IMG/VR virus record: IMGVR_UViG_2871745582_000001
Coordinates: 1 to 64,000 of that record
Source of the DNA: a virus
Lineage: Duplodnaviria > Caudoviricetes
DNA: 64,000 nt
Reading direction: 5' to 3' (one strand)
The translations under genes and the position numbers were made by a program. Of this stretch, positions 1 to 64,000 are shown piece by piece. The notes under the pieces were generated by a model. It did no database searches, was not told the DNA's origin, and was given only the letters and a program-made list of their open reading frames with translations. How positions within the stretch are numbered: position 1 is the first letter of the stretch; every line of letters starts with the position of its first letter.

Positions 1-44
1 AGACCTGCTGCATAAGTGTGTCGGTGGGTGAGGGAGTATGATAA

Positions 45-350
45 AGGGGCTGGGGGGGGGGAAGTGGAAGTGGTGGCGGTGGTGGCGGCTCTGGATACCC
101 TACTGGGCAAGGTGGCCAAGATGGATATGGAAGTTCATCAACCCTTATTGGCACTGGTAATTCCGGAAGTGGTGCATCTTGTCCCTTTGGCGGTGGAGGT
201 GGCGGTGTACGTTCCGGCTCAACCGCTAGCTTAGGCGGCATCACGGGTAAGGCGGGTTATGGATATGGATCAGGTGGAGCTGGCGGCTCTACTGGAGTCT
301 CAGGTAGTGGCGGCGCTGGCATGCCCGGAATTATGATAGTGGAGTGGTAA
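45..350 (+). CDS. Partial Gly-rich alternative tail-fibre tip (Sv'-like silent cassette); 5' part disrupted or outside window
   Basis: Frame ending GGAGMPGIMIVEW* at 350, Gly-rich, opposite orientation to S; in-frame stops at 39-44 and a G10 run at 52-61. Confidence 0.6.
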   Translation, partial: RGWGGGSGSGGGGGGSGYPTGQGGQDGYGSSSTLIGTGNSGSGASCPFGGGGGGVRSGSTASLGGITGKAGYGYGSGGAGGSTGVSGSGGAGMPGIMIVEW

Positions 351-353
351 TCG

Positions 354-581
354 ATGAGTGAAGCAGTCAAACGCTATGCGGTACTGGAAACTGGCACGAA
401 CGTTGTTGAAAACATTATTCTGGCAAATGAAAGCTTTGTCCTTGATGGCTACACATTACAGCTCATTTCAAACAAGGTTTTCTGTGAGCCGGGGATGTAT
501 TACAACGTAAGTGACGAGCTTTATTACCAAAATCCGGAGTTCACTACAATTTATCCGGCCTATGAAGCTGATTCGCTTTAA
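354..581 (+). CDS. Alternative tail fibre assembly-type protein (U'-like)
   Basis: Directly follows the Gly-rich fibre tip and converges on U, as in P1 Sv'-U'/U-S. Confidence 0.6.
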   Translation: MSEAVKRYAVLETGTNVVENIILANESFVLDGYTLQLISNKVFCEPGMYYNVSDELYYQNPEFTTIYPAYEADSL

Positions 582-584
582 AAT

Positions 585-606
585 ATAACCCGCCTGTGCG
601 GGTTAT
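585..606. terminator. Bidirectional intrinsic terminator
   Basis: ATAACCCGC-ctgt-GCGGGTTAT between convergent genes. Confidence 0.7.
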
Positions 607-648
607 TTTCTCTTTAGAAACGTTAATGGCTAATGGTAAATTTAAATT

Positions 649-1260
649 TCAAGACGACTCTTCCTCTGGACTTATAGGCCAGGTGATGTCTGGAGCTTGA
701 GAAACATCGACCGCCTGTACAGCCTGAATATATTCCATCCATATGGTGAGAGAGGCTTTATCCTCATCTGTAATAATTCCGAGAAGCAGCTGTGTCTGCC
801 ATGCCTGCGTTTTACTATTGGCCTCGCTAATATACGACGCCTTTTGTACATTTGCAGCCGCCACTAATGCCGTATGCTGCGCAGTTAGATCTGTAACCCA
901 TTCCGCTCCGTTCCACACATCATAGGCAGTGGCGGGCTTTAGCAAAGTCGTGGATTCTGGATAGTCACCCACTGAGCTAATAATTACCGCCGAACCATCT
1001 GCGGTGCTGTAAACCGTCTCGCCGCGATGGTCGTCAACCTGTTGCCAGCTGTTATTACTGAATAAGCAGACTTTCCCAACTACGTCGGTGGGAGGAGCTT
1101 CCGCTGTAGAATGGGCTGGAACACCAACCCCGCTAACCATATATTCCTGACTACTGCCAATGAATAGGCCAGTCTCAGGATCGAAGTTATAAACCGTTAT
1201 AGATCCAGCCGACTCTGCCAGCCCATTTTCATCCAGCGTTACACTATTTTCGACGGTCAT
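649..1260 (-). CDS. Tail fibre assembly chaperone (Tfa/U)
   Basis: Tfa-like motifs DHRGETVY, WNGAEWVTD, DITWP. Confidence 0.85.
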   Translation of the reverse strand: MTVENSVTLDENGLAESAGSITVYNFDPETGLFIGSSQEYMVSGVGVPAHSTAEAPPTDVVGKVCLFSNNSWQQVDDHRGETVYSTADGSAVIISSVGDYPESTTLLKPATAYDVWNGAEWVTDLTAQHTALVAAANVQKASYISEANSKTQAWQTQLLLGIITDEDKASLTIWMEYIQAVQAVDVSQAPDITWPISPEEESS

Positions 1261-2492
1261 TATGCTGCCCTCACGATGTAGTTAAATGCAATATTTCGTG
1301 GGTGTACTCTGCGATAAGTTGTGCCAGTAGAGGACAGCGTAGTCGTCGCGGTATAAACGGCATAGCTGGAATGCACGTTGCCGGTTTCAAAATCCTCAAT
1401 ATCGATGCCGCTATAACCTGTAAAGCCACCAAGGGTTACGGAAATACCTGTCGCCGCTTGGGAAGAGAGCAATGTCCTTCCTCTATCAATTCCGCGTCCA
1501 TCATCAAAGCCACGGATAAACTCGCCGCGAAGATCAGCCAACGTTAGATCCGGATAGGCAAGTGCCAATTTCGGATACAGAGTGCCGCTGAAGCTTGCAC
1601 CGTTGCTTTTCAAAAAGACCATGCCTGACATGGATGTAAATATCTCATTAGGCATTTTGTCGTATGGCCATGGGAAAGGTGAACCTATGACCGGTGAACC
1701 CTCTCCCAAACCAAGGTTTGTAAGAAAGGCTGATTTATCAGCGATATCCGCCCCGTTCGAAGCGATCGCCATTTTTTTACCGAGCGCCGTATTGATGGTG
1801 TCGTAAAAATCAGGGTCATCGTTAATGGCGGCCGCAAGCAGCGCGAGCGTATTCAGCGTATCCGGTGCTGTACCCATCAGTGAGGCAATGGCTTTTTTCA
1901 CCGCCAGCGAGTTTGCGGCTACTGTGGTTGAATCGCTGTCAATATCACTCGACAGACTGATACCAATCGTCTGGTTCACACGATCGGAGGTGTCGATCAT
2001 GCTTGCCGTGATAGCCGTGCTGCCAGCGGGGATGGTTACTGTGCAGATCAGCAGTTCGCCATCGCTGAGGGTGTAGCTGTCGGTATAGGTCTTCGCGTAA
2101 ATCTGCGCGGCTTGAGTGGCTGAGGAGCTGTTTACCTGGTAGGTATCAGTCCCCTGCTCATAGACAGCCTTCAGAATGATTGCATAGCTGACGCCGGCGG
2201 AAAGCGAAAGCGTTACATCCAGCTGCTGCCGTACCGTAATCTGGTAATAGTCGCCAACATCTACTGACGCGGCACCCGTCGTCTCAGTTGAATCGGCTGA
2301 GGTAATTAGCAAGTTCAGGTTGCCGCCCGGCTGCGGATCGAAACCCGAATAAAATCCCGGACTCAGAATGCCGCGGAATTTACGGTTTATCGCTGCGGAT
2401 GAGTACGGCTCGTGATACTGAACATCAGCCACCAGCGCCAGGGTTGTGGCGTCCGGGTAGCTGACAGAAGTAATTACCGTTGAGTCTGTCAT
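1260..2492 (-). CDS. Tail fibre protein S (constant N-terminus plus variable tail-collar tip)
   Basis: P1 Sc-like N-terminus (ADVQYHEPYSSAAINRK); APDTLNTL repeat; collar motif DLRGEFIRG...PRNIAFNYIVRAA. Confidence 0.9.
   Translation of the reverse strand: MTDSTVITSVSYPDATTLALVADVQYHEPYSSAAINRKFRGILSPGFYSGFDPQPGGNLNLLITSADSTETTGAASVDVGDYYQITVRQQLDVTLSLSAGVSYAIILKAVYEQGTDTYQVNSSSATQAAQIYAKTYTDSYTLSDGELLICTVTIPAGSTAITASMIDTSDRVNQTIGISLSSDIDSDSTTVAANSLAVKKAIASLMGTAPDTLNTLALLAAAINDDPDFYDTINTALGKKMAIASNGADIADKSAFLTNLGLGEGSPVIGSPFPWPYDKMPNEIFTSMSGMVFLKSNGASFSGTLYPKLALAYPDLTLADLRGEFIRGFDDGRGIDRGRTLLSSQAATGISVTLGGFTGYSGIDIEDFETGNVHSSYAVYTATTTLSSTGTTYRRVHPRNIAFNYIVRAA
1701..1726. other. cix/gix/hix-type invertase crossover site
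   Basis: CTCTCCCAAACC-AA-GGTTTGTAAGAA at the constant/variable junction of S (FLTNLGL). Confidence 0.8.
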
Positions 2493-2505
2493 TATTAGCC
2501 CCGGA

Positions 2506-2943
2506 TTATGCGATGGTGGTATTGATGGTCATAACGGCCGTGTAAGACTTGCCGACGTACAGCGAATCTTCCTGAACGCACATAATGGCGACCGGGACGT
2601 TTTCGTTATCGAGAATGGCGAGTGTATTGAAGGGGTAGCTGGTGCCGTCCGTCAGCTGCGTCTGATCGAGGTCAACGCGTACCGTGATCACGCCATCTGC
2701 ATAGGTCAGGGTGGGCGTGACCGTACAGAATGAGCTGTCCAGTTCGGAAAGCGTGAAATTGGTCGGGAGGGTTGCGATATCGTAGTTGCCGCTGGAGTTT
2801 TCAGTTACCAGCGAGCTGGTGCCGAATACGGCGCTACTAATCAAAAAACGGTCGCCGGTACCAATAGAGGACTCAGCCCGGCGCTCGTAGTAATAATCCT
2901 GAATCTGGCTCTTATAAAGAGAGCTCGAAACTGTGGTAGTCAT
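2506..2943 (-). CDS. Tail protein, P1 gpR-like
   Basis: Synteny and resemblance to P1 R (YYYERRAESSIG). Confidence 0.75.
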   Translation of the reverse strand: MTTTVSSSLYKSQIQDYYYERRAESSIGTGDRFLISSAVFGTSSLVTENSSGNYDIATLPTNFTLSELDSSFCTVTPTLTYADGVITVRVDLDQTQLTDGTSYPFNTLAILDNENVPVAIMCVQEDSLYVGKSYTAVMTINTTIA

Positions 2944-2987
2944 CCTGTATCGCTCCGTGCGATTAATGAAGAAAATCCCTTTTCCTC

Positions 2988-3006
2988 ATGGTAATTCAGG
3001 TGACTT
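2988..3006 (-). promoter_or_regulatory. Lpa-dependent late promoter (R-S-U)
   Basis: Minus strand AAGTCACCT-N4-TACCAT, matching the P1 late promoter pattern. Confidence 0.65.
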
Positions 3007-3007
3007 G

Positions 3008-4111
3008 TTAGTTATCCAGCGCGGCCCCGTCGAGCATGATCCGGTCAAAGGTCTGAACCATTTCATCCCAAGTAGAATCCGTCTCTGCTGCTTCAGGCGT
3101 AACGCTGTAAATCACAGAATGCGTGAAGCTGAAGCTGTCATCGCCCTCGATCTGATTAAGGGTGACATGAACCGAGCTCACTGCATCCATTGCTATGCTT
3201 AGCGTCTCATCCTGCATGGAGGCCCAGGCGTTAATCTGATCGCTGAAGAGGCCTTTTTCGGTATAGTCGAGCACCGCCCCGTCACTTAGTTCCCGATCAA
3301 ATGTAATGCTGGTGAAATCTCTCACTGGCCCTGCGGTGACAGCAGCCAGCGTCATGCTGGTTGTGATCTCGCCTGCTGACGCCGTATCGCCGCTCTCAAC
3401 GTAGCCATACTGGCCAGCCGTATCTGACAGGCTAATCAGGTGCATTTCATCCGGGCGCTCATCTTCTGACAGCGAGATATAAAGCGACAGCCCGTCAAAC
3501 ACGATATGGCATGGCAGCAGCGGTTTAACGTATTGCTTGAACCGAGTCAGCGCGGCCTCTGTGACGGCCGCCTGCGTGGTATCGCCGGAATCCAGCTCCA
3601 GATCGCCAGAATCTATCGCAGCCATCAGGTCGTTAATGGAAACGCTGATGACGCCGCGGGATGTGAGGAACATCTCACCATAGGTATGCCCGACGCTATC
3701 CAGCGTGTCCGAGGAAATCAGCACCGTTCCGTAAGGATATTTTTCAGTGTCAACCGGGGCGTAAAGGGGCTGCCAGGTAATGGGCACCCCGTCAAACTCG
3801 CGGTAGAAGGTCTGTGTGATCGGTCGCTCTGTGCCTTTGAAGTGGATTTCATCCAGCCGCTGCTGGAGCAGCATCGGCTTGGATGACGCGTCCGACGTCC
3901 GAATGGTGAAGAATTTCCCGAGCTCCGCGATCCGGGTGTCGAGGTCGCTGTCATCCATCGTGAAGATGGATTTTTTATTGGAGACCCTGGCCAGATAGGG
4001 GTCCGCAAACGTCGAAAAAAGTGACTGGATCATTGAAGCAAGCGGAGACCACAGAACCGAGTTTTGTTTAGCCGGCGTCAGCCGTGATTTGAACCAGGAT
4101 GAGTCCATCAT
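3008..4111 (-). CDS. Baseplate/tail protein, P1 gp16-like
   Basis: Synteny; PMLLQQRLDEIHFKGT motif. Confidence 0.75.
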   Translation of the reverse strand: MMDSSWFKSRLTPAKQNSVLWSPLASMIQSLFSTFADPYLARVSNKKSIFTMDDSDLDTRIAELGKFFTIRTSDASSKPMLLQQRLDEIHFKGTERPITQTFYREFDGVPITWQPLYAPVDTEKYPYGTVLISSDTLDSVGHTYGEMFLTSRGVISVSINDLMAAIDSGDLELDSGDTTQAAVTEAALTRFKQYVKPLLPCHIVFDGLSLYISLSEDERPDEMHLISLSDTAGQYGYVESGDTASAGEITTSMTLAAVTAGPVRDFTSITFDRELSDGAVLDYTEKGLFSDQINAWASMQDETLSIAMDAVSSVHVTLNQIEGDDSFSFTHSVIYSVTPEAAETDSTWDEMVQTFDRIMLDGAALDN

Positions 4112-5550
4112 GAGTCCTCATAACTGATTGCGTAAGAGCTCCCGTTAACATCGAGGTAAACGAACTCGTTGTAGCCGTTGGAATCCCGCCAGTCGTTAAA
4201 CGTCAGGCTGAAATCTTCGAAATAGCCCAGGCTTTCGATATAGGCCCACAGGTCTTTTTGCTTGATCAGCACATAATCACCTACGCTGTCAGGATCAAAG
4301 TACGTGGAGTCCTTGCCGAACCGGGCCGTCAGGTACGATTTGAGTTCGCTTAAAACCGTTGCTTTTGTCAGGCTGGCCGAGATGGTGCCGGTAAGCGTGA
4401 TTGTGAATGGAAGCTCGCTTACAGCCGTGTAAGTGAAGGTTTTATTGAGTTCGTTGGGTACGTCATCAAGCGCCGCCAGTACAAGCGACTGCAGCTCGCT
4501 CTGTGTCTTGCCTGGATACCAGCCAGAGATGAAAATGTTGTTGATGTTGGCAATCTTCATCTCTCCGTCGAGCACTTCCTGCTCTGCCTCACCCCAGACT
4601 TTGCACCAGGACATGCCGGATATGTTCTGGAGAAGATAAAAGGCATAATCAGCCGCCCATACAACCTGATTGTCATAAGCCAGGTAGTATTGCGCGCGGT
4701 TGCGCGTGATTTCTGTCGCCTCTGCATCGGTGCCGTTGGTGATAGAGCCTGATGAGGTGATTGTCACTGAGCTGGCCAGATCCGCATAATCATCGACCGG
4801 CGTCAGCGCCTGACCAGAAACAAGCGTCACGTCGCCGCTGGTACACCAGACCTTTAACGTGATGGTTGAGCCAGCCGGAGGCAGCATGCCGATCGTGCCA
4901 TCGCCGAAACGCACGCCCAGCTGCTCAGAGGGCTTATAGAATTCGACGTAAACCTTGCTGCTGCTGGTCGCCAGCCGGAACATGGTGGATTTTGTCCACT
5001 GCGTTTTTGTTCCGTTGGTCGTGACAAAGACCTCCAGCTTGTAACAGGTCGCGGTCAGATCCTTTGAAAGCACCACTTCCAGAAACTCTGTGGCTGAACT
5101 GACGGTCGCTGTCACTTCCTGTATTTCGAGCTGGGAAACAGCAACTGTGGCCGTGCCGTCGGTGCCGAATTCGGCCTCTTCCATCGTCAGATATGAATAC
5201 TGGTCATCAGATATCAGAGTCGTATACCGTGGCACGCTGACAACTATGTCCGTATCGCTCAGCGTGATCGTGGCCTGCCCTGTGGATGGCGTCGGCTTCG
5301 TGCCCACGTATCCAACGGTTTCCGCGGCGGCAAGGATAGAGGCGCGCCGGGAGGCAGTGGAAATAAACCCTTCTGCCAGGGCGGCGTCTGCGTACTGATA
5401 GCACCGGTAAACCATCTGCGTGATGAAGGTCACCAGCATTGACACAAACTGCGATCCTACAAACTTGGACCAGTAAGTGTTACTTTCAATCAGCGACTCA
5501 AATTCTTCCTGAATTGAATCTTTAGTTGGCGTTGTCGTTGTCGTACTCAT
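4108..5550 (-). CDS. bplA: Baseplate wedge protein
   Basis: Baseplate J-like features, FGDG motif, synteny. Confidence 0.8.
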   Translation of the reverse strand: MSTTTTTPTKDSIQEEFESLIESNTYWSKFVGSQFVSMLVTFITQMVYRCYQYADAALAEGFISTASRRASILAAAETVGYVGTKPTPSTGQATITLSDTDIVVSVPRYTTLISDDQYSYLTMEEAEFGTDGTATVAVSQLEIQEVTATVSSATEFLEVVLSKDLTATCYKLEVFVTTNGTKTQWTKSTMFRLATSSSKVYVEFYKPSEQLGVRFGDGTIGMLPPAGSTITLKVWCTSGDVTLVSGQALTPVDDYADLASSVTITSSGSITNGTDAEATEITRNRAQYYLAYDNQVVWAADYAFYLLQNISGMSWCKVWGEAEQEVLDGEMKIANINNIFISGWYPGKTQSELQSLVLAALDDVPNELNKTFTYTAVSELPFTITLTGTISASLTKATVLSELKSYLTARFGKDSTYFDPDSVGDYVLIKQKDLWAYIESLGYFEDFSLTFNDWRDSNGYNEFVYLDVNGSSYAISYEDS

Positions 5551-5905
5551 CGCTCAGCTTCACATCCTCTGTGATAGTGGTTCCCTTGATCTGAATGGTG
5601 ATTCTCAGGTAATCCAGATCATCACCCTCTTCGACCAGAATCCCTGATATTGGCACTTCTGGCAGATCATCCTGCAATTTAGACAGCAGTCGTGATTCTA
5701 TGGCTATCTGCACATGAGACTGATTGGTCGGCTCATGCTTGAATTTGGGCAGGATGTTACCCCACCCCGGATTGCCATAAATATCGCCCTCGTAGGTGTT
5801 AAGCCATTCATATAAGCGGGCCGCATAAACCTCTTCTTCCGTGTCATAGGTTTTCACGCCTGAGAGGTCCAGCGCCAGCAGAGCGTCGATTTCGTTATAG
5901 GCCAT
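5522..5905 (-). CDS. pmgA: Baseplate gp25-like morphogenetic protein
   Basis: WLNTYEGDIYGNPGWGN motif, synteny. Confidence 0.75.
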   Translation of the reverse strand: MAYNEIDALLALDLSGVKTYDTEEEVYAARLYEWLNTYEGDIYGNPGWGNILPKFKHEPTNQSHVQIAIESRLLSKLQDDLPEVPISGILVEEGDDLDYLRITIQIKGTTITEDVKLSDEYDNDNAN

Positions 5906-8900
5906 CAGCGGTTACTCGCAAAGTCATTCATCAGCGGATCATCAATGTAAAATGGCATTGAATCGCCTGTGCTGGGCTGCTGGCTATGGGTGTCAGGCGA
6001 AGCGCTACTGCCCTGCTTCGCGGTCTCGCTGACATGCCCTTCTATCCGCTCCAGGACGGAAGAAATTTTGGTGAAAATAGCCTGCATTTTGCTGTCCATC
6101 GTCACCGTATTATCTGCTAACTGCATTGTAGGCTTAACGCCTGAACCACCTAAATCCGGCACAGATTTGCCATCAATCTGGATCCGGGATGTGGGCTGCT
6201 GCATGACCGGGGCGCCAGGTGAACCTGCTGCTGAAGTGGCTGAGGCAGATGCCGCTGGGCTTGCCTGCGTAACCTCATGCTGTACACCAATTTCACTTTC
6301 CTGAAAGATCGGGATACCGTTAGCATCAGTGGCACGCGGCGTTGCGCCGGGAGCAAGGCCGGTGCGCGAATCCAGTGGCACGGTGCCGTCAGCCGTATTG
6401 CCCATCATCGTGCTGGTACCCATGCCGTAGGCACGATCGGCCATCGAGCCGGTAGCAACCTGATGACGCATGCCGGGTGCATTCCTGGCCTTGTCAATCA
6501 TGGCTTTGAGATTGAGCTTGTCCGCCACATTATCCAGGGTGCTGCCGTCTCCCAGCGGGTTAGCCGACGGTACATACTGCTGACCGGTGCTGGCATCTGT
6601 TTTTATGGCGCTGGCTGGCGCGGCCCCGGCGTTGCCAAAGTTTTCCCCGAACTGCGCGCCGCCGAGATACTGTTCCCGGTGCGCGTTAACTTTTATGGCG
6701 TACTCGCGGTTTTCTTTGCTCAGCTCACCCGTTCCGGCGCGCCAGTTTTTAACCGTTCCCATACCTGCGTTATAGCCGGTAATGGTGTCGTTCCAGTCTC
6801 CGCCGGCCTGTTTGTTGTATTTAGCCAGCAGGCGCGCGGCCGCATCGGCTGAAGCATAGGGATCTAATGCCTGCTCTTTGGTAATCCCGACATCATCACG
6901 CGCAATTTTGGTGAACTGAAACATTCCCTGCGCGCCGGTCGGCGAAACGGCATTGGGATCACCTCCGGACTCCGTTGCGGCGACTGAGTGAAGAATGCCC
7001 TCCGGCAGGTTGTATTTGCTCTCAAGCGTTTTGAGGTAAGGCTCCATTGCCTGAAGATTCTGCGCGCCCTCTTTACTGAGAGCGTTCACCTTCACATTGG
7101 CATTTCCATTGTTGTAGGTCTGGGCCGCCTTCATAACGTCACTGTTGTCGCCACCCGTAACATTATTGCTGGCCACGCGCGCGGTATTCGCCGTCGCCAT
7201 GGAAGACTGGCCAGTAGAGGCGGAAATTTTTTCAAGAGCGCCCTGCGCACTCTGCACGGCTGAGGAATTCGTGACTTTTGCAATGGTCTCGCTTGCCGTA
7301 TGGCCCGCGTCTTTTGCGACTTCCTTCGCCTTCTCAACGCCTTTTTGTATTGCCCCAGGAGACTTACCGTCGCCCGTTAACGCCGTTTTGGCTGCGTGAT
7401 ATTTTTCACTAATCCAGCTGCCCGCCGCGCTCACGCCGTCAGACACTGTGTTTTTGGCTTTGTCCACAGCATCACCAGCGCCTTTCGTAATGCTGTCGAT
7501 GGGATGCTTGATAAATTCCACGACGCTGGCGAAAGCGTCCTGAAATACCTTGGTCAGATTATCAACCGTGAAAAAATCTTTAATGCTCTGAACGGCGTCA
7601 TCAAAAGTTTTTCCGACCTCGCCGAACCAGCCGGAAACGGTCTCGCCGATTTTAGCGGTGTAATCGCTAAACGTGGTCGTGATCGTGCTGCCAAGGTTAC
7701 TGACCGCGGCCTCCGCTTTGGTTAAGCCTGCATCAATGGCTTTTGCGATATCCCCCGTGGTGAATTGCAGTGCCTTACCGAGATCGGCGAATCCCAGCGA
7801 CTGAAGCACACTACCGAGCGCGCTTGAAATCCCCGATACCAGCCCGCCCATGTCCAGCACGCTTCCCATGGAATAGGCCGCTTTCTGCTGGAGCGAGGCA
7901 GACTGCCCTTCCTGCAGGCCAAAGGTTTTCCGCTGGCCCTCTTCATCATTCCAGCCGGTCACAGCATCATAAGCCCCCCCGGCAAGCGTGCCGATAACGG
8001 GGATCGCACGAAGCGCTGTTTTAGCGAGCCCTTTCATCCCGATTTTCTTCATTACCCCGCCAGCGACTGCCTCGCCACCTGCAGCCGCCGCTCCACCTGC
8101 CGCGGCACTCCCGCCGCTGAACACGTTACGCAGGGCTTTCAGCCCGAGAACGCCACCAGCCAGCTTGCCGGCGCCGCGCATCAGCGTCCCGCCCGCGAGC
8201 CTGCCGGCCCCTTTCATTCCGAGCAGCGACATCAGCTTGCTCCCGGCACCGCTGAGCAGGCTGGTCAGGGATTTAAGCAGGCCGCCATTTTTAGCTGAGG
8301 TGTTCCCGGCGATTTTGTCCAGCCGGTCAACAATGGCCTTATCGCCTTCGCGGATCGCTTCGGTCTGTTTTTCTGCCTCATTGACTGCCTGGCGCTGCGT
8401 ATTGAGCTGGACGGCGTCAGCGCTGCTTTTGGTGCTTCGGCCAAACATGCGGGACATTATCCCTGGCTGGCTTCCTCCTGCCTTTGCCTTATCTCCGGTG
8501 AATGAGGCGAGACTTTTCCGCATGCCGTTAATGCTTCCGCCAACCTCTTTACCGGCTTCCATCAGTTCTTTGCCGGCAGCCCAGAATGGGCCGGCCACAC
8601 CATAACCGATCGCATCAGCGGTACGCGTCTCTGCAGGATTCTCCATCCCCTCTAAAGCGCTGCTCAGTTTTTTAAGCAGGGATTCGCTTTTATCGCCGTC
8701 GTCATTGCGGTTTTTCAGGCGTTCCTGTTGCTCGTTTCTCGCTGCCTCGCTTGCCTCACGGCTGCTGCGACCGACAAAGCGCCCCTTTGCATCGCGCTCA
8801 GTGCCAGCAGGCTTAGCCTGCTGGCTGTCAGCATCTTTATTGCGTTGCCGGTAAGCAAGGCGGGCAGTAGAAGCATTATCAGCAGGATTAGTTTTTTGGT

Positions 8901-9279
8901 TTTTTTCCTGTTTTTTGTTGTCTGTTTTAATGCGACTTGCCGATCCTTTTGCTGGCGAAGGGGATTTGCTCGATTGCTTTATGGTTTTTTTATTGCTTTT
9001 TGATTGATTAATGACGCTTAAAGCATTGTTAAATGCTGCATTCGAACGCAAAGCAGAATTACTGTCTTTTTCATTGTTATTTTGGTGATTTATCCTTGCT
9101 TTATTGGCGCTGTCAGGGGTTGACTTTGCGGCGCCGCGCGAGCTGCCGCCCGGTGCTCCAGGCGCGCCATGAAGGGCATCAACAGACTGTTTAAGCGACG
9201 CCAGAGCCTTTAACTCCTCTGCGCTGGCCTCGCCAACAGCTTTGATGACGTCGCCAAATCCCTTTTTATTTACGTCCAT
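5905..9279 (-). CDS. sit: Tape measure / structural injection transglycosylase
   Basis: 1124 aa, Ala/Gly-rich; SLT motif ATESGGDPNAVSPTGAQGMFQF...YNAG. Confidence 0.9.
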   Translation of the reverse strand: MDVNKKGFGDVIKAVGEASAEELKALASLKQSVDALHGAPGAPGGSSRGAAKSTPDSANKARINHQNNNEKDSNSALRSNAAFNNALSVINQSKSNKKTIKQSSKSPSPAKGSASRIKTDNKKQEKNQKTNPADNASTARLAYRQRNKDADSQQAKPAGTERDAKGRFVGRSSREASEAARNEQQERLKNRNDDGDKSESLLKKLSSALEGMENPAETRTADAIGYGVAGPFWAAGKELMEAGKEVGGSINGMRKSLASFTGDKAKAGGSQPGIMSRMFGRSTKSSADAVQLNTQRQAVNEAEKQTEAIREGDKAIVDRLDKIAGNTSAKNGGLLKSLTSLLSGAGSKLMSLLGMKGAGRLAGGTLMRGAGKLAGGVLGLKALRNVFSGGSAAAGGAAAAGGEAVAGGVMKKIGMKGLAKTALRAIPVIGTLAGGAYDAVTGWNDEEGQRKTFGLQEGQSASLQQKAAYSMGSVLDMGGLVSGISSALGSVLQSLGFADLGKALQFTTGDIAKAIDAGLTKAEAAVSNLGSTITTTFSDYTAKIGETVSGWFGEVGKTFDDAVQSIKDFFTVDNLTKVFQDAFASVVEFIKHPIDSITKGAGDAVDKAKNTVSDGVSAAGSWISEKYHAAKTALTGDGKSPGAIQKGVEKAKEVAKDAGHTASETIAKVTNSSAVQSAQGALEKISASTGQSSMATANTARVASNNVTGGDNSDVMKAAQTYNNGNANVKVNALSKEGAQNLQAMEPYLKTLESKYNLPEGILHSVAATESGGDPNAVSPTGAQGMFQFTKIARDDVGITKEQALDPYASADAAARLLAKYNKQAGGDWNDTITGYNAGMGTVKNWRAGTGELSKENREYAIKVNAHREQYLGGAQFGENFGNAGAAPASAIKTDASTGQQYVPSANPLGDGSTLDNVADKLNLKAMIDKARNAPGMRHQVATGSMADRAYGMGTSTMMGNTADGTVPLDSRTGLAPGATPRATDANGIPIFQESEIGVQHEVTQASPAASASATSAAGSPGAPVMQQPTSRIQIDGKSVPDLGGSGVKPTMQLADNTVTMDSKMQAIFTKISSVLERIEGHVSETAKQGSSASPDTHSQQPSTGDSMPFYIDDPLMNDFASNR

Positions 9280-9353
9280 GTTTTCACCGCTTAGGTTTTA
9301 GTTTTTCTTTCAGTTTTTCCGACAGGAAGAAGGCAAATGACTCTGTAAGCCCC

Positions 9354-10238
9354 TCAGCGTCTGCCACTGGTATAGCCCCATACAAAACCAGGCTGGAGAC
9401 TAAGTTGCGATAGTCTTTCAAGCCCCATTTGTGGAATGAAGTAGACAGACCGAAAGGGTACCCACAGGCGGGTGCTTAACCCGTCGGTGGCCTCCTTATT
9501 TATCTCAGGATCAGTGCAGTGGTGCGGGGGGAGATGGAGCAGCGTTGTCCCTTTATCAATATTGCAGGGCAAACCGTGAGCCAATTCCTCCTGCATTGTC
9601 TGGATATGGGCTGCCAGCGCCATAAATTCGGTGTTGATGGCCATAGAGCTAATGACGTCAAAGCGTCTTTCTGCCTGCTCTTCGCGTGAACCGGATACGT
9701 CGTGAAAAATCTCGCACTGGTACGCGAATTCCCACATGCGCAGGTCAATCAGCGCCTCTTCGTATTCCGGATCATCTTTTTCCGGCAGGCTACAGCGCCG
9801 CATTTCCAGCTGCTCCATTGCCCACCCGTCAAGGGGAACGATACGCCACTGATAAGGCGTGCCATCTGCGGTGATAGTGATATCGTCAATAACCGGTTCG
9901 CATTCAAGTACGGTTATTTCACCTGCCAGCTCATTCATATTGCAGTCGTAGTAATGGTCTTTGTCGCAGTGACGGCAGTGATAGGTGAACGTCTCAACCG
10001 GAGAATCATGCGATCCGGTATAAATCCACCACAGGGCGGTCCGCCGGTCCTGCGCTGTCCAGCGGCGCGCGTCGGACTGGCCCGGTGGCTCCTGAAGCGA
10101 GTTAAGGTAGGCAGTGGTCTGGCGTTCCTCTTCCTGCTCAGAAATCTTATTAAAGCGCATGGCATCGCGAATATTGGGCTGCCTGAAAGTAATTCCGACC
10201 GATGGCCGGGAAGGAAGGAGGAATTCGGCTAAAAGCAT
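9354..10238 (-). CDS. pmgB: Morphogenetic protein
   Basis: WTAQDRRTALWWIY, CxxC, synteny. Confidence 0.75.
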   Translation of the reverse strand: MLLAEFLLPSRPSVGITFRQPNIRDAMRFNKISEQEEERQTTAYLNSLQEPPGQSDARRWTAQDRRTALWWIYTGSHDSPVETFTYHCRHCDKDHYYDCNMNELAGEITVLECEPVIDDITITADGTPYQWRIVPLDGWAMEQLEMRRCSLPEKDDPEYEEALIDLRMWEFAYQCEIFHDVSGSREEQAERRFDVISSMAINTEFMALAAHIQTMQEELAHGLPCNIDKGTTLLHLPPHHCTDPEINKEATDGLSTRLWVPFRSVYFIPQMGLERLSQLSLQPGFVWGYTSGRR

Positions 10239-10255
10239 CCTTGCTTGCTCCTGGG

Positions 10256-10855
10256 TTAAAGGGAAAAGTTAAAAAGTGACGCAACTGAGTTGCTCGCCTG
10301 ATTGAATGTGCTGTAGAGAGCAAACGTCATGGGAAACGTTTTAAACTCAGTCACCTGGTCGCGTGAATAAGTCACATCACCCACGGTAACCGGGAAAACG
10401 GTCATCTCGCATTCAAGCTCAGTTAAACCGGCGGACAGCAGGCGATAAATACGAATATTCAGCAGGTAAGAAGAGGGCAGGTTAACCGTGCCATCTGCGT
10501 TAACCACGGCGGCTTTGGCCTCCTTAAACCAGCTCATTACCAGGCCGTCTGTCGTGTCGCGCACCATCATTGTGATGCTTCCGGGTTCGCGCCCGGTTGG
10601 CTGATTGATCGTGCCTCCACCAATTTTTACCGGCTCATACTCAACGCTGTAATCATGGTAGGTAATGTCTTTCGCAAAGAAATCAGCTCCGGTTAGCCCG
10701 TCAATCTCAACGGCAAACATCCAGCCCTGGGCAAAGAGCATCTTGTTCAGGATGACGGAGGTGAGTTTCCCTACCTCCATCTCGCCGATCCCGGACCCAA
10801 AAAGCGCAGTGCTTAGTGCCGATGTCATATATGACGACACACTGGCGGTAGCCAT
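10256..10855 (-). CDS. tub: Tail tube-like protein
   Basis: DFFAKDITYHDYS motif, synteny. Confidence 0.75.
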   Translation of the reverse strand: MATASVSSYMTSALSTALFGSGIGEMEVGKLTSVILNKMLFAQGWMFAVEIDGLTGADFFAKDITYHDYSVEYEPVKIGGGTINQPTGREPGSITMMVRDTTDGLVMSWFKEAKAAVVNADGTVNLPSSYLLNIRIYRLLSAGLTELECEMTVFPVTVGDVTYSRDQVTEFKTFPMTFALYSTFNQASNSVASLFNFSL

Positions 10856-10858
10856 GCT

Positions 10859-11428
10859 TTATCCTCCCTTAGCGAAAGACGAAAAGAGCGTGAAGCCAGG
10901 CAAGATAGCCCGCGTGGCGCTCATCTGCGCTTCAAGGTCAATACGCCTTTGATGAAGGGTGGTTTCATCCGCAAGGTTGGAAATATCGAGCTTGCCGGCG
11001 ACAGAGATGCGGCGAAGCCTGTCGGTATGCGGAATGTTAATCAGCGCCTCAAGGTAATCCGAAACCAGCCCAACAATATCCGTCGGCACCTCACCGCTGT
11101 CATGATCCATATCACGCAGATTCGCCAGGTATTGCACGGTAAGCGGATAAACGACATGGCCATCATTTTCGATTTCAATGTTGTTGTCGTACACCTCAGA
11201 AATAACCAGATCGCCCGTTTTATCGGTAACCGACACCAGCGCCAGAAAATCAGCAGGCACCGCCAGGATACTGGTCTCAGTGGTAATGCGAACCTTGCGC
11301 ATATACCCGGCACGATCCTGATACGCGCCCAGCGCCTGCGTCAGCAGTTCGGATAACAACTCTGGCTCATCCGCCATAAGCGAAGTGAAGCGCCGCTTTA
11401 CGCCTTCAAGGAGTTTATTAGGTGACAT
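10859..11428 (-). CDS. pmgC: Head-tail adaptor
   Basis: [14 protein letters not shown] motif, synteny. Confidence 0.75.
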
Positions 11429-11516
11429 AGTGACCTCAGAAACAGTTATTCACCCGATTCTAAGTCTTGTTGCTTGTGGGCTTGCTGAAGCCGTGGCGAA
11501 GAGAGAAGAGAGAGTA

Positions 11517-11540
11517 AATAAGGCCCGGGCGGGCCTTATT
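11517..11540. terminator. Intrinsic terminator after bplB
   Basis: AATAAGGCCC-gggc-GGGCCTTATT. Confidence 0.6.
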
Positions 11541-11545
11541 GAGGA

Positions 11546-12046
11546 TTAATCCCAGTCGATCCAGTTATAAACGATACGCAGGGAAGGGCGCACCAGCGCG
11601 GTGACATCTTCAGTGCTCAGATCGATTGCATCGCAATAGATTTTACAGTCATCCATGTAGACTGTCGTCGCGTCTGCCGTGTCACCGCCATTAGATTCTG
11701 GCGTGGCCGCAATGGTGATATCGACGTAGTCTTTTGCTGTGATGCGATCTTTAATGAACTGCAGGATATCGCCGCTGATGGTTTCAACGCACTGTGCCTG
11801 CATTTCACCGGAGTTGCGGATCGGTCCGTGCTGGCTGAATTTCAGGCCGTTAGGGCCATAATCTTCAACGTCCTCGCGCGTCATCTCCGGCAGCTGCGCG
11901 GTACGAACCAGCACGCTGAGGCCTTCGTAACCATCAAAGGTCATTTTAAACTCAGCTGAAATGAGTTTTTCGCCCTTTGATTTGTTGGCCGTGTATTGCG
12001 TCTTCAGGAACGAACGGTTCCCCTTGGTGTTACTGTGTCCAGCCAT
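11546..12046 (-). CDS. bplB: Tail tube/baseplate protein
   Basis: Close match to recalled P1 BplB (PEMTREDVEDYGPNG...RIVYNW). Confidence 0.85.
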   Translation of the reverse strand: MAGHSNTKGNRSFLKTQYTANKSKGEKLISAEFKMTFDGYEGLSVLVRTAQLPEMTREDVEDYGPNGLKFSQHGPIRNSGEMQAQCVETISGDILQFIKDRITAKDYVDITIAATPESNGGDTADATTVYMDDCKIYCDAIDLSTEDVTALVRPSLRIVYNWIDWD

Positions 12047-12062
12047 GTTTCAGATCCCTCTG

Positions 12063-12638
12063 TTACTGGAAAATTCCTGTGATATCCGACGCGTTGTAGA
12101 GGCTTGAGCCGCACAACTGCAGGTTTACCGTATTGCGGATGAAGTGCCCTTCGGGCGTTTTGGGCGCATCCAGATCCCAGCTAACGTCCTGTATCCTCAC
12201 GTCGATTAAATTAATGCGCCGCCCAAGATTTAGCGTGACGGGTTCAGGAATGCGGCCGGCAACAGAGTCCTCACTCAATTCCGGGCTCGCCATGGCCATC
12301 AGGGCGGCGATGGCGCCAGTCACCTCAGTAAACGCATCGTTTTGCGCAAGGAACAGCATGGGGAGGGTGATCGTAGGCGGCTGCCCGCCTTGCCACACCA
12401 TTAATGAGTTCCAGCGCTTAACGGACGTTGTGCCTGTGCCTACCTGAGCAAGGTCGCCCGCCACCCCCGCCACCGATCCCATCGACATCCCGGAGAAGGG
12501 TGCCTCCCATGCCTGCGCCAGATTCATAACGGCACCCTGGGAAACATAACCGGTCACGGAATAGGCTGAATTGGTCAGGGTGACCTTCAGCCTATCAGAG
12601 ACTCCGTCGGTCGTGAAAAAGGCGCCGTAGTATTCCAT
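12063..12638 (-). CDS. pmgG: Morphogenetic protein
   Basis: AQAWEAPF...WNSLMVW motif, synteny. Confidence 0.75.
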   Translation of the reverse strand: MEYYGAFFTTDGVSDRLKVTLTNSAYSVTGYVSQGAVMNLAQAWEAPFSGMSMGSVAGVAGDLAQVGTGTTSVKRWNSLMVWQGGQPPTITLPMLFLAQNDAFTEVTGAIAALMAMASPELSEDSVAGRIPEPVTLNLGRRINLIDVRIQDVSWDLDAPKTPEGHFIRNTVNLQLCGSSLYNASDITGIFQ

Positions 12639-12680
12639 TGCTCCCCCAGAACCGGCCGGAGATCCCCGGCCGGCACTCTG

Positions 12681-13478
12681 TTATCCCAGACGCTTCAGTC
12701 GGATTTTCATCGACTTTTTGCGCGCCATTTTTGCCGCGCCGGTTTGCGATTTCAGACGGGCTTTTTTCAGGGCTGCTTTCTGCGCAGAAGACATGATGCG
12801 TTTGCGCAGTGGCTTCCGGATCAGCTTAATTTCGCCGTTGCGCACCACTTTCTTGAAAGCTTCCGTCAGCATTTCGTCATCAGAGGAGCCCGCAACAACG
12901 AAAGCGGCTTCGACTTCATCGCGATCGTCTGCCGTGATGCCGGCGATAGCAGTGGCGACTTCTTCCGCCGCATCATCGTCTTCATCATCCGCCAGCGTTT
13001 CGATCGTGTCGTCATCAACGCCACACGCTGCCAGGAAGTCTGCAACGTTGCCCCACATATCGTTATAGGCATTCACCTGATCGTCAGTCGGGTCATCGTT
13101 ATCATCAGTGATGTCTGCTGAGGCCTGAACATAGCCGTCCAGCGCATCGAACGAATGATCAGAGCCGTCAGCCCAGGCAAACACCGCGTCGGCTGCATTG
13201 CTCAGCGCATTTTTGACAGCATCTTTACCCGCCGCCTCAAGGATCAGCTGATGCAGATCTTCTACCGACTTAACGCCGCGGCGGCTTTCCAGCAGGGCTT
13301 TCTCTGCGTCGGTTAGCTCAGGCGTTGGTGCCGGAGCTGGCGCCGGAGTGGGCTCCGGCTCAGGCACTGATGCTGCCGCGCGCGCCGATTCCAGCATCTG
13401 GGTTGGTTTTGAGCTCATCGCGAAAGCGCCCAGGCCGTTACCCAGAAATGCGCCAGATTCGAAATAGTTGTTTTTCAT
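12681..13478 (-). CDS. P1 gp21-like structural/prohead core protein
   Basis: Acidic core with basic C-terminus (KVVRNGEIK...), synteny. Confidence 0.75.
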   Translation of the reverse strand: MKNNYFESGAFLGNGLGAFAMSSKPTQMLESARAAASVPEPEPTPAPAPAPTPELTDAEKALLESRRGVKSVEDLHQLILEAAGKDAVKNALSNAADAVFAWADGSDHSFDALDGYVQASADITDDNDDPTDDQVNAYNDMWGNVADFLAACGVDDDTIETLADDEDDDAAEEVATAIAGITADDRDEVEAAFVVAGSSDDEMLTEAFKKVVRNGEIKLIRKPLRKRIMSSAQKAALKKARLKSQTGAAKMARKKSMKIRLKRLG

Positions 13479-13491
13479 GTTTCAGCGTTCC

Positions 13492-15081
13492 TTACTTAAT
13501 CAGGACTGGTTCACCCTGGATGCGGCGCGCACTTCCTGTCGGGCAGCACTTCCAGGTTACTTGCCACAGGTCAATTTCAACCTGGGTGACTTTAAGCACA
13601 TACGGCTCGGTACCGTCTGAGTCCGGATCGCGCGGGGTGACGAGCGCGCCAGCCGCAACGAACCGATCAAGCAGCTTGGTCATGCCGCGCGTCAGGCCAG
13701 CTTCTGTCACGCCATCCGGGTTATGCTTCAGCTGGCGGCCCAGCACCACAAAATAGCGGCTGATGGCGTTCATCAGAGAAGGGATGTGCTGGAAGCGCAG
13801 GTAGTTATTGGCCGTACAGCACGTCAGCGCATCGTCAATAACCATGAGGCCGGTCGTGCCCACAGCCACCTTGTTCAGGCGGGAGGTAACCATGGCTTCT
13901 TCATCCGGCGTGTCTGACGGATAAAGCGGCTTGATGGACGAGCGATTAATGACCCCACGATCTTCGCCTGCAGGCGAGTAATGCCAGCCACCGACATCGG
14001 TGTTTTTCTTCACGCCCCGCGCTTTAGCGGCATAGGCAGCACCAGACAGGCCAAACGAAACGCGTGATTGCGTCCATTTATCCTTACAGGAGTACGGGAA
14101 GTGGTAGAAGCAGCAGGACACATAATCGGTGCCTAACAGGTTTGAATCCTGAACTGCGGTCAGCGCTTCAGAGTAGGTAAGCGTTGGCTTAACATCGAAG
14201 AAACCATCGATCAGACGATCGGCGCAGATATCGGCCAGTGACACGATGGACGTCGAGTCATAGCAGCCGAGGCCCAGCACGGCGGTATATTGCACAGGCG
14301 CGTTGTTCAGCACCGTGATTGCAGAAGCATACTCATCCGCTGAAATAGTTGACTGGGTGCCATTCGTGCCACCAGAGAACTGTACTTTACTCACCGCAGC
14401 CAGAACGGCAGAGCCAGCATAATCGCTGTTTACGGTCGCGGCCAGATAGCTGGAGCGCGCTTCCAGAGCGGACGGCAGGTAGCAGGAGCGGCCCATATCA
14501 TCTACGGCATCTTCTGCCAGTGAAATGGTGTGCGTTTCCAGCGTTGACGTTACGCCCAGCGAAGTGGTTTGCGTCAGCTTCAGGGTGTAGCGAATGTTGC
14601 CGCCATCGTCCGGATCATCAACCGTCAGCGTCAGGTGGCGCGTAGTTGAATCGCACGGGTCGCCATCGTCTACGTAAATGGCATAGGCCTGCCCGCTGTC
14701 GAGCTCAACCTCATTACCGTAAGCCAGCGCGCTTTGTGACACGGCACCCTTCTCATCAAACAGAAGGATTGGAAATTTCGCGTCTGCAGGCACTGCACGG
14801 ACGATATAACCTGACGTCTGCTGCACAGCTTCATAAACGTGACGGATAGGCTCGTACTGGGAGCCCGCTGATGGCTTAATCGGGTCGCCGAGCACGTCGA
14901 GGTAGTTCGATTTGGTAATCGAAAGCAGGGTATAAGGCTTGCCGCGCGCAAACACGCCTACGCCCGCCCACAGGGACGAGTTAAGCGTGCTGCCCACCGA
15001 CATCGTCCCGTCGGCATTGATAGGGCTTACCGCCACGCCAGAGGCGTTACCCAGCGTCTGCTGAATAGAATATTGAGACAT
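13492..15081 (-). CDS. Tail sheath protein (P1 gp22)
   Basis: GWHYSPAG motif, size, synteny. Confidence 0.85.
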   Translation of the reverse strand: MSQYSIQQTLGNASGVAVSPINADGTMSVGSTLNSSLWAGVGVFARGKPYTLLSITKSNYLDVLGDPIKPSAGSQYEPIRHVYEAVQQTSGYIVRAVPADAKFPILLFDEKGAVSQSALAYGNEVELDSGQAYAIYVDDGDPCDSTTRHLTLTVDDPDDGGNIRYTLKLTQTTSLGVTSTLETHTISLAEDAVDDMGRSCYLPSALEARSSYLAATVNSDYAGSAVLAAVSKVQFSGGTNGTQSTISADEYASAITVLNNAPVQYTAVLGLGCYDSTSIVSLADICADRLIDGFFDVKPTLTYSEALTAVQDSNLLGTDYVSCCFYHFPYSCKDKWTQSRVSFGLSGAAYAAKARGVKKNTDVGGWHYSPAGEDRGVINRSSIKPLYPSDTPDEEAMVTSRLNKVAVGTTGLMVIDDALTCCTANNYLRFQHIPSLMNAISRYFVVLGRQLKHNPDGVTEAGLTRGMTKLLDRFVAAGALVTPRDPDSDGTEPYVLKVTQVEIDLWQVTWKCCPTGSARRIQGEPVLIK

Positions 15082-15147
15082 AACATTCCCTGTTAAGCGC
15101 CCCGCAAGTCGGGGCGCGCTGTTAATTGACGTTTACGGGATCAGCGC

Positions 15148-16848
15148 TTACTCAGACGCAGATTCGATAACATCACCGGTCAGGAAGTTGATGCCGCCTG
15201 CCTTCGTCATCGTCAGGCTGACTTTGGTGAAGTAGTCGGTACCATTGCGTGGGTGCATGTCGTTGATCGCCGAGCCCCACAGGGTGGTGCGGTTCACCAG
15301 GCCGGTTGTGGTCGGGTGCTGGAACGGAATGGCCGGCACCGCGTCGCCAGTGACGAAGCCTGCTTTGCCCGGGTTCTCATCGCGGACGTAGCAGAGGGCA
15401 TCCAACGCGGTGAATTCAACGCCGTCGTCGCTCAGGGCATCGCACACGCCGTTTGGCACTTCGTACACTTTCACGTTACCGAACAGCGTGCCGATGAAGT
15501 GAACGTAAGCGGACTGGGTATAGTCCTCGGCAGGCTGGAAAAAGCCTGGAGGCAGTTGCTTGAAGAAGGCAGCCGCATCAGCGCCGGCAAACATGCCCTG
15601 AGCACCAGACGATTTCACGCGCTCGATGATGTTGCGATACACGGTCTGGAATTTACCCTTCACGATGGTCGCCCATACGTCGAACGTCTGGTTGTCCGGC
15701 AACGCGATGTCGAAGGTATCGGTATTCAGGGTGCGCCATACCATGATGCGCAGGCGCAGCATGTCCTGTTCGTGGGACAGGTATTCTTTCAGGGTGCGGA
15801 ACTGCAGCGAGCCCAGATCGATACCGAATTCGCGCTGTGCTTCATACGCCGCCTGAACGGAGTGTTCCGCCGCCAGGACGTACTGGCTCGGATACAGTTC
15901 GTAATCAGCCATTTCATGGTTGATCAGCGGGATCAGGTTCGGTGCCGCTTCGATGTTGATCTCTGCTTCGATGGCAATCTCGGTGCCTGCATCCGGCGCG
16001 GCAGAGAAGGTCAGCGCAATCTGGCCGGTGGTGTAGGTCAGGGAGCAGGTTACGGTAACGGTGCTGCCCGCTTTGTTGGTGTAGGTGTGCAGCAGCGAGC
16101 CGTTGGCGTTGTCACGTACCGACTTGACGCGGTCGATATAGATATTTGAACGGCCTTTACGGATCGGCACATCCTGACCTTCAAAGGCAGACATTTTGAA
16201 GGTGAATGCCGTGGTGGCACCGTCAGCTGATGCTGTCAGCACGTAGCGGCGACGCAGCTGGGAATAAACGCCCACAGACTGCATGTCCAGCTGGTCACCC
16301 GCGCTGTAGGAGCCGAAAGAGCTGCCCGCAACGTTGATAACTTCGTAAATTTTGGAGATGTCGCGAGAAACCGGGATGAAGGTACATGCATCGCTGGTGG
16401 CCGCGCCGAGCTGGGAGGGAAGGATCATCGCCAGGAACAGCGGCTGACGCATCACGCCGTCAGAGTTGCTCATCATTTCAGAAGAGACAGACTCCAGCAT
16501 GGCTTTGTTGGTGCCTTCCATGCCTTTACGGCTGGATTCCAGCATGCAGTTTTCCAGCGCCTGATGGCACGAAGCCAGAATTTCCGGGCGGGGAACCTGT
16601 TTGTATTTAGCAGCATGGTCGGCCAGCGCCGCGCCCCACGCGGTGGCGATTTGCGCGACGTGGTTGTCATGAACGCCTTCAAAGATCGGGTCCAGTTTGG
16701 CTGCTTCCAGAATGCTCTGCGCACGAGCAGCATCATCCTTGATGAACGCACCGTTCTGGAATTGCGCAGCGCTCGCCCATCCCAGCACGCTCTTGGAGCG
16801 GTTGGCGATGTCGGCCAGACGTGCCTTGTATTCCTGCATATTGTTCAA
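15148..16848 (-). CDS. Major capsid protein (P1 gp23)
   Basis: 566 aa, biased codon usage, own late promoter (16900-16918), synteny. Confidence 0.88.
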   Translation of the reverse strand: MNNMQEYKARLADIANRSKSVLGWASAAQFQNGAFIKDDAARAQSILEAAKLDPIFEGVHDNHVAQIATAWGAALADHAAKYKQVPRPEILASCHQALENCMLESSRKGMEGTNKAMLESVSSEMMSNSDGVMRQPLFLAMILPSQLGAATSDACTFIPVSRDISKIYEVINVAGSSFGSYSAGDQLDMQSVGVYSQLRRRYVLTASADGATTAFTFKMSAFEGQDVPIRKGRSNIYIDRVKSVRDNANGSLLHTYTNKAGSTVTVTCSLTYTTGQIALTFSAAPDAGTEIAIEAEINIEAAPNLIPLINHEMADYELYPSQYVLAAEHSVQAAYEAQREFGIDLGSLQFRTLKEYLSHEQDMLRLRIMVWRTLNTDTFDIALPDNQTFDVWATIVKGKFQTVYRNIIERVKSSGAQGMFAGADAAAFFKQLPPGFFQPAEDYTQSAYVHFIGTLFGNVKVYEVPNGVCDALSDDGVEFTALDALCYVRDENPGKAGFVTGDAVPAIPFQHPTTTGLVNRTTLWGSAINDMHPRNGTDYFTKVSLTMTKAGGINFLTGDVIESASE

Positions 16849-16972
16849 AGTGTGTGTCCTTTCAAACAGGGCACGCCTTTGAGACTCTTTCCGACTGTGA
16901 TTTTATGGAAAGTGATATGTTGACAAGGGGAAAATCGCTCTAATAAAAAATCCCGCCGAAGCGGGATTATGT

Positions 16973-18295
16973 TCAGACTACTGCCGCTGTAATCCGCGAT
17001 CGGGCAATATCGACATATTCGTCCTCGCGCTCGATACCGATAAACTGAAATCCTTCCCGCATGGCTGCCTTGCCGGTTGAACCGCTGCCCATAAACGGAT
17101 CCAGAACCACGCCGCCAGCAGGCGTGACCAGGCGACACAGGTACGCCATGAGTTCGGTAGGCTTTACGGTCGGATGGTTGTTTCCCTTAGTCGCGGTGTT
17201 TTCCACCTTGCGCAGTGTCGCGCCGTGCTCAAACTGTGGACCGGGAGCATCTAACCCCTCATGACGGTCTTTAGGGCTGGCTTTCGGACAGTAGAAGAAG
17301 CGCGCCGTACTGCCGCTGTCAGAGTATTCGGTGCTCTGATGATTATTAGTGCCCCAGTTGGTGCCTTCTACAGTTGCAGCCTGACTGGTGGCGCTGCGCT
17401 TGCCGGTCTGGCTGGATTCCGGAAAGAGCGCCAGCACTGTATCGCTTCCATCATGGATGATGTTGGCAGGCCAGCGGCCGGGTGGGTTATAGTTTCCCCG
17501 GGCATTCTGTCCCATATCCCCCAGTACATTGTTACTTCTCGCACCATTGCCATGATCAGCGTGCTGGTTCTTACCTTTCGACTCCTGCTCATCCGCTTTA
17601 CCAGCGAATGGAACGCGGCAAGCATCAATATTCAGCGCGCCAGTACCGTGCGCCATTACGTTAGCCGTTACGCTGCCTTTAAACGGTTTGCGTGCCATAG
17701 TGATCGGCTCATGGGCTGGCTTGAGGGCTGTACCCCAGCCTTCCCATTCCTTAGCCGCATCGGTAGCCGGTGCTGTGAGAGGCTGCGGCGCACAGTCATA
17801 ACTAACTTTGCGGGTTTCACTGTATTGCTGACGAGCTTTACCGCGAGAATAGGACGCAGGTGCAACCACTTCGCGATCAGCGCCTGCCATCTTGTCGATC
17901 TGCTTACTGATATCCATGTTTTTGGGGAAGCCGCTGCCGTACATCCAGGCGATAGAGTCGCGGATTTCAAAACCGGCCAGACGAATGGCAAGCGTCCCTA
18001 AATCCTGCGTCCGCGCGCCGAAGAAAGCCAGCAGGTGCCCGCCCGGCTTGAGCACACGCAGGCACTCGCGCCATACAGAGGGACCAGGAACGAAACTATC
18101 CCACGATTTACCCATAAACCCGCTACCGGTGTGCTGGTAATCATCCCCGGCCAGCCAGTGGCGTAAAACCTCTGCCATATCCGGTTCTTTACTCAGTCCG
18201 TAAGGCGGATCGGTAACGATACTGTCTACAGAGTTATCAGGCAGGGTTTTAAGAACTGCCAGGCAGTCTCCATGATGTAAAGTAAAACGTTCCAT
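16973..18295 (-). CDS. N4/N6 amino-DNA methyltransferase (beta class)
   Basis: DPPY, HPTVKP and LDPFMGSGST motifs; start placed at MERF downstream of a C1 operator. Confidence 0.9.
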   Translation of the reverse strand: MERFTLHHGDCLAVLKTLPDNSVDSIVTDPPYGLSKEPDMAEVLRHWLAGDDYQHTGSGFMGKSWDSFVPGPSVWRECLRVLKPGGHLLAFFGARTQDLGTLAIRLAGFEIRDSIAWMYGSGFPKNMDISKQIDKMAGADREVVAPASYSRGKARQQYSETRKVSYDCAPQPLTAPATDAAKEWEGWGTALKPAHEPITMARKPFKGSVTANVMAHGTGALNIDACRVPFAGKADEQESKGKNQHADHGNGARSNNVLGDMGQNARGNYNPPGRWPANIIHDGSDTVLALFPESSQTGKRSATSQAATVEGTNWGTNNHQSTEYSDSGSTARFFYCPKASPKDRHEGLDAPGPQFEHGATLRKVENTATKGNNHPTVKPTELMAYLCRLVTPAGGVVLDPFMGSGSTGKAAMREGFQFIGIEREDEYVDIARSRITAAVV

Positions 18296-18311
18296 CGTCT
18301 CTCTTAAATAA

Positions 18312-18328
18312 TAATTTATTAGAGCAAT
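18312..18328 (-). promoter_or_regulatory. C1 operator
   Basis: ATTGCTCTAATAAATTA versus P1 consensus ATTGCTCTAATAAATTT. Confidence 0.85.
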
Positions 18329-18329
18329 A

Positions 18330-19472
18330 TTATTTACACATTTCCGGCGAGATAACAATCTCGCCTACCTTGCCGAAAGCTCGATGGTAGGTAATGACTT
18401 TAGCGTCTCGCCCGGACAGCCAGCCGCCGCGGCTGGCGTAGGCATCTTTGGCTGCCAGCGTGCGGTGCTGCTCCATCACCATAAGATTGCTTTCATCCAC
18501 TTTTGCGTGGTGAAGGTGCCCGCAATGGCCATAGCTGAATTTAGTGCGGCCAAAAACGTCACGAAACTTCGCCGCAAAAATCTGTGGCAGCTGGCCAATG
18601 CGGGCTTTGTGTCCGTGATGGAAGAAGAGGGAAGTCTCGCCATGCTCAACGCAGTAATAAGGGTCGGGTGAACGGTCAACCGTAATGCGGGGCTCTTTCT
18701 CATACAGCGCCGCCAGCATTTCTCGCAGCCATACAGAACTGGATTCGTCGTGGTTGCCTTCGGCCATAATGACGTGAACCTGTGAATGCTTCGCCAGAAG
18801 CATGTCAATGCAATTACGGATAACCCGGATAGCGGAGCGCACAACCAGAGCAAAGCGGCTGTCAGCGTCCAGTACATGGCGACTGGCGGGCGTAACCGGC
18901 ATCATGCCGTCGAAGTGCAACAGATCGCCAAGGTTGGCAAATACGACGCGCTCTGCCGGCGGTGCCTGGCTTATTGCCGCGCGAAACCAGTCCACCAGCA
19001 ATTTTTCTGCAATTTCCAGATTCCAGTCATCACCGGTTTCTTCGCCCCATGAAAGCATTCCAAGGTGATAATCGGAGATAACCAGCAGGTTGAGCAGATC
19101 GGTATTTTGCAGAGCAGAAGAGGGCGCGGTAATCGGGCGGACGCGAGGAAGCTTGTCACACATTGCGGCAACCGTTTCCATCATCAGCTGGAATTGTCGC
19201 TCTTTATCTTCCGTAGACTTTACCCACTGGCCCGCCACCTGACCTTCTTTGTTATAGAGCGTCGAAACGCCTTTAACCTTAAAGCCATCCGGAACGGTGT
19301 GGGTCATGTTGTGCTCAGGGCTAAACCCCTGGCGCGCCAGCGCTGCGCGGTGGTAATAGTAAGTGCGCTCAGCAATGCCCAGCTCTTTGGCAATTTTACG
19401 GCCAGGCATGCCGGTAGCCAGTAGCGTTTTGATCCGCTCGTCCAGCTGTTCTGATTCTTTCCGTGTAATCAC
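18330..19472 (-). CDS. HTH plus calcineurin-like metallophosphoesterase
   Basis: N-terminal HTH; DYH, GD, GNHD, HGH and GHLH motifs. Confidence 0.85.
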   Translation of the reverse strand: MITRKESEQLDERIKTLLATGMPGRKIAKELGIAERTYYYHRAALARQGFSPEHNMTHTVPDGFKVKGVSTLYNKEGQVAGQWVKSTEDKERQFQLMMETVAAMCDKLPRVRPITAPSSALQNTDLLNLLVISDYHLGMLSWGEETGDDWNLEIAEKLLVDWFRAAISQAPPAERVVFANLGDLLHFDGMMPVTPASRHVLDADSRFALVVRSAIRVIRNCIDMLLAKHSQVHVIMAEGNHDESSSVWLREMLAALYEKEPRITVDRSPDPYYCVEHGETSLFFHHGHKARIGQLPQIFAAKFRDVFGRTKFSYGHCGHLHHAKVDESNLMVMEQHRTLAAKDAYASRGGWLSGRDAKVITYHRAFGKVGEIVISPEMCK

Positions 19473-19762
19473 TACGCATGCTCCCGTATGAAATATGCGG
19501 AACAGCTTACGCTATGTGGTTTGTCGCTTTTTTCTTCACTGGCAGGGGTATGCCGGATAATGTCTTCTCTGTGCTACGCAATGCCTGCCTAAAGTCTACT
19601 GAGCGCTACATTTTGCCTTTTTCAGGCTCACCGGGCAGCTGCCGACGCCAGCAAACGCCCCCATCACTGAAAATATGTAGCACACAGTAGACGCTTACCC
19701 TCTCTTTTAGCTGACAGGTAGCATGCAATAGATTTCAGGGTCGGGTAAGTCTGGCTTTGTTT

Positions 19763-20048
19763 GGTGGGCTGGATTATGCAGAGAGCAACACACAGGGAAA
19801 GCAATGCTTCGCCTGCATGTTACGACACACCTTTGTAGAATTTCATTGCTCCGTGCGGTACAAAGGGCGGAAACAAGCTCCCGGAAGGCAAATTTTAGCG
19901 GCCCGGAGGCTTAAAAAAGGTGGGCTGCATTATGCCAGATCAACAAAAGTGTGTCGCAACATGCAAAAGTTAGGGGTAAAACAAGGCTGAGAAGCCCCGT
20001 TGCATAATCCGACACACCTTTTGCCTCACCTGCATAATCCAACCCACC
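19763..20048. repeat. incA-like copy-control iterons (6 copies, mixed orientation)
   Basis: TGCAT-n4-GAC(A/C)CACC-like copies at 19763, 19814, 19916, 19945, 20001 and 20031, downstream of repA. Confidence 0.8.
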
Positions 20049-20059
20049 ATTGCATGCAG

Positions 20060-20923
20060 TTATGCGACGTCTTTGAGTTTTTTATTTCTTTTATGGATCA
20101 AAACGGTTAATTCACGACCTTCCTTCGTCACTGAGTATTCGATATAACCGATTTTTCCTAGCTCTTCCAGAGCTGCTTTAATCAAGCGATTCTGCTCTTT
20201 AATGGGAGAGCTTAAGGCCAGGCGCTCAATGATTCTCGTAAATCGGATTGGAGCCGGATTATCAGGCAGACTGGCTATGTACGCATACAGCGTTTGCGCT
20301 ACTTCTTTGCCCTTCAGTAAGTGATAGGGCTTCTTTCGCAACAGGATGTTGTAGTCAATTTGGTAGATTTCCCAAAGACGCTCATCTGCCTCTAATACAA
20401 CAACATCATCTTCTCTGCGAAAGGCGGCAGATTTGAGCAGGTGCGTGAACACCTTGTTGCCTGAAGATTTACTCTTAAATTGAACAGCTTTTGTACCGAT
20501 GCGCGTCAGCGAGTCGAAAACTGAGTCTCGCAGGCGGCGGTTGAACTGGCGAGAATCAAACTGGCACAGTGAAGCAAATTCAACAAATGGCAGCTCTATT
20601 TTATTTGTGGTCAGCCCGTATTTGCTAAACGAGCCGATAACCCCCATCCAGACGCTAAAATCTGTGGAGATAGTGAGTCTTTCTCCAAAGATTTTAACTT
20701 CGTCGTATCCCTCTTTTCGCGCAAATTCAAGCTGTGAAAACGCTACTGACACGTCAAGCCCGGTTTGTTGCCCTTTAGGCACAGCACGGCTCCCTGGGAC
20801 AAAAACACCAAGTCGAAGCAGAATGGCAGGCTGTACTGAAGACAAAGAAGTGACTGTGAGTTCTTTTGAAACACTCAAGTCTGATTCATAAGACTGATTG
20901 CAAAAAAAAGATTCAGTTTTCAA
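20060..20923 (-). CDS. repA: Plasmid replication initiator (P1 RepA/RepFIB family)
   Basis: VQPAILLRLGVFVP and YIASLPDNPAPI motifs; flanked by iterons. Confidence 0.9.
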   Translation of the reverse strand: MKTESFFCNQSYESDLSVSKELTVTSLSSVQPAILLRLGVFVPGSRAVPKGQQTGLDVSVAFSQLEFARKEGYDEVKIFGERLTISTDFSVWMGVIGSFSKYGLTTNKIELPFVEFASLCQFDSRQFNRRLRDSVFDSLTRIGTKAVQFKSKSSGNKVFTHLLKSAAFRREDDVVVLEADERLWEIYQIDYNILLRKKPYHLLKGKEVAQTLYAYIASLPDNPAPIRFTRIIERLALSSPIKEQNRLIKAALEELGKIGYIEYSVTKEGRELTVLIHKRNKKLKDVA

Positions 20924-20947
20924 TTATTTACCCGCCGTTTCGCTGAC

Positions 20948-21188
20948 TTATTCACAGGCAGGGGATAAACCCTGCAACTGCATAATGTGACCCACCTTTT
21001 TGCATGTTATGACACACCTTTTTCATAATGTCACCCACCTTTTGCATAACGTGACACACCTTTTGCATAACGTGACACACCCGAAATCGCTGCAAGCCTT
21101 GGTACAAGCGGCCTGCGAGAGACGGGGATCTGTTTAGGATCTGATTGGGATCTGCTTGGATAAGTTATTGGATCTACCGTGTGGATAA
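20948..21188. other. Iteron origin (oriR-like)
   Basis: DnaA boxes TTATTCACA (20948) and TGTGGATAA (21180); five ~21-bp iterons 20979-21082; GATC repeats 21126-21175. Confidence 0.88.
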
Positions 21189-21216
21189 AATTAAGAAACT
21201 GGCCATTCAGCGAAAT

Positions 21217-21473
21217 TTGAGGGCAAATTTAACACCGTGTTAAGGGCAAGCCTTACACCTCTCGGGGCAAATCTTACACCGCGTCCCTCTCAGGCTTGTG
21301 GCGCAAGGGCTGCAAGCCGACTAAAAACGCTCAAAACATATAAAAATATCCCTTTAGATACGCTGGCTACTGCTAAAGGTGGAGTTTTTGCCCTCAATTC
21401 GGCATAAAAAGCACCTGTTAGTTCGGATAAGAGATGGAAGATTTGCCCTCGACTATGGAAAATTTGCCCTCAG
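21217..21473. repeat. Second repeat family: 3 direct plus 3 inverted 20-mers
   Basis: TTGAGGGCAAATYTTMCACC-like copies at 21217, 21240, 21261; reverse copies at 21378, 21433, 21454. Confidence 0.75.
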
Positions 21474-21536
21474 CGTCGCATAAAAAAACCAGCTCAAGTG
21501 AGCTGGCTGATATTTCACTAACGCTGAGTGATGCGG

Positions 21537-22493
21537 TTAAGCGGGGTGATCTTCATTGCGGCTACGGAAGTAGCGGCGCAAATCATCACGCAGGTCCAGG
21601 CTGCGATCAGAACCATCATCGTAAAGCTGGTGGACGCCTTGCCAGTCGCGATGCAGGTCAACCTGTGGATCAAAGTTACTGCGCGTCAGAATGTTCGTGC
21701 GCCAGTCATAGCCACGCTTGCCTTTCGGACCGTGCCAGTAATGCACCAGCATCCCTTCAACATACCCGACATTGCGGCGCAGGCGGCGAGCCTTCGTGCC
21801 CCATTCCTGCAGGTGGCGCATATAGCCATCGGAAATTTGGTAGTTGATCGAATCTTCAATCTTGCCCAGCAGGCCGCAGGCCATTTGCCAGTCAGCGCTG
21901 CCCAGAATTGAGAAGTCAATCAGGCCGCCTACGGCGTTGATCGCGCTGCGACGCCATGCCCACGCATAACCCGGATGGCCGCCTTGCTTTGTGGCCACGC
22001 CATCATTGCCGTAACCATCTGCGCTGTCTTTCTGGCACACCGGCACGCCGGCATGATACTGCGCCACCACGCCGCGGCGGTTTTCGGTGCCAATGCGCTT
22101 GTGATCCGCATCGAGGTCAATGGCCTCGCCAAACATCTGCACAACGTCGTAATGACGCAGCTGCTGGATAGTCTCTTCCACCCAGTCCGGGCGCATAAAA
22201 TCAACGTCAGCATCAATGAACGCCACGGGGTTACCGTCGTCAGGCAGGCGCTGAAGCATCAGATTGAGCATGTTTTCTTTGTGCCACAGCTCAAAGTCAG
22301 AACGCAGCTGCAGGTGATGCGGATTACCTGGCTCAGTGACTTCATGGGGGCGATCGGAGAAAGCGATCTCCACCGTCCAGAGCTGGGCATTCGCCTCATT
22401 GGCAATGCGCTGCGCAAATTCGCGGTAGAGGCGATAGCGGGACTCAAATCGGACCGGGTTGCTGATGCAGGTGATGATATGGAGCTTTTGCAT
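21537..22493 (-). CDS. Putative GT-A fold glycosyltransferase
   Basis: WHKENMLN, VAFIDADV (DxD), late H-x-x-H motif (HYWHG). Confidence 0.65.
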   Translation of the reverse strand: MQKLHIITCISNPVRFESRYRLYREFAQRIANEANAQLWTVEIAFSDRPHEVTEPGNPHHLQLRSDFELWHKENMLNLMLQRLPDDGNPVAFIDADVDFMRPDWVEETIQQLRHYDVVQMFGEAIDLDADHKRIGTENRRGVVAQYHAGVPVCQKDSADGYGNDGVATKQGGHPGYAWAWRRSAINAVGGLIDFSILGSADWQMACGLLGKIEDSINYQISDGYMRHLQEWGTKARRLRRNVGYVEGMLVHYWHGPKGKRGYDWRTNILTRSNFDPQVDLHRDWQGVHQLYDDGSDRSLDLRDDLRRYFRSRNEDHPA

Positions 22494-22855
22494 TATCGCG
22501 CGGCTCCTTCTGACAGCGCCTGCTTCAGGAGATAACCTTCCAGCGGCCAGATTTTCTCAACTGCATTTTTTCGAGCGATTTCGCGGCCGATCTGCTCGTT
22601 GAAATTCTCCGGGCTGGCGCAGGCGCTTTCACCCGTTACCGTAAAGCTATTTTTGAGCACCAGCACACAGATTGTCAGGCAACCGAGTGATGCATGGCGA
22701 GGCTGGCGCGCATTGACATCCAGGTTAGCCAGGGCACCCTGCTCAGCCGTGAAGTAATACTCCCCGGCAATTACGCCCTCAATTGAATCCGGCGTAAGGC
22801 GCGGCGCGGTCAGGCCGGCCGCCTGAATTTTCTGTTCGATATCCATATCAGTCAT
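22493..22855 (-). CDS. Phage N4 Gp49/Sf6 gp66 family protein
   Basis: LTICVLVLKNSFTVTGESACASPENFNEQIG...IWPLEGY. Confidence 0.85.
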   Translation of the reverse strand: MTDMDIEQKIQAAGLTAPRLTPDSIEGVIAGEYYFTAEQGALANLDVNARQPRHASLGCLTICVLVLKNSFTVTGESACASPENFNEQIGREIARKNAVEKIWPLEGYLLKQALSEGAAR

Positions 22856-23111
22856 GCAGATCCTTGATGATGTCTTGAAGAGTGATGCGCGGAACGATCT
22901 GAGAACGCACCCGCACAAAGAAAGGGAACCCGAGGAAGCTGAAATACGAAACGGTGGCAACAGCATCGTAATAAGCGCCCGGCAGCAGCATGTCTACCCG
23001 GCACAGAGGAAAATACTTTCCGGAAGGGCGGCGCACCAGCGCGCTGCGCTCAGTGACGTAGTGGGGCAACAGCCAGACCGCATACCAGAAAACATTGCAT
23101 AACGTGGTCAT
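22848..23111 (-). CDS. Small hydrophobic hypothetical protein
   Basis: Tightly packed within the late operon. Confidence 0.45.
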   Translation of the reverse strand: MTTLCNVFWYAVWLLPHYVTERSALVRRPSGKYFPLCRVDMLLPGAYYDAVATVSYFSFLGFPFFVRVRSQIVPRITLQDIIKDLHD

Positions 23112-23441
23112 TTACAGTCCCTGTAGCTTGCGGTTATACGCGTTGACGTTCTGGTTTTTTCGGTTGATCCCCGCCAGCTGGGTTTTTACATCCAGGATAT
23201 AGCCGGGCAGATCGTCCATGTTCTGCGCGGTAAACGGCGGCATGGTGCACATAAACGCCTGTTTAGCTGCCGGGCTGACCGTCTGCGCCGCTACCGGCGT
23301 TAAGCTGGCTGATGGCTTCTGAGAGCATGCGCTTAGTGTCAGAAGGAATAGGCTGGCTGATACCAGACTTGCCAAGCTCCGCCCGCATCTTTTTTTTGAG
23401 AACGTCGTTTTCTGCTGCCAGTTCTGCCTGTTTCCGGTCAT
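23112..23441 (-). CDS. mlp: Lipoprotein, Rz1/o-spanin-like
   Basis: Lipobox LSAC; overlaps the 3' part of ppfA; true start uncertain. Confidence 0.65.
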   Translation of the reverse strand: MTGNRQNWQQKTTFSKKRCGRSLASLVSASLFLLTLSACSQKPSASLTPVAAQTVSPAAKQAFMCTMPPFTAQNMDDLPGYILDVKTQLAGINRKNQNVNAYNRKLQGL

Positions 23442-23718
23442 CGTTCGCTTCCTGCTGGTGGTATGCCGATTCGTTCTGGTTAATGGCCGCCATTTTCAGA
23501 TCTTGCTGTTTGATCGTGGCGTCCTTGTCAGCGATGGTTTGTTTCTGCTGGCCGACAGTTTCGTTTAAACCGTTGATAGTGGTTTGCGCCCGTGACAGAC
23601 GTTTTTCCTCAATCCAGATGCCTGATGCACACAAGCCGATAACACCGATGACGGCGCCACCGATAATCAGCTTTTGCTTGATTGAGGAAAGCGAGGCGAG
23701 CGTAGAAAGCAGTGACAT
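23263..23718 (-). CDS. ppfA: Membrane-anchored coiled-coil protein, Rz/i-spanin-like
   Basis: N-terminal TM plus coiled coil; late promoter at 23743-23761. Confidence 0.65.
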   Translation of the reverse strand: MSLLSTLASLSSIKQKLIIGGAVIGVIGLCASGIWIEEKRLSRAQTTINGLNETVGQQKQTIADKDATIKQQDLKMAAINQNESAYHQQEANDDRKQAELAAENDVLKKKMRAELGKSGISQPIPSDTKRMLSEAISQLNAGSGADGQPGS

Positions 23719-23762
23719 AGTGACCTCCCTGGTCAGCCGAAGATTATGGGCAAAGTGCTTTG

Positions 23763-24539
23763 TTAGCTGGAGCCGTTTTCGAGAGAGGCGAGCACCGTTG
23801 CAGGCACCAGCGCTGCGACCGCGCTGGCGGTGCTGGTATTGCTGGCGGAAGCTTCGGCCAGCGCTGTATTCACGGCATTGGTATAGGCCGTTGTCGCTGT
23901 GGTCACGCTTTCGCTGGCCTTTGTGTAAACCGCCTGCAGGGCAGAATAAGCGCTGGTAGCTGTAGAGAGCAGGGCAGCAAACGCCTCCCAGGCGCTTTCT
24001 AAGGCGTTAATCTGGGCTTCTGACAGCGAGACCGCAGTAGCGGTTGTTGTCGTCGTGGTAGAGGCGCTGGAGGCGCTGCTGAGCGTCTCGTTAACATCGT
24101 CCATCGCGGCTGTCAGGCTCGATATATCCAGCGTGCCAACAGCGGTTACCAGCGCCTGGGGCGTCGCGGTATCGGCGATGGCCGTAGAAATGGGCAATTC
24201 AGTCACGTCCTGACTGTTGGCCCGGCAGTAAACATCCCAGCCGATATTTAACTGAAGAAGCGTGGACAGATTCGCGTTATCGCTGATGAGCGTCGCGTGC
24301 GTTGTTGCCTGTTCAGCCCACGCTTTCAGGGTTGAGGCTGCCGCCGTGATGCCGCTTACAAATTCAGTAACTGAGTCAGGATAGGAGACAGTGCTCACTA
24401 CCAGCTCAGTGAGTGTTCCCGCCAGCGCCGCCGCCGCCGTGGAGGCGGAAGAAGACAGCGTTTCTGATTGCGGCGTCTGGAGACCACCAGCAGCGGTAAG
24501 CTCCTGGTAGGCGGTGAGCTGATAATCCTTATCGAGCAT
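23763..24539 (-). CDS. upfB: P1 UpfB-like virion protein
   Basis: MLDKDYQLTAY...IGWDVYCRAN resembles P1 UpfB. Confidence 0.75.
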   Translation of the reverse strand: MLDKDYQLTAYQELTAAGGLQTPQSETLSSSASTAAAALAGTLTELVVSTVSYPDSVTEFVSGITAAASTLKAWAEQATTHATLISDNANLSTLLQLNIGWDVYCRANSQDVTELPISTAIADTATPQALVTAVGTLDISSLTAAMDDVNETLSSASSASTTTTTTATAVSLSEAQINALESAWEAFAALLSTATSAYSALQAVYTKASESVTTATTAYTNAVNTALAEASASNTSTASAVAALVPATVLASLENGSS

Positions 24540-24575
24540 CGCTAATCCTTAGTGTGTAAATCTCAGGGGGTGAGA

Positions 24576-24860
24576 TCATCCCACCTGTACAGAGTCGTCA
24601 CCTGAAGCAACCGTAGAGCCGCATGAAACGGGATCGCCTACGCAGACAACCGCCGCGCCATTGACGGTGAACCATGAGCGCGTAGACAGCGCCAGCCCGG
24701 CGTGCGCACTGTCGCCGTCGGAATGCACGAGATACTGCTTACCTTCTACAAGCACCTCGATACCGTTGATTGTCAGTAAAGGCTCAGCGTCAGCTGGTGG
24801 CCGGGCCGGGAAGCCGTCATGGCCGGAGCAGATGCTTACCTTTGTTGCGATAGAAGCCAA
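24576..24860 (-). CDS. upfC: PAAR spike-tip protein
   Basis: CSGHDGFP...VGDPVSCG PAAR-like motifs. Confidence 0.85.
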   Translation of the reverse strand: MASIATKVSICSGHDGFPARPPADAEPLLTINGIEVLVEGKQYLVHSDGDSAHAGLALSTRSWFTVNGAAVVCVGDPVSCGSTVASGDDSVQVG

Positions 24861-25067
24861 AACTGTGCCCTCCAGGGTAGATAACCAGTATGGATCCAGT
24901 CATTTGTCATCTGTTAGAGCAAAATTAGTGGATATAAGATCAGTAAGCACACGTTTTAACGAAGAATTTAATAATTTTTTAGAAATATTTATTGATTTAT
25001 TTAGCCCTCCAGATATTCTCTTAGACATCAAACAGCAACCATTCAGCAATCAATTATCAGGTTAAAC

Positions 25068-25598
25068 ATGCGTAAACTCATTCTTGCCGTAGCCTTAATG
25101 ACCTCAGTCTCAGCTCATGCCTCGGGTAAAGGCATTACTCAAATTTGCTCCGATTATGCGGATTATCTGGGCCACGCCTACGACTTCGCCGTTAGCGATC
25201 AGGAGGCCGATCGTCAGGTGCTGCTGCGTGACATAAGCGATCTCAAGCTTTCGATGGATACAGCCGAATGGGAGGTTGTACGCCTGCGCCATGACGCGAA
25301 GCGCCGGTACATGACTGGCATGCTCAGCAAGCGTAACAACGCCAGCAACCGCGACCAATATAACGAGTTTGTGCGTATCTGCGAGCAGGCTCCGGCCGCA
25401 ACCATTCCCAGCTGGTCAGCTTTAGTTTCCTCCGGCGTGGTCAGCCCTGAAGCGGCAGATAGCGCGGGCTATATGCCCAAAGGGCTTGAGAACGCTCCCG
25501 GCATGCGACATCAGGCAGTTAAGGGGTCAATGGCTGAACGGGCGCGCGGAGATGGCACGCCGGCTCAGGGACCAGATTTCGCTGCTGGCAAGCAGTAA
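25068..25598 (+). CDS. Secreted protein with a Sit-like C-terminal motif (possibly PmgF-like)
   Basis: Signal peptide (AHA); NAPGMRHQ...GSMAERA. Confidence 0.7.
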   Translation: MRKLILAVALMTSVSAHASGKGITQICSDYADYLGHAYDFAVSDQEADRQVLLRDISDLKLSMDTAEWEVVRLRHDAKRRYMTGMLSKRNNASNRDQYNEFVRICEQAPAATIPSWSALVSSGVVSPEAADSAGYMPKGLENAPGMRHQAVKGSMAERARGDGTPAQGPDFAAGKQ

Positions 25599-25637
25599 TT
25601 CTCAGAATTCCTCAATCCAGAAAAGGATGCCCATACC

Positions 25638-26009
25638 ATGAACCTGTTTCGCGTTGCACTGTGCCTTTCTGTTCTGCTGCCGTCCCTGTCAAAAGCTGAC
25701 CAGGTGACTTATGAGTGCAAGCAGGCATACGGCCGGGCTGACAGCAATTTTAATATCAAAGCCGACACCCTCCGCCGGGTGGCTGACGTGGTAGTGGTCA
25801 GGGATGGTCATCAGTTTCTTTATGGCATGGAAGACGGGATTGATTCGCCCCAGCTGCATGACAATGACACGCCTGGTTTCTTTAGCAACGTTGTCGGGAA
25901 CGTGCAGTTCGCCATGGTCGAGGAAGGCTCTAATATCTCCTTTTTCATGGCGGACCGAGGGCAGAAAGTCGGTGTGCAGGCTTATGACTGCGTGCCAAAA
26001 AAGCAGTAA
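25638..26009 (+). CDS. Secreted hypothetical protein
   Basis: Signal peptide; 2 Cys in the mature part. Confidence 0.65.
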   Translation: MNLFRVALCLSVLLPSLSKADQVTYECKQAYGRADSNFNIKADTLRRVADVVVVRDGHQFLYGMEDGIDSPQLHDNDTPGFFSNVVGNVQFAMVEEGSNISFFMADRGQKVGVQAYDCVPKKQ

Positions 26010-26033
26010 ATATTAACGAAAAAAGGGAAAACT

Positions 26034-26519
26034 ATGGCCTGGGAAAAAATGTCGTCAGAAGAGCAGCAAACGCATCCGCTTTATGGCAAGCGCTGTGCTA
26101 TCACCTGGTTTACAACCGGAATGTGGGTAATAACCGCTATTGGAGCGATGGCAACTGTTGGGCATGCACAGGATTATGAGCGGTATGTTCCAGGCTCAGG
26201 CCTGTTGATTTTAGCTTATGATCTGATGCCATCGGCATTTGCCGCTCTGATGCTTGCGCTATTCAGCCTGTATGGCAAATCGAAACGATCTGCAATCGTG
26301 GTGGCAATCATGCTTGTCCTGCTGCCTGTCGTTAAGACCCTGTCCCTGGTGCTGGGTGCGCAATGCTTTGGAGAAAATGCAGGGCTGGTGATCGGTGCCG
26401 GCACTCAGGATGTGGTGGGGACGCTATTTTTATGTGCCATTTTCCTCGTCGGATACCTGCTCTACGGCTTTTTTTCTTCTACGTTCAACGTGCAATACCT
26501 AAGCCGAAAACGGGCTTAA
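26034..26519 (+). CDS. 4-TM membrane protein
   Basis: Four hydrophobic segments; terminator at 26531-26553. Confidence 0.7.
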   Translation: MAWEKMSSEEQQTHPLYGKRCAITWFTTGMWVITAIGAMATVGHAQDYERYVPGSGLLILAYDLMPSAFAALMLALFSLYGKSKRSAIVVAIMLVLLPVVKTLSLVLGAQCFGENAGLVIGAGTQDVVGTLFLCAIFLVGYLLYGFFSSTFNVQYLSRKRA

Positions 26520-26563
26520 TCACCTCAAACAAAGCCGCATACTGCGGCTTTTTTATTACTCAT

Positions 26564-26580
26564 ATTGCTCTAATAAATTA
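26564..26580 (+). promoter_or_regulatory. C1 operator
   Basis: ATTGCTCTAATAAATTA. Confidence 0.85.
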
Positions 26581-26642
26581 TGTTTTTATTTTCTGTTTTT
26601 TGGATTATCATGCCCGCCTACATCACTAGCAGGCGTCGCTAA

Positions 26643-26927
26643 ATGAAGCTGATCAACAGAAAAGAATTCGACCGCCGGGTCACCAGCGGCGAGCTAAACG
26701 AAGTGCAGGCGGTATGGGCAGAAGAGGGCTTTTGTCTTATTGCTGGCATCCGCGAAACCAACGAAGCATTCATGCTGATGCGCACCGATAAATCCCCTTA
26801 TATCTGGAACACAGCAAAAGGGCCGGTCGATTACGCATCCACCCGCGGCAAGCGTCAGATCACCATCCATATCCGCACCGAAAAATCTATTAACCTCTTA
26901 CTCTCTGAAGGGCTGAAGCGTGGCTAA
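26643..26927 (+). CDS. P1 Uhr-like protein
   Basis: [11 protein letters not shown] motif, upstream of hrdC. Confidence 0.6.
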
Positions 26928-27834
26928 TCTCTTTTCGCAGTTCAAAAAACTGTCCGTCTATAGCGTCTCCCGCGATGTCGATTTCTCAATGCTCTACAAA
27001 GAGTGCCTGGCATTTGCATTCACTCCTTGCGGCAGCCAGGACATGGCCAGAACGGGCTTTATTTCCCCGTTCGGCGCCAGTTCAGAGGTAATGACCCTTC
27101 AGGGCAACGGCTTCATCCTTCTGGCCGTGAAAAACGAGCAAAAAATCCTGCCATCTCCGGTAATTAAGCAGGAGCTGGAGAAGAAAATTGCCAAGCTCGA
27201 AAGCGAGCAGGGCCGCAAGCTGAAGAAGACGGAAAAAGACAGCCTGAAAGATGAGGTGCTTCACTCTCTGCTGCCGCGCGCGTTCACGAAAAGCCATCTC
27301 AGCCACATCATCATTGATGGCGCTAACCACCGTATTTATATCAACGAAGGCGCACGCAAGTCTGAAGACCTGCTGGCGCTGCTGCGTAAAACGCTCGGCT
27401 CGCTGCCCGTTGTCCCGCTGACGCTGGAAACCCCGGCTGAGCTGACAATGACGAAGTGGGTGAAAGAGGCTGACATTCCCGCCGGCTTCGCCCTGGGTGA
27501 TGCCGCTGAGCTCAAAGCCATTCTGGAAGACGGCGGCATTGCGCGCGTCAAAAACCAGGACTTATGCAGCGATGAGATCACCACACACCTTGAGGCGGGC
27601 AAGCTGGTCACCAAGCTGTCACTGGACTGGCAGGAGCGCCTGCAATTCACCATCGATGACAGCGTTGCCCTGACCGGCATTAAATTCTCCGACGCGCTGG
27701 CGGAGCAAAACGACGATATCGACCGTGAAGATGTCGCGCAGCGCATGGATGCCGATTTCCTGCTGCTGACAGATGAAATCTCTTCGCTGGTTAATGCGCT
27801 GGTGGAAAGTTTAGGCGGCGAGGCCAAGCGTTAA
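26920..27834 (+). CDS. hrdC: Recombination-associated RdgC homolog
   Basis: [19 protein letters not shown] and [12 protein letters not shown] motifs. Confidence 0.92.
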
Positions 27835-27844
27835 TCCGCCTTTT

Positions 27845-27861
27845 GTTGCTCTAATAAATAA
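27845..27861 (+). promoter_or_regulatory. C1 operator
   Basis: GTTGCTCTAATAAATAA. Confidence 0.75.
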
Positions 27862-27907
27862 CGTTATTTACTATGAGGCTCATAACATTACCACCAGCGA
27901 GAGCATT

Positions 27908-28504
27908 ATGAGCCAGGCCGTTATCGTCTCTTTTTACACGCCTGAATGGGAATACCGCAGCCGCGCAGAGCAACTGATGCGCGACTGTGACCAGCTGGGG
28001 ATTGCGCATGATATCCGCGCGCGCCCGAGCCTGGGTAACTGGAACCGCAACACCGCCATGAAGCCGCAGTTCATTCGGGAAGTCCTTAGCGACCACCAGC
28101 ACGTTATCTGGCTGGACTGCGACGGCAAGTTGATATCCAGCCCCAGCCTCTGCCTTTTTCAGCCTGAATCGGTCGGTATAGCTGCCGTGCCGCATCAGAC
28201 CATGAGCAACCATGCGTTTTCGCCGCGGGCGTGGCATACGGGCCTGATAAGCATCCTCCGCCGCGACGAAACACAGGCTTTTGTCAGCCAGTGGGAAGTA
28301 ACGTGCCGCGAGCAGGAAATAACGGATGAGCTGGGCTTTCATCTGGTGGCGCAGCAGTGGCAGGGGATGATTAACCCGCTCCCGGCCAGCTACCTGCGCA
28401 TTATTCGAAAGGGCCGCATCCCGGCCAACACTATTTACGGACTGGGGTTATCAGAATCCCCGGACAAGATGGCGATGAAGAAGCGCCAGAAGGCAAAAAA
28501 ATGA
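27908..28504 (+). CDS. Putative nucleotide-diphospho-sugar transferase (GT-A)
   Basis: KPQFI...VIWLDCD (DxD), HTG, DE motifs. Confidence 0.65.
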   Translation: MSQAVIVSFYTPEWEYRSRAEQLMRDCDQLGIAHDIRARPSLGNWNRNTAMKPQFIREVLSDHQHVIWLDCDGKLISSPSLCLFQPESVGIAAVPHQTMSNHAFSPRAWHTGLISILRRDETQAFVSQWEVTCREQEITDELGFHLVAQQWQGMINPLPASYLRIIRKGRIPANTIYGLGLSESPDKMAMKKRQKAKK

Positions 28505-31146
28505 CTACTTACGGTTCTGTCTGCAGTGGCATAGAAGCCGCCAGCGCCGCCTGGCATCCGCTGGGCTGGGATGCCGCCTGGTTTAGTGAGATCGAAAAGT
28601 TTCCCGCCGCCGTTCTGGCGCACCGCTGGCCTGACGTGGCCAACCTCGGTGATATGACAAAAATCGCCGCGCAGGTTCGCGCTGGCGCCGTAGCAGCTCC
28701 TGACGTTCTGGTTGGAGGTACGCCATGCCAGGCATTCTCTGTAGCCGGCCTGCGCCAGAGCCTGAATGATCCGCGCGGCCAGTTGACCTTATCTTACGTG
28801 GAATTAGCCAATGCAATTGACGACAAGCGAGCCAGTGAAGGCCAGCCACCAGCCACCATCGTGTGGGAAAATGTGCCCGGCTGCCTCAGCACCGAAGATA
28901 ACGCCTTCGGCCATTTCCTCGCCGGACTGGCTGGAGAAGATGAAGCATTCGAACCTGGTCCTCGACCTGAATCAGGAAAAAGCAGCACCTACTGGCGCTG
29001 GAACAAAAAAACCGGTGAGCACGTTTCAAAGTGGCCAAAGTCTGGTTGTGTTATTGGACGACAGCGCAAACTGGCCTGGCGAGTCCTTGATGCCCAACAC
29101 TTCGGAGTGGCCCAACGACGCCGCCGCGTGTTCGTTGTCGCAAGTGCTCGAAACGACCTCGATCCCGCCAAAATACTTTTTGAGTTCGACGGCGTGCGCC
29201 GGAATTCTCCGCCGGGCCGAGAATCGCGGCAGGCAGTTGCCGCCCTTACTGCAAACGGCGTTGGAACGTGTGGCGCAGACGACAACCAGGCTCAAGCAGG
29301 ACATCTGATTGCCGCTTTTGGCGGCGGTAATTGCTCCGGCGCTTTAGACGTAGCCGCCTGCCTTACGGCAAAGGGCCAGCGCATTGATTTTGAGGTTGAG
29401 ACGTTTGCAGTTCAGAGCGCCACAGGGCAAATCTCCCATGCGCTAACCGCTGAAGGTTTCGACGCATCTGAGGACGGTACCGGCCGCGGCACGCCTGTTG
29501 TCGCTTATGGCTCAAACGGGTATGCCAGCTTCGCAGAAGGCGTTGGTCCGCTGCGGGCAAAGGCAGGCGCCGACCACGATAGCCTGGCTGTAATGGCTGT
29601 GCACGGCACACAAGACCCTGACACGCTAACAGAACTGGCTCATACGCTGGGGCGCAATCATGGGCAGGAAAATGCTGTGCTGGCATTTTCTTCAAAAGAT
29701 TACGGAGGGGATGTGTCTGTTAGCGTATCCCCTACTTTACGCGCCGGTGGCCATGCAGATAGCCATGCAAACTCAGGCGCAGCGCCTGCAGTGGTGTATG
29801 CACTTCAGGATACTACCGGACGCGATAAGGCCCAAAATGGTAAAGGCTGGAGCGATGAAGGAACCAGTTACACCATCGATACCGTAGCCACTCAAGGGGT
29901 TGCGCTGTCAGTCGCTCTGCGCGGACGGGAAGGTGGTGCCACTGCTGAGCTTGGCGATGACGTAGCTGGCACGCTGCGCGCCAGTTCAGGTGGCGGCGAC
30001 AAACCTCACGTTATGCAGGAAATGCTGGTGCGGCGCCTCATGCCCGTCGAATGCGAGCGCCTGCAGGGCTTTCCTGACGGGCACACAGATATCCCATGGA
30101 AGAACAAAGAAATCGGCGAGACGCCAGACGGCCCACGCTACAAAGCTATTGGAAATAGTATGGCCGTACCGGTCATGCAATGGATTGGACAACGTATAGG
30201 GAAATACCATGCAGAAACGCAAATCAGTGGAAATCACGCAGGCTATGGCAAAAATATTGATGTTTCAGGTAGCGGCAATAGCGGCGCTGGCGCTGTTCAC
30301 CTCACTCCTGACCAGTCTGTAAGAAATAAGCCGTTCTTTAAGTGGGTAGGCGGCAAATTCAGCGTTATCGAGGATGTATTGCGGCATCTCCCGGCAGGCA
30401 GGCGCCTGATTGAGCCGTTTGCTGGTGGCGGATCCGTATTCCTGAACGCGGGATTCAGCGAGGCGCTGGTTAACGACATCAACCCGGACCTGATCCTGAC
30501 TTACCGCATGCTGAAGGAAGAGGGGCACAGCCTCATCACGCAGACGCATCGCATGTTTCAGGATTACAACACGCCGGAGGGGTTCGTCCATGTTCGCACC
30601 CGCTTCAACAAGCGTGAATACAGCGATTTTGAGCGCGCTGCAGCCTTCATCTACCTTAACCGCCACTGCTTCAACGGGCTGACGCGCTACAACCTGAAAG
30701 GCGAATTCAACGTTGGCTACGGGAAGTACAAAAAGCCTTATTTCCCGCTTGAGGAGATGGAGGGCTTTTTGTCACTTGCCGATCGCCTGACGTTCTCCTG
30801 CAGCAGCTTTGCCGACGTCATAGCAACGGCCGGCGAGGGGGATGTGATTTTCTGCGATCCGCCTTATGAGCCCATGCCCGGCTCTGATGGCTTCACCTCT
30901 TACAGCGGTGGCACATTCCGCTTCGAAAAGCAGGCCGAGCTGGCCGTAAGCCTCAAGGCCGCCTGTCAGCGTGGCGCCAGGGCTGTGATTACCAACAGCA
31001 GCGCGCCGGCCATCATCGAACTATACCGCGGGGAAGGCTTTGAAATCCATCCGCTGTTCGCCCGCCGCTCCGTATCCTGCGCAGGCGACACCCGGGAAAC
31101 GGCTGAAGACATCATCGCTTTGGTAAATTGCTCTAAAAAAGTTTGA
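28501..31146 (+). CDS. dmt: Fused C5-cytosine methyltransferase and Dam adenine methyltransferase
   Basis: CSGIEA, GGTPCQ, ENV, QRRRR and AIGNS motifs; then KWVGGK, EPFAG and DPPY. Confidence 0.93.
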   Translation: MTTYGSVCSGIEAASAAWHPLGWDAAWFSEIEKFPAAVLAHRWPDVANLGDMTKIAAQVRAGAVAAPDVLVGGTPCQAFSVAGLRQSLNDPRGQLTLSYVELANAIDDKRASEGQPPATIVWENVPGCLSTEDNAFGHFLAGLAGEDEAFEPGPRPESGKSSTYWRWNKKTGEHVSKWPKSGCVIGRQRKLAWRVLDAQHFGVAQRRRRVFVVASARNDLDPAKILFEFDGVRRNSPPGRESRQAVAALTANGVGTCGADDNQAQAGHLIAAFGGGNCSGALDVAACLTAKGQRIDFEVETFAVQSATGQISHALTAEGFDASEDGTGRGTPVVAYGSNGYASFAEGVGPLRAKAGADHDSLAVMAVHGTQDPDTLTELAHTLGRNHGQENAVLAFSSKDYGGDVSVSVSPTLRAGGHADSHANSGAAPAVVYALQDTTGRDKAQNGKGWSDEGTSYTIDTVATQGVALSVALRGREGGATAELGDDVAGTLRASSGGGDKPHVMQEMLVRRLMPVECERLQGFPDGHTDIPWKNKEIGETPDGPRYKAIGNSMAVPVMQWIGQRIGKYHAETQISGNHAGYGKNIDVSGSGNSGAGAVHLTPDQSVRNKPFFKWVGGKFSVIEDVLRHLPAGRRLIEPFAGGGSVFLNAGFSEALVNDINPDLILTYRMLKEEGHSLITQTHRMFQDYNTPEGFVHVRTRFNKREYSDFERAAAFIYLNRHCFNGLTRYNLKGEFNVGYGKYKKPYFPLEEMEGFLSLADRLTFSCSSFADVIATAGEGDVIFCDPPYEPMPGSDGFTSYSGGTFRFEKQAELAVSLKAACQRGARAVITNSSAPAIIELYRGEGFEIHPLFARRSVSCAGDTRETAEDIIALVNCSKKV

Positions 31147-31168
31147 TTTTTATTGCTCTAATAAATTA
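31127..31168 (+). promoter_or_regulatory. Tandem C1 operators before the tci-ban operon
   Basis: ATTGCTCTAAAAAAGTT and ATTGCTCTAATAAATTA. Confidence 0.8.
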
Positions 31169-31224
31169 CATTTATTGCCACCTAATCGCCGCCATCAGGG
31201 CGGCTTAATCATGCAGGGGTTTCT

Positions 31225-31647
31225 ATGTTCGGTCTGGGTAAAAAAGCGCGTAAAGCAGTAGTTGAAGTGAAAAAAATGGAAAACCGCGACGCGGTGGAAG
31301 CGACCGTCTGGGGGGCTTACGCCATTTCTTATTCTAATGGCACCTGTGACGCTAAAGAAATTAGCGTGCTGGAAAAAACCACCAGCGCGTTACCGGCGTT
31401 CTCACCCTTTGCCGGCGAGATTGCACAGATGAGCAGCAATATTCGTGCGCGCTACGAAGCGTCGCCGCGCTCTGCCAATGCGGAAGCCTTCCGCCAGCTG
31501 GCGGACGTGGCTGGCACCCCTGATGCAGTAGACGTACTGTGCCTGTGCCTGGACATTGCAGATCAGGACGGCATTGGTGAAGACGAGATGGCTACCCTGA
31601 AGAAAATTGCCCAGGCTCTGCAGCTGCCGCTGGACCAATACCTGTAA
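31225..31647 (+). CDS. tciA: TerB-like protein
   Basis: ENRDAVEA...IADQDGIGEDE motifs. Confidence 0.8.
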   Translation: MFGLGKKARKAVVEVKKMENRDAVEATVWGAYAISYSNGTCDAKEISVLEKTTSALPAFSPFAGEIAQMSSNIRARYEASPRSANAEAFRQLADVAGTPDAVDVLCLCLDIADQDGIGEDEMATLKKIAQALQLPLDQYL

Positions 31648-31796
31648 TGGCGAAGATTCGCCTTATCGCCTGCCTGGCGCTACTGGCGCTGGTGGTGGCG
31701 GTCGATTTCACCAGTCGGGTGATGTCCATTCTCTCTGACGGTTTGCTGGCAGCAATAATCGTATTCATTGCTCTGCCAGTCTTCAAAAAGCAGTAA
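31647..31796 (+). CDS. Small membrane protein, TciB-like (49 aa)
   Basis: MAKIRLIACL...VDFTSRVMSILSDG; overlaps the tciA stop codon. Confidence 0.65.
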   Translation: MAKIRLIACLALLALVVAVDFTSRVMSILSDGLLAAIIVFIALPVFKKQ

Positions 31797-31841
31797 CCAA
31801 AGGGGCCGCCACAGCGGCCTTTTCCAAACGGAGTTTACACA

Positions 31842-32156
31842 GTGAGCGGCAAGAAATTTGACGGCGGCAAGCCGCGCATAAGCCTGGTGCCTTTAAAGCA
31901 GTTCTGGATGGTTATTGACGTGCTGGAGTTTGGCGCACGCAAATATGCAGAAGACAACTGGAAGCGCGTGGCAGGCGCCCGCGTGCGCTACTTCGACGCC
32001 GCGATGCGCCATATTTCGAGCTGGTGGAATGGCGAGAAAACCGATCCGGAAACCGACCTGCCACACCTGGCGCACGCCATTTGCTGCCTGCTGTTCTTAA
32101 TGTGGCTGGATGATAACCCCACCAGCGAAGCTGAAGGCCCGGCAAATGCCGAATGA
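31842..32156 (+). CDS. DUF5664 dATP/dGTP diphosphohydrolase-domain protein
   Basis: KFDGGKPR...GARKY..NW...RH...DPETDLPHLAHA. Confidence 0.85.
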   Translation: MSGKKFDGGKPRISLVPLKQFWMVIDVLEFGARKYAEDNWKRVAGARVRYFDAAMRHISSWWNGEKTDPETDLPHLAHAICCLLFLMWLDDNPTSEAEGPANAE

Positions 32157-33513
32157 AGCTGCTGTAAAGATGCCTCCGCATTCTACTGAGGCGGAGCAAT
32201 CCGTCCTCGGTGGACTCATGCTGGATAACGATCGCTGGGAGCAGGTTTCCGAGCGTGCCAGCGCAGGCGATTTTTTTTCCCGGCCGCACAGGCTGATTTT
32301 CGCCGAAATGCAACGGCTGCTGGATGCAGGCCAGCCGATTGACCTGATCACGCTCTCTGAGTCGCTGGAGCGCCGCGGGGAGCTTGAGCAGGCTGGCGGC
32401 TTTGCCTATCTGGCTGAGCTCGCCAAAAACACCCCCAGCGCTGCCAACATTAACGCTTACGCCGATATTGTGCGCGAGCGCGCCGTTGTGCGCGAGATGA
32501 TCGCCGTTGCCAACCAGATAGCCGATGCCGGGTACAGCCCCCAGGGGCGCAGCAGTGCCGAACTGCTCGACTTTGCCGAATCGCGTGTTTTCCAGATTGC
32601 CGAGAGCCGCGCCAGAAAAAGCGCCGGTCCGATGGGTATAGACGCCATTCTGGATCGCACCGTTACCCGCATTGAGCAGATAGCCTGCCAGCCGCACGAT
32701 GGCGTAACCGGCCTCGATACGGGCTATCACGACCTCAACAAAAAGACGGCCGGTCTGCAGCCATCAGATTTGATCATCGTGGCCGCGCGCCCGTCTATGG
32801 GTAAAACCACATTCGCCATGAACCTGGTGGAAGCGGCGGCCATCAAAGCGGACAAGCCTGCGCTGGTATTCAGCCTTGAAATGCCTGCCGACCAGCTGAT
32901 GATGCGTATGCTTGCCTCTATGGGCAGGGTTGATCAGACCCGCATCCGCACCGGCCAGCTTGACGATGAAGACTGGTCACGGATCTCCGGCGTGATGGGT
33001 GTCTTTCTGGAAAAGAAAAATATCTATATCGACGACGCCAGCGGCCTGACGCCAACCGAACTGCGCAGCCGCGCGCGCCGCGTCTACCGTGAAAACGGCG
33101 GGCTTTCCATGATTATGGTCGATTACCTGCAGCTGATGCGCGTGCCCGAAATGAAAGATAACCGCACGCAGGAAATCGCAGAGATCTCGCGCTCGTTAAA
33201 AGCGCTGGCCAAAGAGCTCAACGTGCCGGTAGTGGCGCTGTCGCAGCTGAACCGCTCGCTCGAAAATCGCTCCGACAAGCGCCCGGTTAATTCAGATTTG
33301 CGCGAATCCGGCTCTATTGAGCAGGACGCCGACCTCATCATGTTTATTTACCGCGATGAGGTTTATCACGAAAACAGCGACCAGAAAGGGATCGCGGAAA
33401 TCATTATCGGCAAGCAGCGTAACGGGCCGATCGGCACCGTTCGCCTTGCATTTAACGGCCAGTGGTCGCGGTTTGATAATTACGCCGGACCACAATATGA
33501 GGAAGGGCACTGA
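32146..33513 (+). CDS. ban: DnaB-analog helicase
   Basis: PPHSTEAEQ, AARPSMGKT, DYLQL and LRESGSIEQDAD motifs. Confidence 0.95.
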   Translation: MPNEAAVKMPPHSTEAEQSVLGGLMLDNDRWEQVSERASAGDFFSRPHRLIFAEMQRLLDAGQPIDLITLSESLERRGELEQAGGFAYLAELAKNTPSAANINAYADIVRERAVVREMIAVANQIADAGYSPQGRSSAELLDFAESRVFQIAESRARKSAGPMGIDAILDRTVTRIEQIACQPHDGVTGLDTGYHDLNKKTAGLQPSDLIIVAARPSMGKTTFAMNLVEAAAIKADKPALVFSLEMPADQLMMRMLASMGRVDQTRIRTGQLDDEDWSRISGVMGVFLEKKNIYIDDASGLTPTELRSRARRVYRENGGLSMIMVDYLQLMRVPEMKDNRTQEIAEISRSLKALAKELNVPVVALSQLNRSLENRSDKRPVNSDLRESGSIEQDADLIMFIYRDEVYHENSDQKGIAEIIIGKQRNGPIGTVRLAFNGQWSRFDNYAGPQYEEGH

Positions 33514-33842
33514 TGAAAAATAAACTGATAAAACGCAACAAAAAATATCTGACCAAACTTCTTACTCTTGCAAACCGGAATGACATGTATCTCAACGATG
33601 CTGCCTTAATCGGGCGCGGCGCGTCGGAAGCCAAGATGCTTGGTCGGCATATGGCCCGCTTTGAAACAAAAGCCGATTTTTCGAAATGCGAGCCTTTTCT
33701 GGGTGGGGGTAAATTTTTCATGGCACCTGTTATCAGCTCTCGCGGTAAAGAATGCGGCTACCAAATGTTTAGCCGTGATGAAATTAAAAGGATTGCCGAA
33801 GGAAGCAATGAAGAAATCAGAGCCATTCTGGAAGGCCTTTAA
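33513..33842 (+). CDS. Hypothetical protein downstream of ban
   Basis: Translationally coupled ORF. Confidence 0.55.
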   Translation: MKNKLIKRNKKYLTKLLTLANRNDMYLNDAALIGRGASEAKMLGRHMARFETKADFSKCEPFLGGGKFFMAPVISSRGKECGYQMFSRDEIKRIAEGSNEEIRAILEGL

Positions 33843-34131
33843 TTAATTTCCGATCCAGTACACCTGTTCGCAAATATAGCAAAACGGTTCGCTTTCAGGC
33901 TGGTGGTTGAGCTTGTTAACAAAGAGTGGCGAGCTCACCAACAAAATTTCAGGGCAATAGAGATGACACAGGTAATTCATGGTTTGACCCGCGAGCAGTT
34001 AGTGGCTCAGGTGTTCAACAAATCATTGGTATGCGGCGCGGTGACAACGATTTTAGTCAAATCTGCTGAGAAGGCCGAGCGTCACTCCCGATCAGAGAAA
34101 TCTGGCATGAACAAAAAGCGGGAGGTGAAAT

Positions 34132-34548
34132 GTGGTTTATAACGACATGACAGATTTTGAGATCAATAAAGCCGTGGCTGAAATTATGTATGGCCCAGTG
34201 GAAGAGCGCGACATCAATGCGTGCTCAGTTCCAGATGTATACCATGATGGTGGTGAGGTTTACTTAGTAAATCCTGACCGGTTGAGCGGAGCGTGGCGGC
34301 AATTTAACCCTTGCAATGCCTGGAGTCAGGCAGGGCCAATTATAGAGAAAAATAAAATCAATATTGAATGGGGCGATAATAAGTCAGCTGCTCTTATTGA
34401 CGTGTCTGGCGCAACCAAAAGGATTGAGATCGGTGGCAAATCTTATCGCATCGTACATGAACATAAGAACTCGTTGCGGGCCGCGATGGTTGTATTTCTG
34501 ATAATGCAAGAAGCTAAAGCCTGGGAGGGTGCGCCCGGTGAACCATAA
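34132..34548 (+). CDS. NinX/DUF2591-family protein
   Basis: DFEINKAVA, FNPCNAWSQAGPII and LRAAMVVFL motifs. Confidence 0.75.
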   Translation: MVYNDMTDFEINKAVAEIMYGPVEERDINACSVPDVYHDGGEVYLVNPDRLSGAWRQFNPCNAWSQAGPIIEKNKINIEWGDNKSAALIDVSGATKRIEIGGKSYRIVHEHKNSLRAAMVVFLIMQEAKAWEGAPGEP

Positions 34549-34894
34549 TACTATGCCAGCACTAACTGAAGAGTGTCACGCAGAACTGGCCGTTGCACTG
34601 AGAGCGTTCATAGCTAACCCGCTAGATTACCCATTATCCCGCAGCCAGATTATGGAAGTTGCTCGACTTGCACTCCCTATACTGGAGCAGCAGGAGAAGG
34701 GTGGCTGGATTGAGTGGAAGGGTGGTGACTGTCCAGTAGGGAATTATGCTGAAGTTGAGTACCGGACGCGGCTTGGCAACAAATGGAAGAATCAGGCTGG
34801 CTGGTTGCGATGGGTTCACGAGGGGCTGGGTGGTGACATCATCGCCTATCGAGTGGTTGAGCAGCAGGAACGCGAGCGAGGAGAGGATGAATGA
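34529..34894 (+). CDS. Hypothetical phage protein
   Basis: WIEWKGGDCPV...DIIAYR motif, common in phages. Confidence 0.6.
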   Translation: MRPVNHNTMPALTEECHAELAVALRAFIANPLDYPLSRSQIMEVARLALPILEQQEKGGWIEWKGGDCPVGNYAEVEYRTRLGNKWKNQAGWLRWVHEGLGGDIIAYRVVEQQERERGEDE

Positions 34895-35115
34895 GGTTCA
34901 AGGTTGGTGATAATAAATGGGCTTCTTATTTTCCTCAAGAAAGGCCGCTGAAAGGCAGAAAGCTAAAAGTATGGGCAGAGCATGGCGGATTTCTTGGCGA
35001 AGGGCTGGCAACTGAACGTCGTGAAACTGGAGGTGGAATATTCGCTGCAGGCAAGAATTTTGATTCCAATTACATTCTGCACTGGATTTATGATGACCAA
35101 CCGGAGGAAGCATGA
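34891..35115 (+). CDS. Hypothetical phage protein
   Basis: RBS and ATGA coupling. Confidence 0.5.
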   Translation: MRFKVGDNKWASYFPQERPLKGRKLKVWAEHGGFLGEGLATERRETGGGIFAAGKNFDSNYILHWIYDDQPEEA

Positions 35116-35420
35116 GCGACAAAGATGAGCTGGAGCGGCATAAATTCGAAAAGTGGATTAAGTCGAAGGGGCATCGAACAGACAGAGATTGCAAAGGTGA
35201 GTATGTCTTCTCCTACGCAGCATCAACATGGGCAGGATGGCTGGCCCGCAGCAAGCAGGATAAAGCATGAACGAATACCCATATTCAGCTTTTACGATCG
35301 GTGATGCCATCGCTTATATGGAAGTCTATGGGGCGCCAACGAGTTGCGATGCGGACTCGCAATATGCGATCCCTATGGGGACGGAAGCAATCTAATCGGC
35401 GACAGCGATTCAAAGCCGGG

Positions 35421-35792
35421 CTACCCGTTGCAGGGTAGCGCATTCAGAATATGCGTCACTACACCAAAGCAAATCGTGCCGTCGCCATCAAAGCAGCTGT
35501 CTTCAGAAATTACCCCTCTGGATGGATTATCCAGCAATTCCAGCCTGATCACGCCCTGCGCCTGCACATACCGGCGAACATGAAACTCCCCGTTTAAATC
35601 GACCACCACAAGCGAGCCATTGACGGGCTTTTTTGCGCTATCCACCACCAGCAGCGCCCCTTTTTTAATACCTTCCCGAATCGAATCGGTTGAATATTTC
35701 ATGAGGTAAACGGAGGGCATCCGTAGCCCACAAAGCCCATCGAGGGAAAGCTGACCTTCAGCATAATCCTGTGCAGGAGAAGGGAATCCCAT
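35421..35792 (-). CDS. humD: UmuD'-like protein
   Basis: MGFPSPAQDY start; S24-like domain; upstream LexA box. Confidence 0.85.
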   Translation of the reverse strand: MGFPSPAQDYAEGQLSLDGLCGLRMPSVYLMKYSTDSIREGIKKGALLVVDSAKKPVNGSLVVVDLNGEFHVRRYVQAQGVIRLELLDNPSRGVISEDSCFDGDGTICFGVVTHILNALPCNG

Positions 35793-35805
35793 AGTGCCAC
35801 CTTTA

Positions 35806-35821
35806 CTGTTTTTTCATACAG
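35806..35821. promoter_or_regulatory. LexA box
   Basis: CTGTTTTTTCATACAG. Confidence 0.8.
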
Positions 35822-35892
35822 TGTACATAAAGACAGTAAAGTTTATAAATTTTATAGGGTGAAATAAAAAAGCCCGCGCGCGGCGGGACGTG

Positions 35893-36501
35893 TTAAAGCT
35901 TATTGATAGCAACCTTCGTAGCCGCCAGCGTCATGGTTCCGGCGGCAGTGAGATCCATATCGCCGCCGGACTTCACCACCATATTCCCTGCTGAGTAGAT
36001 AAACATTTCCCCTTGGCTTATCAGGTAGGGCACGCCGCTGTCATTGATACCCAGCGTGGCACCTGTGTTTTTGCTGGTAACAGACCAGCCGCCATTAGCG
36101 TTTCGCACTTCCATAAAGCCGAACCGGTCATACACGTAATCCTTTTTCGCGGACGTGGTGGCAGCAGCAGGCGCGCCGTCAACGTCTGGCGCAGTGTAGC
36201 CCGTTCCCTTACCGGAAGCCTCAGCGGCCACGTTCGGCGATCCGCTGGTGGCATCCTGTGCAAATCCCACAATGAGCGGGCGGCGGGAATCTCCGCCATA
36301 GGGAAACTCGACCCAGACCAGGTTGCCCGCAACGAACGGGCTGAAAGCGTTTGCGGAAGGCAGAATACATTCTGCCCACGGCAGGCTGGCTGTAGGTACG
36401 CCGTCCATCAGCGCGTTTACACGGACTTGCGTGCGCATCAGCCCCTGCGGATCGTCAACGCTTATCACGGTGGCGCGATGCTTACCCTGTAAGTTAGCCA
36501 C
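35893..36501 (-). CDS. Baseplate spike, gpV/P1 gp5-like
   Basis: DDPQGLMR...WA...VWVEF OB-fold pattern. Confidence 0.8.
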
Positions 36502-37513
36502 TGGTCACCTCCCCGAGCAGCGCACGGGACGAATAGCGGAACCGATCTTCCTGGTGCGCCACCTGCATAACAACCATTTTTGCGGGGAGGGTTTCATCCT
36601 GCGATTTATCATCGCCCTCGTTATGCACCAGGACTTTAACCACGGTGCCGGGCGTCAGGGCGCAGTTACCTTCCACCAGCATATCGAATCGCGGCATGAG
36701 GAATTTGTTGTAGTTGGCCAGCGCGGTTTCATCGGCATAGCTGAGGAACTTCACCGGGTAGTCAGTGCTGCCGGAATAGATAATGCCTTTGGACTGATCG
36801 TAAGCGGCCAGGCGGTAATTGTGCTGGCGCTGAAACTGATAGTCAGCGTGCAGGACATTAAACCGGCTGATGGTCAGGCCTGACGACTTGGGATTAGACG
36901 CCTCGTAAGTCAGCGTAGCGCTGGCGCTGGCCAGCTTATCCATACTGCGAAAATTGATGTTGCCGCGCGAGGACCAGCACATTGACCCCGTATTGCGGCC
37001 CAGCTCCTGAAGCAGTTGTGTTGCTTTCTCGCCGACGTTCAGGTGATAGGTGCCCGTTTTCTTGAAAGAGTCCGCATTGACCGTCAGGGACGGTGCCAGC
37101 GCCGCGAGAATGGCCGAGGGCTGCTTATCAACAAAGTATTGCGCGCTGGTGGTCGGCGTTTTCAGCAGGCGAACCGGATTACTGAACGCCAGTATTGTGA
37201 CCTTATCGCCGCTGCGGGGCGCTTTCAGCACGAAAAAGGTTTCAGTAAACAGCAGACCGCCGTTACCGTCCGGATCGCCCAGTGACACGGTAAGCAGCGT
37301 GCCATAGGACACGCCCAGCTTGTCGGTAATGTAGTTTGAGCGGTCAAGAGCCACCAGCCTCAGCTGCGGGCCTGTCATGGTGCCATGCTCAATGTAGGTG
37401 CACCCGACAAACATATGCCGGGGAATCTCTGTCGTGCCTACCTTTACCGTTTGCAGAAGCAGCTGCGTGCGGGAATTGCTGGTGGAGGAAGATGACGTTA
37501 CCGAGGTGGCCAT
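36494..37513 (-). CDS. Baseplate hub, P1 gp6-like
   Basis: Synteny; LGDPDG motif. Confidence 0.7.
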
Positions 37514-37514
37514 A

Positions 37515-38330
37515 TTATCTTACTCCCCGCCAGCCACAATCGCTGGCCACAGACGAGCCGACCTCAATGCGGCCGGTCACCTCTTTGACATAGGAGGCGA
37601 TCGGCATATCCGCGATGACGGTTAAGTCCAGGCCGGCGGCGAAAATACGGTTTTCCTGCGTGCCGGCCGTCAGATCGGAAAAAGCGATCGACTTTTGCGC
37701 TTCCAGCACACAGTGAATGCCGATCTCCGTCTTGCCAAGGCGGGTTTCAGTCATAAAGGATGCTTTCCCATGGCTGGCATACAGGCGCAGCCAGAAGGCC
37801 AGCGCCATGCACACCATACCGAGCGACTGCTTTTCTTCACTCACTACCCACAGGCTGTAGCTGAGCGATACAGGCATGGTAGAGACCACGGCAATAGCTT
37901 TGCTGTCCTCGATGAGCTCGCCGGCGTCGTAATCGTCTTTGCTGATATCACCGTCATACACGGCAAAGGCGGGAGATCGTGAAAGATTCACTATAGGGAG
38001 CGCCAGCTTGTTCACCGCCTGCTTTCTGGCCGCCTGAGTATCTTTCCGGCCCGCCCGGGAATCCTCAAAAGAGGCGAGAAAGGCGTTAACGTCAGGGAAA
38101 GATCCGAGGGTTATCCGGTCGCGCGCCGTGCGCGTCAAAAACTCGCTGAACGATTTGTTATAGCGGGAAGGCTCGCTGACGATCAGCGGATCGAAAGCCT
38201 GATTAAGGGCTTTGGCAAAGGCGCTGTCTATGTCATCCAGCGGCGTAAATTCCTGTACGCCAGACGGGATAAGCGATCGCTTCCGGAAGGATGCGAGAAG
38301 CCACTCATGCTGATTATTCAGACTCGCCAT
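37515..38330 (-). CDS. P1 gp24-like tail terminator
   Basis: [10 protein letters not shown] motif, synteny. Confidence 0.7.
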
Positions 38331-39117
38331 CAAAAATCCCTTCGAATGAGCGACACGGCACGCAGTAGAACAGGCTGCCCACTTTGGCGGTGCCATAGTT
38401 AAAAATGCGGTGGATATACCAGAAGCGGCGCGCATGGGTGCCGTCCGACAGCTCCTCAAGCCATTCCAGAATAGAGCCGACTGGAATGTTCTGGGCCGCC
38501 AGGCGGAGGATCAGCGCGGCGTCACTGTATCCAGAGTTATCGGAGCTGTCGTACAGCGACCGAAAGGAGTCCATTTCGTCCGGGCAATCCAGCGCCGTGA
38601 TGAGCTCTGCAGGCGCGTAGTCATAAACCTGCTGGTTGGGCTCAATAACTTCAGACTCGCCCACCTGATGCCCCGTATCGCCCTCATCGCGCTTATGAGG
38701 TGACGCCCGGTACAGAACCGCGTCAAAAGCATCAGGGCTTAGCTTGATTGCTTTGAGCCAGTCCAGCCGCACAAGGTTATTAAAAGCTGCATGACCTTCA
38801 TAACGAGCGCGCAGATGAGTGTCACCAGGCAGGCTCCTATCCAGACTGGGGAGGTTACCGTTCGCCACAGGATCACAAGGATTACCAATGTGCAGACCAT
38901 CGCTTTCGACTTCAGCATCGCTATCTTCCTCTTGCGTATCGTCCACCAGCAGATCGGGGTTATTTTCCCCGTCGTCTTCATGAGACGAATCGGGCTCTGT
39001 TACCTCTTCTTCGCTGGTGGAATCATATTCCGTATCGTTAAAAGCCGGACGGATTGTATCCTCTGTGCTTTGTTCGCTGGCGTCGTCGTCGAACATGTCA
39101 CTGTAAAAATTGCTCAT
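38314..39117 (-). CDS. P1 gp7-like tail stability protein
   Basis: Acidic N-terminus; [10 protein letters not shown]; synteny. Confidence 0.7.
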
Positions 39118-39126
39118 GCGGTTTCC

Positions 39127-40335
39127 TTACCGTTTCATGGCTTCGTTGATCTGGGTCTGAAGGATGGTTTTAGCCTGTACGGTGGCAGCCTCTTTGCTTA
39201 GCCCCGTAGACATAAAATATTTGATCAGGTTGTTGGCCTGATCCTGCAGGGCTTTCTTCAGTGCGGCGGCTTCTGCTTTTGCCTGTTGGGCTTTCGCCTC
39301 GGCTGCCTTGCGGGCGGTCGCGTTTTTGGAAACGCTGGTGCGCGCTTTTTTAAGCAGCCGGCGCACGTTGTCCGTCGTGACGTCCGCCGACTTCAGTTTT
39401 TTGCCAAGCGAGGCTTGCGCCTGCTGGTATTTATCAAATTCCTGCTTTGCTTTGGCCTGATTGGTGGTGGTGGTGCGGTTGCGCGCCAGGGCTTTCGCCA
39501 CTTCGCCTTTAAAGAAGGTTTGCGTCTTGCGCTTGTCGTCGCCGAATGCCGTCTGATCGGCGGCTTTCTCCAGCGCGGTTATAAGCGGCCGGTGCCAGGT
39601 GGCTGACTGAAACTTGGTAAGAGCGTGCAGAACGTGTTTACAGGCAACGCCCGTCAGTTCCGGGTTGCGCTCTTTGGGGTAGGCGTACTCTTTCGGCGGC
39701 GCCACGGCGTAATTGCCTGCGGTGGCCATGTAGCGGTACCAGTATTGGTGTCGGCCGCAGTCGCAATCAAACGAGACGCGCCCCTTGCACAGCGCCGCCG
39801 CAATGCGGGGCTTTTTAGCGCCGTCCTCGCCGATATCGTCAACCGCCTGATCCCACTCTTCGAAACGTATTTTTACCCGGTGATGCTGGTGCACTGACGC
39901 ATCTGAGGCGCGCACGGAGATAATGGCCAGATTATGCTTCATGCCCAGGAACGTGGCTGATTTTATGCCTGTGCCGTCGTCAACCTTGTTACTGGCGCGC
40001 TTGATATCAATGCTGGTGGATTGCGCCACAACCTGCGCATAGGTGATCCCGGCAACATTGTTGCGGAAGTTGGTTTTATGCGCCTGCCGGGAGGCATCAA
40101 ACTGCCGGATATCGTCTGGCGTGAAATAAGTGCCGTCCTTTTTCCGCCCCAGGCTGAGGAATGCGTCCAGTTCCCGGTTGCGCTTGCCCATTAGCCGCGG
40201 CGTCAGCGTGCGCTTGGCTCCTCGCCGCTTCTGGCGCTGCTGCTTCTGGATCAGGTCGAATACCTTATGAAACTGCTTAGCATCAAGCCCGTCGGTCTGA
40301 TATCGCCCCTGATCGTCCTTTTCAAAGTCGGCCAT
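39127..40335 (-). CDS. P1 gp25-like protein (SWIM-type Zn motif)
   Basis: CDCGRHQYWY...CKH. Confidence 0.75.
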   Translation of the reverse strand: MADFEKDDQGRYQTDGLDAKQFHKVFDLIQKQQRQKRRGAKRTLTPRLMGKRNRELDAFLSLGRKKDGTYFTPDDIRQFDASRQAHKTNFRNNVAGITYAQVVAQSTSIDIKRASNKVDDGTGIKSATFLGMKHNLAIISVRASDASVHQHHRVKIRFEEWDQAVDDIGEDGAKKPRIAAALCKGRVSFDCDCGRHQYWYRYMATAGNYAVAPPKEYAYPKERNPELTGVACKHVLHALTKFQSATWHRPLITALEKAADQTAFGDDKRKTQTFFKGEVAKALARNRTTTTNQAKAKQEFDKYQQAQASLGKKLKSADVTTDNVRRLLKKARTSVSKNATARKAAEAKAQQAKAEAAALKKALQDQANNLIKYFMSTGLSKEAATVQAKTILQTQINEAMKR

Positions 40336-40344
40336 GCTTTTTCC

Positions 40345-40722
40345 TTACGATACCGACAGCGTGCCCATGATCTGCCCGTCGTTTTCAAAATGGCGGATCA
40401 TTTCACGTATCCATACGGCGGGAGGCAGATACAGCTTCTGGCCGATGGTCATCTCGTCAGATTCATCCTCCAGCCCGGCAGCAAGCGTTACGACCCAGCG
40501 GAGCTCATGAACGCCCCACAGGCGATACGCCAGAAGGTCAGGGCGGTAGGCTTCATCAGGTCGCACGTATCGCACATAGAGATTCTGGTCACTGGATTCG
40601 CATTTTTTCATTACTTCCTGGCGAAGCAGGGCGCGAAGAACCGGATCGGAGATGTTGCGATCGTCATAACGTGACAGAGTCACTTCACTGGTGCTGTCGG
40701 TGCTGGTGGTAGATGTGGCCAT
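40345..40722 (-). CDS. P1 gp26-like baseplate protein (LysM-like)
   Basis: YRPDLLAYRLWG motif. Confidence 0.78.
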   Translation of the reverse strand: MATSTTSTDSTSEVTLSRYDDRNISDPVLRALLRQEVMKKCESSDQNLYVRYVRPDEAYRPDLLAYRLWGVHELRWVVTLAAGLEDESDEMTIGQKLYLPPAVWIREMIRHFENDGQIMGTLSVS

Positions 40723-40886
40723 ACGTCCCCCGTAAAAAGTCAGGTGGAGTGTAGGGCAGGTTAATTGTCACATTACCGGTGACGCCTTTACCGGAAGGTG
40801 AAAATTACCCGCCCGGTAAACAAATAAGTTGACCAAGTAAGCATTAGTGTTTACTATTCTTCCATGTTCAACAGACAGGAGGAGTA

Positions 40887-41063
40887 GTGAAGCAAAGCGA
40901 GTTCAGGCGGTGGCTTGAATCTCAGGGAGTCGAGGTTTCAAACGGCGCAAACCATTTGAAACTGAGATACAAAGGGAAGCGAAGCGTAATGCCCAGGCAT
41001 CCCGGCTCAGAGATTAAAGAAGGACTGCGAAAGGCCATCATTAAGCAGCTTGGCCTGAAATAA
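40887..41063 (+). CDS. hicA: HicA toxin (58 aa, GTG start)
   Basis: MKQSEFRRWLESQGV...NHLKL...MPRHP; strong RBS. Confidence 0.92.
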   Translation: MKQSEFRRWLESQGVEVSNGANHLKLRYKGKRSVMPRHPGSEIKEGLRKAIIKQLGLK

Positions 41064-41111
41064 CTAACCAGCCCTCCGGGGCTGGTTCTCGCGGAGATTC
41101 ACTAAGACGAT

Positions 41112-41519
41112 ATGCGATACCCAGTAAATCTTGAGCCTTGCGAAGGCGGATATGTGGTTTCGTTCCCGGATATACCGGAGGCGCTTACTCAGGGCGACAC
41201 GCGCGAGGAGGCTCTGGAGATGGGGCTGGACGCGCTGGTAACTTCATTCGATTTTTATTTTGAAGATAACCAGCCGGTACCCGCGCCAGGCAATATAACC
41301 GGTGATTTTGTAGAGGTGCCGGCCAGCGTAGCGGCAAAGGTGCTGCTGCTTAATGCGTTCATTGGATCCGGCTTGACTCAGGTTGAGCTGGCTTCACGCA
41401 TGGGCGTTAAAAAGCAGGAAGTGACCCGCCTGTTTAACCTGCATCACTCCACCAAGATCGACACGGTACAAAAGGCACTGTCGGCGCTGGGTAAGCAACT
41501 GGAATTGATAGCGGCCTGA
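41112..41519 (+). CDS. hicB: HicB antitoxin
   Basis: VSFPDIPEALTQGDT plus C-terminal HTH. Confidence 0.93.
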   Translation: MRYPVNLEPCEGGYVVSFPDIPEALTQGDTREEALEMGLDALVTSFDFYFEDNQPVPAPGNITGDFVEVPASVAAKVLLLNAFIGSGLTQVELASRMGVKKQEVTRLFNLHHSTKIDTVQKALSALGKQLELIAA

Positions 41520-41527
41520 GCCACCAC

Positions 41528-41547
41528 AAGCCCCGAAAGGGGCTTTT
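41528..41547. terminator. Intrinsic terminator
   Basis: AAGCCCC-gaaa-GGGGCTTTT. Confidence 0.75.
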
Positions 41548-41550
41548 CAT

Positions 41551-42300
41551 TTACAGATACCGTCCCGTCCCTGTCAGCTCTCCCTGCGGCACTTTTTCTT
41601 CATCAAGCTGGTGCAGACCGCGAAGCAGGTTGAAGAAAGGATCGAGGGGATGCGTGGCGTCGTGCCGCTCGATTTCTCCGGCCATTGCCCGGATGTAATC
41701 TGCGCTGGCCGGGTTGTGGTATTCAGTGGCGTAACAGCTTAGCAGCGTCAGGACGTGTTCTGCCTGAAGCGCCGCCCAGTCAATGCGGTAAAATTCTTCG
41801 CCGTCTTTGGTGCGGTCCGTGTCGAAAATATTCGGGGGTAACTGGAATTTGCCGGAGTCCTGGCGCGGGAAACGCAGCGCGCTTTGGCGATCCAGTTCGT
41901 TATAAATATTCATCGCGGCCACAAGCACGGGTGTTCCGCCCGTCAGCTCATCCCGGAGGCGCACGCGATGCCCGGCGCGGCCGGTAATGAAGCTGTTTTC
42001 TTCATCCACCAGCACCATAAAGCCTTTTTCTTCTTTCTCACGGATATCGCTGAGAAGGCTCAACTCCATCGCACGACGCTTCTCCGGATACAGGGTCTTT
42101 TCACCCATGATCAGCTCGTTATCACGCCAGCCGGCTGTCAGCATTACCGGGCGGCCGACGCTCATGCACACGACACAGATTTTCTTATCCATACGTCTCC
42201 AGAAAAAGAAAAAGCCACCATGAATGGCGGCCTTATATGCGTTGCCCGGCACCTGGCTAGTGCCGTCCATGGAAGTTTTTGGAAAGAGTCCCATCGGCAC
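41551..42300 (-). CDS. mat: Maturation control protein (alternative start 42192)
   Basis: MDKKICVV..SVG; late promoter at 42313-42331; follows ref. Confidence 0.8.
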   Translation of the reverse strand: MPMGLFPKTSMDGTSQVPGNAYKAAIHGGFFFFWRRMDKKICVVCMSVGRPVMLTAGWRDNELIMGEKTLYPEKRRAMELSLLSDIREKEEKGFMVLVDEENSFITGRAGHRVRLRDELTGGTPVLVAAMNIYNELDRQSALRFPRQDSGKFQLPPNIFDTDRTKDGEEFYRIDWAALQAEHVLTLLSCYATEYHNPASADYIRAMAGEIERHDATHPLDPFFNLLRGLHQLDEEKVPQGELTGTGRYL

Positions 42301-42424
42301 CGGGCGTCAGTAATGATAGAGAAAGTGCTTTGTTAGCTCGCGGCTTTTTTCTCTTCCTGCTTTGGGGTGCTCAGCTGGTGGAAAAACCACTGCCGGCGGA
42401 TCGCTTTGCTTTTAACTCGTGACC

Positions 42425-42697
42425 TCACAGATTCACCTCGGACACGTCATTACGAAGAGGGTTAAGCAACGGATGACGGAGCTTTGTGTCGTGGCCAACG
42501 CAGAAAACAATCCCGGTTGAATCGCGGATCAGCCATGAGCCGATAGCCTGGCGGCTTGTATGCTCCGGAGAGGCCTTGCGTGCCTGTACCGCCCATGCTG
42601 GCGCGCTGGAAGGGTAGCCCGCAAGGAATGCTGCTGAGAGGCGGTAAGCCTGTTCAGGCGTGGGGCAATTGTCCGGTACGGAAATGCAGTTGATCAT
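42425..42697 (-). CDS. Hypothetical protein
   Basis: Translationally coupled ORF. Confidence 0.45.
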   Translation of the reverse strand: MINCISVPDNCPTPEQAYRLSAAFLAGYPSSAPAWAVQARKASPEHTSRQAIGSWLIRDSTGIVFCVGHDTKLRHPLLNPLRNDVSEVNL

Positions 42698-43287
42698 GGG
42701 CGCACCATCCAGTCTTCAGCCATTAAATCGCCCGTGGAAGGCACCCAGCCGCACACCAGATCCCCGCCAGCATTTTTAAGCGCCAGTACGTCGTCAAAAG
42801 CCAGACCCTCGATATCAGCCCCCAGACCAACCGCTGCAGAGCGAGCAAGATTGGCCCCCGGGACAAGAACGATAAATTGCCCTTTGCCGTTCCAGCCAGC
42901 ACGCGCAACGCGTTTACCTTTCTTTAACCATAAAAGGGCGGCTGAAAAGTCAGCCATAGCCTGAGCATCTGCCGGGCTATCGTCAGCAGGCTTGCCGGGA
43001 TTACCGCAGGGTTCTGAGCAGCGGTAGTAGCCCTGACCAGTCTGTATCAGCAGAGAAAACGCCTGCGCACATATGAGAATAGCCCTGCGCCCTATGACCG
43101 GAATTAAGAGCCAGTCATTTTCATCTGAGCCCTCAAGGATCAGGGGCTGCTGTTGAACAACTGACGCAATCTCTGCCGGCGAATGAAACAGCATACCTGC
43201 AGCGTAAAAATCACCGACGCGGACGGCGCGGTACTCATTGTCTTTAACGTCTTTTACAGAAATGAATTTCACTTTATGAGAAGTCAT
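42694..43287 (-). CDS. DUF2829 (Tad2-like) domain protein
   Basis: FSAALLWLKKGKRVARAGWNGKG...WVPSTGDLMAEDW. Confidence 0.85.
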   Translation of the reverse strand: MTSHKVKFISVKDVKDNEYRAVRVGDFYAAGMLFHSPAEIASVVQQQPLILEGSDENDWLLIPVIGRRAILICAQAFSLLIQTGQGYYRCSEPCGNPGKPADDSPADAQAMADFSAALLWLKKGKRVARAGWNGKGQFIVLVPGANLARSAAVGLGADIEGLAFDDVLALKNAGGDLVCGWVPSTGDLMAEDWMVRP

Positions 43288-43310
43288 AGTTGCCTCAAAT
43301 AATTTATTAA

Positions 43311-43895
43311 TTAGAGTAATATTTCAGCAATAGAAACCGCATCCACCAGCAGTTCTAATTCTGGCTTGTTCAGGCGGTTAAATTCAGATTTGCCGCCTAC
43401 GTTACCGTCTGCATGCACCGGCACCAGCCAGGGGTAAATGGCGCGGATCTCAGCGGGTGCCGCGTGCTGGTGGTGCCATTTGCATAACGGCAAGACCAGC
43501 TTGTGCGCGCCGGGCTTTGTACGCCCCTCGATATGGTGAAGGCTGATTTCCTCTGTGGTTTTGCCGTGCATGAGGCAGGCTATGCAGGGCAGGCGGCCAA
43601 GTGCATTCATTACGCGCCTTTCATCGGCGGTAGGCGTTCGCCCTTTGGTGCCACGACCGGAGGATTTTCGCGTTCTGGAGAGGGTTGTTTTCGGCTTGGG
43701 GGCAGCGGCGCGCTCTTTTGCGCGTTCAATGGCCCGCGCCTGCATGCGCTGGTGGGTTTTGCGCTGGCGCTCATACTGGCTGGCGCGCCATTCAGGATCG
43801 GCCAGCTTGTCGCGCTGCTTGTCGATTTGTTTCTGACGGGCTTTCTGCTGCTTCTGTCGATGGCTAAGCAGCTGGTCCGGGCTAAGTTCTGGCAT
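43311..43895 (-). CDS. ref: RecA-dependent HNH nuclease
   Basis: Basic N-terminus; GRTPT; CIAC; HHIEGR; LCKWHH. Confidence 0.9.
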   Translation of the reverse strand: MPELSPDQLLSHRQKQQKARQKQIDKQRDKLADPEWRASQYERQRKTHQRMQARAIERAKERAAAPKPKTTLSRTRKSSGRGTKGRTPTADERRVMNALGRLPCIACLMHGKTTEEISLHHIEGRTKPGAHKLVLPLCKWHHQHAAPAEIRAIYPWLVPVHADGNVGGKSEFNRLNKPELELLVDAVSIAEILL

Positions 43896-44052
43896 GATTG
43901 AGTTCTCGCTGGCATGCGTCCATGTATCCGCTCTCTTGCCGGTCAGGATGTTTTCACCCCGAGCAATCCGGCTTATGCCCGCTGAATCCAAAAAAAGCCG
44001 CCCGGAGGCGGCAAAGATCAGGACTACAGATTGGGTTGCCTTATAAAATAAT

Positions 44053-44069
44053 AAATTTATTAGAGCAAA
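44053..44069 (-). promoter_or_regulatory. C1 operator before ref
   Basis: TTTGCTCTAATAAATTT. Confidence 0.8.
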
Positions 44070-44398
44070 TCAAGGTTGATATAAAAACTCTGATATCTGC
44101 GCTCCACAATGTGCCGGGCGAATATACCGGCGTAACCCGGCTCCAGCATGCCTGACTCCTGCATCTCATTGCGCAATTCCTCTGCTTTCTGCCCGATAAA
44201 GGTCATTACCCAGAGATTATGAATGTGGGAATTATGCCGCTCTGTCACGCGACGGCGGGCGAGGGAGCACCGCCACACCACCAGCAGGCACACCTGGATC
44301 ATGGTGGTAAAGATGCTCATACCGGGATCGCCATGGGAAAGCGCTAAATTCAGAAAGCCCACGCCGAAGACACCAATATTAAATTGCGTATGCGTCAT
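44060..44398 (-). CDS. Hypothetical membrane protein
   Basis: Operonic ORF with hydrophobic N-terminus. Confidence 0.5.
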   Translation of the reverse strand: MTHTQFNIGVFGVGFLNLALSHGDPGMSIFTTMIQVCLLVVWRCSLARRRVTERHNSHIHNLWVMTFIGQKAEELRNEMQESGMLEPGYAGIFARHIVERRYQSFYINLDLL

Positions 44399-44400
44399 GC

Positions 44401-44907
44401 TCAGTTCCCGCCCGTATGGCCAAAGCCACCAGCGCCGCGCTGCGTTTCGCTGAGTTCGTTAACTTCATTAAACCTGACGCGATACGCCTCCTGTAGCTTG
44501 CCCTGTGCGATACGCTCGGAGATATTCGCGTCAACCAGTGTCGCCATGCCATACAGTTCTTTATAACCAGCGTCACTGTCAGCTGTCAGTGCGATCAGCA
44601 CTTCGCCACGGTAATCGCTGTCAATGACGCCTTCGCAGTTTGCCAGGCGGATATTGTGCTTAAAGCCGTGTCCGCTGCGCCCCACGATAACCATTTCCCA
44701 GCCGGGAGGTATTTCGAACGCCAGACCGGTAGTAAAGACGATCGTGCGGGCGTGCTCTCTGATGCACTCGACGCCCAGCGCAAAGAAATCAAAGCGCGCG
44801 GCACCCTCGGAGGCATAAACGGGAAGCCGGGCTTCAGGGCTGAGTTTTTTGACGGCCAGGTCAATGCACTTTACGCCAGTCGGGATAATCGTTTGTAAAT
44901 GGGTCAT
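44401..44907 (-). CDS. dut: Trimeric dUTPase
   Basis: GRSG, GVIDSDYRGE, RIAQ and RGAGGFGHTG motifs. Confidence 0.93.
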   Translation of the reverse strand: MTHLQTIIPTGVKCIDLAVKKLSPEARLPVYASEGAARFDFFALGVECIREHARTIVFTTGLAFEIPPGWEMVIVGRSGHGFKHNIRLANCEGVIDSDYRGEVLIALTADSDAGYKELYGMATLVDANISERIAQGKLQEAYRVRFNEVNELSETQRGAGGFGHTGGN

Positions 44908-44909
44908 GT

Positions 44910-45356
44910 TTATTCCTGCATCCAGATTTCATTTGTGTCCTGGCACATAAAGCCATGACAGAAGCGGTTATATTGCTGCTTATAGGGGATGTGATTCGGC
45001 TTTTGTGTTTCGTGCCAGTGCTGGTGGCCAGCAACAAAAGCCATGCCGTTGGCGTTATAGGCGCTGTACTCGATGCCTTCGCCGTTTTCTGCTGCGCGCG
45101 CGCCGGCAGCCCAGGCGCTGAGGAAATCGCTGCGATCGGCAAACACGACTGTAAAATCGCCTTCGTCACCAACGCAGCGGATCATGCCTGCCTTGCTCAG
45201 CTGCCCCAGCGTTTTGCTGTCACCGGTAATGTCTTCGCCTGAATAGTTCCCGGCCTCATCCACGTAAGCAAAATGCGTATAGGGAGAATTAAGCTCAACC
45301 GGTACCGCGCAGGCGGCGGCAGTGAAAAAGCGCATCTGGCGTTTTGATACTTTCAT
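44910..45356 (-). CDS. Hypothetical protein
   Basis: Operonic ORF. Confidence 0.6.
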   Translation of the reverse strand: MKVSKRQMRFFTAAACAVPVELNSPYTHFAYVDEAGNYSGEDITGDSKTLGQLSKAGMIRCVGDEGDFTVVFADRSDFLSAWAAGARAAENGEGIEYSAYNANGMAFVAGHQHWHETQKPNHIPYKQQYNRFCHGFMCQDTNEIWMQE

Positions 45357-45370
45357 GCAGCCCTCACCTT

Positions 45371-45604
45371 TTATTCGCTTGGTTCCTGCCAGGCAATTTT
45401 CTGCTCTTCAATGGCGGCGCGGATTTTGGTTACTGACTTGCGGCCAAAGCCTGAGAGGCTCATCAGTCGCTTTTCGCCGGCATTAATCACGTCAAGCACC
45501 GTATGCAAACCTTCCTGCATCAGCGTATCGAGCTGGCCCGGCGTGACAGGGAGAACGCTGGACGGGCCGGTGATGAAATTATTAACGGTGTTGCTGGACT
45601 TCAT
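45371..45604 (-). CDS. RNA polymerase alpha-CTD-like HhH protein
   Basis: GLHTVLDV...LMSLSGFGRKSVTKI. Confidence 0.65.
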   Translation of the reverse strand: MKSSNTVNNFITGPSSVLPVTPGQLDTLMQEGLHTVLDVINAGEKRLMSLSGFGRKSVTKIRAAIEEQKIAWQEPSE

Positions 45605-45664
45605 GTTGATGCTCCGTGCAATAAACAGGGTTGAGGCTGGTGGAGGTATCCACCAGCCGGGGAA

Positions 45665-45925
45665 TTAGATCAATGAATAGCCATCCATAAAGGCTTCTTT
45701 CGGGGAATACGACGCATAAGAATCCCCGTAGATGACATAAAAGCCGCCTACCTGCGGGTTGTGCTTGTTGACCCAGTCGGCATTAACCTGCACAGACGCC
45801 AGCTGAGGGTCAGAAGGCGAAAGCGCGGCGCCATCTGGCGCGTGATTGATCTGCGCAATCTGGAATGCCTGTACAACCTTATGGCTTCTCCAGCGTGGGT
45901 AATTGGTCGAAAGTTCCTGGGTCAT
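45665..45925 (-). CDS. Small phage protein of a domain type often fused to DUF2829/Gp49
   Basis: KVVQA...GGFYVIYGDSYASYSPKEAFMDGY. Confidence 0.7.
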   Translation of the reverse strand: MTQELSTNYPRWRSHKVVQAFQIAQINHAPDGAALSPSDPQLASVQVNADWVNKHNPQVGGFYVIYGDSYASYSPKEAFMDGYSLI

Positions 45926-45935
45926 GTGGTTATCC

Positions 45936-46739
45936 TTATTTCTTTTCAGTAACGAATGCTTTGCCGTAGGCGTTATGGTGGTACGCGATCACCCATGCGG
46001 CGGGCGCAGTGTCGTAATATTTTTCCGCTGTTTTGTTGACGCCCACAAAATAGGTCAACTTAAAACGCTTTCCCTCTGCCGATACCTCGCCTGCTTGCGC
46101 TTCCTGCACAGGCCCAGTCTTTGGGTTTTTACGGTATTCACGCAGTTCTTTCCAGAACGTTTCTGACACCACTTTTTTCTCGCGGCCGGTGAAATCATTA
46201 ACGTGGACCCAGTGCGTCTGGCCTTCGAATTTAGCGTAGTGCTCTGCAAACTCTTCCATCGTCGGACGACCTGAGAAGTTGACGGCATAGCTGTTTGCTG
46301 AGTTCTTCAGGCGGCAGATAACAATAATTTGCCAGGGATAATAAGGATCCTTAGCAAAATCAGATGTGATATAGAATCGCTCACCCGCTTTAACTGGTGG
46401 GCGATGGAGCGGTGCCTCAATCGTGCCGGTCTCCGTCTTCACCGGCTCGACAGAAACAATCTGCTCATCACTGCGCTGGCTGGAGCCAGGCGGCGTGGGG
46501 AATGCTGACGCGCCTGCAGTGACAGGAATAGACGGCGACTCGATTGTCACAGGCGACGCTGGCGCGTGCGGGGCGGCAGCTGCAGGTGTGCCATCGGCGG
46601 CCTGCTTACTCGTGCGGCCCCAGAAATTCGACACGCGGTGAAGTCGCAGAAGCAGCTCGATGTGCTCGGGCTCAATACTGATGCCGGTAACCGCCTGGAA
46701 TGTGCTGGCGGTATGCTGGAAAGGATTTTGTTGTGGCAA
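45936..46739 (-). CDS. Hypothetical protein
   Basis: Long ORF with RBS (GGAG). Confidence 0.6.
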   Translation of the reverse strand: MPQQNPFQHTASTFQAVTGISIEPEHIELLLRLHRVSNFWGRTSKQAADGTPAAAAPHAPASPVTIESPSIPVTAGASAFPTPPGSSQRSDEQIVSVEPVKTETGTIEAPLHRPPVKAGERFYITSDFAKDPYYPWQIIVICRLKNSANSYAVNFSGRPTMEEFAEHYAKFEGQTHWVHVNDFTGREKKVVSETFWKELREYRKNPKTGPVQEAQAGEVSAEGKRFKLTYFVGVNKTAEKYYDTAPAAWVIAYHHNAYGKAFVTEKK

Positions 46740-47005
46740 TTTTTCACTCCTGCATGTGCTGTGTTATAGTGACTTCGATTGATTGTGTGGATGTTCTGGC
46801 ATTCATACGCTGAGCAGGCCGGCGAAAGCTGGCCTTTTTTATTTCCCCTGGCTGGTCTTATACAGCGCCACCAGCACGACCATAGCGGCGGCAACCAACA
46901 GGAACACGCCCGCCTTATCCGCATCATGCTGAATAAATACCAGCCATGCATGCCAGCCCAGCGAACCTGCCCCGAAGAGACAAAAGCCCCAGGTGATCAG
47001 CTTTT

Positions 47006-47422
47006 TCATTTGCGCATCTCCAGCACTGCTGCCTGCGTTTTTGAGCGAATAAGGCTTGCATTCACAGCGCCGATAAAAGGGCCGAATTCTGCCAGCAGCT
47101 TATCCAGACCGCGCCGCGCGGTTTCTTCAGTGGCCTTCACGACAAACGCATTGGCTTTTTCGACGGAGCGCATAGGGTATTCCGCCGTAACGCCAGCGAG
47201 GTCTGGCATATCCTCTGAAAGGTCCATATACACCAACACCACGGGGTTACCGCGGCGGATGGCCGACACGAGCCAGACCGTCTGTATGCCCAGATTAAAT
47301 TCGCGTTTGATGGCTGACATCGCATGCCGTCCTTGCAATGAACTCTTTAAGCTGGCTGGTGGGGCGCCATGTGAAGGGCGTATTACGGGTAACCCATCCG
47401 TTGCTTTCCAGCCGGCCAACAA
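47006..47422 (-). CDS. Hypothetical protein (start possibly 47320)
   Basis: Operonic ORF. Confidence 0.5.
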   Translation of the reverse strand: MLAGWKATDGLPVIRPSHGAPPASLKSSLQGRHAMSAIKREFNLGIQTVWLVSAIRRGNPVVLVYMDLSEDMPDLAGVTAEYPMRSVEKANAFVVKATEETARRGLDKLLAEFGPFIGAVNASLIRSKTQAAVLEMRK

Positions 47423-47577
47423 CGCGGTACCAGCTGCCGCCGCTCCGGTAAAGGCGGCTGAGCAGACCTTTAGTCAGGACGATCGAATCAAGGGAGTCGC
47501 CTTTTTCTGTCATTGCGCGGACTTCGTAGGCGAGGCGGACGGGAGCTCTGACTGCCATGTGATTACCCTATAAAAAT

Positions 47578-47594
47578 AAATTAATTAGAGCAAT
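47578..47594 (-). promoter_or_regulatory. C1 operator
   Basis: ATTGCTCTAATTAATTT. Confidence 0.78.
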
Positions 47595-47636
47595 TTACAC
47601 GGCAATCAGCGCGCTGTCATTCATTTTTGACGGGCT

Positions 47637-48686
47637 TTAGTTGTCTTCCAGTATGCGCACCATGGCGCTGCCTTCAGATTCCAGGTTACGGATATAGGCG
47701 ATCACCATCTCCACGCGAGACCAGCCGCCCGCCTGCATAATCTCCGTCACCGATACACCAGCGCGCGCCATATCAACCGCGGCGCCAACGCGCGCACTGT
47801 GGCCAGACCAAGCCTGATAGCGCAAATCGGTCTTTTTCTTCCTGCCGTGCAGGCGTGAGTGCGCCGATTCAAACAGGGCTTCAAGCGAGCGGGGCGTTAA
47901 TGGCTTCTCAGCAGACGGAACCGGCGCGCCATTTTTAAGGATGCGGCAGAACAGATAATTATCCGGATCTTCCATCACGCCGGACACCTGCATCCAGCTG
48001 TCCACCAGCCCGGTAATGTCACGGCTCAGAGTCTTGAGTGTGCCCGCCGTGCTGACCAGCGTTTTGGTACGGCCAACACGGATCTGAATGCGCCCTTCAT
48101 CCGTGCGGGTAATGTCTTTGGCACGAATGCGGGATATTTCACTGATACGTAGTAGCGTGTTATACGCCAGCCCCAGGAATGCCAGCTCCCTAATCTCGGC
48201 GATTTCTTCTGTGCCGGCCAGCCGCCCGCGCAGCTTATCCAGATCGCGGCGCTGGAATGGCAGCGCCTGACCAGCCTGCTCGCCAGAGTCCACGTTCTCG
48301 CGCCGGATGCGGCGCATAACCAGGCTGACCGCGTTAGAATCGCTGGGCCGCGCCAGCCCGGCGCGCTTGTGGATGATATTGAGCATCTGCAGGTGCATGG
48401 TAATGGTTTTCACCGCCCGCCCCGCCGCCTGCAGGTGAAGCAGGTAATCCCTCACATCTTCCGACTGCGCCGGGAACCAGACGCGGCCACCCTCCTGGCA
48501 CCAGGCGGACCACTGGCGCGCCACCTGCATCAGCATCTTCCAGGTGTGCTCAGAAAAGCCGGTTTTGTCCCGGAACAGTTCGAACAGGTTGCGGCGCACC
48601 TCATCGCTGGTGGCCTCGACTGGCAGTGCGGGAAGATTGATATGAACGGGCGACGAATCAATCAGCGCCATGCTGTTTTTGGTCAT
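47637..48686 (-). CDS. cre: Cre-family tyrosine recombinase
   Basis: FSEHTWKML, SDSNAVSLVMRRIR, YNTLLRISE, GRTKT, WSGHSARVGAA and YIRNL motifs. Confidence 0.95.
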   Translation of the reverse strand: MTKNSMALIDSSPVHINLPALPVEATSDEVRRNLFELFRDKTGFSEHTWKMLMQVARQWSAWCQEGGRVWFPAQSEDVRDYLLHLQAAGRAVKTITMHLQMLNIIHKRAGLARPSDSNAVSLVMRRIRRENVDSGEQAGQALPFQRRDLDKLRGRLAGTEEIAEIRELAFLGLAYNTLLRISEISRIRAKDITRTDEGRIQIRVGRTKTLVSTAGTLKTLSRDITGLVDSWMQVSGVMEDPDNYLFCRILKNGAPVPSAEKPLTPRSLEALFESAHSRLHGRKKKTDLRYQAWSGHSARVGAAVDMARAGVSVTEIMQAGGWSRVEMVIAYIRNLESEGSAMVRILEDN

Positions 48687-48902
48687 GATATTCCCTAAAT
48701 AATGCGCGTCAGCAGCGACCAGAGAAGCGGGAATGATTTTTCCCTTTCCCCGGCAGCGTTGAAATAGGCCCAGCGCCCACGCCACAGCCGTATTGTCCCG
48801 TCACGGCGGGTAAGATGCCAGCCCTCTTTGACAAAACCTTTGGCGCGCCAGATGCCGCGCATTTTTTCAAGTTCCTGATTCTGGGCTACGTTCAAAGCTT
48901 TT

Positions 48903-49334
48903 TCAGATGACATGAGCACCTCTTTCCTGTGCTGCTTGTGGTTTTGAATAATCAGGTTCGCCATGATAAACAGGACAGACATAGCCGCCTATCTCACCCG
49001 CGATTCGCCTGGCGCATGATTCTGGCCCGCTATGAGAGTGAACCCTGAAGCATTCTTCATCCGTATCCGGGTGATAAGTGATCCAGTAAGCCGGATGGCT
49101 AAATTTTTCCCGAAGCGCCTGCAGCTCTTTTTCCAGCTGGCTTGCCCGCGCACACCATTTAGCTTCACCCTCCGCCATATCAGCAGCCGATCGCTCAGAA
49201 GCCCTTAAATTTATTGCCGCGTTGATAAGCCTTTCATCGGCATTTAGCAGCATTTTTGCCATCATGGCGACTTCTTCCTTTGATGCCTGGCTGCCATCCT
49301 CAGAAAAAAGTGTAATAGTCTCTTTATCAATCAT
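48903..49334 (-). CDS. Hypothetical phage protein
   Basis: Translationally coupled ORF. Confidence 0.55.
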   Translation of the reverse strand: MIDKETITLFSEDGSQASKEEVAMMAKMLLNADERLINAAINLRASERSAADMAEGEAKWCARASQLEKELQALREKFSHPAYWITYHPDTDEECFRVHSHSGPESCARRIAGEIGGYVCPVYHGEPDYSKPQAAQERGAHVI

Positions 49335-50389
49335 GATGCTTTATCCATATCCACCAGCGCGATCGGCTCCAGCTGGTTATCGTCGCTGTTTCCGAAGCGC
49401 TGGCACTCATCAAGACGGAATTTGCCGGCATAGTTTGGATCTTTGGTGTAGCCGTTAAACCCTGAGCGATGGTAGAGCTGGTGCTCAGTATTAAAGACGC
49501 GATACAGCTGCTCATCTGGCTTGAAAAGCAGGCCTTTCAGCTGGTGGGCGCGCAGAAAATCCATCTTGGTTACGGCATCGGAAAGCAGAGATTCCAGGCG
49601 CTGGCGGCGGCGGCGCTCGTTGCGTTTCATGCGGAGATTCTCCGGCACCGACGTGTACAGGTCAAAGCTGGCCTGATTGGCCCAGTCATACTTGCCGGTG
49701 ATCACCCACCACATATTGTTGATATTGTAATACGCCGTTCCGGTCTGGACGCGGCCTTTCCAGTCAAAGAAATAGACACGCTGGCCGTGCGCCAGCGACT
49801 TGCCATCGGCGGATCCCCGGTTGGAATCACTGATTCCGTAAGTTGTCAGGTCGCCTTTAAAATGCCAGCTTTCTTTGTATTGTTGCTCCAGCCAGTGCAT
49901 GGCAGTGATGCCGCCGGGACCAACGTTACGCCTTGATCTGCCCTGATAATCGTCAACGGTATAATCTGTAAATACGGTGGTCAGGTACTTGATAATTGCG
50001 TTACGGGTGCGGCGCATCTCCATCAGTATGAGGAAAGGCATGTGCTTTTCCTTATCAGATTGGTAGCGACCATCGTGATCGGGGCGGTCTGGCGCGTTGA
50101 CGTTCTGGAAAAATTCAAGCTCGATGCAGCAGCCGGAAATTTTCAGGTCAGCCTTTAAATCCCCCTTTACGCAAAAGCGGAAGCGGCGCGCAAACCCAAT
50201 GCCGTACTGCTGCACTTTTTCTTGCGGGACAGATAAAGACCAGCCCAGACGGTTCATTTTCTGGATGATGCGCTTAAACACCTGCTGTTTGAATTTGTCC
50301 TCAGACGGATCGCACAGCGAAATGCCCTCTTCCCGTATAAACAGAGCGGCGTCAGTAAGACGGATTTTGCCGGTTCTTTCGATTTTCAT
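49331..50389 (-). CDS. Hypothetical phage protein
   Basis: 352-aa ORF (GTAYYNINNMWWV). Confidence 0.7.
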   Translation of the reverse strand: MKIERTGKIRLTDAALFIREEGISLCDPSEDKFKQQVFKRIIQKMNRLGWSLSVPQEKVQQYGIGFARRFRFCVKGDLKADLKISGCCIELEFFQNVNAPDRPDHDGRYQSDKEKHMPFLILMEMRRTRNAIIKYLTTVFTDYTVDDYQGRSRRNVGPGGITAMHWLEQQYKESWHFKGDLTTYGISDSNRGSADGKSLAHGQRVYFFDWKGRVQTGTAYYNINNMWWVITGKYDWANQASFDLYTSVPENLRMKRNERRRRQRLESLLSDAVTKMDFLRAHQLKGLLFKPDEQLYRVFNTEHQLYHRSGFNGYTKDPNYAGKFRLDECQRFGNSDDNQLEPIALVDMDKAS

Positions 50390-50952
50390 TGTGGCTTCTC
50401 CACCAGCACCAGGCGGCCATCCATCAGGGCTTCTTTGATGGCATTAAATTCCCAGCAGTAAATGTTGGCGTCCACGTATATACGCAGCTCCCGGTAGTCA
50501 TGCCGTTTACGTTTGATGTAAGCCTCAGCAGCTTCGCGCGTGAAGTGAGAATTGACGTATCGCCATTCTTCGGCATAACCCGTGACGGTGTGATCTTCCA
50601 GTTCGCTCAGAACGTCCCACTGAACTTTAGGTGTAGCTTTCAGGAATGTGTCGCCATCGGTTAAAAGCCGTGCCTTGGCGTTTAACTTTTTACGGAGACT
50701 GGTGCCAGCATCTTTCCAGTAATCAACTGGTGAAAACCATTCGTGCTCGTGGCAAATAACGATTAGGTCATCCGTGTAATCGGTATCGATGCCTGTGACG
50801 ATGCGTTTTTGTTCAACGTTGAAAATTGCGTCGGCGGTGCAGTGGTCGTTAACACCTTCGCCGCGTGCGTGATATTCCAGGCGGGTGATGAAATCCGCGA
50901 ATGTTTCCGGCGTCAGGCGCGAGCCTGTGGCCAGCGTTTCTGTTGTGCTCAT
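50386..50952 (-). CDS. Conserved phage protein (Ead/Ea22-associated type)
   Basis: HCTADAIF and VNSHFTREAAEAYI motifs. Confidence 0.65.
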   Translation of the reverse strand: MSTTETLATGSRLTPETFADFITRLEYHARGEGVNDHCTADAIFNVEQKRIVTGIDTDYTDDLIVICHEHEWFSPVDYWKDAGTSLRKKLNAKARLLTDGDTFLKATPKVQWDVLSELEDHTVTGYAEEWRYVNSHFTREAAEAYIKRKRHDYRELRIYVDANIYCWEFNAIKEALMDGRLVLVEKPQ

Positions 50953-51128
50953 CCTTACCCCTGTGATTGATTGCTGCTGTTACGCTGAGTTAAAAATCTG
51001 CATTTATTAGTAAGGGCGCGCTGCGTGAAATCTGGCGGGTAATACCCCTGATTGCTTCCCAGAATTCACGTAGCGACGCCAAATGATCATTGATCAGATC
51101 ACGGTTAAAAACCCCGCAACCCCTTGCA

Positions 51129-51144
51129 CTGTATGGATAAACAG
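51129..51144. promoter_or_regulatory. LexA box upstream of the leftward operon ending in cre
   Basis: CTGTATGGATAAACAG. Confidence 0.8.
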
Positions 51145-51174
51145 CCCTCAGTGATCATAAAACCGCCCTTTTAA

Positions 51175-51208
51175 ATTCCTTCGTATAATTGGAGCTATAC
51201 GAAGTAAT
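51175..51208. other. lox-like recombination site
   Basis: ATTCCTTCGTATA-ATTGGAGC-TATACGAAGTAAT (13-8-13). Confidence 0.88.
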
Positions 51209-51324
51209 CCATGCCGGTGAGGATACAGACCCTCTTGCGTGCCGTCCATAATAATATGGAATTTTTTAGAGCAATGCATTATCGCCTTGCTGATTGCAAA
51301 ATGACCACATACGGAAATCGTGAA

Positions 51325-51353
51325 TTGACTGTAGCTCTAATCAAATATAATTT
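51325..51353 (+). promoter_or_regulatory. sigma70 promoter with an overlapping C1-like operator for the RNA cluster
   Basis: TTGACT...TATAAT/TAATTT with GTAGCTCTAATCAAAT in the spacer; second operator at 51259-51275. Confidence 0.6.
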
Positions 51354-51482
51354 ACGAACGGTCGGCAACGCAGGATGCGTTACTAAGCGCCAGGATGGCC
51401 GCCAGCAGTTCTGTAACATCAGGTGACCAGCCTACGGGCCTCCTTCACGTCTGCCAGTACGTGGATCAATACTGGCAACCCT

Positions 51483-51558
51483 GGCTCCTTAGCTCAGTTG
51501 GTAGAGCGGCACGTTGAAGGCGTGCGCGTCGCTGGTTCAATTCCAGCAGGAGCCACCA
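51483..51558 (+). tRNA. tRNA-Phe(GAA)
   Basis: Cloverleaf; anticodon arm GCACG-TTGAAGG-CGTGC; GTTCAA; CCA end. Confidence 0.88.
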
Positions 51559-51777
51559 TCATTAAGCGCACTATCAAACATCTTCGGCCTGGCGAAGTGG
51601 CGTAAAAGCTGGTGGTAGTGCGCTTAATGATGGGTGATTGCGGCCATGCGGCGCATTGAAGTAAAGGTTCCGCCCGGATCCTGACCTGATATGTCCCGCT
51701 GGCCACCAGCATCTATCCGGGTGACGCTTCCCGACAGACGTCCGCGCCCACTGCGCAGTGTGGGGAATACTGATTAT

Positions 51778-51852
51778 GGGTAGGTCGTATAAAGGCTATT
51801 ACGGTTGGCTGTTAACCAACTTATCCGGGTTCGAATCCCGGCCTTCCCGCCA
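51778..51852 (+). tRNA. tRNA-Asn(GTT)
   Basis: GTTGG-CTGTTAA-CCAAC; GTTCGAATC; CCA end; one acceptor-stem mismatch. Confidence 0.82.
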
Positions 51853-51961
51853 ACACAACAGGTAAGCAGCCTGACGAATGAACCGCCTGGCGGGGCGCTC
51901 GTGTTGTGAAACAGGCTGCTTTCCGTTGTGAAGATTTCCGCCTCTCCTACGGGGATCTGCT

Positions 51962-52034
51962 GGTGGCGTAGCATAACTAGTAATGCAGGACGTCATAAAC
52001 CCGCATATCGGTGCAAATCCGATCGCCACCACAC
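51962..52034 (+). pseudogene. Degenerate tRNA (CAT in loop, broken anticodon stem)
   Basis: Acceptor GGTGGCG/CGCCACC, D and T arms pair; anticodon stem does not. Confidence 0.6.
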
Positions 52035-52385
52035 AACACACAACGGTGAGAGCCCTGCATTGGTCATGACAGATGAGCCATTGGCAGCAATAGCAAAGAA
52101 GCTGCGCCTGGTTAGCCAGTGCTCTCAACCGTTGTGGTGATTAAAGCCCGGCAACCTTTCACGTTGCGCAGGGGAAACAGTCAGAGCGCGGACTGGAGGG
52201 AAACGGCGTTACTGCGGCATGAAAGGGTCGCCACTACAACACTAACCCGCAGGCTGGTTCAGTCTTCATAGACCATCAGTGCCTGCGCCGGATGGGGTAA
52301 CCGGCACACAATGGTGAGAGGGCTGAACAACAGGCGAGAACCGGCTAACCCGTAATGCCATCCGGTCGGGCAGCTCTCTCAACCA

Positions 52386-52529
52386 TTGTGGTGAATGCGC
52401 AGGCTGAAGCGCCATGTATGGGTGGTTCGACAATCGGCATTGCCATCCAGAGGCGACCTTTGCCGGATAGGTTGACGCCCCTGCGAGTATCTGGAAACGA
52501 ACGCCGGAGACCAGCACCGGCCACCACAA
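52386..52529 (+). ncRNA. tRNA-shaped RNA with large variable insert
   Basis: TTGTGGTG/CACCACAA closing stem, GCGCAGGCTGAAGCGC arm, GCCGGAGACCAGCACCGGC arm. Confidence 0.6.
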
Positions 52530-52604
52530 ACCAATTTGCACGGCCGGAGAGCTGGCCAGCGTGAAAGCGACTGCCGGGAATAAGCGCCGGCGTGCAAACA
52601 TTCT

Positions 52605-52680
52605 GGCCCTTTAGCTCAGCGGTTAGAGCAGGCGGCTCATAACCGCTTTGTCGCCGGTTCAAACCCGGCAAGGGCCACCA
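52605..52680 (+). tRNA. tRNA-Ile2(CAT), ileX-like
   Basis: GGCCCTTTAGCTCAG...CTCATAA...GGGCCACCA. Confidence 0.9.
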
Positions 52681-53116
52681 GCTTTTGCAGCCAGGCTGAC
52701 AACGTACTGTCGTAAACACTGCATTCCTCAATGAGTTGGCTAACTTGAGGCGGGGGCACTCCCTGTAATGTAGGTCCGACCTGCGGACGAGACGAGTGAT
52801 AGCCGTCCATCTGGTAAGTGGCTTAGTGCCTGCAACTGGATGGAATGGCAAGGGTGACGGGCGGAGAGAGTGCCGCACACAACGGAAAGAGCATTGATGA
52901 GTTGACGCCAGACCCAACGCTTAACGGCGTCAGGGATAGGATACAAATGAACAATGCTCTTCCCGTTGTGGTGACACAACAGATAGTTTTCATCAGGCAA
53001 TGCGGCTGTTTTTATCATCTAAAGATAAATGCAAACGATGATCTGATGTTGGCAGCGGCCTAAGAAACCAAACGCCACGGGGTATTCCAGTTCCCCGCCA
53101 CCGAATCTGGCGCACT

Positions 53117-53187
53117 GGCCCGGTGTGATTCCGAATGGGCACTTACTCAAACGTACCCTCGGCGGGTTCGATTCCCGACTAGGCCCG
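53117..53187 (+). pseudogene. Degenerate tRNA-like element
   Basis: T arm CGGGTTCGATTCCCG and partial acceptor stem; no clear anticodon arm. Confidence 0.4.
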
Positions 53188-53374
53188 GACGGCGACGGGG
53201 AGGGTCCATTTGAGTGGGTAACAACGGGCATATCGCCTTAGTAAATCCCGCATCGGTGCTGGGTTAATCGCCAGCCGTCCGCTCCACGAAACGGAGCACA
53301 CAACAGGCAAGAGCATTAACACCTGGCCGATGCATTCAATCAGAACGAGTGCATATTGGTTTAGTGCTCTTGCC

Positions 53375-53499
53375 GTTGTGGCGATTGCGCCTGCTGAGGC
53401 GACCCCGGAACGCGGCCGATCCCGAGGGGTGGAAGTGGCGAATATCGGGAAAAGAAGGCACTGCATTCCCTGCCGGAGATCAGCCCCGGCCGTCACAAC
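53375..53499 (+). ncRNA. Second tRNA-shaped RNA with variable insert
   Basis: GTTGTGGCG/CGTCACAAC stem, CGCCTGCTGAGGCG arm, GCCGGAGATCAGCCCCGGC arm. Confidence 0.6.
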
Positions 53500-53748
53500 T
53501 CAGGCCCGTAATTGTTATGCCAGTGATCCCTGCTGGTGGCCGTAAGTGGGGCATATGGCACATGTGGGCGCGGAGTCAGGCCGATAAACCTTTTTCGGCT
53601 ATATGGTTATCCGATTAAAGCAGAATGTGTAAGCCAGGGCTTTTCTGTTCTGCCTATTGAGCGCTTAGACAGCGCGGCGATTCGTCTTGACGGCTGGAAG
53701 AGACAGCAAACAACAGTTAAGCGCACTGCGCCAGGAAAGGCAGCGCGC

Positions 53749-54012
53749 TTAACTATTCTTTTTGGCGTTGTAAAAACCCAGGATGATTTGCGCCAGCTCA
53801 TCTTCATCTTCAGGCGTGTAGAGGTATGACACAGGAACGTTGAGAACCCGGGCAATTTTTCGCGCTGTGTCAAACGAAGGGCTATTGGTTCCGCTCTCGT
53901 AATAGGAAATGCGGGAGCGGGCAGTAGATTCATCGATCCCCACCAGCACCCCTAATTTTTCCTGAGTTAAATTGGCCCTGTGACGAGCCTCTCTGAGTCG
54001 GGCTGGAACCAT
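53749..54012 (-). CDS. XRE-family HTH regulator
   Basis: RLREAR...LTQEKLG...RISYYESG. Confidence 0.88.
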   Translation of the reverse strand: MVPARLREARHRANLTQEKLGVLVGIDESTARSRISYYESGTNSPSFDTARKIARVLNVPVSYLYTPEDEDELAQIILGFYNAKKNS

Positions 54013-54153
54013 GATAATGCGCCTAAATTAATTTGCCGCATGTTTACCACGACTTCCCAAAAATTGTGTTGAGAATCCATCAACCCTTGATGTTGAGAAA
54101 AAATCAACCTTTTCAAAAACATCAAAATTACTTAGACTCAGAGCCATCTTTTA

Positions 54154-54169
54154 CTGTATAAAAACACAG
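54154..54169. promoter_or_regulatory. LexA box upstream of coi
   Basis: CTGTATAAAAACACAG. Confidence 0.8.
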
Positions 54170-54375
54170 GTTTTAACTGCAATTTTTCTGTAAAATTCTT
54201 TGCAGTTTCTTACACGCACTCTTATGATGGGCTCGGTTCCAAAATAAGACGAATCTGATGTTTTGTACGCTTTCTGAAAGGAATGAACCGAATGATCGGG
54301 GAAGTAAGTTTTCAACAATCTGCCTTTAACCACAGCCACAAAGCCAATGGCGTGCATCACTTCAATGGAACAGTA

Positions 54376-54591
54376 ATGGTCACCTCTTTCCCCACAGCTG
54401 ACGATGTCATTTCTTATTCTAAAAAATTATTTATTGACTTGAATCATCCTGCTGCTGCCACTGCCATTACAAAGCATTACCTTATCTTAACAGGCCGCTA
54501 TAATGCGCCTCGCAAAGAAAAAGCAGCCATAGAGACGGCCATGCGCTCAGTTATTAGCCTGCTGGTTACGAATCCTCCGAAACCGCTCTAA
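54376..54591 (+). CDS. coi: C1 inactivator
   Basis: PTADDV...AITKHY...LVTN resembles P1 Coi; immediately before c1. Confidence 0.7.
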   Translation: MVTSFPTADDVISYSKKLFIDLNHPAAATAITKHYLILTGRYNAPRKEKAAIETAMRSVISLLVTNPPKPL

Positions 54592-54670
54592 AAAAAACAA
54601 TTTTTTAGAGATCTTATTCTGACAACGATCTACTATTGCCCGACAACAGATACTAATTTTGGAGCATATA

Positions 54671-55519
54671 GTGGTCGATTACATCAAGGGTGAAACGCTT
54701 TATCGCGAATTCATTGAATTCCGTTATGGCTTCATTAGCCGTGCTATCGCGCGCGCGAGCCATACTGATGTTACCAGCGACGGTCGCCAGGTGCGGCCGG
54801 TTGTTGTTTTACCCTTCCGCGAAGTTGAAAAGATTCAGGTTGAGATCGACCGGTGGTCTGCGCTGGTGGCTGAACTTGAGCAATACCCGGATCTGGGCAT
54901 CCCTAAAACTCTGCTCTACCCCATCCCGGCTATCATTCGCGGAGTGCGCAAGGCTACGGCTTACAATACAGAAGCTATTAACAGCCGGAACGTTACCGCT
55001 GGCCACCTTGTTCATCTCATTGATAAAGACATCCGCGGACAGAAAAAAGGGCCAGTGACTCCTGCGGCAGAGGCCTACATTGCCAGCCTTGAGAAGGCAC
55101 GCAAACAGCTCGCTTCTTACCCGGACGATGAGCCTATGCGCATGCGTATTCACGGCTACCGCGAAACGTTGCTGAACCTCAATTACATATCCACCAGCCC
55201 CAACTATAAAAATGGCCGGAAACAGTCCTATCACGTCCCGGCATGCGGCGTATTCATCTGCGATGAGACCTTGCGTGATGGCCTGACAATTGGCCCCAGC
55301 ACTGAAAAGCAGCCATACAGCGTTTACGATGCTGTCGAGCCGATCACCTGCAGCCGCTGGCCAACAGCGAAAATTTACCGCACCGCTGATATTGAAGAGG
55401 TCAAAGCCTCCCGCACAGACGGCGCGGATGCAGAAACGCCTAAATCACTGACAGAATCCCCGCGCGCTCATAAGGCGTCCCGCAAAATTAAAACCGCTCT
55501 GCCAGTAAGCGGGCAGTAA
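54671..55519 (+). CDS. c1: C1 primary repressor
   Basis: DGRQVRPVVVLPF, ELEQYPDL and CGVFICDETLRDG, as in P1 C1. Confidence 0.93.
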   Translation: MVDYIKGETLYREFIEFRYGFISRAIARASHTDVTSDGRQVRPVVVLPFREVEKIQVEIDRWSALVAELEQYPDLGIPKTLLYPIPAIIRGVRKATAYNTEAINSRNVTAGHLVHLIDKDIRGQKKGPVTPAAEAYIASLEKARKQLASYPDDEPMRMRIHGYRETLLNLNYISTSPNYKNGRKQSYHVPACGVFICDETLRDGLTIGPSTEKQPYSVYDAVEPITCSRWPTAKIYRTADIEEVKASRTDGADAETPKSLTESPRAHKASRKIKTALPVSGQ

Positions 55520-55525
55520 GCCCGC

Positions 55526-57010
55526 TTATTCATTCAGCCATGCCAGCGCCTCGTCATATTTACTCTCATCATCTGTAGTCAGCACTTCAGAACGTGCAAC
55601 GTAGTTTGCTAGCATAGAAAAGCAGTACGTATCCCACCGGTCCGGCGATTTCAGGTTGAGTTTCTTCTTCATGTCCTCTTTGGTCATGACCTTCCACTGA
55701 CCCGCCGGATTAATGCCTGCCGGCATCTTCGAAGCCTGGTCAATCGTGTCGCCGCCTTTATCAATGCGCATGCGCCCTTCTCTGACGGCATTTGCCGCCA
55801 TGACGTTGGCGTAGGCGCGCTGATCGAAGAAGCGGCTCTTGTCTTCTCGGCTGAACATTTTCTTACCCCAGCGAATGCGCTGGACCGTGATGCCGTGCTT
55901 TTCATAAAGCAGGTTTGCCGTGTCGGCGCCGAGGCCGTCGCCGTCGATCGCGATGCTGATATTCGGGTAACGGTCCGGGCTGCATTCGGCAAAGATATAA
56001 TCCGCCAGGCGGGTGGGTGTGACGTCCGAATACTCCAGAAGCTTATGGGCGATTACGCGGCGCTTCTCACGCTCTCCGGACACCATCATGATATTGATAA
56101 TGGATTTATCCCGCCCTGTACCGCCAGAGACGTCTACGCACGCGATCCACCCCCAGCCCTTCGCTATCTTCACCTTCCGGCGAGATGCCCGTTCAACCTC
56201 ATCACGGCCCAGCAGGAAGCCATCCTGTGATTTAGGGAACAGGCCGCGGACCTTGATAAGGTATTCGGGCCGATCGCGGCCGCCGTACTCCGCCAGCTTC
56301 ATTTTGATAAAGTCCGGGTCCACCAGTGGCGACTCTTCGGAGTTCAGAGTAATGCTGGTGTAAATGCCGTCCGGGTTTTGCGGCGTCCTGGCGAGCTTAT
56401 GGTGCGTATCGTAAAAGTAGCCACTCGGGCGGGTGGGCTGTGACAGCAACAGGATCCGGTTATCTGCGCCCGTAAGCGCGCCGGTCATGATGCCGAAAGC
56501 CTTATCTGATACGCCCGATGCCTCATCGATAATATACAGCAGGTGATCGGCGTGCTCGCCCGCCAGCGCTTCTTCGTTGCCCAGACGGAAGCCTTTCGGG
56601 ATCACCGTCCAGACGCCTTTGCGCGTTATTTCATAAAAAGACGTTTCGGTGAGGACGAAGTATTCATTGAGCCAGGGGAACCGGCTGACGGCTGTTGACC
56701 AGTTTATTTTGATGTACTTGAAAATACCGGTCATCACCTGCTGGATTTTGTTGGCCACAATGATGACGCGGGCGTCCGGGTACAGGATGATGTAGAGCAT
56801 GATCATGATACTGGTCATGTCTGATTTGCCGGTGCCGTGCCCGGACGCCACAGTGGTTTTGCTCTTCGTCTCCTGGACCGACTCAATAATCAGATCCTGC
56901 TGCCATGTGGGCGTCTTGCCGAAGAGTACATCCGCGGCGCTTATCCAGTCATAGCGAAAGCGGGTGACCAGCTCGCGCCAGCGCGGGTCTGTAACGATGC
57001 TCTTGGCCAT
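55526..57010 (-). CDS. pacB: Terminase large subunit
   Basis: [15 protein letters not shown] and SPDRWD motifs. Confidence 0.93.
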
Positions 57011-58209
57011 CAGTCATCGTCCCCATACAGCTCGCGCGTTACGTCCTCATCTTCCTCTTCATCTTCATCAAGCTCCTGCGCCAGCCAGGCTTCGTTGGCC
57101 TCACCGTTTATGTCCACGTCCCCATGGCCACCACGATCGACGATGTCGTCGATGTCATCCCGGCGCTGCTCTAACCACAGCGTTGTATCCACGCGGCGGG
57201 CCTGCGCCCGCTCCCTGGCTGCGCGGTCCAGATCCTCAAGGGACGGTGCGCCGGCGGCCGTTTGCTGCTCCTCGTCGCTGGATTCGCTTTCTCGCGGAAA
57301 CTTCAGCTCATTGCGCACCAGCTCCATCAGGAAGGGTGGAACCTTTCCGCCGTTTTCCTCGATGTATGCTGCCGTATCCTGATCGCTCCAGCCGTGCTCG
57401 CGGCGTTTTTGATAAGCGAGCTTCACAACGCCGGCATTGCCCATCATGAAGGCGTGCTTTTCCTGCTCCCTGACCTCTTTACGGTAAGTGTTGCGGATGC
57501 CGTAGACGGTATTCACCAGGTTCACTATTTGCGCGGTGCAGTTGGCCAGCATATTCGCCATGCGGTGCTGTACCGGCGTGTCGTCACCCTCTCGTTTCAA
57601 ATCGTCGATGAGCTCCAGGCACGAGTCGCGCGCGGTCTCCAGCATGAGAAGATGGCAAAGCGTCTTCTCTATCAGCGTGATCTCCATGTGGTCGGCGCCA
57701 GTGCGTTTAAGCATGGCGCGCGCCTCCCGGGTTATTTCATCGTTATCAATGCGGAAGTCGGCCGCCTGAAACTCAAAATCCTTTCCCCGGTCTGCCCGAT
57801 CGCGCGCCAGCCGCTCTTTCATGGAGCGCTTGGCTCGGGTGATCACCTCATGGTCTTGATCATTGCCTTCCCTTACCTCCTCCACAGTGATCAGGGGGCC
57901 GTGTGTCGCCGCGCCGGTGGCGTCGCCGCCATCACGCTGATTATTAAGGAAATTGGCATGATCATGATCACGTCCGGCTTGATCGCTCTTTTGATCATTA
58001 CGGATGAGGGCTTTTATTTTTTTTGCGTGGCCTCGCACGGCTTTGTTCTTCACCACGCCATTACGCGCGGGGCTGGCATCCTTCTGAGACCGAAGATAGC
58101 GACGGGCTGTGTTGGGGTTTAGGCCGTATTCCTCAGCATATTGAGCAATGGTATAGCCGCCTTCACGAGACAGCTTTTCATAGTTCTTAATGTGGTCTTC
58201 CCAGGTCAT
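57010..58209 (-). CDS. pacA: Terminase small subunit
   Basis: [23 protein letters not shown]; acidic tail. Confidence 0.9.
57840..57998. other. pac site (TGATCA/G hexamer clusters within pacA)
   Basis: Seven TGATC(A/G) in two clusters flanking a spacer, as in P1 pac. Confidence 0.75.
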
Positions 58210-58367
58210 AGCTCTTGCAATCCTTTGCTTTAGTGCAGTGACGCTACCACATGTAATTTGTGAGTTTTCCTCTCTAAAAAATTGAAATTTACGCGCTATT
58301 TCATTGCTGGTATGATGTTATTTCGTAGAGCATTTACGATCATAACAATCAATCATGAGGTCCAAGA

Positions 58368-59441
58368 ATGTCCAAAAAGCCACTGCTCGTTGCTGTTGAT
58401 GGCGGTTCCGGTAACATTGCGCTGCGTTATTTTGATGATAAAGGTCAGCTGCATACCCACATCCAGCCATCCCTGGTCCGTCGTGGCCAGATGAATACCG
58501 GCAATGCGATGTCCTCTTCCACATGGAGCGTTAAAGACGGCTCAGTTTATTCAGTGGTGACTACGGGCAGAAAAGCCGAGCTGATCAATACCTGCGATCC
58601 GCTTTACCAGACTTCTGACGCGCACCGTGTACTCGTCATCGACGCGCTTTGTAAGGCAGGCCTCGCCGGCCGCGACGTGATTCTGGCTGACACCCTGCCG
58701 GCCTCTCAGTATTACGCAGACAACGGCATCAACACCGCGCTGATCGCCCGCAAACAGGCCTCACTTAAAGAGCCTGTCATTAACTCCTCTGGCACCGTTA
58801 AAGCGCCGCGCGTGCTCGATGTGCTGGTTTATCCGGAATCAGTGCCCGTCTACATTTCCTGTAAGTTCAGCGACTATGAAGGCACCGAAAACCCGGATTT
58901 TGAGGGAATGGAAAACGTCATCATCATCGACATTGGCCGCTTTACCTGCGATATCACGCGGCTCGATAAAGACAACGACATTGTGGATCGCACCACCAGC
59001 GAGAACGGCATTCATCGCATGGTTGAGCGCCTGCACGAGCTACTGCAGGAAGAAGAGACTAAACTCGGCCTGAGTGAGGTTGTTGAGTTCAGCTCAGTCA
59101 CGCTCGACAGCATCATCAAAAACGGCTTCGTCGGCAGCGCCGCGCCTCGCCTGGCTGATAAGCGCATTTACGTTGAAAAGCTCATCCAGCAGGCCGCCAA
59201 TGAGCTGGCGGTCGATATCCGCAACGATCTGCGCGATGTGATTTACAGCACCAAAGAGATTGACGCTCTTATCATCGGTGGCGGCGGCGCCAACTGGCTG
59301 GGCGGCAAGCTGCCACACATTCCTAACCTGTTCGAAGACTGGGCCGACTTTGTTTACATCCCGGATAACCCGGAAGAAGCGGTATCTCGTGGTGTTCACC
59401 TGCTTATGCTTGATGAGCCCTCAGTTAATCCAGAGGAGTAA
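58368..59441 (+). CDS. parM: ParM/StbA actin-like partition ATPase
   Basis: AVDGGSGN, YPES, IDIGRFT and IGGGGA motifs. Confidence 0.85.
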   Translation: MSKKPLLVAVDGGSGNIALRYFDDKGQLHTHIQPSLVRRGQMNTGNAMSSSTWSVKDGSVYSVVTTGRKAELINTCDPLYQTSDAHRVLVIDALCKAGLAGRDVILADTLPASQYYADNGINTALIARKQASLKEPVINSSGTVKAPRVLDVLVYPESVPVYISCKFSDYEGTENPDFEGMENVIIIDIGRFTCDITRLDKDNDIVDRTTSENGIHRMVERLHELLQEEETKLGLSEVVEFSSVTLDSIIKNGFVGSAAPRLADKRIYVEKLIQQAANELAVDIRNDLRDVIYSTKEIDALIIGGGGANWLGGKLPHIPNLFEDWADFVYIPDNPEEAVSRGVHLLMLDEPSVNPEE

Positions 59442-59443
59442 GC

Positions 59444-59929
59444 ATGCAACAACGAAAGACCATCACGTTGAATCTGGCGGGGCTGCTTGAGCAGTCCCCA
59501 GCAGCACAACGATTTTACGAAGACTATACGCAGAATGCCGGACATGCAGTTAAGCGCAACCTTGTGGATCGCATCTTCCGGGCCGGCGCTGTACTCGATG
59601 CGTGCGGGCTGTCAGCCATCGTTAATCTGCTGGACAATGATGTGTTTCAGGCGGCTTCTACAGCTGAGCGACAGGCGATGTTTTTTAAGGCGGCTGAGCT
59701 GGCGGGCGTTATCCCTGCAGCGGCGCCAGTGAAGCAGCGCAAACAGAGTCAGCGGGCAGAAGTTGTTGCAGAAAGCGAGTCGGTAAAGCCAGAAGTTGCG
59801 CCTGAAGAAGTTAAGCCTGAAGTGAAGGAGCCACCAGCCAGCGCTGATAAGCCGGCTACGCCTCGGCGCACTGGCGCAGGTAAGATGTTTTCAAGTTTTC
59901 AGCCCCCTAAAGGCTCTGGCGACGCCTGA
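59444..59929 (+). CDS. Putative ParR-like adaptor
   Basis: Immediately downstream of parM; low-complexity C-terminal tail. Confidence 0.55.
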   Translation: MQQRKTITLNLAGLLEQSPAAQRFYEDYTQNAGHAVKRNLVDRIFRAGAVLDACGLSAIVNLLDNDVFQAASTAERQAMFFKAAELAGVIPAAAPVKQRKQSQRAEVVAESESVKPEVAPEEVKPEVKEPPASADKPATPRRTGAGKMFSSFQPPKGSGDA

Positions 59930-60335
59930 GCACTTCATCCATAAGGTGGCGGCCGGATACACAGGGCTGATGCTCGCGCTGCTCCTTATCATCAACACTC
60001 ATTCGTAACTCTTTAAGAAGGCGCTCACTGTAGCGCCTTGGTCCTCTGCTGCGTCGGTAGAATTCCGGATCCAGTGATTCAATGCGGAAGCGGCGCGGGC
60101 GGCTCGCGTCGAATACCTGAACTGACGAATACTTTGAGGCGGCGATAGAGCGCAGGCGCAAATAGACTTCGCGGCTGTCTACTTCAAGGGTGGGGTGCAG
60201 TCTGGTGAGAATAACGGAGAGTTCGCGGGCGGAGAGCGTCTCGCGCGATGAAATCATGTACTCCGCTATTTCAAACGAAGTGATTTTGTTGTGATGCACG
60301 CGCGGAGCGGCCAGTCCAGCTTTCATAAGAGGCAT
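59907..60335 (-). CDS. lpa: Late promoter activator
   Basis: ITSFEIAEYMI...VYLRL...SRPRRF; C1-like operator at 60463-60479. Confidence 0.85.
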   Translation of the reverse strand: MPLMKAGLAAPRVHHNKITSFEIAEYMISSRETLSARELSVILTRLHPTLEVDSREVYLRLRSIAASKYSSVQVFDASRPRRFRIESLDPEFYRRSRGPRRYSERLLKELRMSVDDKEQREHQPCVSGRHLMDEVLRRRQSL

Positions 60336-60480
60336 CCATGCCGTTTAAGTCAGCGTCCTGCTGACTGTATTGCGTAAGGTGGCTTCCTTGCCGGTTAGGG
60401 TGGCGTCCTGCCTCCCTGTCATCGAGGTGACAGCTGCATAATATATCGCCCTCTAAAAATAGCAATAGATTAGAGCTATT

Positions 60481-61470
60481 TTATTCGCAGCTGATGGCGC
60501 CAACATTCATCGCATAGTTGAAATGCTTCATCCAGTGGGACAGCAGCGAACCATATAACGACACCCATCCATTCGGATCCCTTTTATGCTGCTTATGGCA
60601 ATAGTCGCACATAGGGATGACAAAAACGTCGTGACGGTCCAGCAGCCGATGCTCTGCCTGGTAAGCATGCTCAGCCTTCCGGTTACAGCCGCAACATGGC
60701 CGCGTCAGCGTGAAGTCAATAAATGCCTGGCTACGGAATAACTGCACCTTCGGGTTGCGCATGTATGCCGCGCCCGGATCGGGATCCATTCTCATATGGG
60801 CAACCTTGCCCGCCATATGGGTGACTACCTGTGTGGCTGTTTCGCTCGGCTCAATGTCGCTTTCATACAGTGTGCCGGTTTCTATTTCATCCCTTGGCCG
60901 TGCCAGACTGATGCGGCACAGTTCCTCAGTGAGCGCGTGATGTACGCCGCGCATAGTGGCCCACCAGCACAGCTCCGGAATGCTGACGTCTCGCCCTTCC
61001 GGTATCAGCAACTCTCTTACGACGCGCTCCAGAATGAACAGCGCCTTGTTTTCCTGCAAAAGCGCCTCAATCTCGCCGTGCCCCTTCTCCCTGTAATGAT
61101 TGTCGTGGTGCCAGCACATGCGCGCCATACTGTCACCAAACGGTGATACAGAGCTACCCGGCGAATGAAAGGAGTCATCAGGTGACTGGCACCGGTCTCC
61201 ACCGCGTTTAAGCCACCCGCGAAACCCGCCTTTGCCGCCCGCAGCTTCCAGTACCTGTTCATCATTAAAAAAAGGCGCCAGTTCTTTAACGGCTGCAAGA
61301 GGCTGACTGGCCACCAGCAGGCCGTCAGGCAGCTTGTCCTGCATTTCCCGCTGTACGGGTTCGATAATGAAGCGTTTACCACGCTGCAGGAGCAAAAGCG
61401 TGTCTGGATCGGCCTTGAAGACAGCTATGCCAGCCTGCATTTGGGCAAAAGGGGTAATAATCGCCTTCAT
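60481..61470 (-). CDS. pdcB: DUF968/PdcB-like protein
   Basis: CWHHDNH, PELCWWA and PCCGC motifs; C1 operator at 61480-61496. Confidence 0.75.
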   Translation of the reverse strand: MKAIITPFAQMQAGIAVFKADPDTLLLLQRGKRFIIEPVQREMQDKLPDGLLVASQPLAAVKELAPFFNDEQVLEAAGGKGGFRGWLKRGGDRCQSPDDSFHSPGSSVSPFGDSMARMCWHHDNHYREKGHGEIEALLQENKALFILERVVRELLIPEGRDVSIPELCWWATMRGVHHALTEELCRISLARPRDEIETGTLYESDIEPSETATQVVTHMAGKVAHMRMDPDPGAAYMRNPKVQLFRSQAFIDFTLTRPCCGCNRKAEHAYQAEHRLLDRHDVFVIPMCDYCHKQHKRDPNGWVSLYGSLLSHWMKHFNYAMNVGAISCE

Positions 61471-61563
61471 TATAAATTCCAATTTATTAGAGCTAATATA
61501 TCTACAATAATACTCGAAATTTTCTGCAATAACAGGTCTGACGATGATTTGTAGCGACGCTTT

Positions 61564-61821
61564 TTACACGTTGTGGCTGGTGTGGATAGCGGGGATCAGC
61601 GCTCTGACCATAAAACCTGATTTAGCCATGCCCGCCGCTGCTTCCTTATCCACATCAACCCATTTCCCGGTTTCGTCTCTGTACTGATGGATTACCTCAG
61701 CGAGCAAAACTGAAAGCGCGAGCTCACAGGCTATGTGATCAAACTGGTCCTGCTTCGTTCTCCCCAGTTCCGCCTGATCACGCCTGCCCCTTATACCCTC
61801 AATGAGTTTATGCAGATACAT
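61564..61821 (-). CDS. Hypothetical protein
   Basis: RBS GGAGG. Confidence 0.5.
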   Translation of the reverse strand: MYLHKLIEGIRGRRDQAELGRTKQDQFDHIACELALSVLLAEVIHQYRDETGKWVDVDKEAAAGMAKSGFMVRALIPAIHTSHNV

Positions 61822-61846
61822 TTATGGCCTCCCGCGCAGTGTTTGC

Positions 61847-62065
61847 TTAATGTCTCTGCCCGCCATTTTGCGAAAGCTCCTGATGGCCCGGCGCAACGCA
61901 ACTCTTGCGATCGCTGCTAATCCACCAGTTGTCTTCCTGCGCAGCGCTGGCGCATTCTTTCCAGTCCTCGCCTGTATACTCCGCCCGCGATCTGGCCCCC
62001 ATGGCAAGTGGTGTGCATGTTGCACAGTCGCACACGAGCATCAACACGTAATCTGCCGCTACCAT
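61847..62065 (-). CDS. Small Cys-containing hypothetical protein
   Basis: RBS AGGAG. Confidence 0.5.
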   Translation of the reverse strand: MVAADYVLMLVCDCATCTPLAMGARSRAEYTGEDWKECASAAQEDNWWISSDRKSCVAPGHQELSQNGGQRH

Positions 62066-62318
62066 TTGATCTCCTGATTTTTAGAAAGGCTGGCAGCCAT
62101 GGCCACCAGCAAAGATTTACTGCTTGCGAACGTCTAGGCCAACGCCGCGGGCATTAGTTGAACATGCCGTGCATATTAACAGACCGTGCTCATGCTGTGT
62201 GCCGCAGGGGTATTTCTGGCCCTGATAGGCGATCGTGGCGCCGCAGCTGATCAGGTAAGGATTGTAAGCGCGCTTGGTTTCCGGGCGCTTCGGCGCTGCG
62301 CTGGCCGGCTTTTTGCCG

Positions 62319-62723
62319 TTAACTCTGCTCATTTATCAGCTCTTCAGGGAAATTGACTGTGTCGCCCAGCTGGCGGCGTACCACAGCGCGGCAAATTGCA
62401 ATAAGCACTGTTTCGCCGATACTCCAAACAAAATCCGTCTGGGCGAACCAGGGCTGCTCTGGCGTGGAAAACTCATCAAAACTTTTATCCACCATCATGC
62501 TGAAGCGATCGATAAGCGGCGCGCCCTGGCTGTAATTGCGCGAGGGGTGGAATGGCTCACGGCTACCCCATGGCTCACCATCAATAAGCACCGGCTGATA
62601 CCAGCGCCGCCAATGGCCATCATTATCACGCTGGTCTGGTTTTGGAAGTCCAATAGCGTCGGCGACGGCCCAGTCGAGGGCCGCTCCGGTTAAATCTTCT
62701 GTCTTAATCGTTACTGTCGGCAT
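62319..62723 (-). CDS. NinX/DUF2591-family protein
   Basis: LTGAALDWAVA, PSRNYSQGAPLI and IAICRAVV motifs. Confidence 0.75.
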   Translation of the reverse strand: MPTVTIKTEDLTGAALDWAVADAIGLPKPDQRDNDGHWRRWYQPVLIDGEPWGSREPFHPSRNYSQGAPLIDRFSMMVDKSFDEFSTPEQPWFAQTDFVWSIGETVLIAICRAVVRRQLGDTVNFPEELINEQS

Positions 62724-63337
62724 TTCATCTGCTCATTTACTGCATTTTCGCTCATCGTAGCACGCAGCACAGCCTGAACGACTCGCACACCATTATCGCC
62801 GGTTGAATCCTCAACCAGCTCGCGTAACGCGGCATCTACCTCTGGAAGGTCAGAGATAGCCTGGCAGGCAGCCCAACTATCCGGGAACTCCGGATGGTTG
62901 GATTTTGGGGCCATTTCCTGCGCCAGCGCTTTGTATTGCTCTGCAGTGAGATCAATAGAGCTGTGCTCTACCTGACGCGTTTGCGTTTCGTAACTCGTCA
63001 CCTCGGCGCGGTATTGCTGGCTGGTAACTGAAAATTCCCCGGTTGGCTTAAGATGCAATTCTGCCGGCACGCCAGCGACGCGATCCAGGCGTTCTATTTC
63101 AGCCAAAATTAAAGCGCCGGCTTTTACCAAATCACGACGTGCCGTAGTGGGCTTCCACCATTCCTCTGCCCAAGGCCATTCTTCTGGTGATGGGTGGAGG
63201 TCACTTAACATGGCATAGCAGCCTGCCGCTTTAGCCAATTCACCGTTTACATACTGGTCGTCATATTCTGGTGCCCAGCCTTCCACACTTACCTGGCGCT
63301 GGCGCTCCGCGATCACATCATTCAGTGCTTTGCTCAT
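62711..63337 (-). CDS. Conserved phage protein
   Basis: ERQRQVSVEGW...WPW...RRDLVKAGALILAEIERLDR. Confidence 0.7.
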   Translation of the reverse strand: MSKALNDVIAERQRQVSVEGWAPEYDDQYVNGELAKAAGCYAMLSDLHPSPEEWPWAEEWWKPTTARRDLVKAGALILAEIERLDRVAGVPAELHLKPTGEFSVTSQQYRAEVTSYETQTRQVEHSSIDLTAEQYKALAQEMAPKSNHPEFPDSWAACQAISDLPEVDAALRELVEDSTGDNGVRVVQAVLRATMSENAVNEQMKCRQ

Positions 63338-63678
63338 TCAGTCACCTTTACTGCAATACCATGTCTGGCCAGCGCGCCCACCCACTGCGAATCACGAATT
63401 TCCAGCAGCTGGCCGTATGTTGATTGCGGGAAGTTGGCCTGGGTCTCGTTTTTGATTGGCGCAGTAATGACAGGCATCTCCTGCTGATCCACCAGCAGCG
63501 GATTTGTGGCGGCCAGCATCTGGCTCGCGGCGCCGCGGCGCTGCAGCCGGCGCAGCACCTCGTAAAGCTCAAACGCGTCTGTGCGTTCGTCCCCAATCTC
63601 CAGCGTGCAGGCATGCTGGTGCGCATTGCGAACCAGCTCATCAAGCTGGTCACGGATACTCTGCTTATCGGTCATCAT
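63334..63678 (-). CDS. Hypothetical phage protein
   Basis: Translationally coupled ORF. Confidence 0.55.
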   Translation of the reverse strand: MMTDKQSIRDQLDELVRNAHQHACTLEIGDERTDAFELYEVLRRLQRRGAASQMLAATNPLLVDQQEMPVITAPIKNETQANFPQSTYGQLLEIRDSQWVGALARHGIAVKVTE

Positions 63679-64000
63679 TCAAACTTCCATTTAGCTTCGA
63701 TAATTTCTGAGTTGTCGCCGCGGCATGGGTTATCCAGCTTCATGCCGCCGCAGTGGCCATATTCAACGTCTACAAAGTCGCTGATGTCTTTGTCGGCCGC
63801 ATGATCAGGGACTTCAAGCTCTACAGTCACGATGATGGTTTTCACGGCTTTTCCTCTCTTGATTCGCTGGCAAAAACAGCTTCAACACATTCGATAAAGG
63901 CATTGGCATCCAGGTGCAACAGCCCTTCAGTAGGCTGAAATTCAGGGCTGCGCTCCCAACGCTTAGTGGAATGGTTGAGCACCAAGGAGACATTGAGCTG

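What the first reader, a model, noticed from the sequence alone, without database searches (positions are those of the whole stretch)
51360..53754. Phage-encoded polycistronic small-RNA array: conserved processing stems with swappable cargo, interleaved with tRNAs
Seen: about 2.4 kb with no credible ORF lies between lox and coi, behind a promoter overlapped by a C1-like operator. Five long hairpins share conserved arms (CACAAC(A)GGWRAGAGC... / ...GCTCTYNCCGTTGTG) but have unrelated ~40-60 nt loops: 51854-51930, 52039-52136, 52307-52390, 52878-52970 and 53299-53380. Arm differences are compensatory (AAGCAGCCTG/CAGGCTGCTT; CACAATGG/CCATTGTG), so pairing is conserved. A further 21-bp stem (51556-51633) and a related one (53715-53754) share TTAAGCGCACT. 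Recalled, unverified: a similar single stem lies in the lambda late leader, and RNase III releases DicF from the Qin dicB operon. Inference: one lytic transcript is cut by RNase III/P/E into several distinct sRNAs, possibly acting as regulators or anti-defence decoys.
Basis: partly seen in the sequence, partly recalled or inferred. Interest (0 to 1): 0.88.

Follow-up and report, generated by a model that had tools for sequence, protein, structure and literature searches.

The report
Phage array of hairpin-framed small RNAs
A P1-like plasmid prophage carries a 2.4-kb gene-free operon of tRNAs, tRNA-shaped RNAs and a tmRNA look-alike, separated by one recurring long RNA hairpin that also sits unannotated in phages lambda, P1 and HK620; its job, probably marking where the transcript is cut and capping the pieces, is untested.

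Summary
Each folds better than 200 of 200 shuffles. A covariance model finds this hairpin type nowhere else in the 64-kb window.

They belong to a family that Rfam 15 lacks. Its roughly 19-bp stem covaries: 16 of 19 pairs change on both sides. The family occurs in lambda just after tR', four times in P1, twice in the HK620 late leader, and in many viral contigs.

Between the hairpins lie three tRNAs, one defective tRNA-like gene, tRNA-shaped shells with kissing loops and exchangeable inserts, and a headless tmRNA-like RNA with a 10-codon tag and two pseudoknots.

Best reading: a repressor-controlled, non-coding, polycistronic operon whose stems frame, cap and delimit small RNAs. The nucleases (RNase III, P, E) and any regulatory or decoy role are inferred, not shown. 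No transcript ends were seen.

This scan has reported the same families before on other DNA.

Verdict: real, apparently undescribed, mechanism open.

The parts
51325..51351 (+). Putative promoter (TTGACT, 15-nt spacer, TATAAT) with a C1-operator-like core at 51334-51346
   Evidence: Read. The operator core pattern occurs 7 times in the window against 0.01 expected, one of them here. The tool's promoter scan did not list it because the spacer is too short. A C1 homologue is encoded at 54659-55519.
51483..51558 (+). tRNA-Phe (GAA)
   Evidence: ARAGORN; Rfam tRNA 63.3 bits. Its CCA end is paired into the next hairpin.
51556..51633 (+). Framing hairpin H0 (variant arms, 21-bp stem)
   Evidence: -42.9 kcal/mol, z -7.0. 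Model R1 gives 39.4 bits on + against 34.6 on - (it is a training row).
51778..51852 (+). tRNA-Asn (GUU)
   Evidence: ARAGORN; Rfam 57.8 bits. H1 starts 1 nt after its CCA.
51854..51930 (+). Framing hairpin H1
   Evidence: z -4.8; R1 56.0 bits, + strand only. tRNA-Asn plus H1 is shared with 6-11 fetched loci.
51962..52031 (+). tRNA-like gene with a poor anticodon arm
   Evidence: Rfam tRNA 40.6 bits, with 12 nt in place of the 15 model positions of the anticodon arm. Not called by ARAGORN.
52039..52136 (+). Framing hairpin H2
   Evidence: z -3.9; R1 45.1 bits on + against 34.7 on -.
52131..52240 (+). Stem-closed unit (three-way junction). Its closing stem reuses the 3' arm of H2.
   Evidence: Fold; the energy is not better than shuffles (z -0.1). 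The closing stem is 9 bp. The start of the unit is shared with 5 fetched loci.
52307..52390 (+). Framing hairpin H3
   Evidence: z -4.7; R1 51.6 bits on + against 33.6 on -.
52386..52529 (+). tRNA-shaped shell A: 8-bp closing stem, D-like and T-like hairpins with complementary loops, about 90-nt insert
   Evidence: Alignment A2 and pair counts. Its ends recur around other inserts in metagenome contigs and in 79 and 22 fetched loci.
52605..52680 (+). tRNA with anticodon CAU
   Evidence: ARAGORN; Rfam 68.8 bits. 88% identical to a host tRNA gene.
52878..52970 (+). Framing hairpin H4
   Evidence: z -7.0; R1 57.6 bits on + against 47.5 on -.
52965..52980 (+). Mini hairpin (6-bp stem, 4-nt loop) that reuses the 3' foot of H4: an 'empty' closing stem
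   Evidence: Listed as stem-loop-stem. The same arrangement is in locus L079.
52981..53140 (+). Headless tmRNA-like RNA: 5' arm, 10-codon tag frame 53031-53060 with stop 53061-53063, pseudoknot A 53078-53110, pseudoknot B 53111-53140
   Evidence: Tag ANDDLMLAAA. Weak Rfam hits to tmRNA_permuted (21.7 bits) and beta_tmRNA (16.2 bits), both below gathering. Pseudoknots covary. No tmRNA call by ARAGORN.
53141..53219 (+). H-like long hairpin with a T-arm-like loop element
   Evidence: -41.3 kcal/mol, z -2.2, 6 of 200 shuffles as good. Not hit by R1 at E<=1.
53299..53380 (+). Framing hairpin H5
   Evidence: z -7.7; R1 61.4 bits on + against 41.5 on -.
53376..53498 (+). tRNA-shaped shell B
   Evidence: Alignment A2. 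It carries the compensatory changes in the closing stem relative to shell A.
53715..53764 (+). Terminal stem sharing its upper arm with H0, followed by a U-run: probable terminator of the array
   Evidence: -23.2 kcal/mol, z -4.0. R1 gives 20.9 bits on + and 24.7 on -, untrained. Not listed by the terminator scan, whose loop limit is 8.

Best explanation
The stretch is a non-coding, polycistronic RNA operon of a 94-kb P1-like plasmid prophage. It is read on the + strand from a promoter that the phage's C1-type repressor probably shuts off, and it ends at the stem plus U-run at 53715-53764.

Its units are real tRNAs, tRNA-shaped RNAs without an anticodon, and a tmRNA-like RNA without the tRNA-like half. 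They are separated by one recurring RNA element: a hairpin of about 19 bp. The hairpin has a lower 6-bp foot, then a bulged A and a U-U mismatch, then an upper 10-13-bp helix, around a 40-130-nt interior.

Proposed mechanism, all inferred:
1. Each hairpin folds as it is transcribed and insulates its neighbours.
2. Host endonucleases then cut at or near the foot. I expect RNase P at the 5' end of the downstream tRNA or shell, whose first bases are the hairpin's own 3' foot. I expect RNase III, or RNase E, at the irregular zone between foot and upper helix.
3. The foot strands become short leader and trailer pieces that are trimmed away.
4. The interior stays capped by the conserved upper helix as a discrete small stable RNA.

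The interiors and shell inserts are the variable payload. Several mimic parts of the translation apparatus (T arms, an initiator-type anticodon arm, the tmRNA tag template).

My odds:
- RNA-level framing element of a processed array: about 0.8.
- RNase III is the enzyme that cuts the stem: about 0.45.
- The interiors are functional RNAs rather than filler: about 0.6.
For: Structure at the RNA level:
- In 40 hairpins, 94.0% of cells pair, against 36-53% when partners are slid.
- 16 of 19 pairs change on both sides, and 0 of 500 shuffles reach any measure.
- G-U cells outnumber A-C cells 45 to 4.
- All six window hairpins score higher on the + strand.
- In the 11 oriented loci that carry tRNAs, the tRNAs lie on the hairpin's strand.

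Framing position:
- H1 starts 1 nt after the CCA of tRNA-Asn, and H0 pairs the CCA of tRNA-Phe.
- 11 of 139 H-like hairpins in the fetched loci start within 5 nt of a tRNA 3' end, and 1 ends inside a tRNA 5' end.
- In 11 of 20 loci chosen only by the tmRNA-like tag, a model hit starts within 3 nt of that RNA's 3' end. 18 of the 20 have a hit at E<=1e-4.

Interlock:
- The 3' foot of H2, H3 and H5 is also the 5' strand of the closing stem of the next unit.

Operon context:
- No ORF has a family match.
- An operator-like core lies in the promoter, and a C1 homologue is encoded nearby.
- A terminal stem with a U-run closes the array.

Same design elsewhere:
- P1 has the tmRNA-like RNA, four hairpins and two tRNAs behind its C1-controlled Pban.
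- HK620 has two hairpins, the tmRNA-like RNA and a shell between qut and the late terminator.
- Lambda has one hairpin 6 nt after the tR' U-run.

Precedent for stable products:
- The T5 record annotates eight 'stable RNAs' among its tRNA genes.
- One of them, RNAIII, abuts tRNA-His, and its predicted fold is closed by a 12-bp stem.
Against: - No transcript, 5' end or 3' end was seen. The only RNA-library evidence is three read-length contigs identical to the window in two runs, which may be DNA carry-over.
- No nuclease was tested.
- The rows of alignment A1 were picked by a script that required pairing, and many loci were fetched with the canonical 3' arm as bait. This inflates the pairing percentage and the apparent sequence conservation.
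- The annotated ends of T5 RNAIII include the whole stem. That fits cutting at the foot rather than RNase III cutting inside the stem.
- Only 12 of 139 H-like hairpins touch a canonical tRNA.
- The foot sequence is conserved more than pairing alone needs (32-36 of 40 identical at each foot pair).
- The tool's promoter scan found no + strand promoter.
Confidence: 0.55

Rival explanations
1. The hairpins are not cut inside the stem. Each whole hairpin, stem included, is the product: a small stable RNA whose long stem only protects the interior from exonucleases, much as a tRNA scaffold protects an inserted RNA. The ends are made at the foot by RNase P, RNase E and 3' trimming alone. The bulged A and the U-U mismatch would then be features that keep RNase III off.
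For: - The T5 record annotates RNAIII as a stable RNA lying directly beside tRNA-His.
- Its annotated ends coincide with the ends of a predicted 12-bp closing stem.
- The irregularities are conserved: U-U in 24 of 40 rows, and a bulge column present in most rows.
- The shells show the same scaffold-plus-insert logic.
Against: - Stems of 19-21 bp, many of them perfect palindromes, are long enough to be RNase III substrates by established knowledge of the E. coli enzyme.
- T5 RNAIII is only a weak match to the model (13.2 bits, E 0.03), and its stem is much shorter.
- No ends were mapped here.
Confidence: 0.3
2. The conserved arms act mainly at the DNA level. They would be short shared linkers at which unrelated phages recombine, or remnants of a small mobile cassette, and this shuffles RNA modules. 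The hairpin as RNA would be incidental.
For: - The foot sequence is nearly invariant.
- The same interior occurs with different flanks and different downstream units.
- The same shell ends enclose different inserts in 11 and 3 metagenome contigs, and one joint links the 5' end of shell A to the 3' end of shell B.
- The elements are spread over unrelated phage groups.
Against: - The upper stem keeps pairing through many different sequences: 16 of 19 pairs with double changes.
- G-U is favoured over A-C 45 to 4 on the tRNA strand, and the strand-specific model scores agree. A duplex DNA site would not show this.
- There are no copies elsewhere in the 5.35-Mb host genome.
- I saw no target-site duplication at the flanks and no transposase or integron integrase beside the array.
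- Recombination at conserved stems can coexist with an RNA role.
Confidence: 0.1
3. The hairpins are transcription signals (pause, attenuation, or protection of a long untranslated transcript from Rho) rather than processing or product elements.
For: - A 2.4-kb untranslated transcript needs some protection from Rho, by established knowledge.
- In lambda and HK620 the hairpins lie in the Q-antiterminated late leader.
- The last stem of the array, which shares its upper arm with H0, is followed by a U-run.
Against: - None of the five hairpins is followed by a U-run, and the terminator scan lists none of them.
- The same hairpin occurs inside tRNA arrays of virulent phages with their own promoters.
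- This reading does not explain conserved families of interiors.
Confidence: 0.05

Closest known systems
Stable RNAs of unknown function in the tRNA gene region of coliphage T5 (RNAIII, RNAI, RNA1, RNA2, RNA3 and others, as annotated in NC_005859.1). The species 1 and 2 RNAs of phage T4 are similar but are recalled here, not checked.
   Same: Small non-coding RNAs are interleaved with phage tRNA genes on the same strand. Some are described by the depositors as tRNA-like. RNAIII abuts a tRNA, and its predicted fold is closed by a long-range stem.
   Different: The hairpin model gives only 13.2 bits (E 0.03) on RNAIII. The T5 stem is 12 bp and AU-rich, not the conserved 19-bp stem. T5 shows no shared frame around different interiors in the stretch examined.
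RNase III processing stems: leader-trailer helices of rRNA operons and the sites between phage T7 early genes (established knowledge, recalled)
   Same: Long, mostly regular double-stranded stems with a conserved irregular zone are repeated between the units of one long transcript. What lies inside or between them is the product.
   Different: Cleavage is not shown here. The stems frame 40-130-nt interiors rather than rRNAs or mRNAs. The same stem sequence is shared by unrelated phages. The 3' foot doubles as the acceptor strand of the next tRNA-like unit.
Leader of the phage P1 ban operon (AF234173.1: Pban with C1 operator, 'dicF-like region', tRNA-Asn, tRNA-Thr)
   Same: Both are C1-type repressor-controlled non-coding stretches with tRNA-Asn, the tmRNA-like RNA and the same hairpin family. 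P1 has four hairpins.
   Different: In this phage the array lies between the lox-like site and the immunity genes, not ahead of ban. It has more units, in a different order: seven stems and three to four tRNA genes. It has no DicF match. In P1 three of the hairpins lie under the annotated plp and upl genes of the other strand.
tmRNA (Rfam RF00023; coding piece of permuted tmRNA RF04321)
   Same: The unit at 52981-53140 has an A-rich lead-in, a 10-codon tag frame beginning GCA AAC GA and ending in small hydrophobic residues plus a stop, and pseudoknots after it. The host's own tmRNA tag is ANDENYALAA.
   Different: No acceptor stem, T arm or CCA end was found. ARAGORN calls no tmRNA. Rfam scores are far below gathering: 21.7 against 47 and 16.2 against 84. 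It has two pseudoknots, not four.
tRNA-linked small RNAs released by tRNA-processing enzymes, such as the tRNA-miRNA units of murine gammaherpesvirus 68 (recalled, not checked), and the laboratory 'tRNA scaffold' for expressing RNAs (recalled)
   Same: A tRNA-shaped fold sits next to or around another small RNA, which could recruit tRNA-processing enzymes and give stability.
   Different: Those are a eukaryotic virus and an engineered device. Processing here is only inferred.

Membership tests
tRNA (Rfam RF00005) | Cloverleaf scored above the family's gathering score, or called by ARAGORN | tested here: met
   Three genes are called by ARAGORN. Four are above 29 bits in Rfam: 68.8, 63.3, 57.8 and 40.6. 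The fourth lacks a proper anticodon arm.
Any other Rfam 15 family (DicF, STnc100, C4, CRISPR repeats and the rest) | Match at or above the gathering score | tested here: not met
   The window gives tRNAs only. At E<=5 nothing else comes near its threshold. In 19 related loci, no family lies on the hairpins, shells or tmRNA-like RNA.
tmRNA | Tag reading frame entered without a start codon and ended by a stop | tested here: met
   A 10-codon frame plus stop is present in 8 of 8 copies found by nucleotide similarity. In Mijalis an in-frame TAG lies upstream with no start codon between it and the frame (read by eye). Copies differ by third-position changes. The 96 unique copies all have 10 codons, but the search pattern fixed that length.
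tmRNA | Pseudoknots after the tag | tested here: met
   Two pseudoknots. Their helices pair in 97.9, 94.6, 100 and 81.3% of cells, and each of the four helices has 2-3 pairs changed on both sides. The rows were chosen by the tag only.
tmRNA | tRNA-like domain: acceptor stem, T arm, 3' CCA | tested here: not met
   ARAGORN makes no tmRNA call on the window, nor, with its tmRNA option on, in the 47 oriented sequences, which included the window on both strands. Rfam scores are 21.7 and 16.2 bits, below gathering. None was seen in the alignment.
RNase III processing stem | About two turns of mostly regular double-stranded RNA, conserved as structure | tested here: met
   19 model pairs, 94% paired, with covariation. 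Many relatives have perfect 20-bp stems.
RNase III processing stem | Cleavage by RNase III in vivo or in vitro | not testable with these tools
   No raw RNA reads of an induced lysogen were available. The runs laid are contigs only.
   The six window hairpins score 39.4-61.4 bits, but they were training rows. Hits outside the training rows: lambda 63.2 bits (though its hairpin is nearly identical to training row L072), P1 44.3-64.7 (four hits; three P1-like contig rows were in the training set), HK620 49.1 and 37.6, Mijalis 31.2, pAh6-C 27.6. The H-like hairpin at 53141-53219 is not hit.
Intrinsic terminator | GC-rich stem followed by a U-run | tested here: met
   53715-53754 is a stem of -23.2 kcal/mol followed by a U-run.
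CRISPR array | Direct repeats separated by spacers, with cas genes or a repeat family match | tested here: not met
   The shared arms are inverted, not direct. The best CRISPR repeat hit is 18.4 bits against a threshold of 39, E 2.
Miniature inverted-repeat transposable element | Terminal inverted repeats with target duplications and scattered genomic copies | tested here: not met
   The arm motifs pair up as hairpins only inside the array. The shell 3' motif and the tag motif occur only there in the 5.35-Mb genome. I saw no duplication at the flanks.
C1-controlled operon of P1-type phages | C1 repressor gene plus an operator over the promoter | tested here: inconclusive
   The C1 homologue is 55% identical over 98% of its length. 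The operator core lies at 51334-51346 inside the putative promoter. The full 17-base consensus needs 5 mismatches there, and repression was not tested.

The most novel reading that the evidence does not exclude
The array is a phage tool-kit of scaffolded RNA mimics of the translation apparatus. Two standard frames (the 19-bp hairpin and the anticodon-less tRNA-shaped shell) would display exchangeable RNA payloads: T-arm and initiator-anticodon-arm look-alikes, and a headless tmRNA whose 5' arm is partly antisense to the host tmRNA tag. The payloads would act as decoys or blockers for host tRNA-directed nucleases, tRNA-binding factors and ribosome rescue. The overlapping foot and acceptor pairings would set the order in which host RNase P and RNase III release them. 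Phages would trade payloads as cassettes at the conserved frames.
Probability: 0.2. Interest if true: 0.9.

Novelty: new variant of a known kind. Interest (0 to 1): 0.74.

Why it matters
If this reading is right, some of the best-studied phages (lambda, P1, HK620) and hundreds of others carry an unlisted family of structured RNAs in stretches long treated as empty leaders or spacers.

The family offers a natural frame-plus-payload design for making small stable RNAs. It could explain how phages mature tRNA arrays. It also points to RNA payloads that imitate tRNA parts and tmRNA, that is, to phage interference with host translation control or with tRNA-directed defence.

The question is directly testable: lambda has a single copy at a known place, in a system where rnc, rne and rnpA mutants and induction protocols exist.

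For annotation, it flags open reading frames laid over such arrays, such as plp and upl of P1, as doubtful.

Tried and rejected
- Whole-array relatives. Megablast of 51150-54050 found only short partial matches in phages (21 records, each covering 4% or less), plasmids (1 record, a tRNA piece) and complete E. coli genomes (13 of 5426). In 401 genomes of the host's family only tRNA-like pieces and two copies of the tmRNA-like RNA matched. The array as a whole has no close relative in these collections.

- Protein-coding reading: rejected.

- Rfam: no family fits.

- Targets of the payloads. 20 loops, inserts and spacers were compared with the host genome without the phage contig. The best match has E 0.024, which is chance level for 20 queries.

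- Antisense arm of the tmRNA-like RNA, a lead from earlier notes. The host tmRNA carries an 11-mer in its tag frame that the window's 5' arm complements in 10 of 11 positions (read). The RNAduplex energy was matched or beaten by 72 of 500 shuffles, and other parts of the array scored better. It is not significant in this window on its own.

- Expression. The one lay of reads used contigs of four runs. The two wastewater runs labelled RNA-Seq are probably DNA. Parts without cover mean nothing. The identical contigs in X17 and X20 are not proof of transcription.

- Two statistics of my own were uninformative. Ungapped 18-nt stems downstream of the tmRNA-like RNA: 11 of 39 above all shuffles, too strict because of the bulge. 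Counts of long-range pairs in MFE folds: 35 of 40 real against 32 of 40 shuffled.

- Energy z-scores of the inter-hairpin units are mostly not better than shuffles.

- Literature. The seven searches found no description of these hairpins, the shells or an enterobacterial-phage tmRNA-like RNA.
  - Hudson, Lau and Williams 2014 (PMC4131195, passages read) list phage ssrA genes only in mycobacteriophages and Bacillus phage G.
  - The Pas sRNA preprint (10.64898/2026.05.13.724894; outline with abstract, and sections 15 and 17 read) concerns other sRNAs of the Q-to-lysis region.
  - The P22 sRNA paper (PMC13397905; outline with abstract, and sections 7 and 12 read) gives no overlap that I could check.
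  - The P1 genome paper is not held.

- coi: the 102-aa ORF at 54283-54591 has no phage match and no Pfam family.

Full report
**What is there.**

The window is the first 64 kb of a 94,409-bp contig. That contig encodes a C1 repressor homologue 55% identical to those of P1-type phages, a tyrosine recombinase, a large terminase, and nine close matches to a 17-base P1 operator consensus against 0.11 expected. It is therefore a distant P1-like plasmid prophage.

Between a lox-like inverted repeat near 51181-51208 and a convergent 87-aa XRE-type gene (53749-54012) lies 2.4 kb in which none of the nine largest ORFs has a PHROGs or Pfam match.

ARAGORN finds tRNA-Phe, tRNA-Asn and a CAU tRNA, all on the + strand. 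Rfam adds a fourth, defective tRNA-like gene and nothing else above threshold.

**The observation.**

- Each folds better than all 200 shuffles, with z from -3.9 to -7.7.
- The shared 3' arm occurs three times against 0.02 expected.
- A covariance model (R1) built from 40 hairpins of this type hits the 64-kb window only inside 51555-53760: the six trained hairpins and the untrained terminal stem.
- Every window hairpin scores higher on the + strand than on the - strand.

**The hairpin is a widespread RNA family.**

41 of them carry the full hairpin: the conserved 5' arm, 40-130 variable bases, then the conserved 3' arm.

A second set of loci was fetched only by the tag of the tmRNA-like RNA. 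It holds many more hairpins, with quite different upper-stem sequences that still pair.

On 40 hairpins (alignment A1):
- 94.0% of cells pair, against 36-53% with slid partners.
- 16 of 19 pairs show changes on both sides.
- No shuffle in 500 reaches any measure.
- One position is a U-U mismatch in 24 of 40 rows, and a bulged A precedes it.
- G-U cells outnumber A-C cells 45 to 4.

Caveats: the rows were picked by a script that demanded pairing, and the first scan was baited with the canonical arm. Pairing percentage and arm conservation are therefore overstated. The variety of compensatory pairs and the strand asymmetry are not so easily explained away.

Named phages carry the family:
- Lambda at 44787-44862, 63.2 bits, 6 nt after the U-run of tR'.
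- P1 four times.
- HK620 twice, between qut and the late terminator.
- A Felix O1-like phage and an Aeromonas phage, more weakly.

The HK620 leader matches 756 phage records, mostly through the tmRNA-like part. It also matches 154 of 5426 complete E. coli genomes; of the 25 records listed, 23 have no annotated feature under the match and 2 have a hypothetical protein. Rfam gives no family for these elements in 19 loci.

**What lies between the hairpins.**

(a) Shells. After H3 and H5 come units that open with an 8-bp strand overlapping the hairpin's 3' foot. The order is then a 4-bp D-like hairpin, a variable insert, a 5-bp T-like hairpin with a 9-nt loop, and the complementary closing strand.
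- In 21 shells the four helices pair in 100, 91.7, 88.1 and 95.2% of cells. The 88.1% is a loop-loop (kissing) pairing that the picking script did not require.
- Double changes are few: 8 cells.
- Relatives with the same acceptor strands have ordinary D and T arms, so the shells look tRNA-derived.
- Metagenome contigs carry the same shell ends around other inserts: the joint 52412 to 52503 occurs in 11 contigs of one run and 3 of another, with other letters in between.

(b) A headless tmRNA-like RNA at 52981-53140.
- It has a 10-codon frame, ANDDLMLAAA, plus a stop. Eight of eight copies found by nucleotide similarity keep ten codons.
- The 96 unique copies also do, but the search pattern fixed that length.
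- Two pseudoknots follow. Their helices pair in 97.9, 94.6, 100 and 81.3% of cells, in rows chosen by the tag alone.
- I found no tRNA-like half.

(c) An H-like hairpin with a T-arm-like loop at 53141-53219, and a stem-closed unit at 52131-52240.

Interiors of hairpins in other phages include T-arm look-alikes and an initiator-type anticodon arm. The latter recurs with different flanks and different downstream units.

**How it most likely works.**

Shown: RNA-level conservation of the stems, their position flush with RNA gene ends, the interlock with the next unit, and the operon context.
- H1 starts 1 nt after the CCA of tRNA-Asn, and H0 pairs the CCA of tRNA-Phe.
- 11 of 139 H-like hairpins directly follow a tRNA and 1 runs into one.
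- In 11 of 20 tag-selected loci a model hit starts within 3 nt of the tmRNA-like RNA's end.

Inferred: the stems insulate folding and define cutting places. RNase P would cut at the 5' end of the downstream tRNA or shell, which lies in the hairpin's 3' foot. RNase III or RNase E would cut at the irregular zone above the foot. The interior would remain capped by the upper helix as a small stable RNA.

The T5 record is the nearest precedent. It lists eight stable RNAs among the tRNA genes, and one (RNAIII) is predicted to be closed by a 12-bp stem and abuts tRNA-His. RNAIII is only a weak model match, and its annotated ends keep the whole stem. This favours the rival reading that the hairpins are whole products cut only at the foot.

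I could not see transcripts. The only hints are three read-length contigs identical to the window in two RNA libraries.

**Rivals.**

A DNA-level role as recombination linkers fits the invariant foot and the cassette-like exchange. It does not fit the covariation, the G-U bias or the strand-specific scores, and there are no other copies in the host genome.

A transcription-signal role is unlikely. None of the five hairpins has a U-run, and the same hairpin occurs in tRNA arrays of virulent phages.

**Comparison and novelty.**

The design combines known ideas: phage tRNA clusters with extra stable RNAs, and RNase III-type framing stems. It does so with RNA families that Rfam 15 does not hold and that seven literature searches did not find. 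The P1 genome paper and all supplements could not be read.

This scan has reported the same families on other DNA several times: framing hairpins in P1, the headless tmRNA-like RNA, and stem-framed cassettes. One check of a related claim is recorded there as 'part of it fell'; I could not see which part.

What this window adds:
- The richest array seen here: seven stems of the family plus one H-like hairpin.
- A new location in a P1-type genome.
- Confirmation that lambda itself carries the hairpin.

I rate it a new variant of a known kind, real and interesting, with the mechanism still open.

Noticed in passing
L270 988-1063 (lambda NC_001416.1 44787-44862): Phage lambda carries a canonical copy of the hairpin 6 nt after the tR' U-run. 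It overlaps the 3' end of the annotated orf-64 and is followed by what looks like a decayed shell.
   Followed up: partly
L150 2105-2191, 2331-2424, 2607-2685 (P1 AF234173.1 69184-69764): Three of P1's four hairpins lie, on the tRNA strand, under the annotated plp and upl genes of the opposite strand. The first starts 1 nt after tRNA-Thr. Those two ORFs may be over-annotations of an RNA array.
   Followed up: no
window 52981-53029 and L266 1501-1864 (host ssrA): The 5' arm of the tmRNA-like RNA complements 10 of 11 bases within the tag frame of the host's own tmRNA. In most other phages the match looks longer by eye. In this window alone it is not significant.
   Followed up: partly
window 51181-51208 and 47637-48785: A lox-like site (9-bp inverted arms around an 8-bp spacer) lies 2.4 kb from a Cre-like tyrosine recombinase gene (Pfam Phage_integrase, E 4.6e-24).
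   Followed up: no
window 53749-54012 (-) and 54283-54591 (+): The gene that abuts the array is an XRE-type HTH protein. The 102-aa ORF between it and c1 has no Pfam family and no match in the phage collection, so 'coi' is not identified here.
   Followed up: partly
window 18312, 26564, 27845, 31127, 31152, 44053, 47578, 51259, 61480: Nine operator-like sites (3 mismatches or fewer to a 17-base consensus) against 0.11 expected: a map of the C1-type regulon of this phage.
   Followed up: no
L010 999-1217 (G280:C15): In another genome of the host's family, the tmRNA-like RNA and a hairpin lie next to two tRNAs and an abiF RNA motif (Rfam RF03085, 59.4 bits).
   Followed up: no
L151 about 1130-1190 (Escherichia phage VpaE1): In this Felix O1-like phage the tmRNA-like RNA sits inside the tRNA array behind its own near-consensus promoter (TTGACA, 17 nt, TATAGT). 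In Mijalis it starts directly at the 3' end of tRNA-Ile.
   Followed up: no
window 52389-52412 with 52503-52529, and 53467-53498: Wastewater metagenome contigs join the 5' end of shell A to the 3' end of shell A or of shell B around other inserts. Shells with other payloads are therefore common in that habitat's phages.
   Followed up: no
L269 3285-3645, 4809-4980, 5839-6084, 6878-6950 (T5 NC_005859.1): T5's annotated stable RNAs of unknown function (RNAIII, RNAI, RNA1, RNA2H, RNAIV, RNA2, RNA3, RNAX) would be worth comparing systematically with the hairpin and shell families.
   Followed up: partly

What the first reader, a model, noticed from the sequence alone, without database searches (positions are those of the whole stretch)
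52131..53499. Interlocking stems: the 3' arm of a processing hairpin doubles as the 5' strand of a tRNA-shaped shell
Seen: the (G/A)TTGTG ending hairpins 2, 3 and 5 can alternatively pair downstream with CACTACAAC (~52231), CACCACAA (52522) or CGTCACAAC (53491). Two shells (52386-52529 and 53375-53499) share a D-like arm (GCGCAGGCTGAAGCGC / CGCCTGCTGAGGCG) and a T-like arm (GCCGGAGAYCAGCMCCGGC), but hold unrelated ~70-90 nt inserts where an anticodon arm would be. A mini-version lies at 52536-52598. Inference: cleavage triggers refolding into tRNA-mimic scaffolds that display variable sequence, reminiscent of RNase P-matured P1 C4 and P4 CI RNAs.
Basis: partly seen in the sequence, partly recalled or inferred. 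Interest (0 to 1): 0.75.

Follow-up and report, generated by a model that had tools for sequence, protein, structure and literature searches.

The report
Phage tRNA-shaped RNA frames with lock hairpins
A P1-like phage-plasmid carries a non-coding array in which long hairpins interlock with tRNA-shaped RNA frames that hold unrelated inserts, and the same frame turns out to be widespread in phages, including phage P1 itself.

Summary
In a 2.4-kb non-coding stretch of a P1-like phage-plasmid, the last 6-9 bases of three long hairpins (52131, 52385, 53375) can instead pair with 52232-52240, 52522-52529 or 53491-53499, closing "shells". Two shells (52385-52530, 53375-53499) belong to a phage RNA scaffold that I modelled here: a 7-9-bp end helix, AAU, a 4-bp hairpin, a variable insert, and a 5-bp hairpin stacked on the end helix, with complementary loops. 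On 93 distinct phage copies, 96% of pair cells are paired and 16 of 18 pairs change on both sides. About 99 unrelated insert clusters were seen. Phage P1 carries the same modules in its ban-operon leader, under the annotated ORFs plp and upl. The scaffold is related to the prophage sRNA STnc100/PasD but scores below Rfam's threshold. It is not a C4/isrK member. The hairpin lock is selected only in a sub-lineage (28 of 52 against 98 of 1608 in controls). Cleavage-triggered refolding, RNase P maturation and the inserts' function remain inferred. No antisense target or transcript ends were found.

The parts
51259..51351 (+). C1-operator-like site (51259-51275, minus strand, 2 mismatches to P1 operator Obana) and a weak promoter-like TTGACT-15 nt-TATAAT (51325-51351) upstream of the array
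   Evidence: 9 operator matches in the window against 0.11 expected. The operator sequence was taken from the annotated P1 locus. The promoter was read from the sequence. The consensus scan found no + strand promoter, so this is inferred.
51483..51558 (+). tRNA-Phe(GAA)
51556..51633 (+). Hairpin with 21-bp arms that starts in the CCA of tRNA-Phe. Its 3' arm runs into ATGATGG-GTG-ATT-GCGG.
   Evidence: I2, 95% complementary. Sequence.
51778..51852 (+). tRNA-Asn(GTT)
51854..51930 (+). Hairpin 1 (CACAAC...GTTGTG)
   Evidence: I10.
51962..52031 (+). tRNA-like RNA with acceptor, D and T arms and a CCA end, but no anticodon stem
   Evidence: Rfam tRNA 40.6 bits (gathering score 29), with the anticodon arm left unaligned. 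Not called by ARAGORN.
52039..52139 (+). Hairpin 2. Its last 9 nt (52131-52139) are strand X of shell D.
52131..52240 (+). Shell D: a 9-bp end helix enclosing a different interior, with a 5-bp hairpin abutting the 3' strand. Not a member of model R1.
   Evidence: fold, z -1.79. No R1 hit at E<=1.
52305..52393 (+). Hairpin 3. Its last 9 nt are strand X of shell 1.
52385..52530 (+). Shell 1: a scaffold member with a 91-nt insert (52414-52504). The tail reads A-A-CCA after the 7-bp core helix.
   Evidence: R1 86.2 bits, E 7e-21. Fold.
52536..52598 (+). Mini shell: an 8-bp end helix, a GGCC hairpin, a 15-nt insert, and GCCGG-GAAUAAGCG-CCGGC
   Evidence: z -2.67. Not scored by R1.
52605..52680 (+). 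tRNA with anticodon CAT. 83.5% identical to P1 trnI.
52877..52980 (+). Hairpin 4, followed by an 'empty shell': GUUGUG-GUGA-CACAAC (52965-52980)
   Evidence: (I1).
52980..53142 (+). Conserved element of unknown kind shared with P1 and many other phages
53297..53383 (+). Hairpin 5. Its last 9 nt are strand X of shell 2.
   Evidence: (I9).
53375..53499 (+). Shell 2: a scaffold member with a 68-nt insert (53404-53471). The insert is homologous to one in the viral contig L036.
   Evidence: R1 66.4 bits. 87% identity over 124 nt to L036.
53708..53770 (.). Inverted repeat followed by a T-run: the probable two-way terminator that ends the array
   Evidence: I3. Read from the sequence.

Best explanation
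Window 51.3-53.8 kb is a non-coding transcription unit of a P1-like phage-plasmid. It lies between its lox/Cre-like and C1-like regions. It strings together three tRNAs, one tRNA without an anticodon stem, long hairpins and several 'shells'.

The shells are members or near relatives of a widespread phage RNA scaffold with tRNA-like dimensions:
- an end helix with a 7-bp conserved core (up to 9 bp);
- a 3-nt linker, AAU;
- a 4-bp hairpin;
- a hypervariable insert where the anticodon arm would be;
- a 5-bp hairpin that continues directly into the 3' strand of the end helix, giving a 12-bp stack;
- two hairpin loops that are complementary to each other (GCUGAU / AUCAGC).

Shown: the scaffold, its covariation, its spread, its relation to STnc100/PasD, and the selected sharing of strand X between hairpin and shell in this lineage.

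Inferred mechanism: the array is made as one precursor. The hairpin is transcribed first and is the stronger fold, so it holds strand X and keeps the shell open. Then either the >=25-bp hairpin is cut by the host double-strand RNase (RNase III), or its basal 6-9 pairs are lost by strand exchange. X then pairs with the downstream strand. The closed tRNA-like end is trimmed and protected as tRNAs are (RNase P at the 5' end, exonucleases at the 3' end). The remaining hairpin caps the 3' end of the upstream RNA.

The mature frames are stable small RNAs that present their inserts as trans-acting regulators or decoys. This is a natural counterpart of the engineered tRNA scaffold.
For: Context:
- PacA/PacB are 76-82% identical to P1/SJ46.
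- There are 9 C1-operator matches against 0.11 expected, one of them at 51259.

Scaffold:
- Model R1 scores 86.2 and 66.4 bits on the two shells, 75.3 and 40.8 on P1, and 34.5 and 31.3 on two chromosomal prophage copies.
- On 102 hits (93 distinct) drawn through the T-like arm alone, 96.0% of cells pair, against 27-37% when partners are slid. 16 of 18 pairs change on both sides, and 0 of 500 shuffles reach this.
- The 5' strand found by complementarity is nearly always followed by AATGCGCAGGCTGATGCGC.
- Loop complementarity of 5 or more bases holds in 65% of 34 loop pairs, against 9% with shuffled loops. Three variant loop pairs stay complementary.

Lock:
- 56 of 93 units have X inside a long upstream hairpin, against 75 of 465 random positions.
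- Folded without X, 52 of 93 units have a hairpin ending within 3 nt of X. In 28 of those 52 the helix runs 6 or more pairs into X, against 98 of 1608 with foreign X. This holds for 8 of 24 distinct X sequences.
- The hairpins are more stable on the sense strand in 49 of 56 cases, with 225 against 115 G-U pairs.

Energetics: the two registers differ by 4-7 kcal/mol.

tRNA likeness of the ends:
- CCA lies 1-2 nt after the 7-bp helix in 25 of 111 units, against 1-7% at later offsets.
- A same-strand tRNA lies within 300 nt in 20 of 221 units, against 54 of 2210 random positions.
- In L036 the same cargo as shell 2 sits 5 nt before a tRNA, behind a terminator and a promoter-like site whose start would fall at X.

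Relatives are real RNAs:
- STnc100 was verified by Northern blot and has 11 copies in EDL933 (PMC5331693, passages).
- PasD is Hfq-dependent with RIL-seq targets (PMC8550237, passages).
Against: - No transcript ends, cleavage sites or expression were shown for this array. The one raw-read RNA run laid gave 0 reads. The other three runs are contigs in RNA-labelled libraries and cannot show transcription.
- The consensus scan finds no + strand promoter.
- The shells are not tRNAs by Rfam or ARAGORN. Their T-like loop lacks the T-loop consensus.
- Only a fifth of units carry CCA, and shell 2 has none.
- About two thirds of scaffold copies lack the lock, so it is not needed for the scaffold.
- The loop-loop pairing shows no aligned double change.
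- No antisense target above chance was found. The best match is 30.2 bits, against a shuffled mean of about 29.5 and a maximum of 32-36.
- Inserts share no motif and are only weakly structured (mean z -0.82).
- Single-sequence fold z-scores are weak.
Confidence: 0.55

Rival explanations
1. Punctuation only. The tRNA-shaped frames and hairpins serve as processing and stability signals that cut polycistronic phage transcripts into separately stable pieces, as tRNAs punctuate mitochondrial transcripts. The inserts are tolerated filler without a function of their own.
For: - Frames sit at inter-gene 'moron' positions in varied contexts: after repressor-like genes, after Q-like genes, before holin-like genes (family names are my reading of the sequences).
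- Inserts share no motif and range from 15 to 162 nt.
- No target was found.
- An 'empty' frame exists at 52965-52980.
Against: - The window's array has no coding genes to punctuate.
- Some inserts are conserved between unrelated contexts: shell 2 and L036 share 87% over 124 nt while the flanks are unrelated.
- Relatives STnc100 and PasD accumulate as sRNAs with targets.
Confidence: 0.17
2. A DNA-level feature. The conserved frame ends and the X'-X-X' repeats are recombination linkers or remnants of a small mobile palindromic element that shuffles cassettes between phages. On this reading the RNA folds are by-products.
For: - The frame ends are highly conserved at the nucleotide level around unrelated inserts.
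- L026 looks like L025 with the stretch between two hairpins deleted.
- The same cargo occurs in unrelated contexts.
- Presence is sporadic: 4 of 151 genomes of the order.
Against: - Pairs are kept through changes on both sides with many different X sequences.
- G-U asymmetry favours the transcribed strand: 49 of 56 hairpins.
- Relatives are expressed RNAs.
- No recombinase or transposase is consistently adjacent.
- Both readings can hold together: RNA function plus easy cassette exchange.
Confidence: 0.12
3. An immunity antisense RNA of the P1 C4 / P4 CI kind: an RNase P-matured RNA whose displayed loops pair with a leader in the same operon to control an antirepressor.
For: - It sits in a P1-like element.
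- It has a tRNA-like end helix.
- It is preceded by a C1-type operator, as P1 immI is (recalled).
- There is a general likeness of concept.
Against: - No C4-family match in the window at E<=10 or in the whole genome at E<=1. P1's own C4 scores 68.8 bits.
- R1 finds nothing in the C4 locus with filters off.
- No complementarity above chance anywhere in the genome, including contig C10.
- In P1 the homologous modules lie in the ban-operon leader, not in immI.
Confidence: 0.04

Closest known systems
STnc100 (Rfam RF02076) and PasD, Hfq-dependent sRNAs of lambdoid and Stx prophages
   Same: - The core architecture at model positions 31-147 is the same: an end helix (caUGGUG/CACCAug), an AAU linker, a short 5' hairpin, a variable middle, and a 5-bp hairpin (CCGGG-AGGCA-CCCGG) running straight into the 3' strand.
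- P1's second shell hits this core at 33.4 bits, and a chromosomal copy in the window's genome at 29.9 bits.
- R1 cross-hits those copies.
- In the own-genome copies the core is also preceded by a CACAAC...GTTGTG hairpin.
   Different: - The window's shells give no STnc100 hit at all.
- They have different loop sequences (AGGCUGAU / AGAUCAGCA).
- There is no terminator right behind them.
- They are array-embedded, not stand-alone genes.
- The papers I read do not describe a tRNA-like shape or a lock hairpin.
P1 C4 and P4 CI antisense RNAs (RNase P-matured; Rfam C4 RF01695)
   Same: They are phage RNAs cut out of a longer transcript and thought to use a tRNA-like end for RNase P (recalled). They display loops that carry specificity.
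   Different: There is no sequence or structure-model match in either direction. They occupy a different locus in P1 (immI against the ban leader). No target was found.
tRNA, and the engineered tRNA scaffold for expressing recombinant RNA (recalled: Ponchon and Dardel)
   Same: - A 7-bp end helix plus a 5-bp hairpin forms a 12-bp stack.
- A 4-bp hairpin follows a short linker.
- The two loops can touch.
- The cargo sits where the anticodon arm would be.
- CCA follows in a fifth of copies.
- The units are neighbours of true tRNAs in this array.
   Different: - Not recognised by tRNA models.
- Loops pair by Watson-Crick complementarity and do not follow the T-loop/D-loop consensus.
- The linker is 3 nt.
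- The T-like loop is 9 nt.
Stable RNAs of unknown function in the phage T4 tRNA cluster (species 1 and 2; recalled), and DicF processing from the dicB operon (recalled)
   Same: They are small non-coding RNAs co-transcribed with phage tRNAs or genes and released by host RNases. P1's annotation places a 'dicF-like region' in the same leader.
   Different: No sequence comparison was made for the T4 RNAs. Rfam DicF does not score P1's 'dicF-like' stretch at E<=1.

Membership tests
Phage tRNA-shaped scaffold defined here (model R1, 'type A') | Full-length covariance-model match with end helix, AAU, 4-bp hairpin, insert, and a 5-bp hairpin abutting the 3' strand | tested here: met
   52385-52530 scores 86.2 bits and 53375-53499 scores 66.4 bits, both over model positions 1-120. 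Both were in the seed alignment A1, so they match by construction. Independent support: 102 further hits with covariation.
Phage tRNA-shaped scaffold defined here (model R1, 'type A') | Complementary hairpin loops (GCUGAU / AUCAGC) | tested here: met
   Shell 1 has GCUG/CAGC (4 bp). Shell 2 has GCUGA/UCAGC (5 bp), read. Across the family, 95.4% of cells pair, without aligned double changes. Three variant loop pairs stay complementary.
STnc100 (RF02076) | Rfam gathering score of 47 bits | tested here: not met
   No hit on the window's shells at E<=10. P1 shell 2 scores 33.4 bits and own-genome copy L025 scores 29.9 bits, core only. A true STnc100 in the same genome scores 79.5 bits.
STnc100 (RF02076) | Own 3' terminator hairpin with a U-run (model positions about 160-206) and Hfq dependence | tested here: not met
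   No terminator-like site follows either shell. Hfq binding is not testable here.
C4 antisense RNA family (RF01695; c4-2, isrK likewise) | Covariance-model match | tested here: not met
   None in window 51200-53900 at E<=10 against all Rfam families. None for C4 in the genome at E<=1. The control, P1 C4, scores 68.8 bits.
C4 antisense RNA family (RF01695; c4-2, isrK likewise) | Loops complementary to a target in its own operon | tested here: not met
   The best matches of the inserts anywhere in the genome are 30.2 bits. Shuffled inserts give a mean of about 29.5 and a maximum of 32-36. Short seeds would escape this test.
tRNA (RF00005) | tRNA model or ARAGORN call; T-loop and D-loop consensus | tested here: not met
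   The shells are not called. The T-like loop AGAYCAGCM is 9 nt and lacks the T-loop consensus (read; the consensus itself is recalled).
tRNA (RF00005) | 7-bp acceptor stacked on a 5-bp T stem; 4-bp D stem | tested here: met
   End-helix columns 3-9 pair in at least 98% of cells, while the outer two pair in 65-76%. The 5-bp stem abuts the 3' strand. The 4-bp stem pairs in 98% of cells.
RNase P / RNase III substrates | Cleavage at the shell's 5' boundary (RNase P) or within the >=20-bp hairpin (RNase III) | not testable with these tools
   Hairpin stems of about 25-33 bp are predicted. No raw-read RNA data cover the array.

The most novel reading that the evidence does not exclude
Temperate phages, classical P1 included, carry a large, so far undescribed class of 'tRNA-frame' RNAs. 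This is a natural tRNA scaffold, closed by loop-loop pairing, that is matured and protected by the host's tRNA enzymes. It serves as an exchangeable holder for about a hundred or more unrelated RNA cargos used in phage-host or phage-phage conflict. In one lineage a register-switch (X'-X-X') with a long hairpin gates its folding. STnc100 and PasD would be one terminator-bearing branch of this class.
Probability: 0.4. Interest if true: 0.8.

Novelty: new variant of a known kind. Interest (0 to 1): 0.62.

Why it matters
If the reading holds, it matters in five ways:
- A stretch of phage P1 that has been annotated for two decades as two hypothetical minus-strand ORFs (plp, upl) is in fact a set of structured RNAs.
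- The orphan prophage sRNAs STnc100/PasD gain a structural rationale (a tRNA-like frame) and hundreds of relatives with other cargos.
- 1173 of 5426 complete E. coli genomes hold sequence like one hairpin-plus-frame unit. All 30 sampled rows are unannotated there.
- A natural RNA display frame with a built-in folding lock would be a testable model for processing-coupled refolding. It could also be a ready-made chassis for expressing RNAs in bacteria.
- The hypervariable inserts point to an arms-race function worth screening against defence systems.

Tried and rejected
Tried, with no result or a negative one:
- **Near-identity searches.** Megablast of the region against phages and plasmids found only tRNA pieces and the 52980-53142 element. 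Sixty relatives' genomes match only the tRNA.
- **Rfam.** At E<=10 there is nothing for the shells except an 18-nt local likeness of the T-like hairpin to rydB. The genome's true rydB matches R1 only in that hairpin (11.7 bits), so rydB was not filed as a member.
- **Antisense targets.** A search with the four inserts found nothing above shuffled controls.
- **Promoters.** A promoter placed to start transcription at X was found in 0 of 56 hairpin units and 0 of 37 other units at two thresholds. The L036 case is a single weaker consensus match that I read by eye.
- **First controls for the lock.** Two were uninformative. Counting any pairing of X upstream gave 32 of 49 against 103 of 245. The best 9-mer complement with G-U allowed, at 8 or more, gave 25 of 49 against 877 of 1930. 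A strict in-register test failed because of a conserved 1-nt offset at the junction. The slip-tolerant test is the one I rely on.
- **Genome-contig scan.** The scan with the T-arm 17-mer gave mostly chance matches in G+C-rich genomes. Only 1 of the 80 loci returned is a scaffold by R1, so it says little about host range.
- **RNA evidence.** The look-up of sequencing runs gave 2 holders of unknown kind and small-share metagenome libraries. In read laying, the raw-read run X15 gave 0 reads. X4 and X8 (RNA libraries, contigs) hold pieces identical to 52512-52662, 52744-52894 and 52999-53162. X1 (RNA-labelled, probably DNA) holds frame ends joined over other inserts. None of this shows transcription or ends.
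- **Neighbouring ORFs.** They are diverse, with no constant partner protein.
- **tblastn of P1 Plp and Upl against the window.** Plp gave nothing better than E 0.46. Upl gave one weak hit (E 9e-6) where the DNA itself is 86% identical. This is inconclusive.
- **Literature.** Searches for a description of the scaffold or of the P1 leader RNAs found none. The P1 genome paper is not held. Supplements were not consulted and may hold PasD/STnc100 alignments.
Full report
**Where the finding lies.** The window is the first 64 kb of a 94,409-bp contig. The contig encodes P1-type PacA and PacB, 76-82% identical in protein to P1, P7 and SJ46. It also encodes a ParM-type partition protein and a tyrosine recombinase. 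It carries nine matches to the P1 C1 operator, against 0.11 expected. The operator sequence was taken from the annotated P1 record. This is therefore a P1-like phage-plasmid.

Between 51.2 and 53.8 kb no convincing ORF exists. The stretch holds tRNA-Phe, tRNA-Asn and a tRNA with anticodon CAT. It also holds a fourth tRNA-model match (51962-52031, 40.6 bits) whose anticodon arm does not align and which ARAGORN does not call. One operator match lies at 51259-51275. An inverted repeat with a T-run lies at 53708-53770.

**The observation.**
- Hairpins 2, 3 and 5 end in GTTGTGGTG (52131), ATTGTGGTG (52385) and GTTGTGGCG (53375).
- These strands ("X") are complementary both to the CACAAC-type 5' base of their own hairpin and to CACTACAAC (52232), CACCACAA (52522) and CGTCACAAC (53491).
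- The X motif is clustered: 5 of its 9 matches in the window fall in 1.4 kb, and 4.6 matches are expected in the whole window.
- The shared T-like arm occurs twice, against 0.00 expected.
- In the precursors the minimum-energy fold keeps X in the hairpin. The register with the shell closed costs only 4-7 kcal/mol more by nearest-neighbour energies. Each shell folded alone closes through X.
- After hairpin 4 the same words form an 'empty' shell, GUUGUG-GUGA-CACAAC.
- Single-sequence z-scores of the shells are weak (-1.1 to -1.8), so thermodynamics alone would not carry the claim.

**Phage P1 has the same modules.** A distant blastn led to the P1 ban operon. Downstream of the C1-controlled Pban and the annotated 'dicF-like region', P1 holds four CACAAC...GTTG hairpins. 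It also holds two shells (locus L023 2384-2485 and 2645-2768).
- P1's first shell has GCAC-AGGCUGAU-GUGC and GUCGG-AGUUCAGCA-CCGAC where the window has GCGC...GCGC and GCCGG...CCGGC.
- P1's second shell closes with GUUGCGGUG/CACCGCAAC.
- These are compensating changes in three helices.
- The modules lie under the minus-strand ORFs plp and upl of the P1 annotation.

**Relation to a curated family.** Rfam finds nothing for the window's shells, even at E<=10. It does match P1's second shell to the core of STnc100 (positions 31-147 of 206) at 33.4 bits, under the gathering score of 47. That core has the same architecture.

The window's own genome has one full STnc100 (79.5 bits) and two core-only copies in chromosomal prophages. 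Each core-only copy is preceded by a CACAAC...GTTGTG hairpin.
- STnc100 is a multi-copy prophage sRNA verified by Northern blot (PMC5331693, passages).
- One copy lies 75 nt downstream of stx2 (PMC12370729, passages).
- A 2026 preprint links STnc100 to PasD by structure (10.64898/2026.05.13.724894; abstract, sections 3 and 12, and passages).
- PasD is Hfq-dependent with RIL-seq partners (PMC8550237, passages).
- None of the text I read describes a tRNA-like shape, a lock hairpin or the P1 copies.

**A widespread scaffold.** I made two exact-word scans of IMG/VR. One used the junction of X and the D-like arm. The other used the T-like arm alone.

With the first set, 86 of 123 matches had a closing word 60-190 nt downstream, and these 86 fell into 35 groups. 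I aligned 27 of these groups (the type A ones) plus the two window shells and P1 shell 1 (A1). From this alignment I built model R1.

The second set leaves both strands of the end helix and the D-like arm free:
- 116 matches were found.
- The best-complementary upstream 9-mer is nearly always followed by AATGCGCAGGCTGATGCGC.
- The end helix takes dozens of forms, for example AGTGGTCTG/CAGACCACT, GTGTTGGTG/CACCAACAC, GATTGGATG/CATCCAATC and TTGATAGTT/AACTATCAA.

R1 finds 102 hits in those 95 loci. On that alignment (93 distinct rows):
- 96.0% of cells pair, against 27-37% when partners are slid.
- 16 of 18 pairs change on both sides, in 254 cells.
- No shuffle of 500 reaches any measure.
- Caveats: the alignment is fitted to the model, the T-like stem was fixed by the search word, and the rows are related.

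The outer two pairs of the end helix are kept in only 65-76% of cells, the inner seven in 98% or more. The conserved frame is therefore a 7-bp helix continued by a 5-bp hairpin, with a 4-bp hairpin after a 3-nt linker. These are tRNA dimensions.

The two loops are complementary (GCUGAU/AUCAGC):
- 95.4% of cells pair, but without aligned double changes.
- Three variant loop pairs remain complementary: GCGAU/AUCGC, GGUGAU/AUCACC and UGGUG/CACCA.

**Inserts.** Among the model hits there are 120 distinct inserts of 15-162 nt (median 74). They fall into about 99 clusters at roughly 70% similarity. They share no word and have only modest predicted structure (mean z -0.82; 14 of 99 below -2).

Some cargos are conserved across contexts. 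Shell 2 and viral contig L036 are 87% identical over 124 nt, while their flanks are unrelated. In L036 the frame follows a terminator and a promoter-like site and ends 5 nt before a tRNA.

The window's inserts have no complement in the genome above shuffled controls. Short seeds would escape that test.

**Is the interlock selected?**
- In the T-arm-anchored set, 56 of 93 distinct units have at least 5 bases of X inside a long upstream hairpin in the minimum-energy fold, against 75 of 465 random positions of the same loci.
- Folded without X, 52 of 93 units have a hairpin ending within 3 nt of X.
- In 28 of those 52 the helix continues for 6 or more pairs into X, against 98 of 1608 when X is exchanged for a different X.
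- This holds for 8 of 24 distinct X sequences: GTTGTGGTG, ATTGTGGTG, GTTGTGATG, GTGTTGGTG, TTGTTGGTG, TGTGTGGTG, ATGATGGTG and TTGATAGTT.
- In these cases the upstream strand, X and the downstream strand change together (examples).
- The hairpins fold better on the frame's strand than on the opposite strand in 49 of 56 cases, with 225 against 115 G-U pairs. This argues for selection on RNA, not on a DNA palindrome.
- Frames with other X sequences (for instance AGTGGTCTG and ACGGAGAGG) lack the lock.

The lock is therefore a lineage-specific accessory, not part of the scaffold's definition.

**tRNA-like ends and neighbours.**
- CCA lies 1-2 nt after the 7-bp helix in 25 of 111 units, against 1-7% at later offsets.
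- Shell 1 reads CACCACA-AA-CCA. Shell 2 has no CCA.
- A same-strand tRNA lies within 300 nt of 20 of 221 frame sites, against 54 of 2210 random positions.
- Most frames are therefore not in tRNA arrays.
- Neighbouring ORFs are diverse (repressor-like, Q-like and holin-like by my reading of the sequences), with no constant partner.

**Spread.**
- R1 hits 4 of 151 genomes sampled from the window's order, the window's own genome included.
- One hairpin-plus-frame unit (L064) finds matches in 1173 of 5426 complete E. coli genomes. All 30 sampled rows have no annotated feature under the match.
- A scan of one genome per species with the 17-mer gave mainly chance matches. Only 1 of the 80 loci returned is a frame (Stutzerimonas stutzeri KOS6).

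**What it is not.**
- The shells are not C4/isrK-type RNAs by model in either direction.
- They are not tRNAs by model.
- They are not STnc100 by Rfam's threshold.

**Mechanism.**
- Shown: the folds, their conservation and their mutual exclusion.
- Inferred: the array is one transcript from a C1-controlled promoter, by analogy with P1 Pban. The scan found no consensus + strand promoter.
- Inferred: the hairpin, being made first and being stronger, holds X.
- Inferred: RNase III (stems of about 25-33 bp) or strand exchange frees X.
- Inferred: the closed frame is then handled like a tRNA and accumulates, presenting its insert.
- No RNA data bear on this. One raw-read run gave 0 reads. Contigs from RNA-labelled libraries hold identical pieces of the array, and frame ends joined over other inserts, but they cannot show transcription.

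My estimates are:
- the frame is a real structured RNA family: about 0.95;
- the lock is selected in this lineage: about 0.8;
- maturation by tRNA enzymes: about 0.45;
- RNase III acts first: about 0.35;
- the inserts act by base pairing or as decoys: about 0.4.

**Novelty.** Known: the STnc100/PasD sRNAs and the concept of RNase P-matured phage RNAs. I did not find the following in six literature searches or in Rfam 15:
- the definition of the wider tRNA-dimensioned frame;
- its loop-loop closure;
- its hundred-odd cargos;
- its presence in P1 under plp/upl;
- the co-varying three-strand lock.

The P1 genome paper and all supplements were not available to me.

Noticed in passing
window 51176-51209; integrase-like ORF 47637-48785 (-): A lox-like site: 13-bp inverted arms (ATTCCTTCGTATA / TATACGAAGTAAT) around an 8-bp spacer, 2.4 kb from a 382-aa tyrosine recombinase (Pfam Phage_integrase). 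The likeness to loxP is recalled, not tested.
   Followed up: no
window 52980-53142; L023 1501-1565: A conserved non-coding element, 91% identical to P1 over 66 nt. It is 75-85% identical to unannotated stretches of HK620, HK633, Aeromonas phage pAh6-C and many Klebsiella and Salmonella phages. Only sub-threshold tmRNA-type Rfam hits overlap it in both the window and P1. Its kind is unknown.
   Followed up: partly
window 51962-52031: A tRNA-model match (40.6 bits) with normal acceptor, D and T arms and a CCA end, but 20 nt that cannot form an anticodon stem. ARAGORN does not call it. It may be an intermediate between the tRNAs and the frames of this array.
   Followed up: partly
L023 2039-2608 (P1 record 69472-70041): P1's annotated minus-strand ORFs plp and upl lie exactly over hairpins and frames on the plus strand. 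plp even overlaps the 3' part of trnT. Plp has no counterpart in the window. Upl has one weak hit where the DNA itself is similar. These ORFs may not be genes.
   Followed up: partly
window 52965-52980: An 'empty' frame directly after hairpin 4: GUUGUG closed on CACAAC by a GUGA loop (-7.9 kcal/mol, z -2.15). The terminator scan also picked it up because of the following T-rich run.
   Followed up: partly
window 53472-53489 and 52577-52595; L254 1501-1561 (-): The T-like hairpin resembles the central hairpin of the orphan sRNA rydB (GCCGGAGAUAAGCGCCGG). The mini shell and viral locus L142 carry the same AUAAGCG loop type. rydB as a whole does not match the scaffold model (11.7 bits, local only).
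   Followed up: partly
window 51556-51715: The hairpin right after tRNA-Phe starts inside its CCA. Its 3' arm ends in ATGATGG-GTG-ATT-GCGG, like an X strand plus linker plus hairpin start. An imperfect partner, CCACCAGCAT, lies at 51703-51712 (I13). It may be a degenerate frame. R1 does not score it.
   Followed up: no
G000:C2:32970-33119; C56:331980-332176; C64:272091-272218; C56:142904-143031: The host genome holds a further type A frame (71.6 bits, end helix GATTGGATG/CATCCAATC). It also holds one full STnc100 and two STnc100-core copies in chromosomal prophages. L026 looks like L025 with the stretch between two hairpins deleted.
   Followed up: partly
window 52407-52503 (run X1): In a wastewater library labelled RNA-Seq (flagged as probably DNA), 11 contigs join the frame's 5' part at 52412 to its 3' part at 52503 over other inserts. 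The summed depth is about 1092, far above the neighbouring tRNA bins. This shows many further cargos in the environment. It does not show expression.
   Followed up: no
window 53749-54012 (-): A small ORF ends at the array's terminator and reads like a helix-turn-helix regulator (my reading of the translated sequence). The overlapping 108-aa ORF 53607-53933 had no PHROG or Pfam hit.
   Followed up: no
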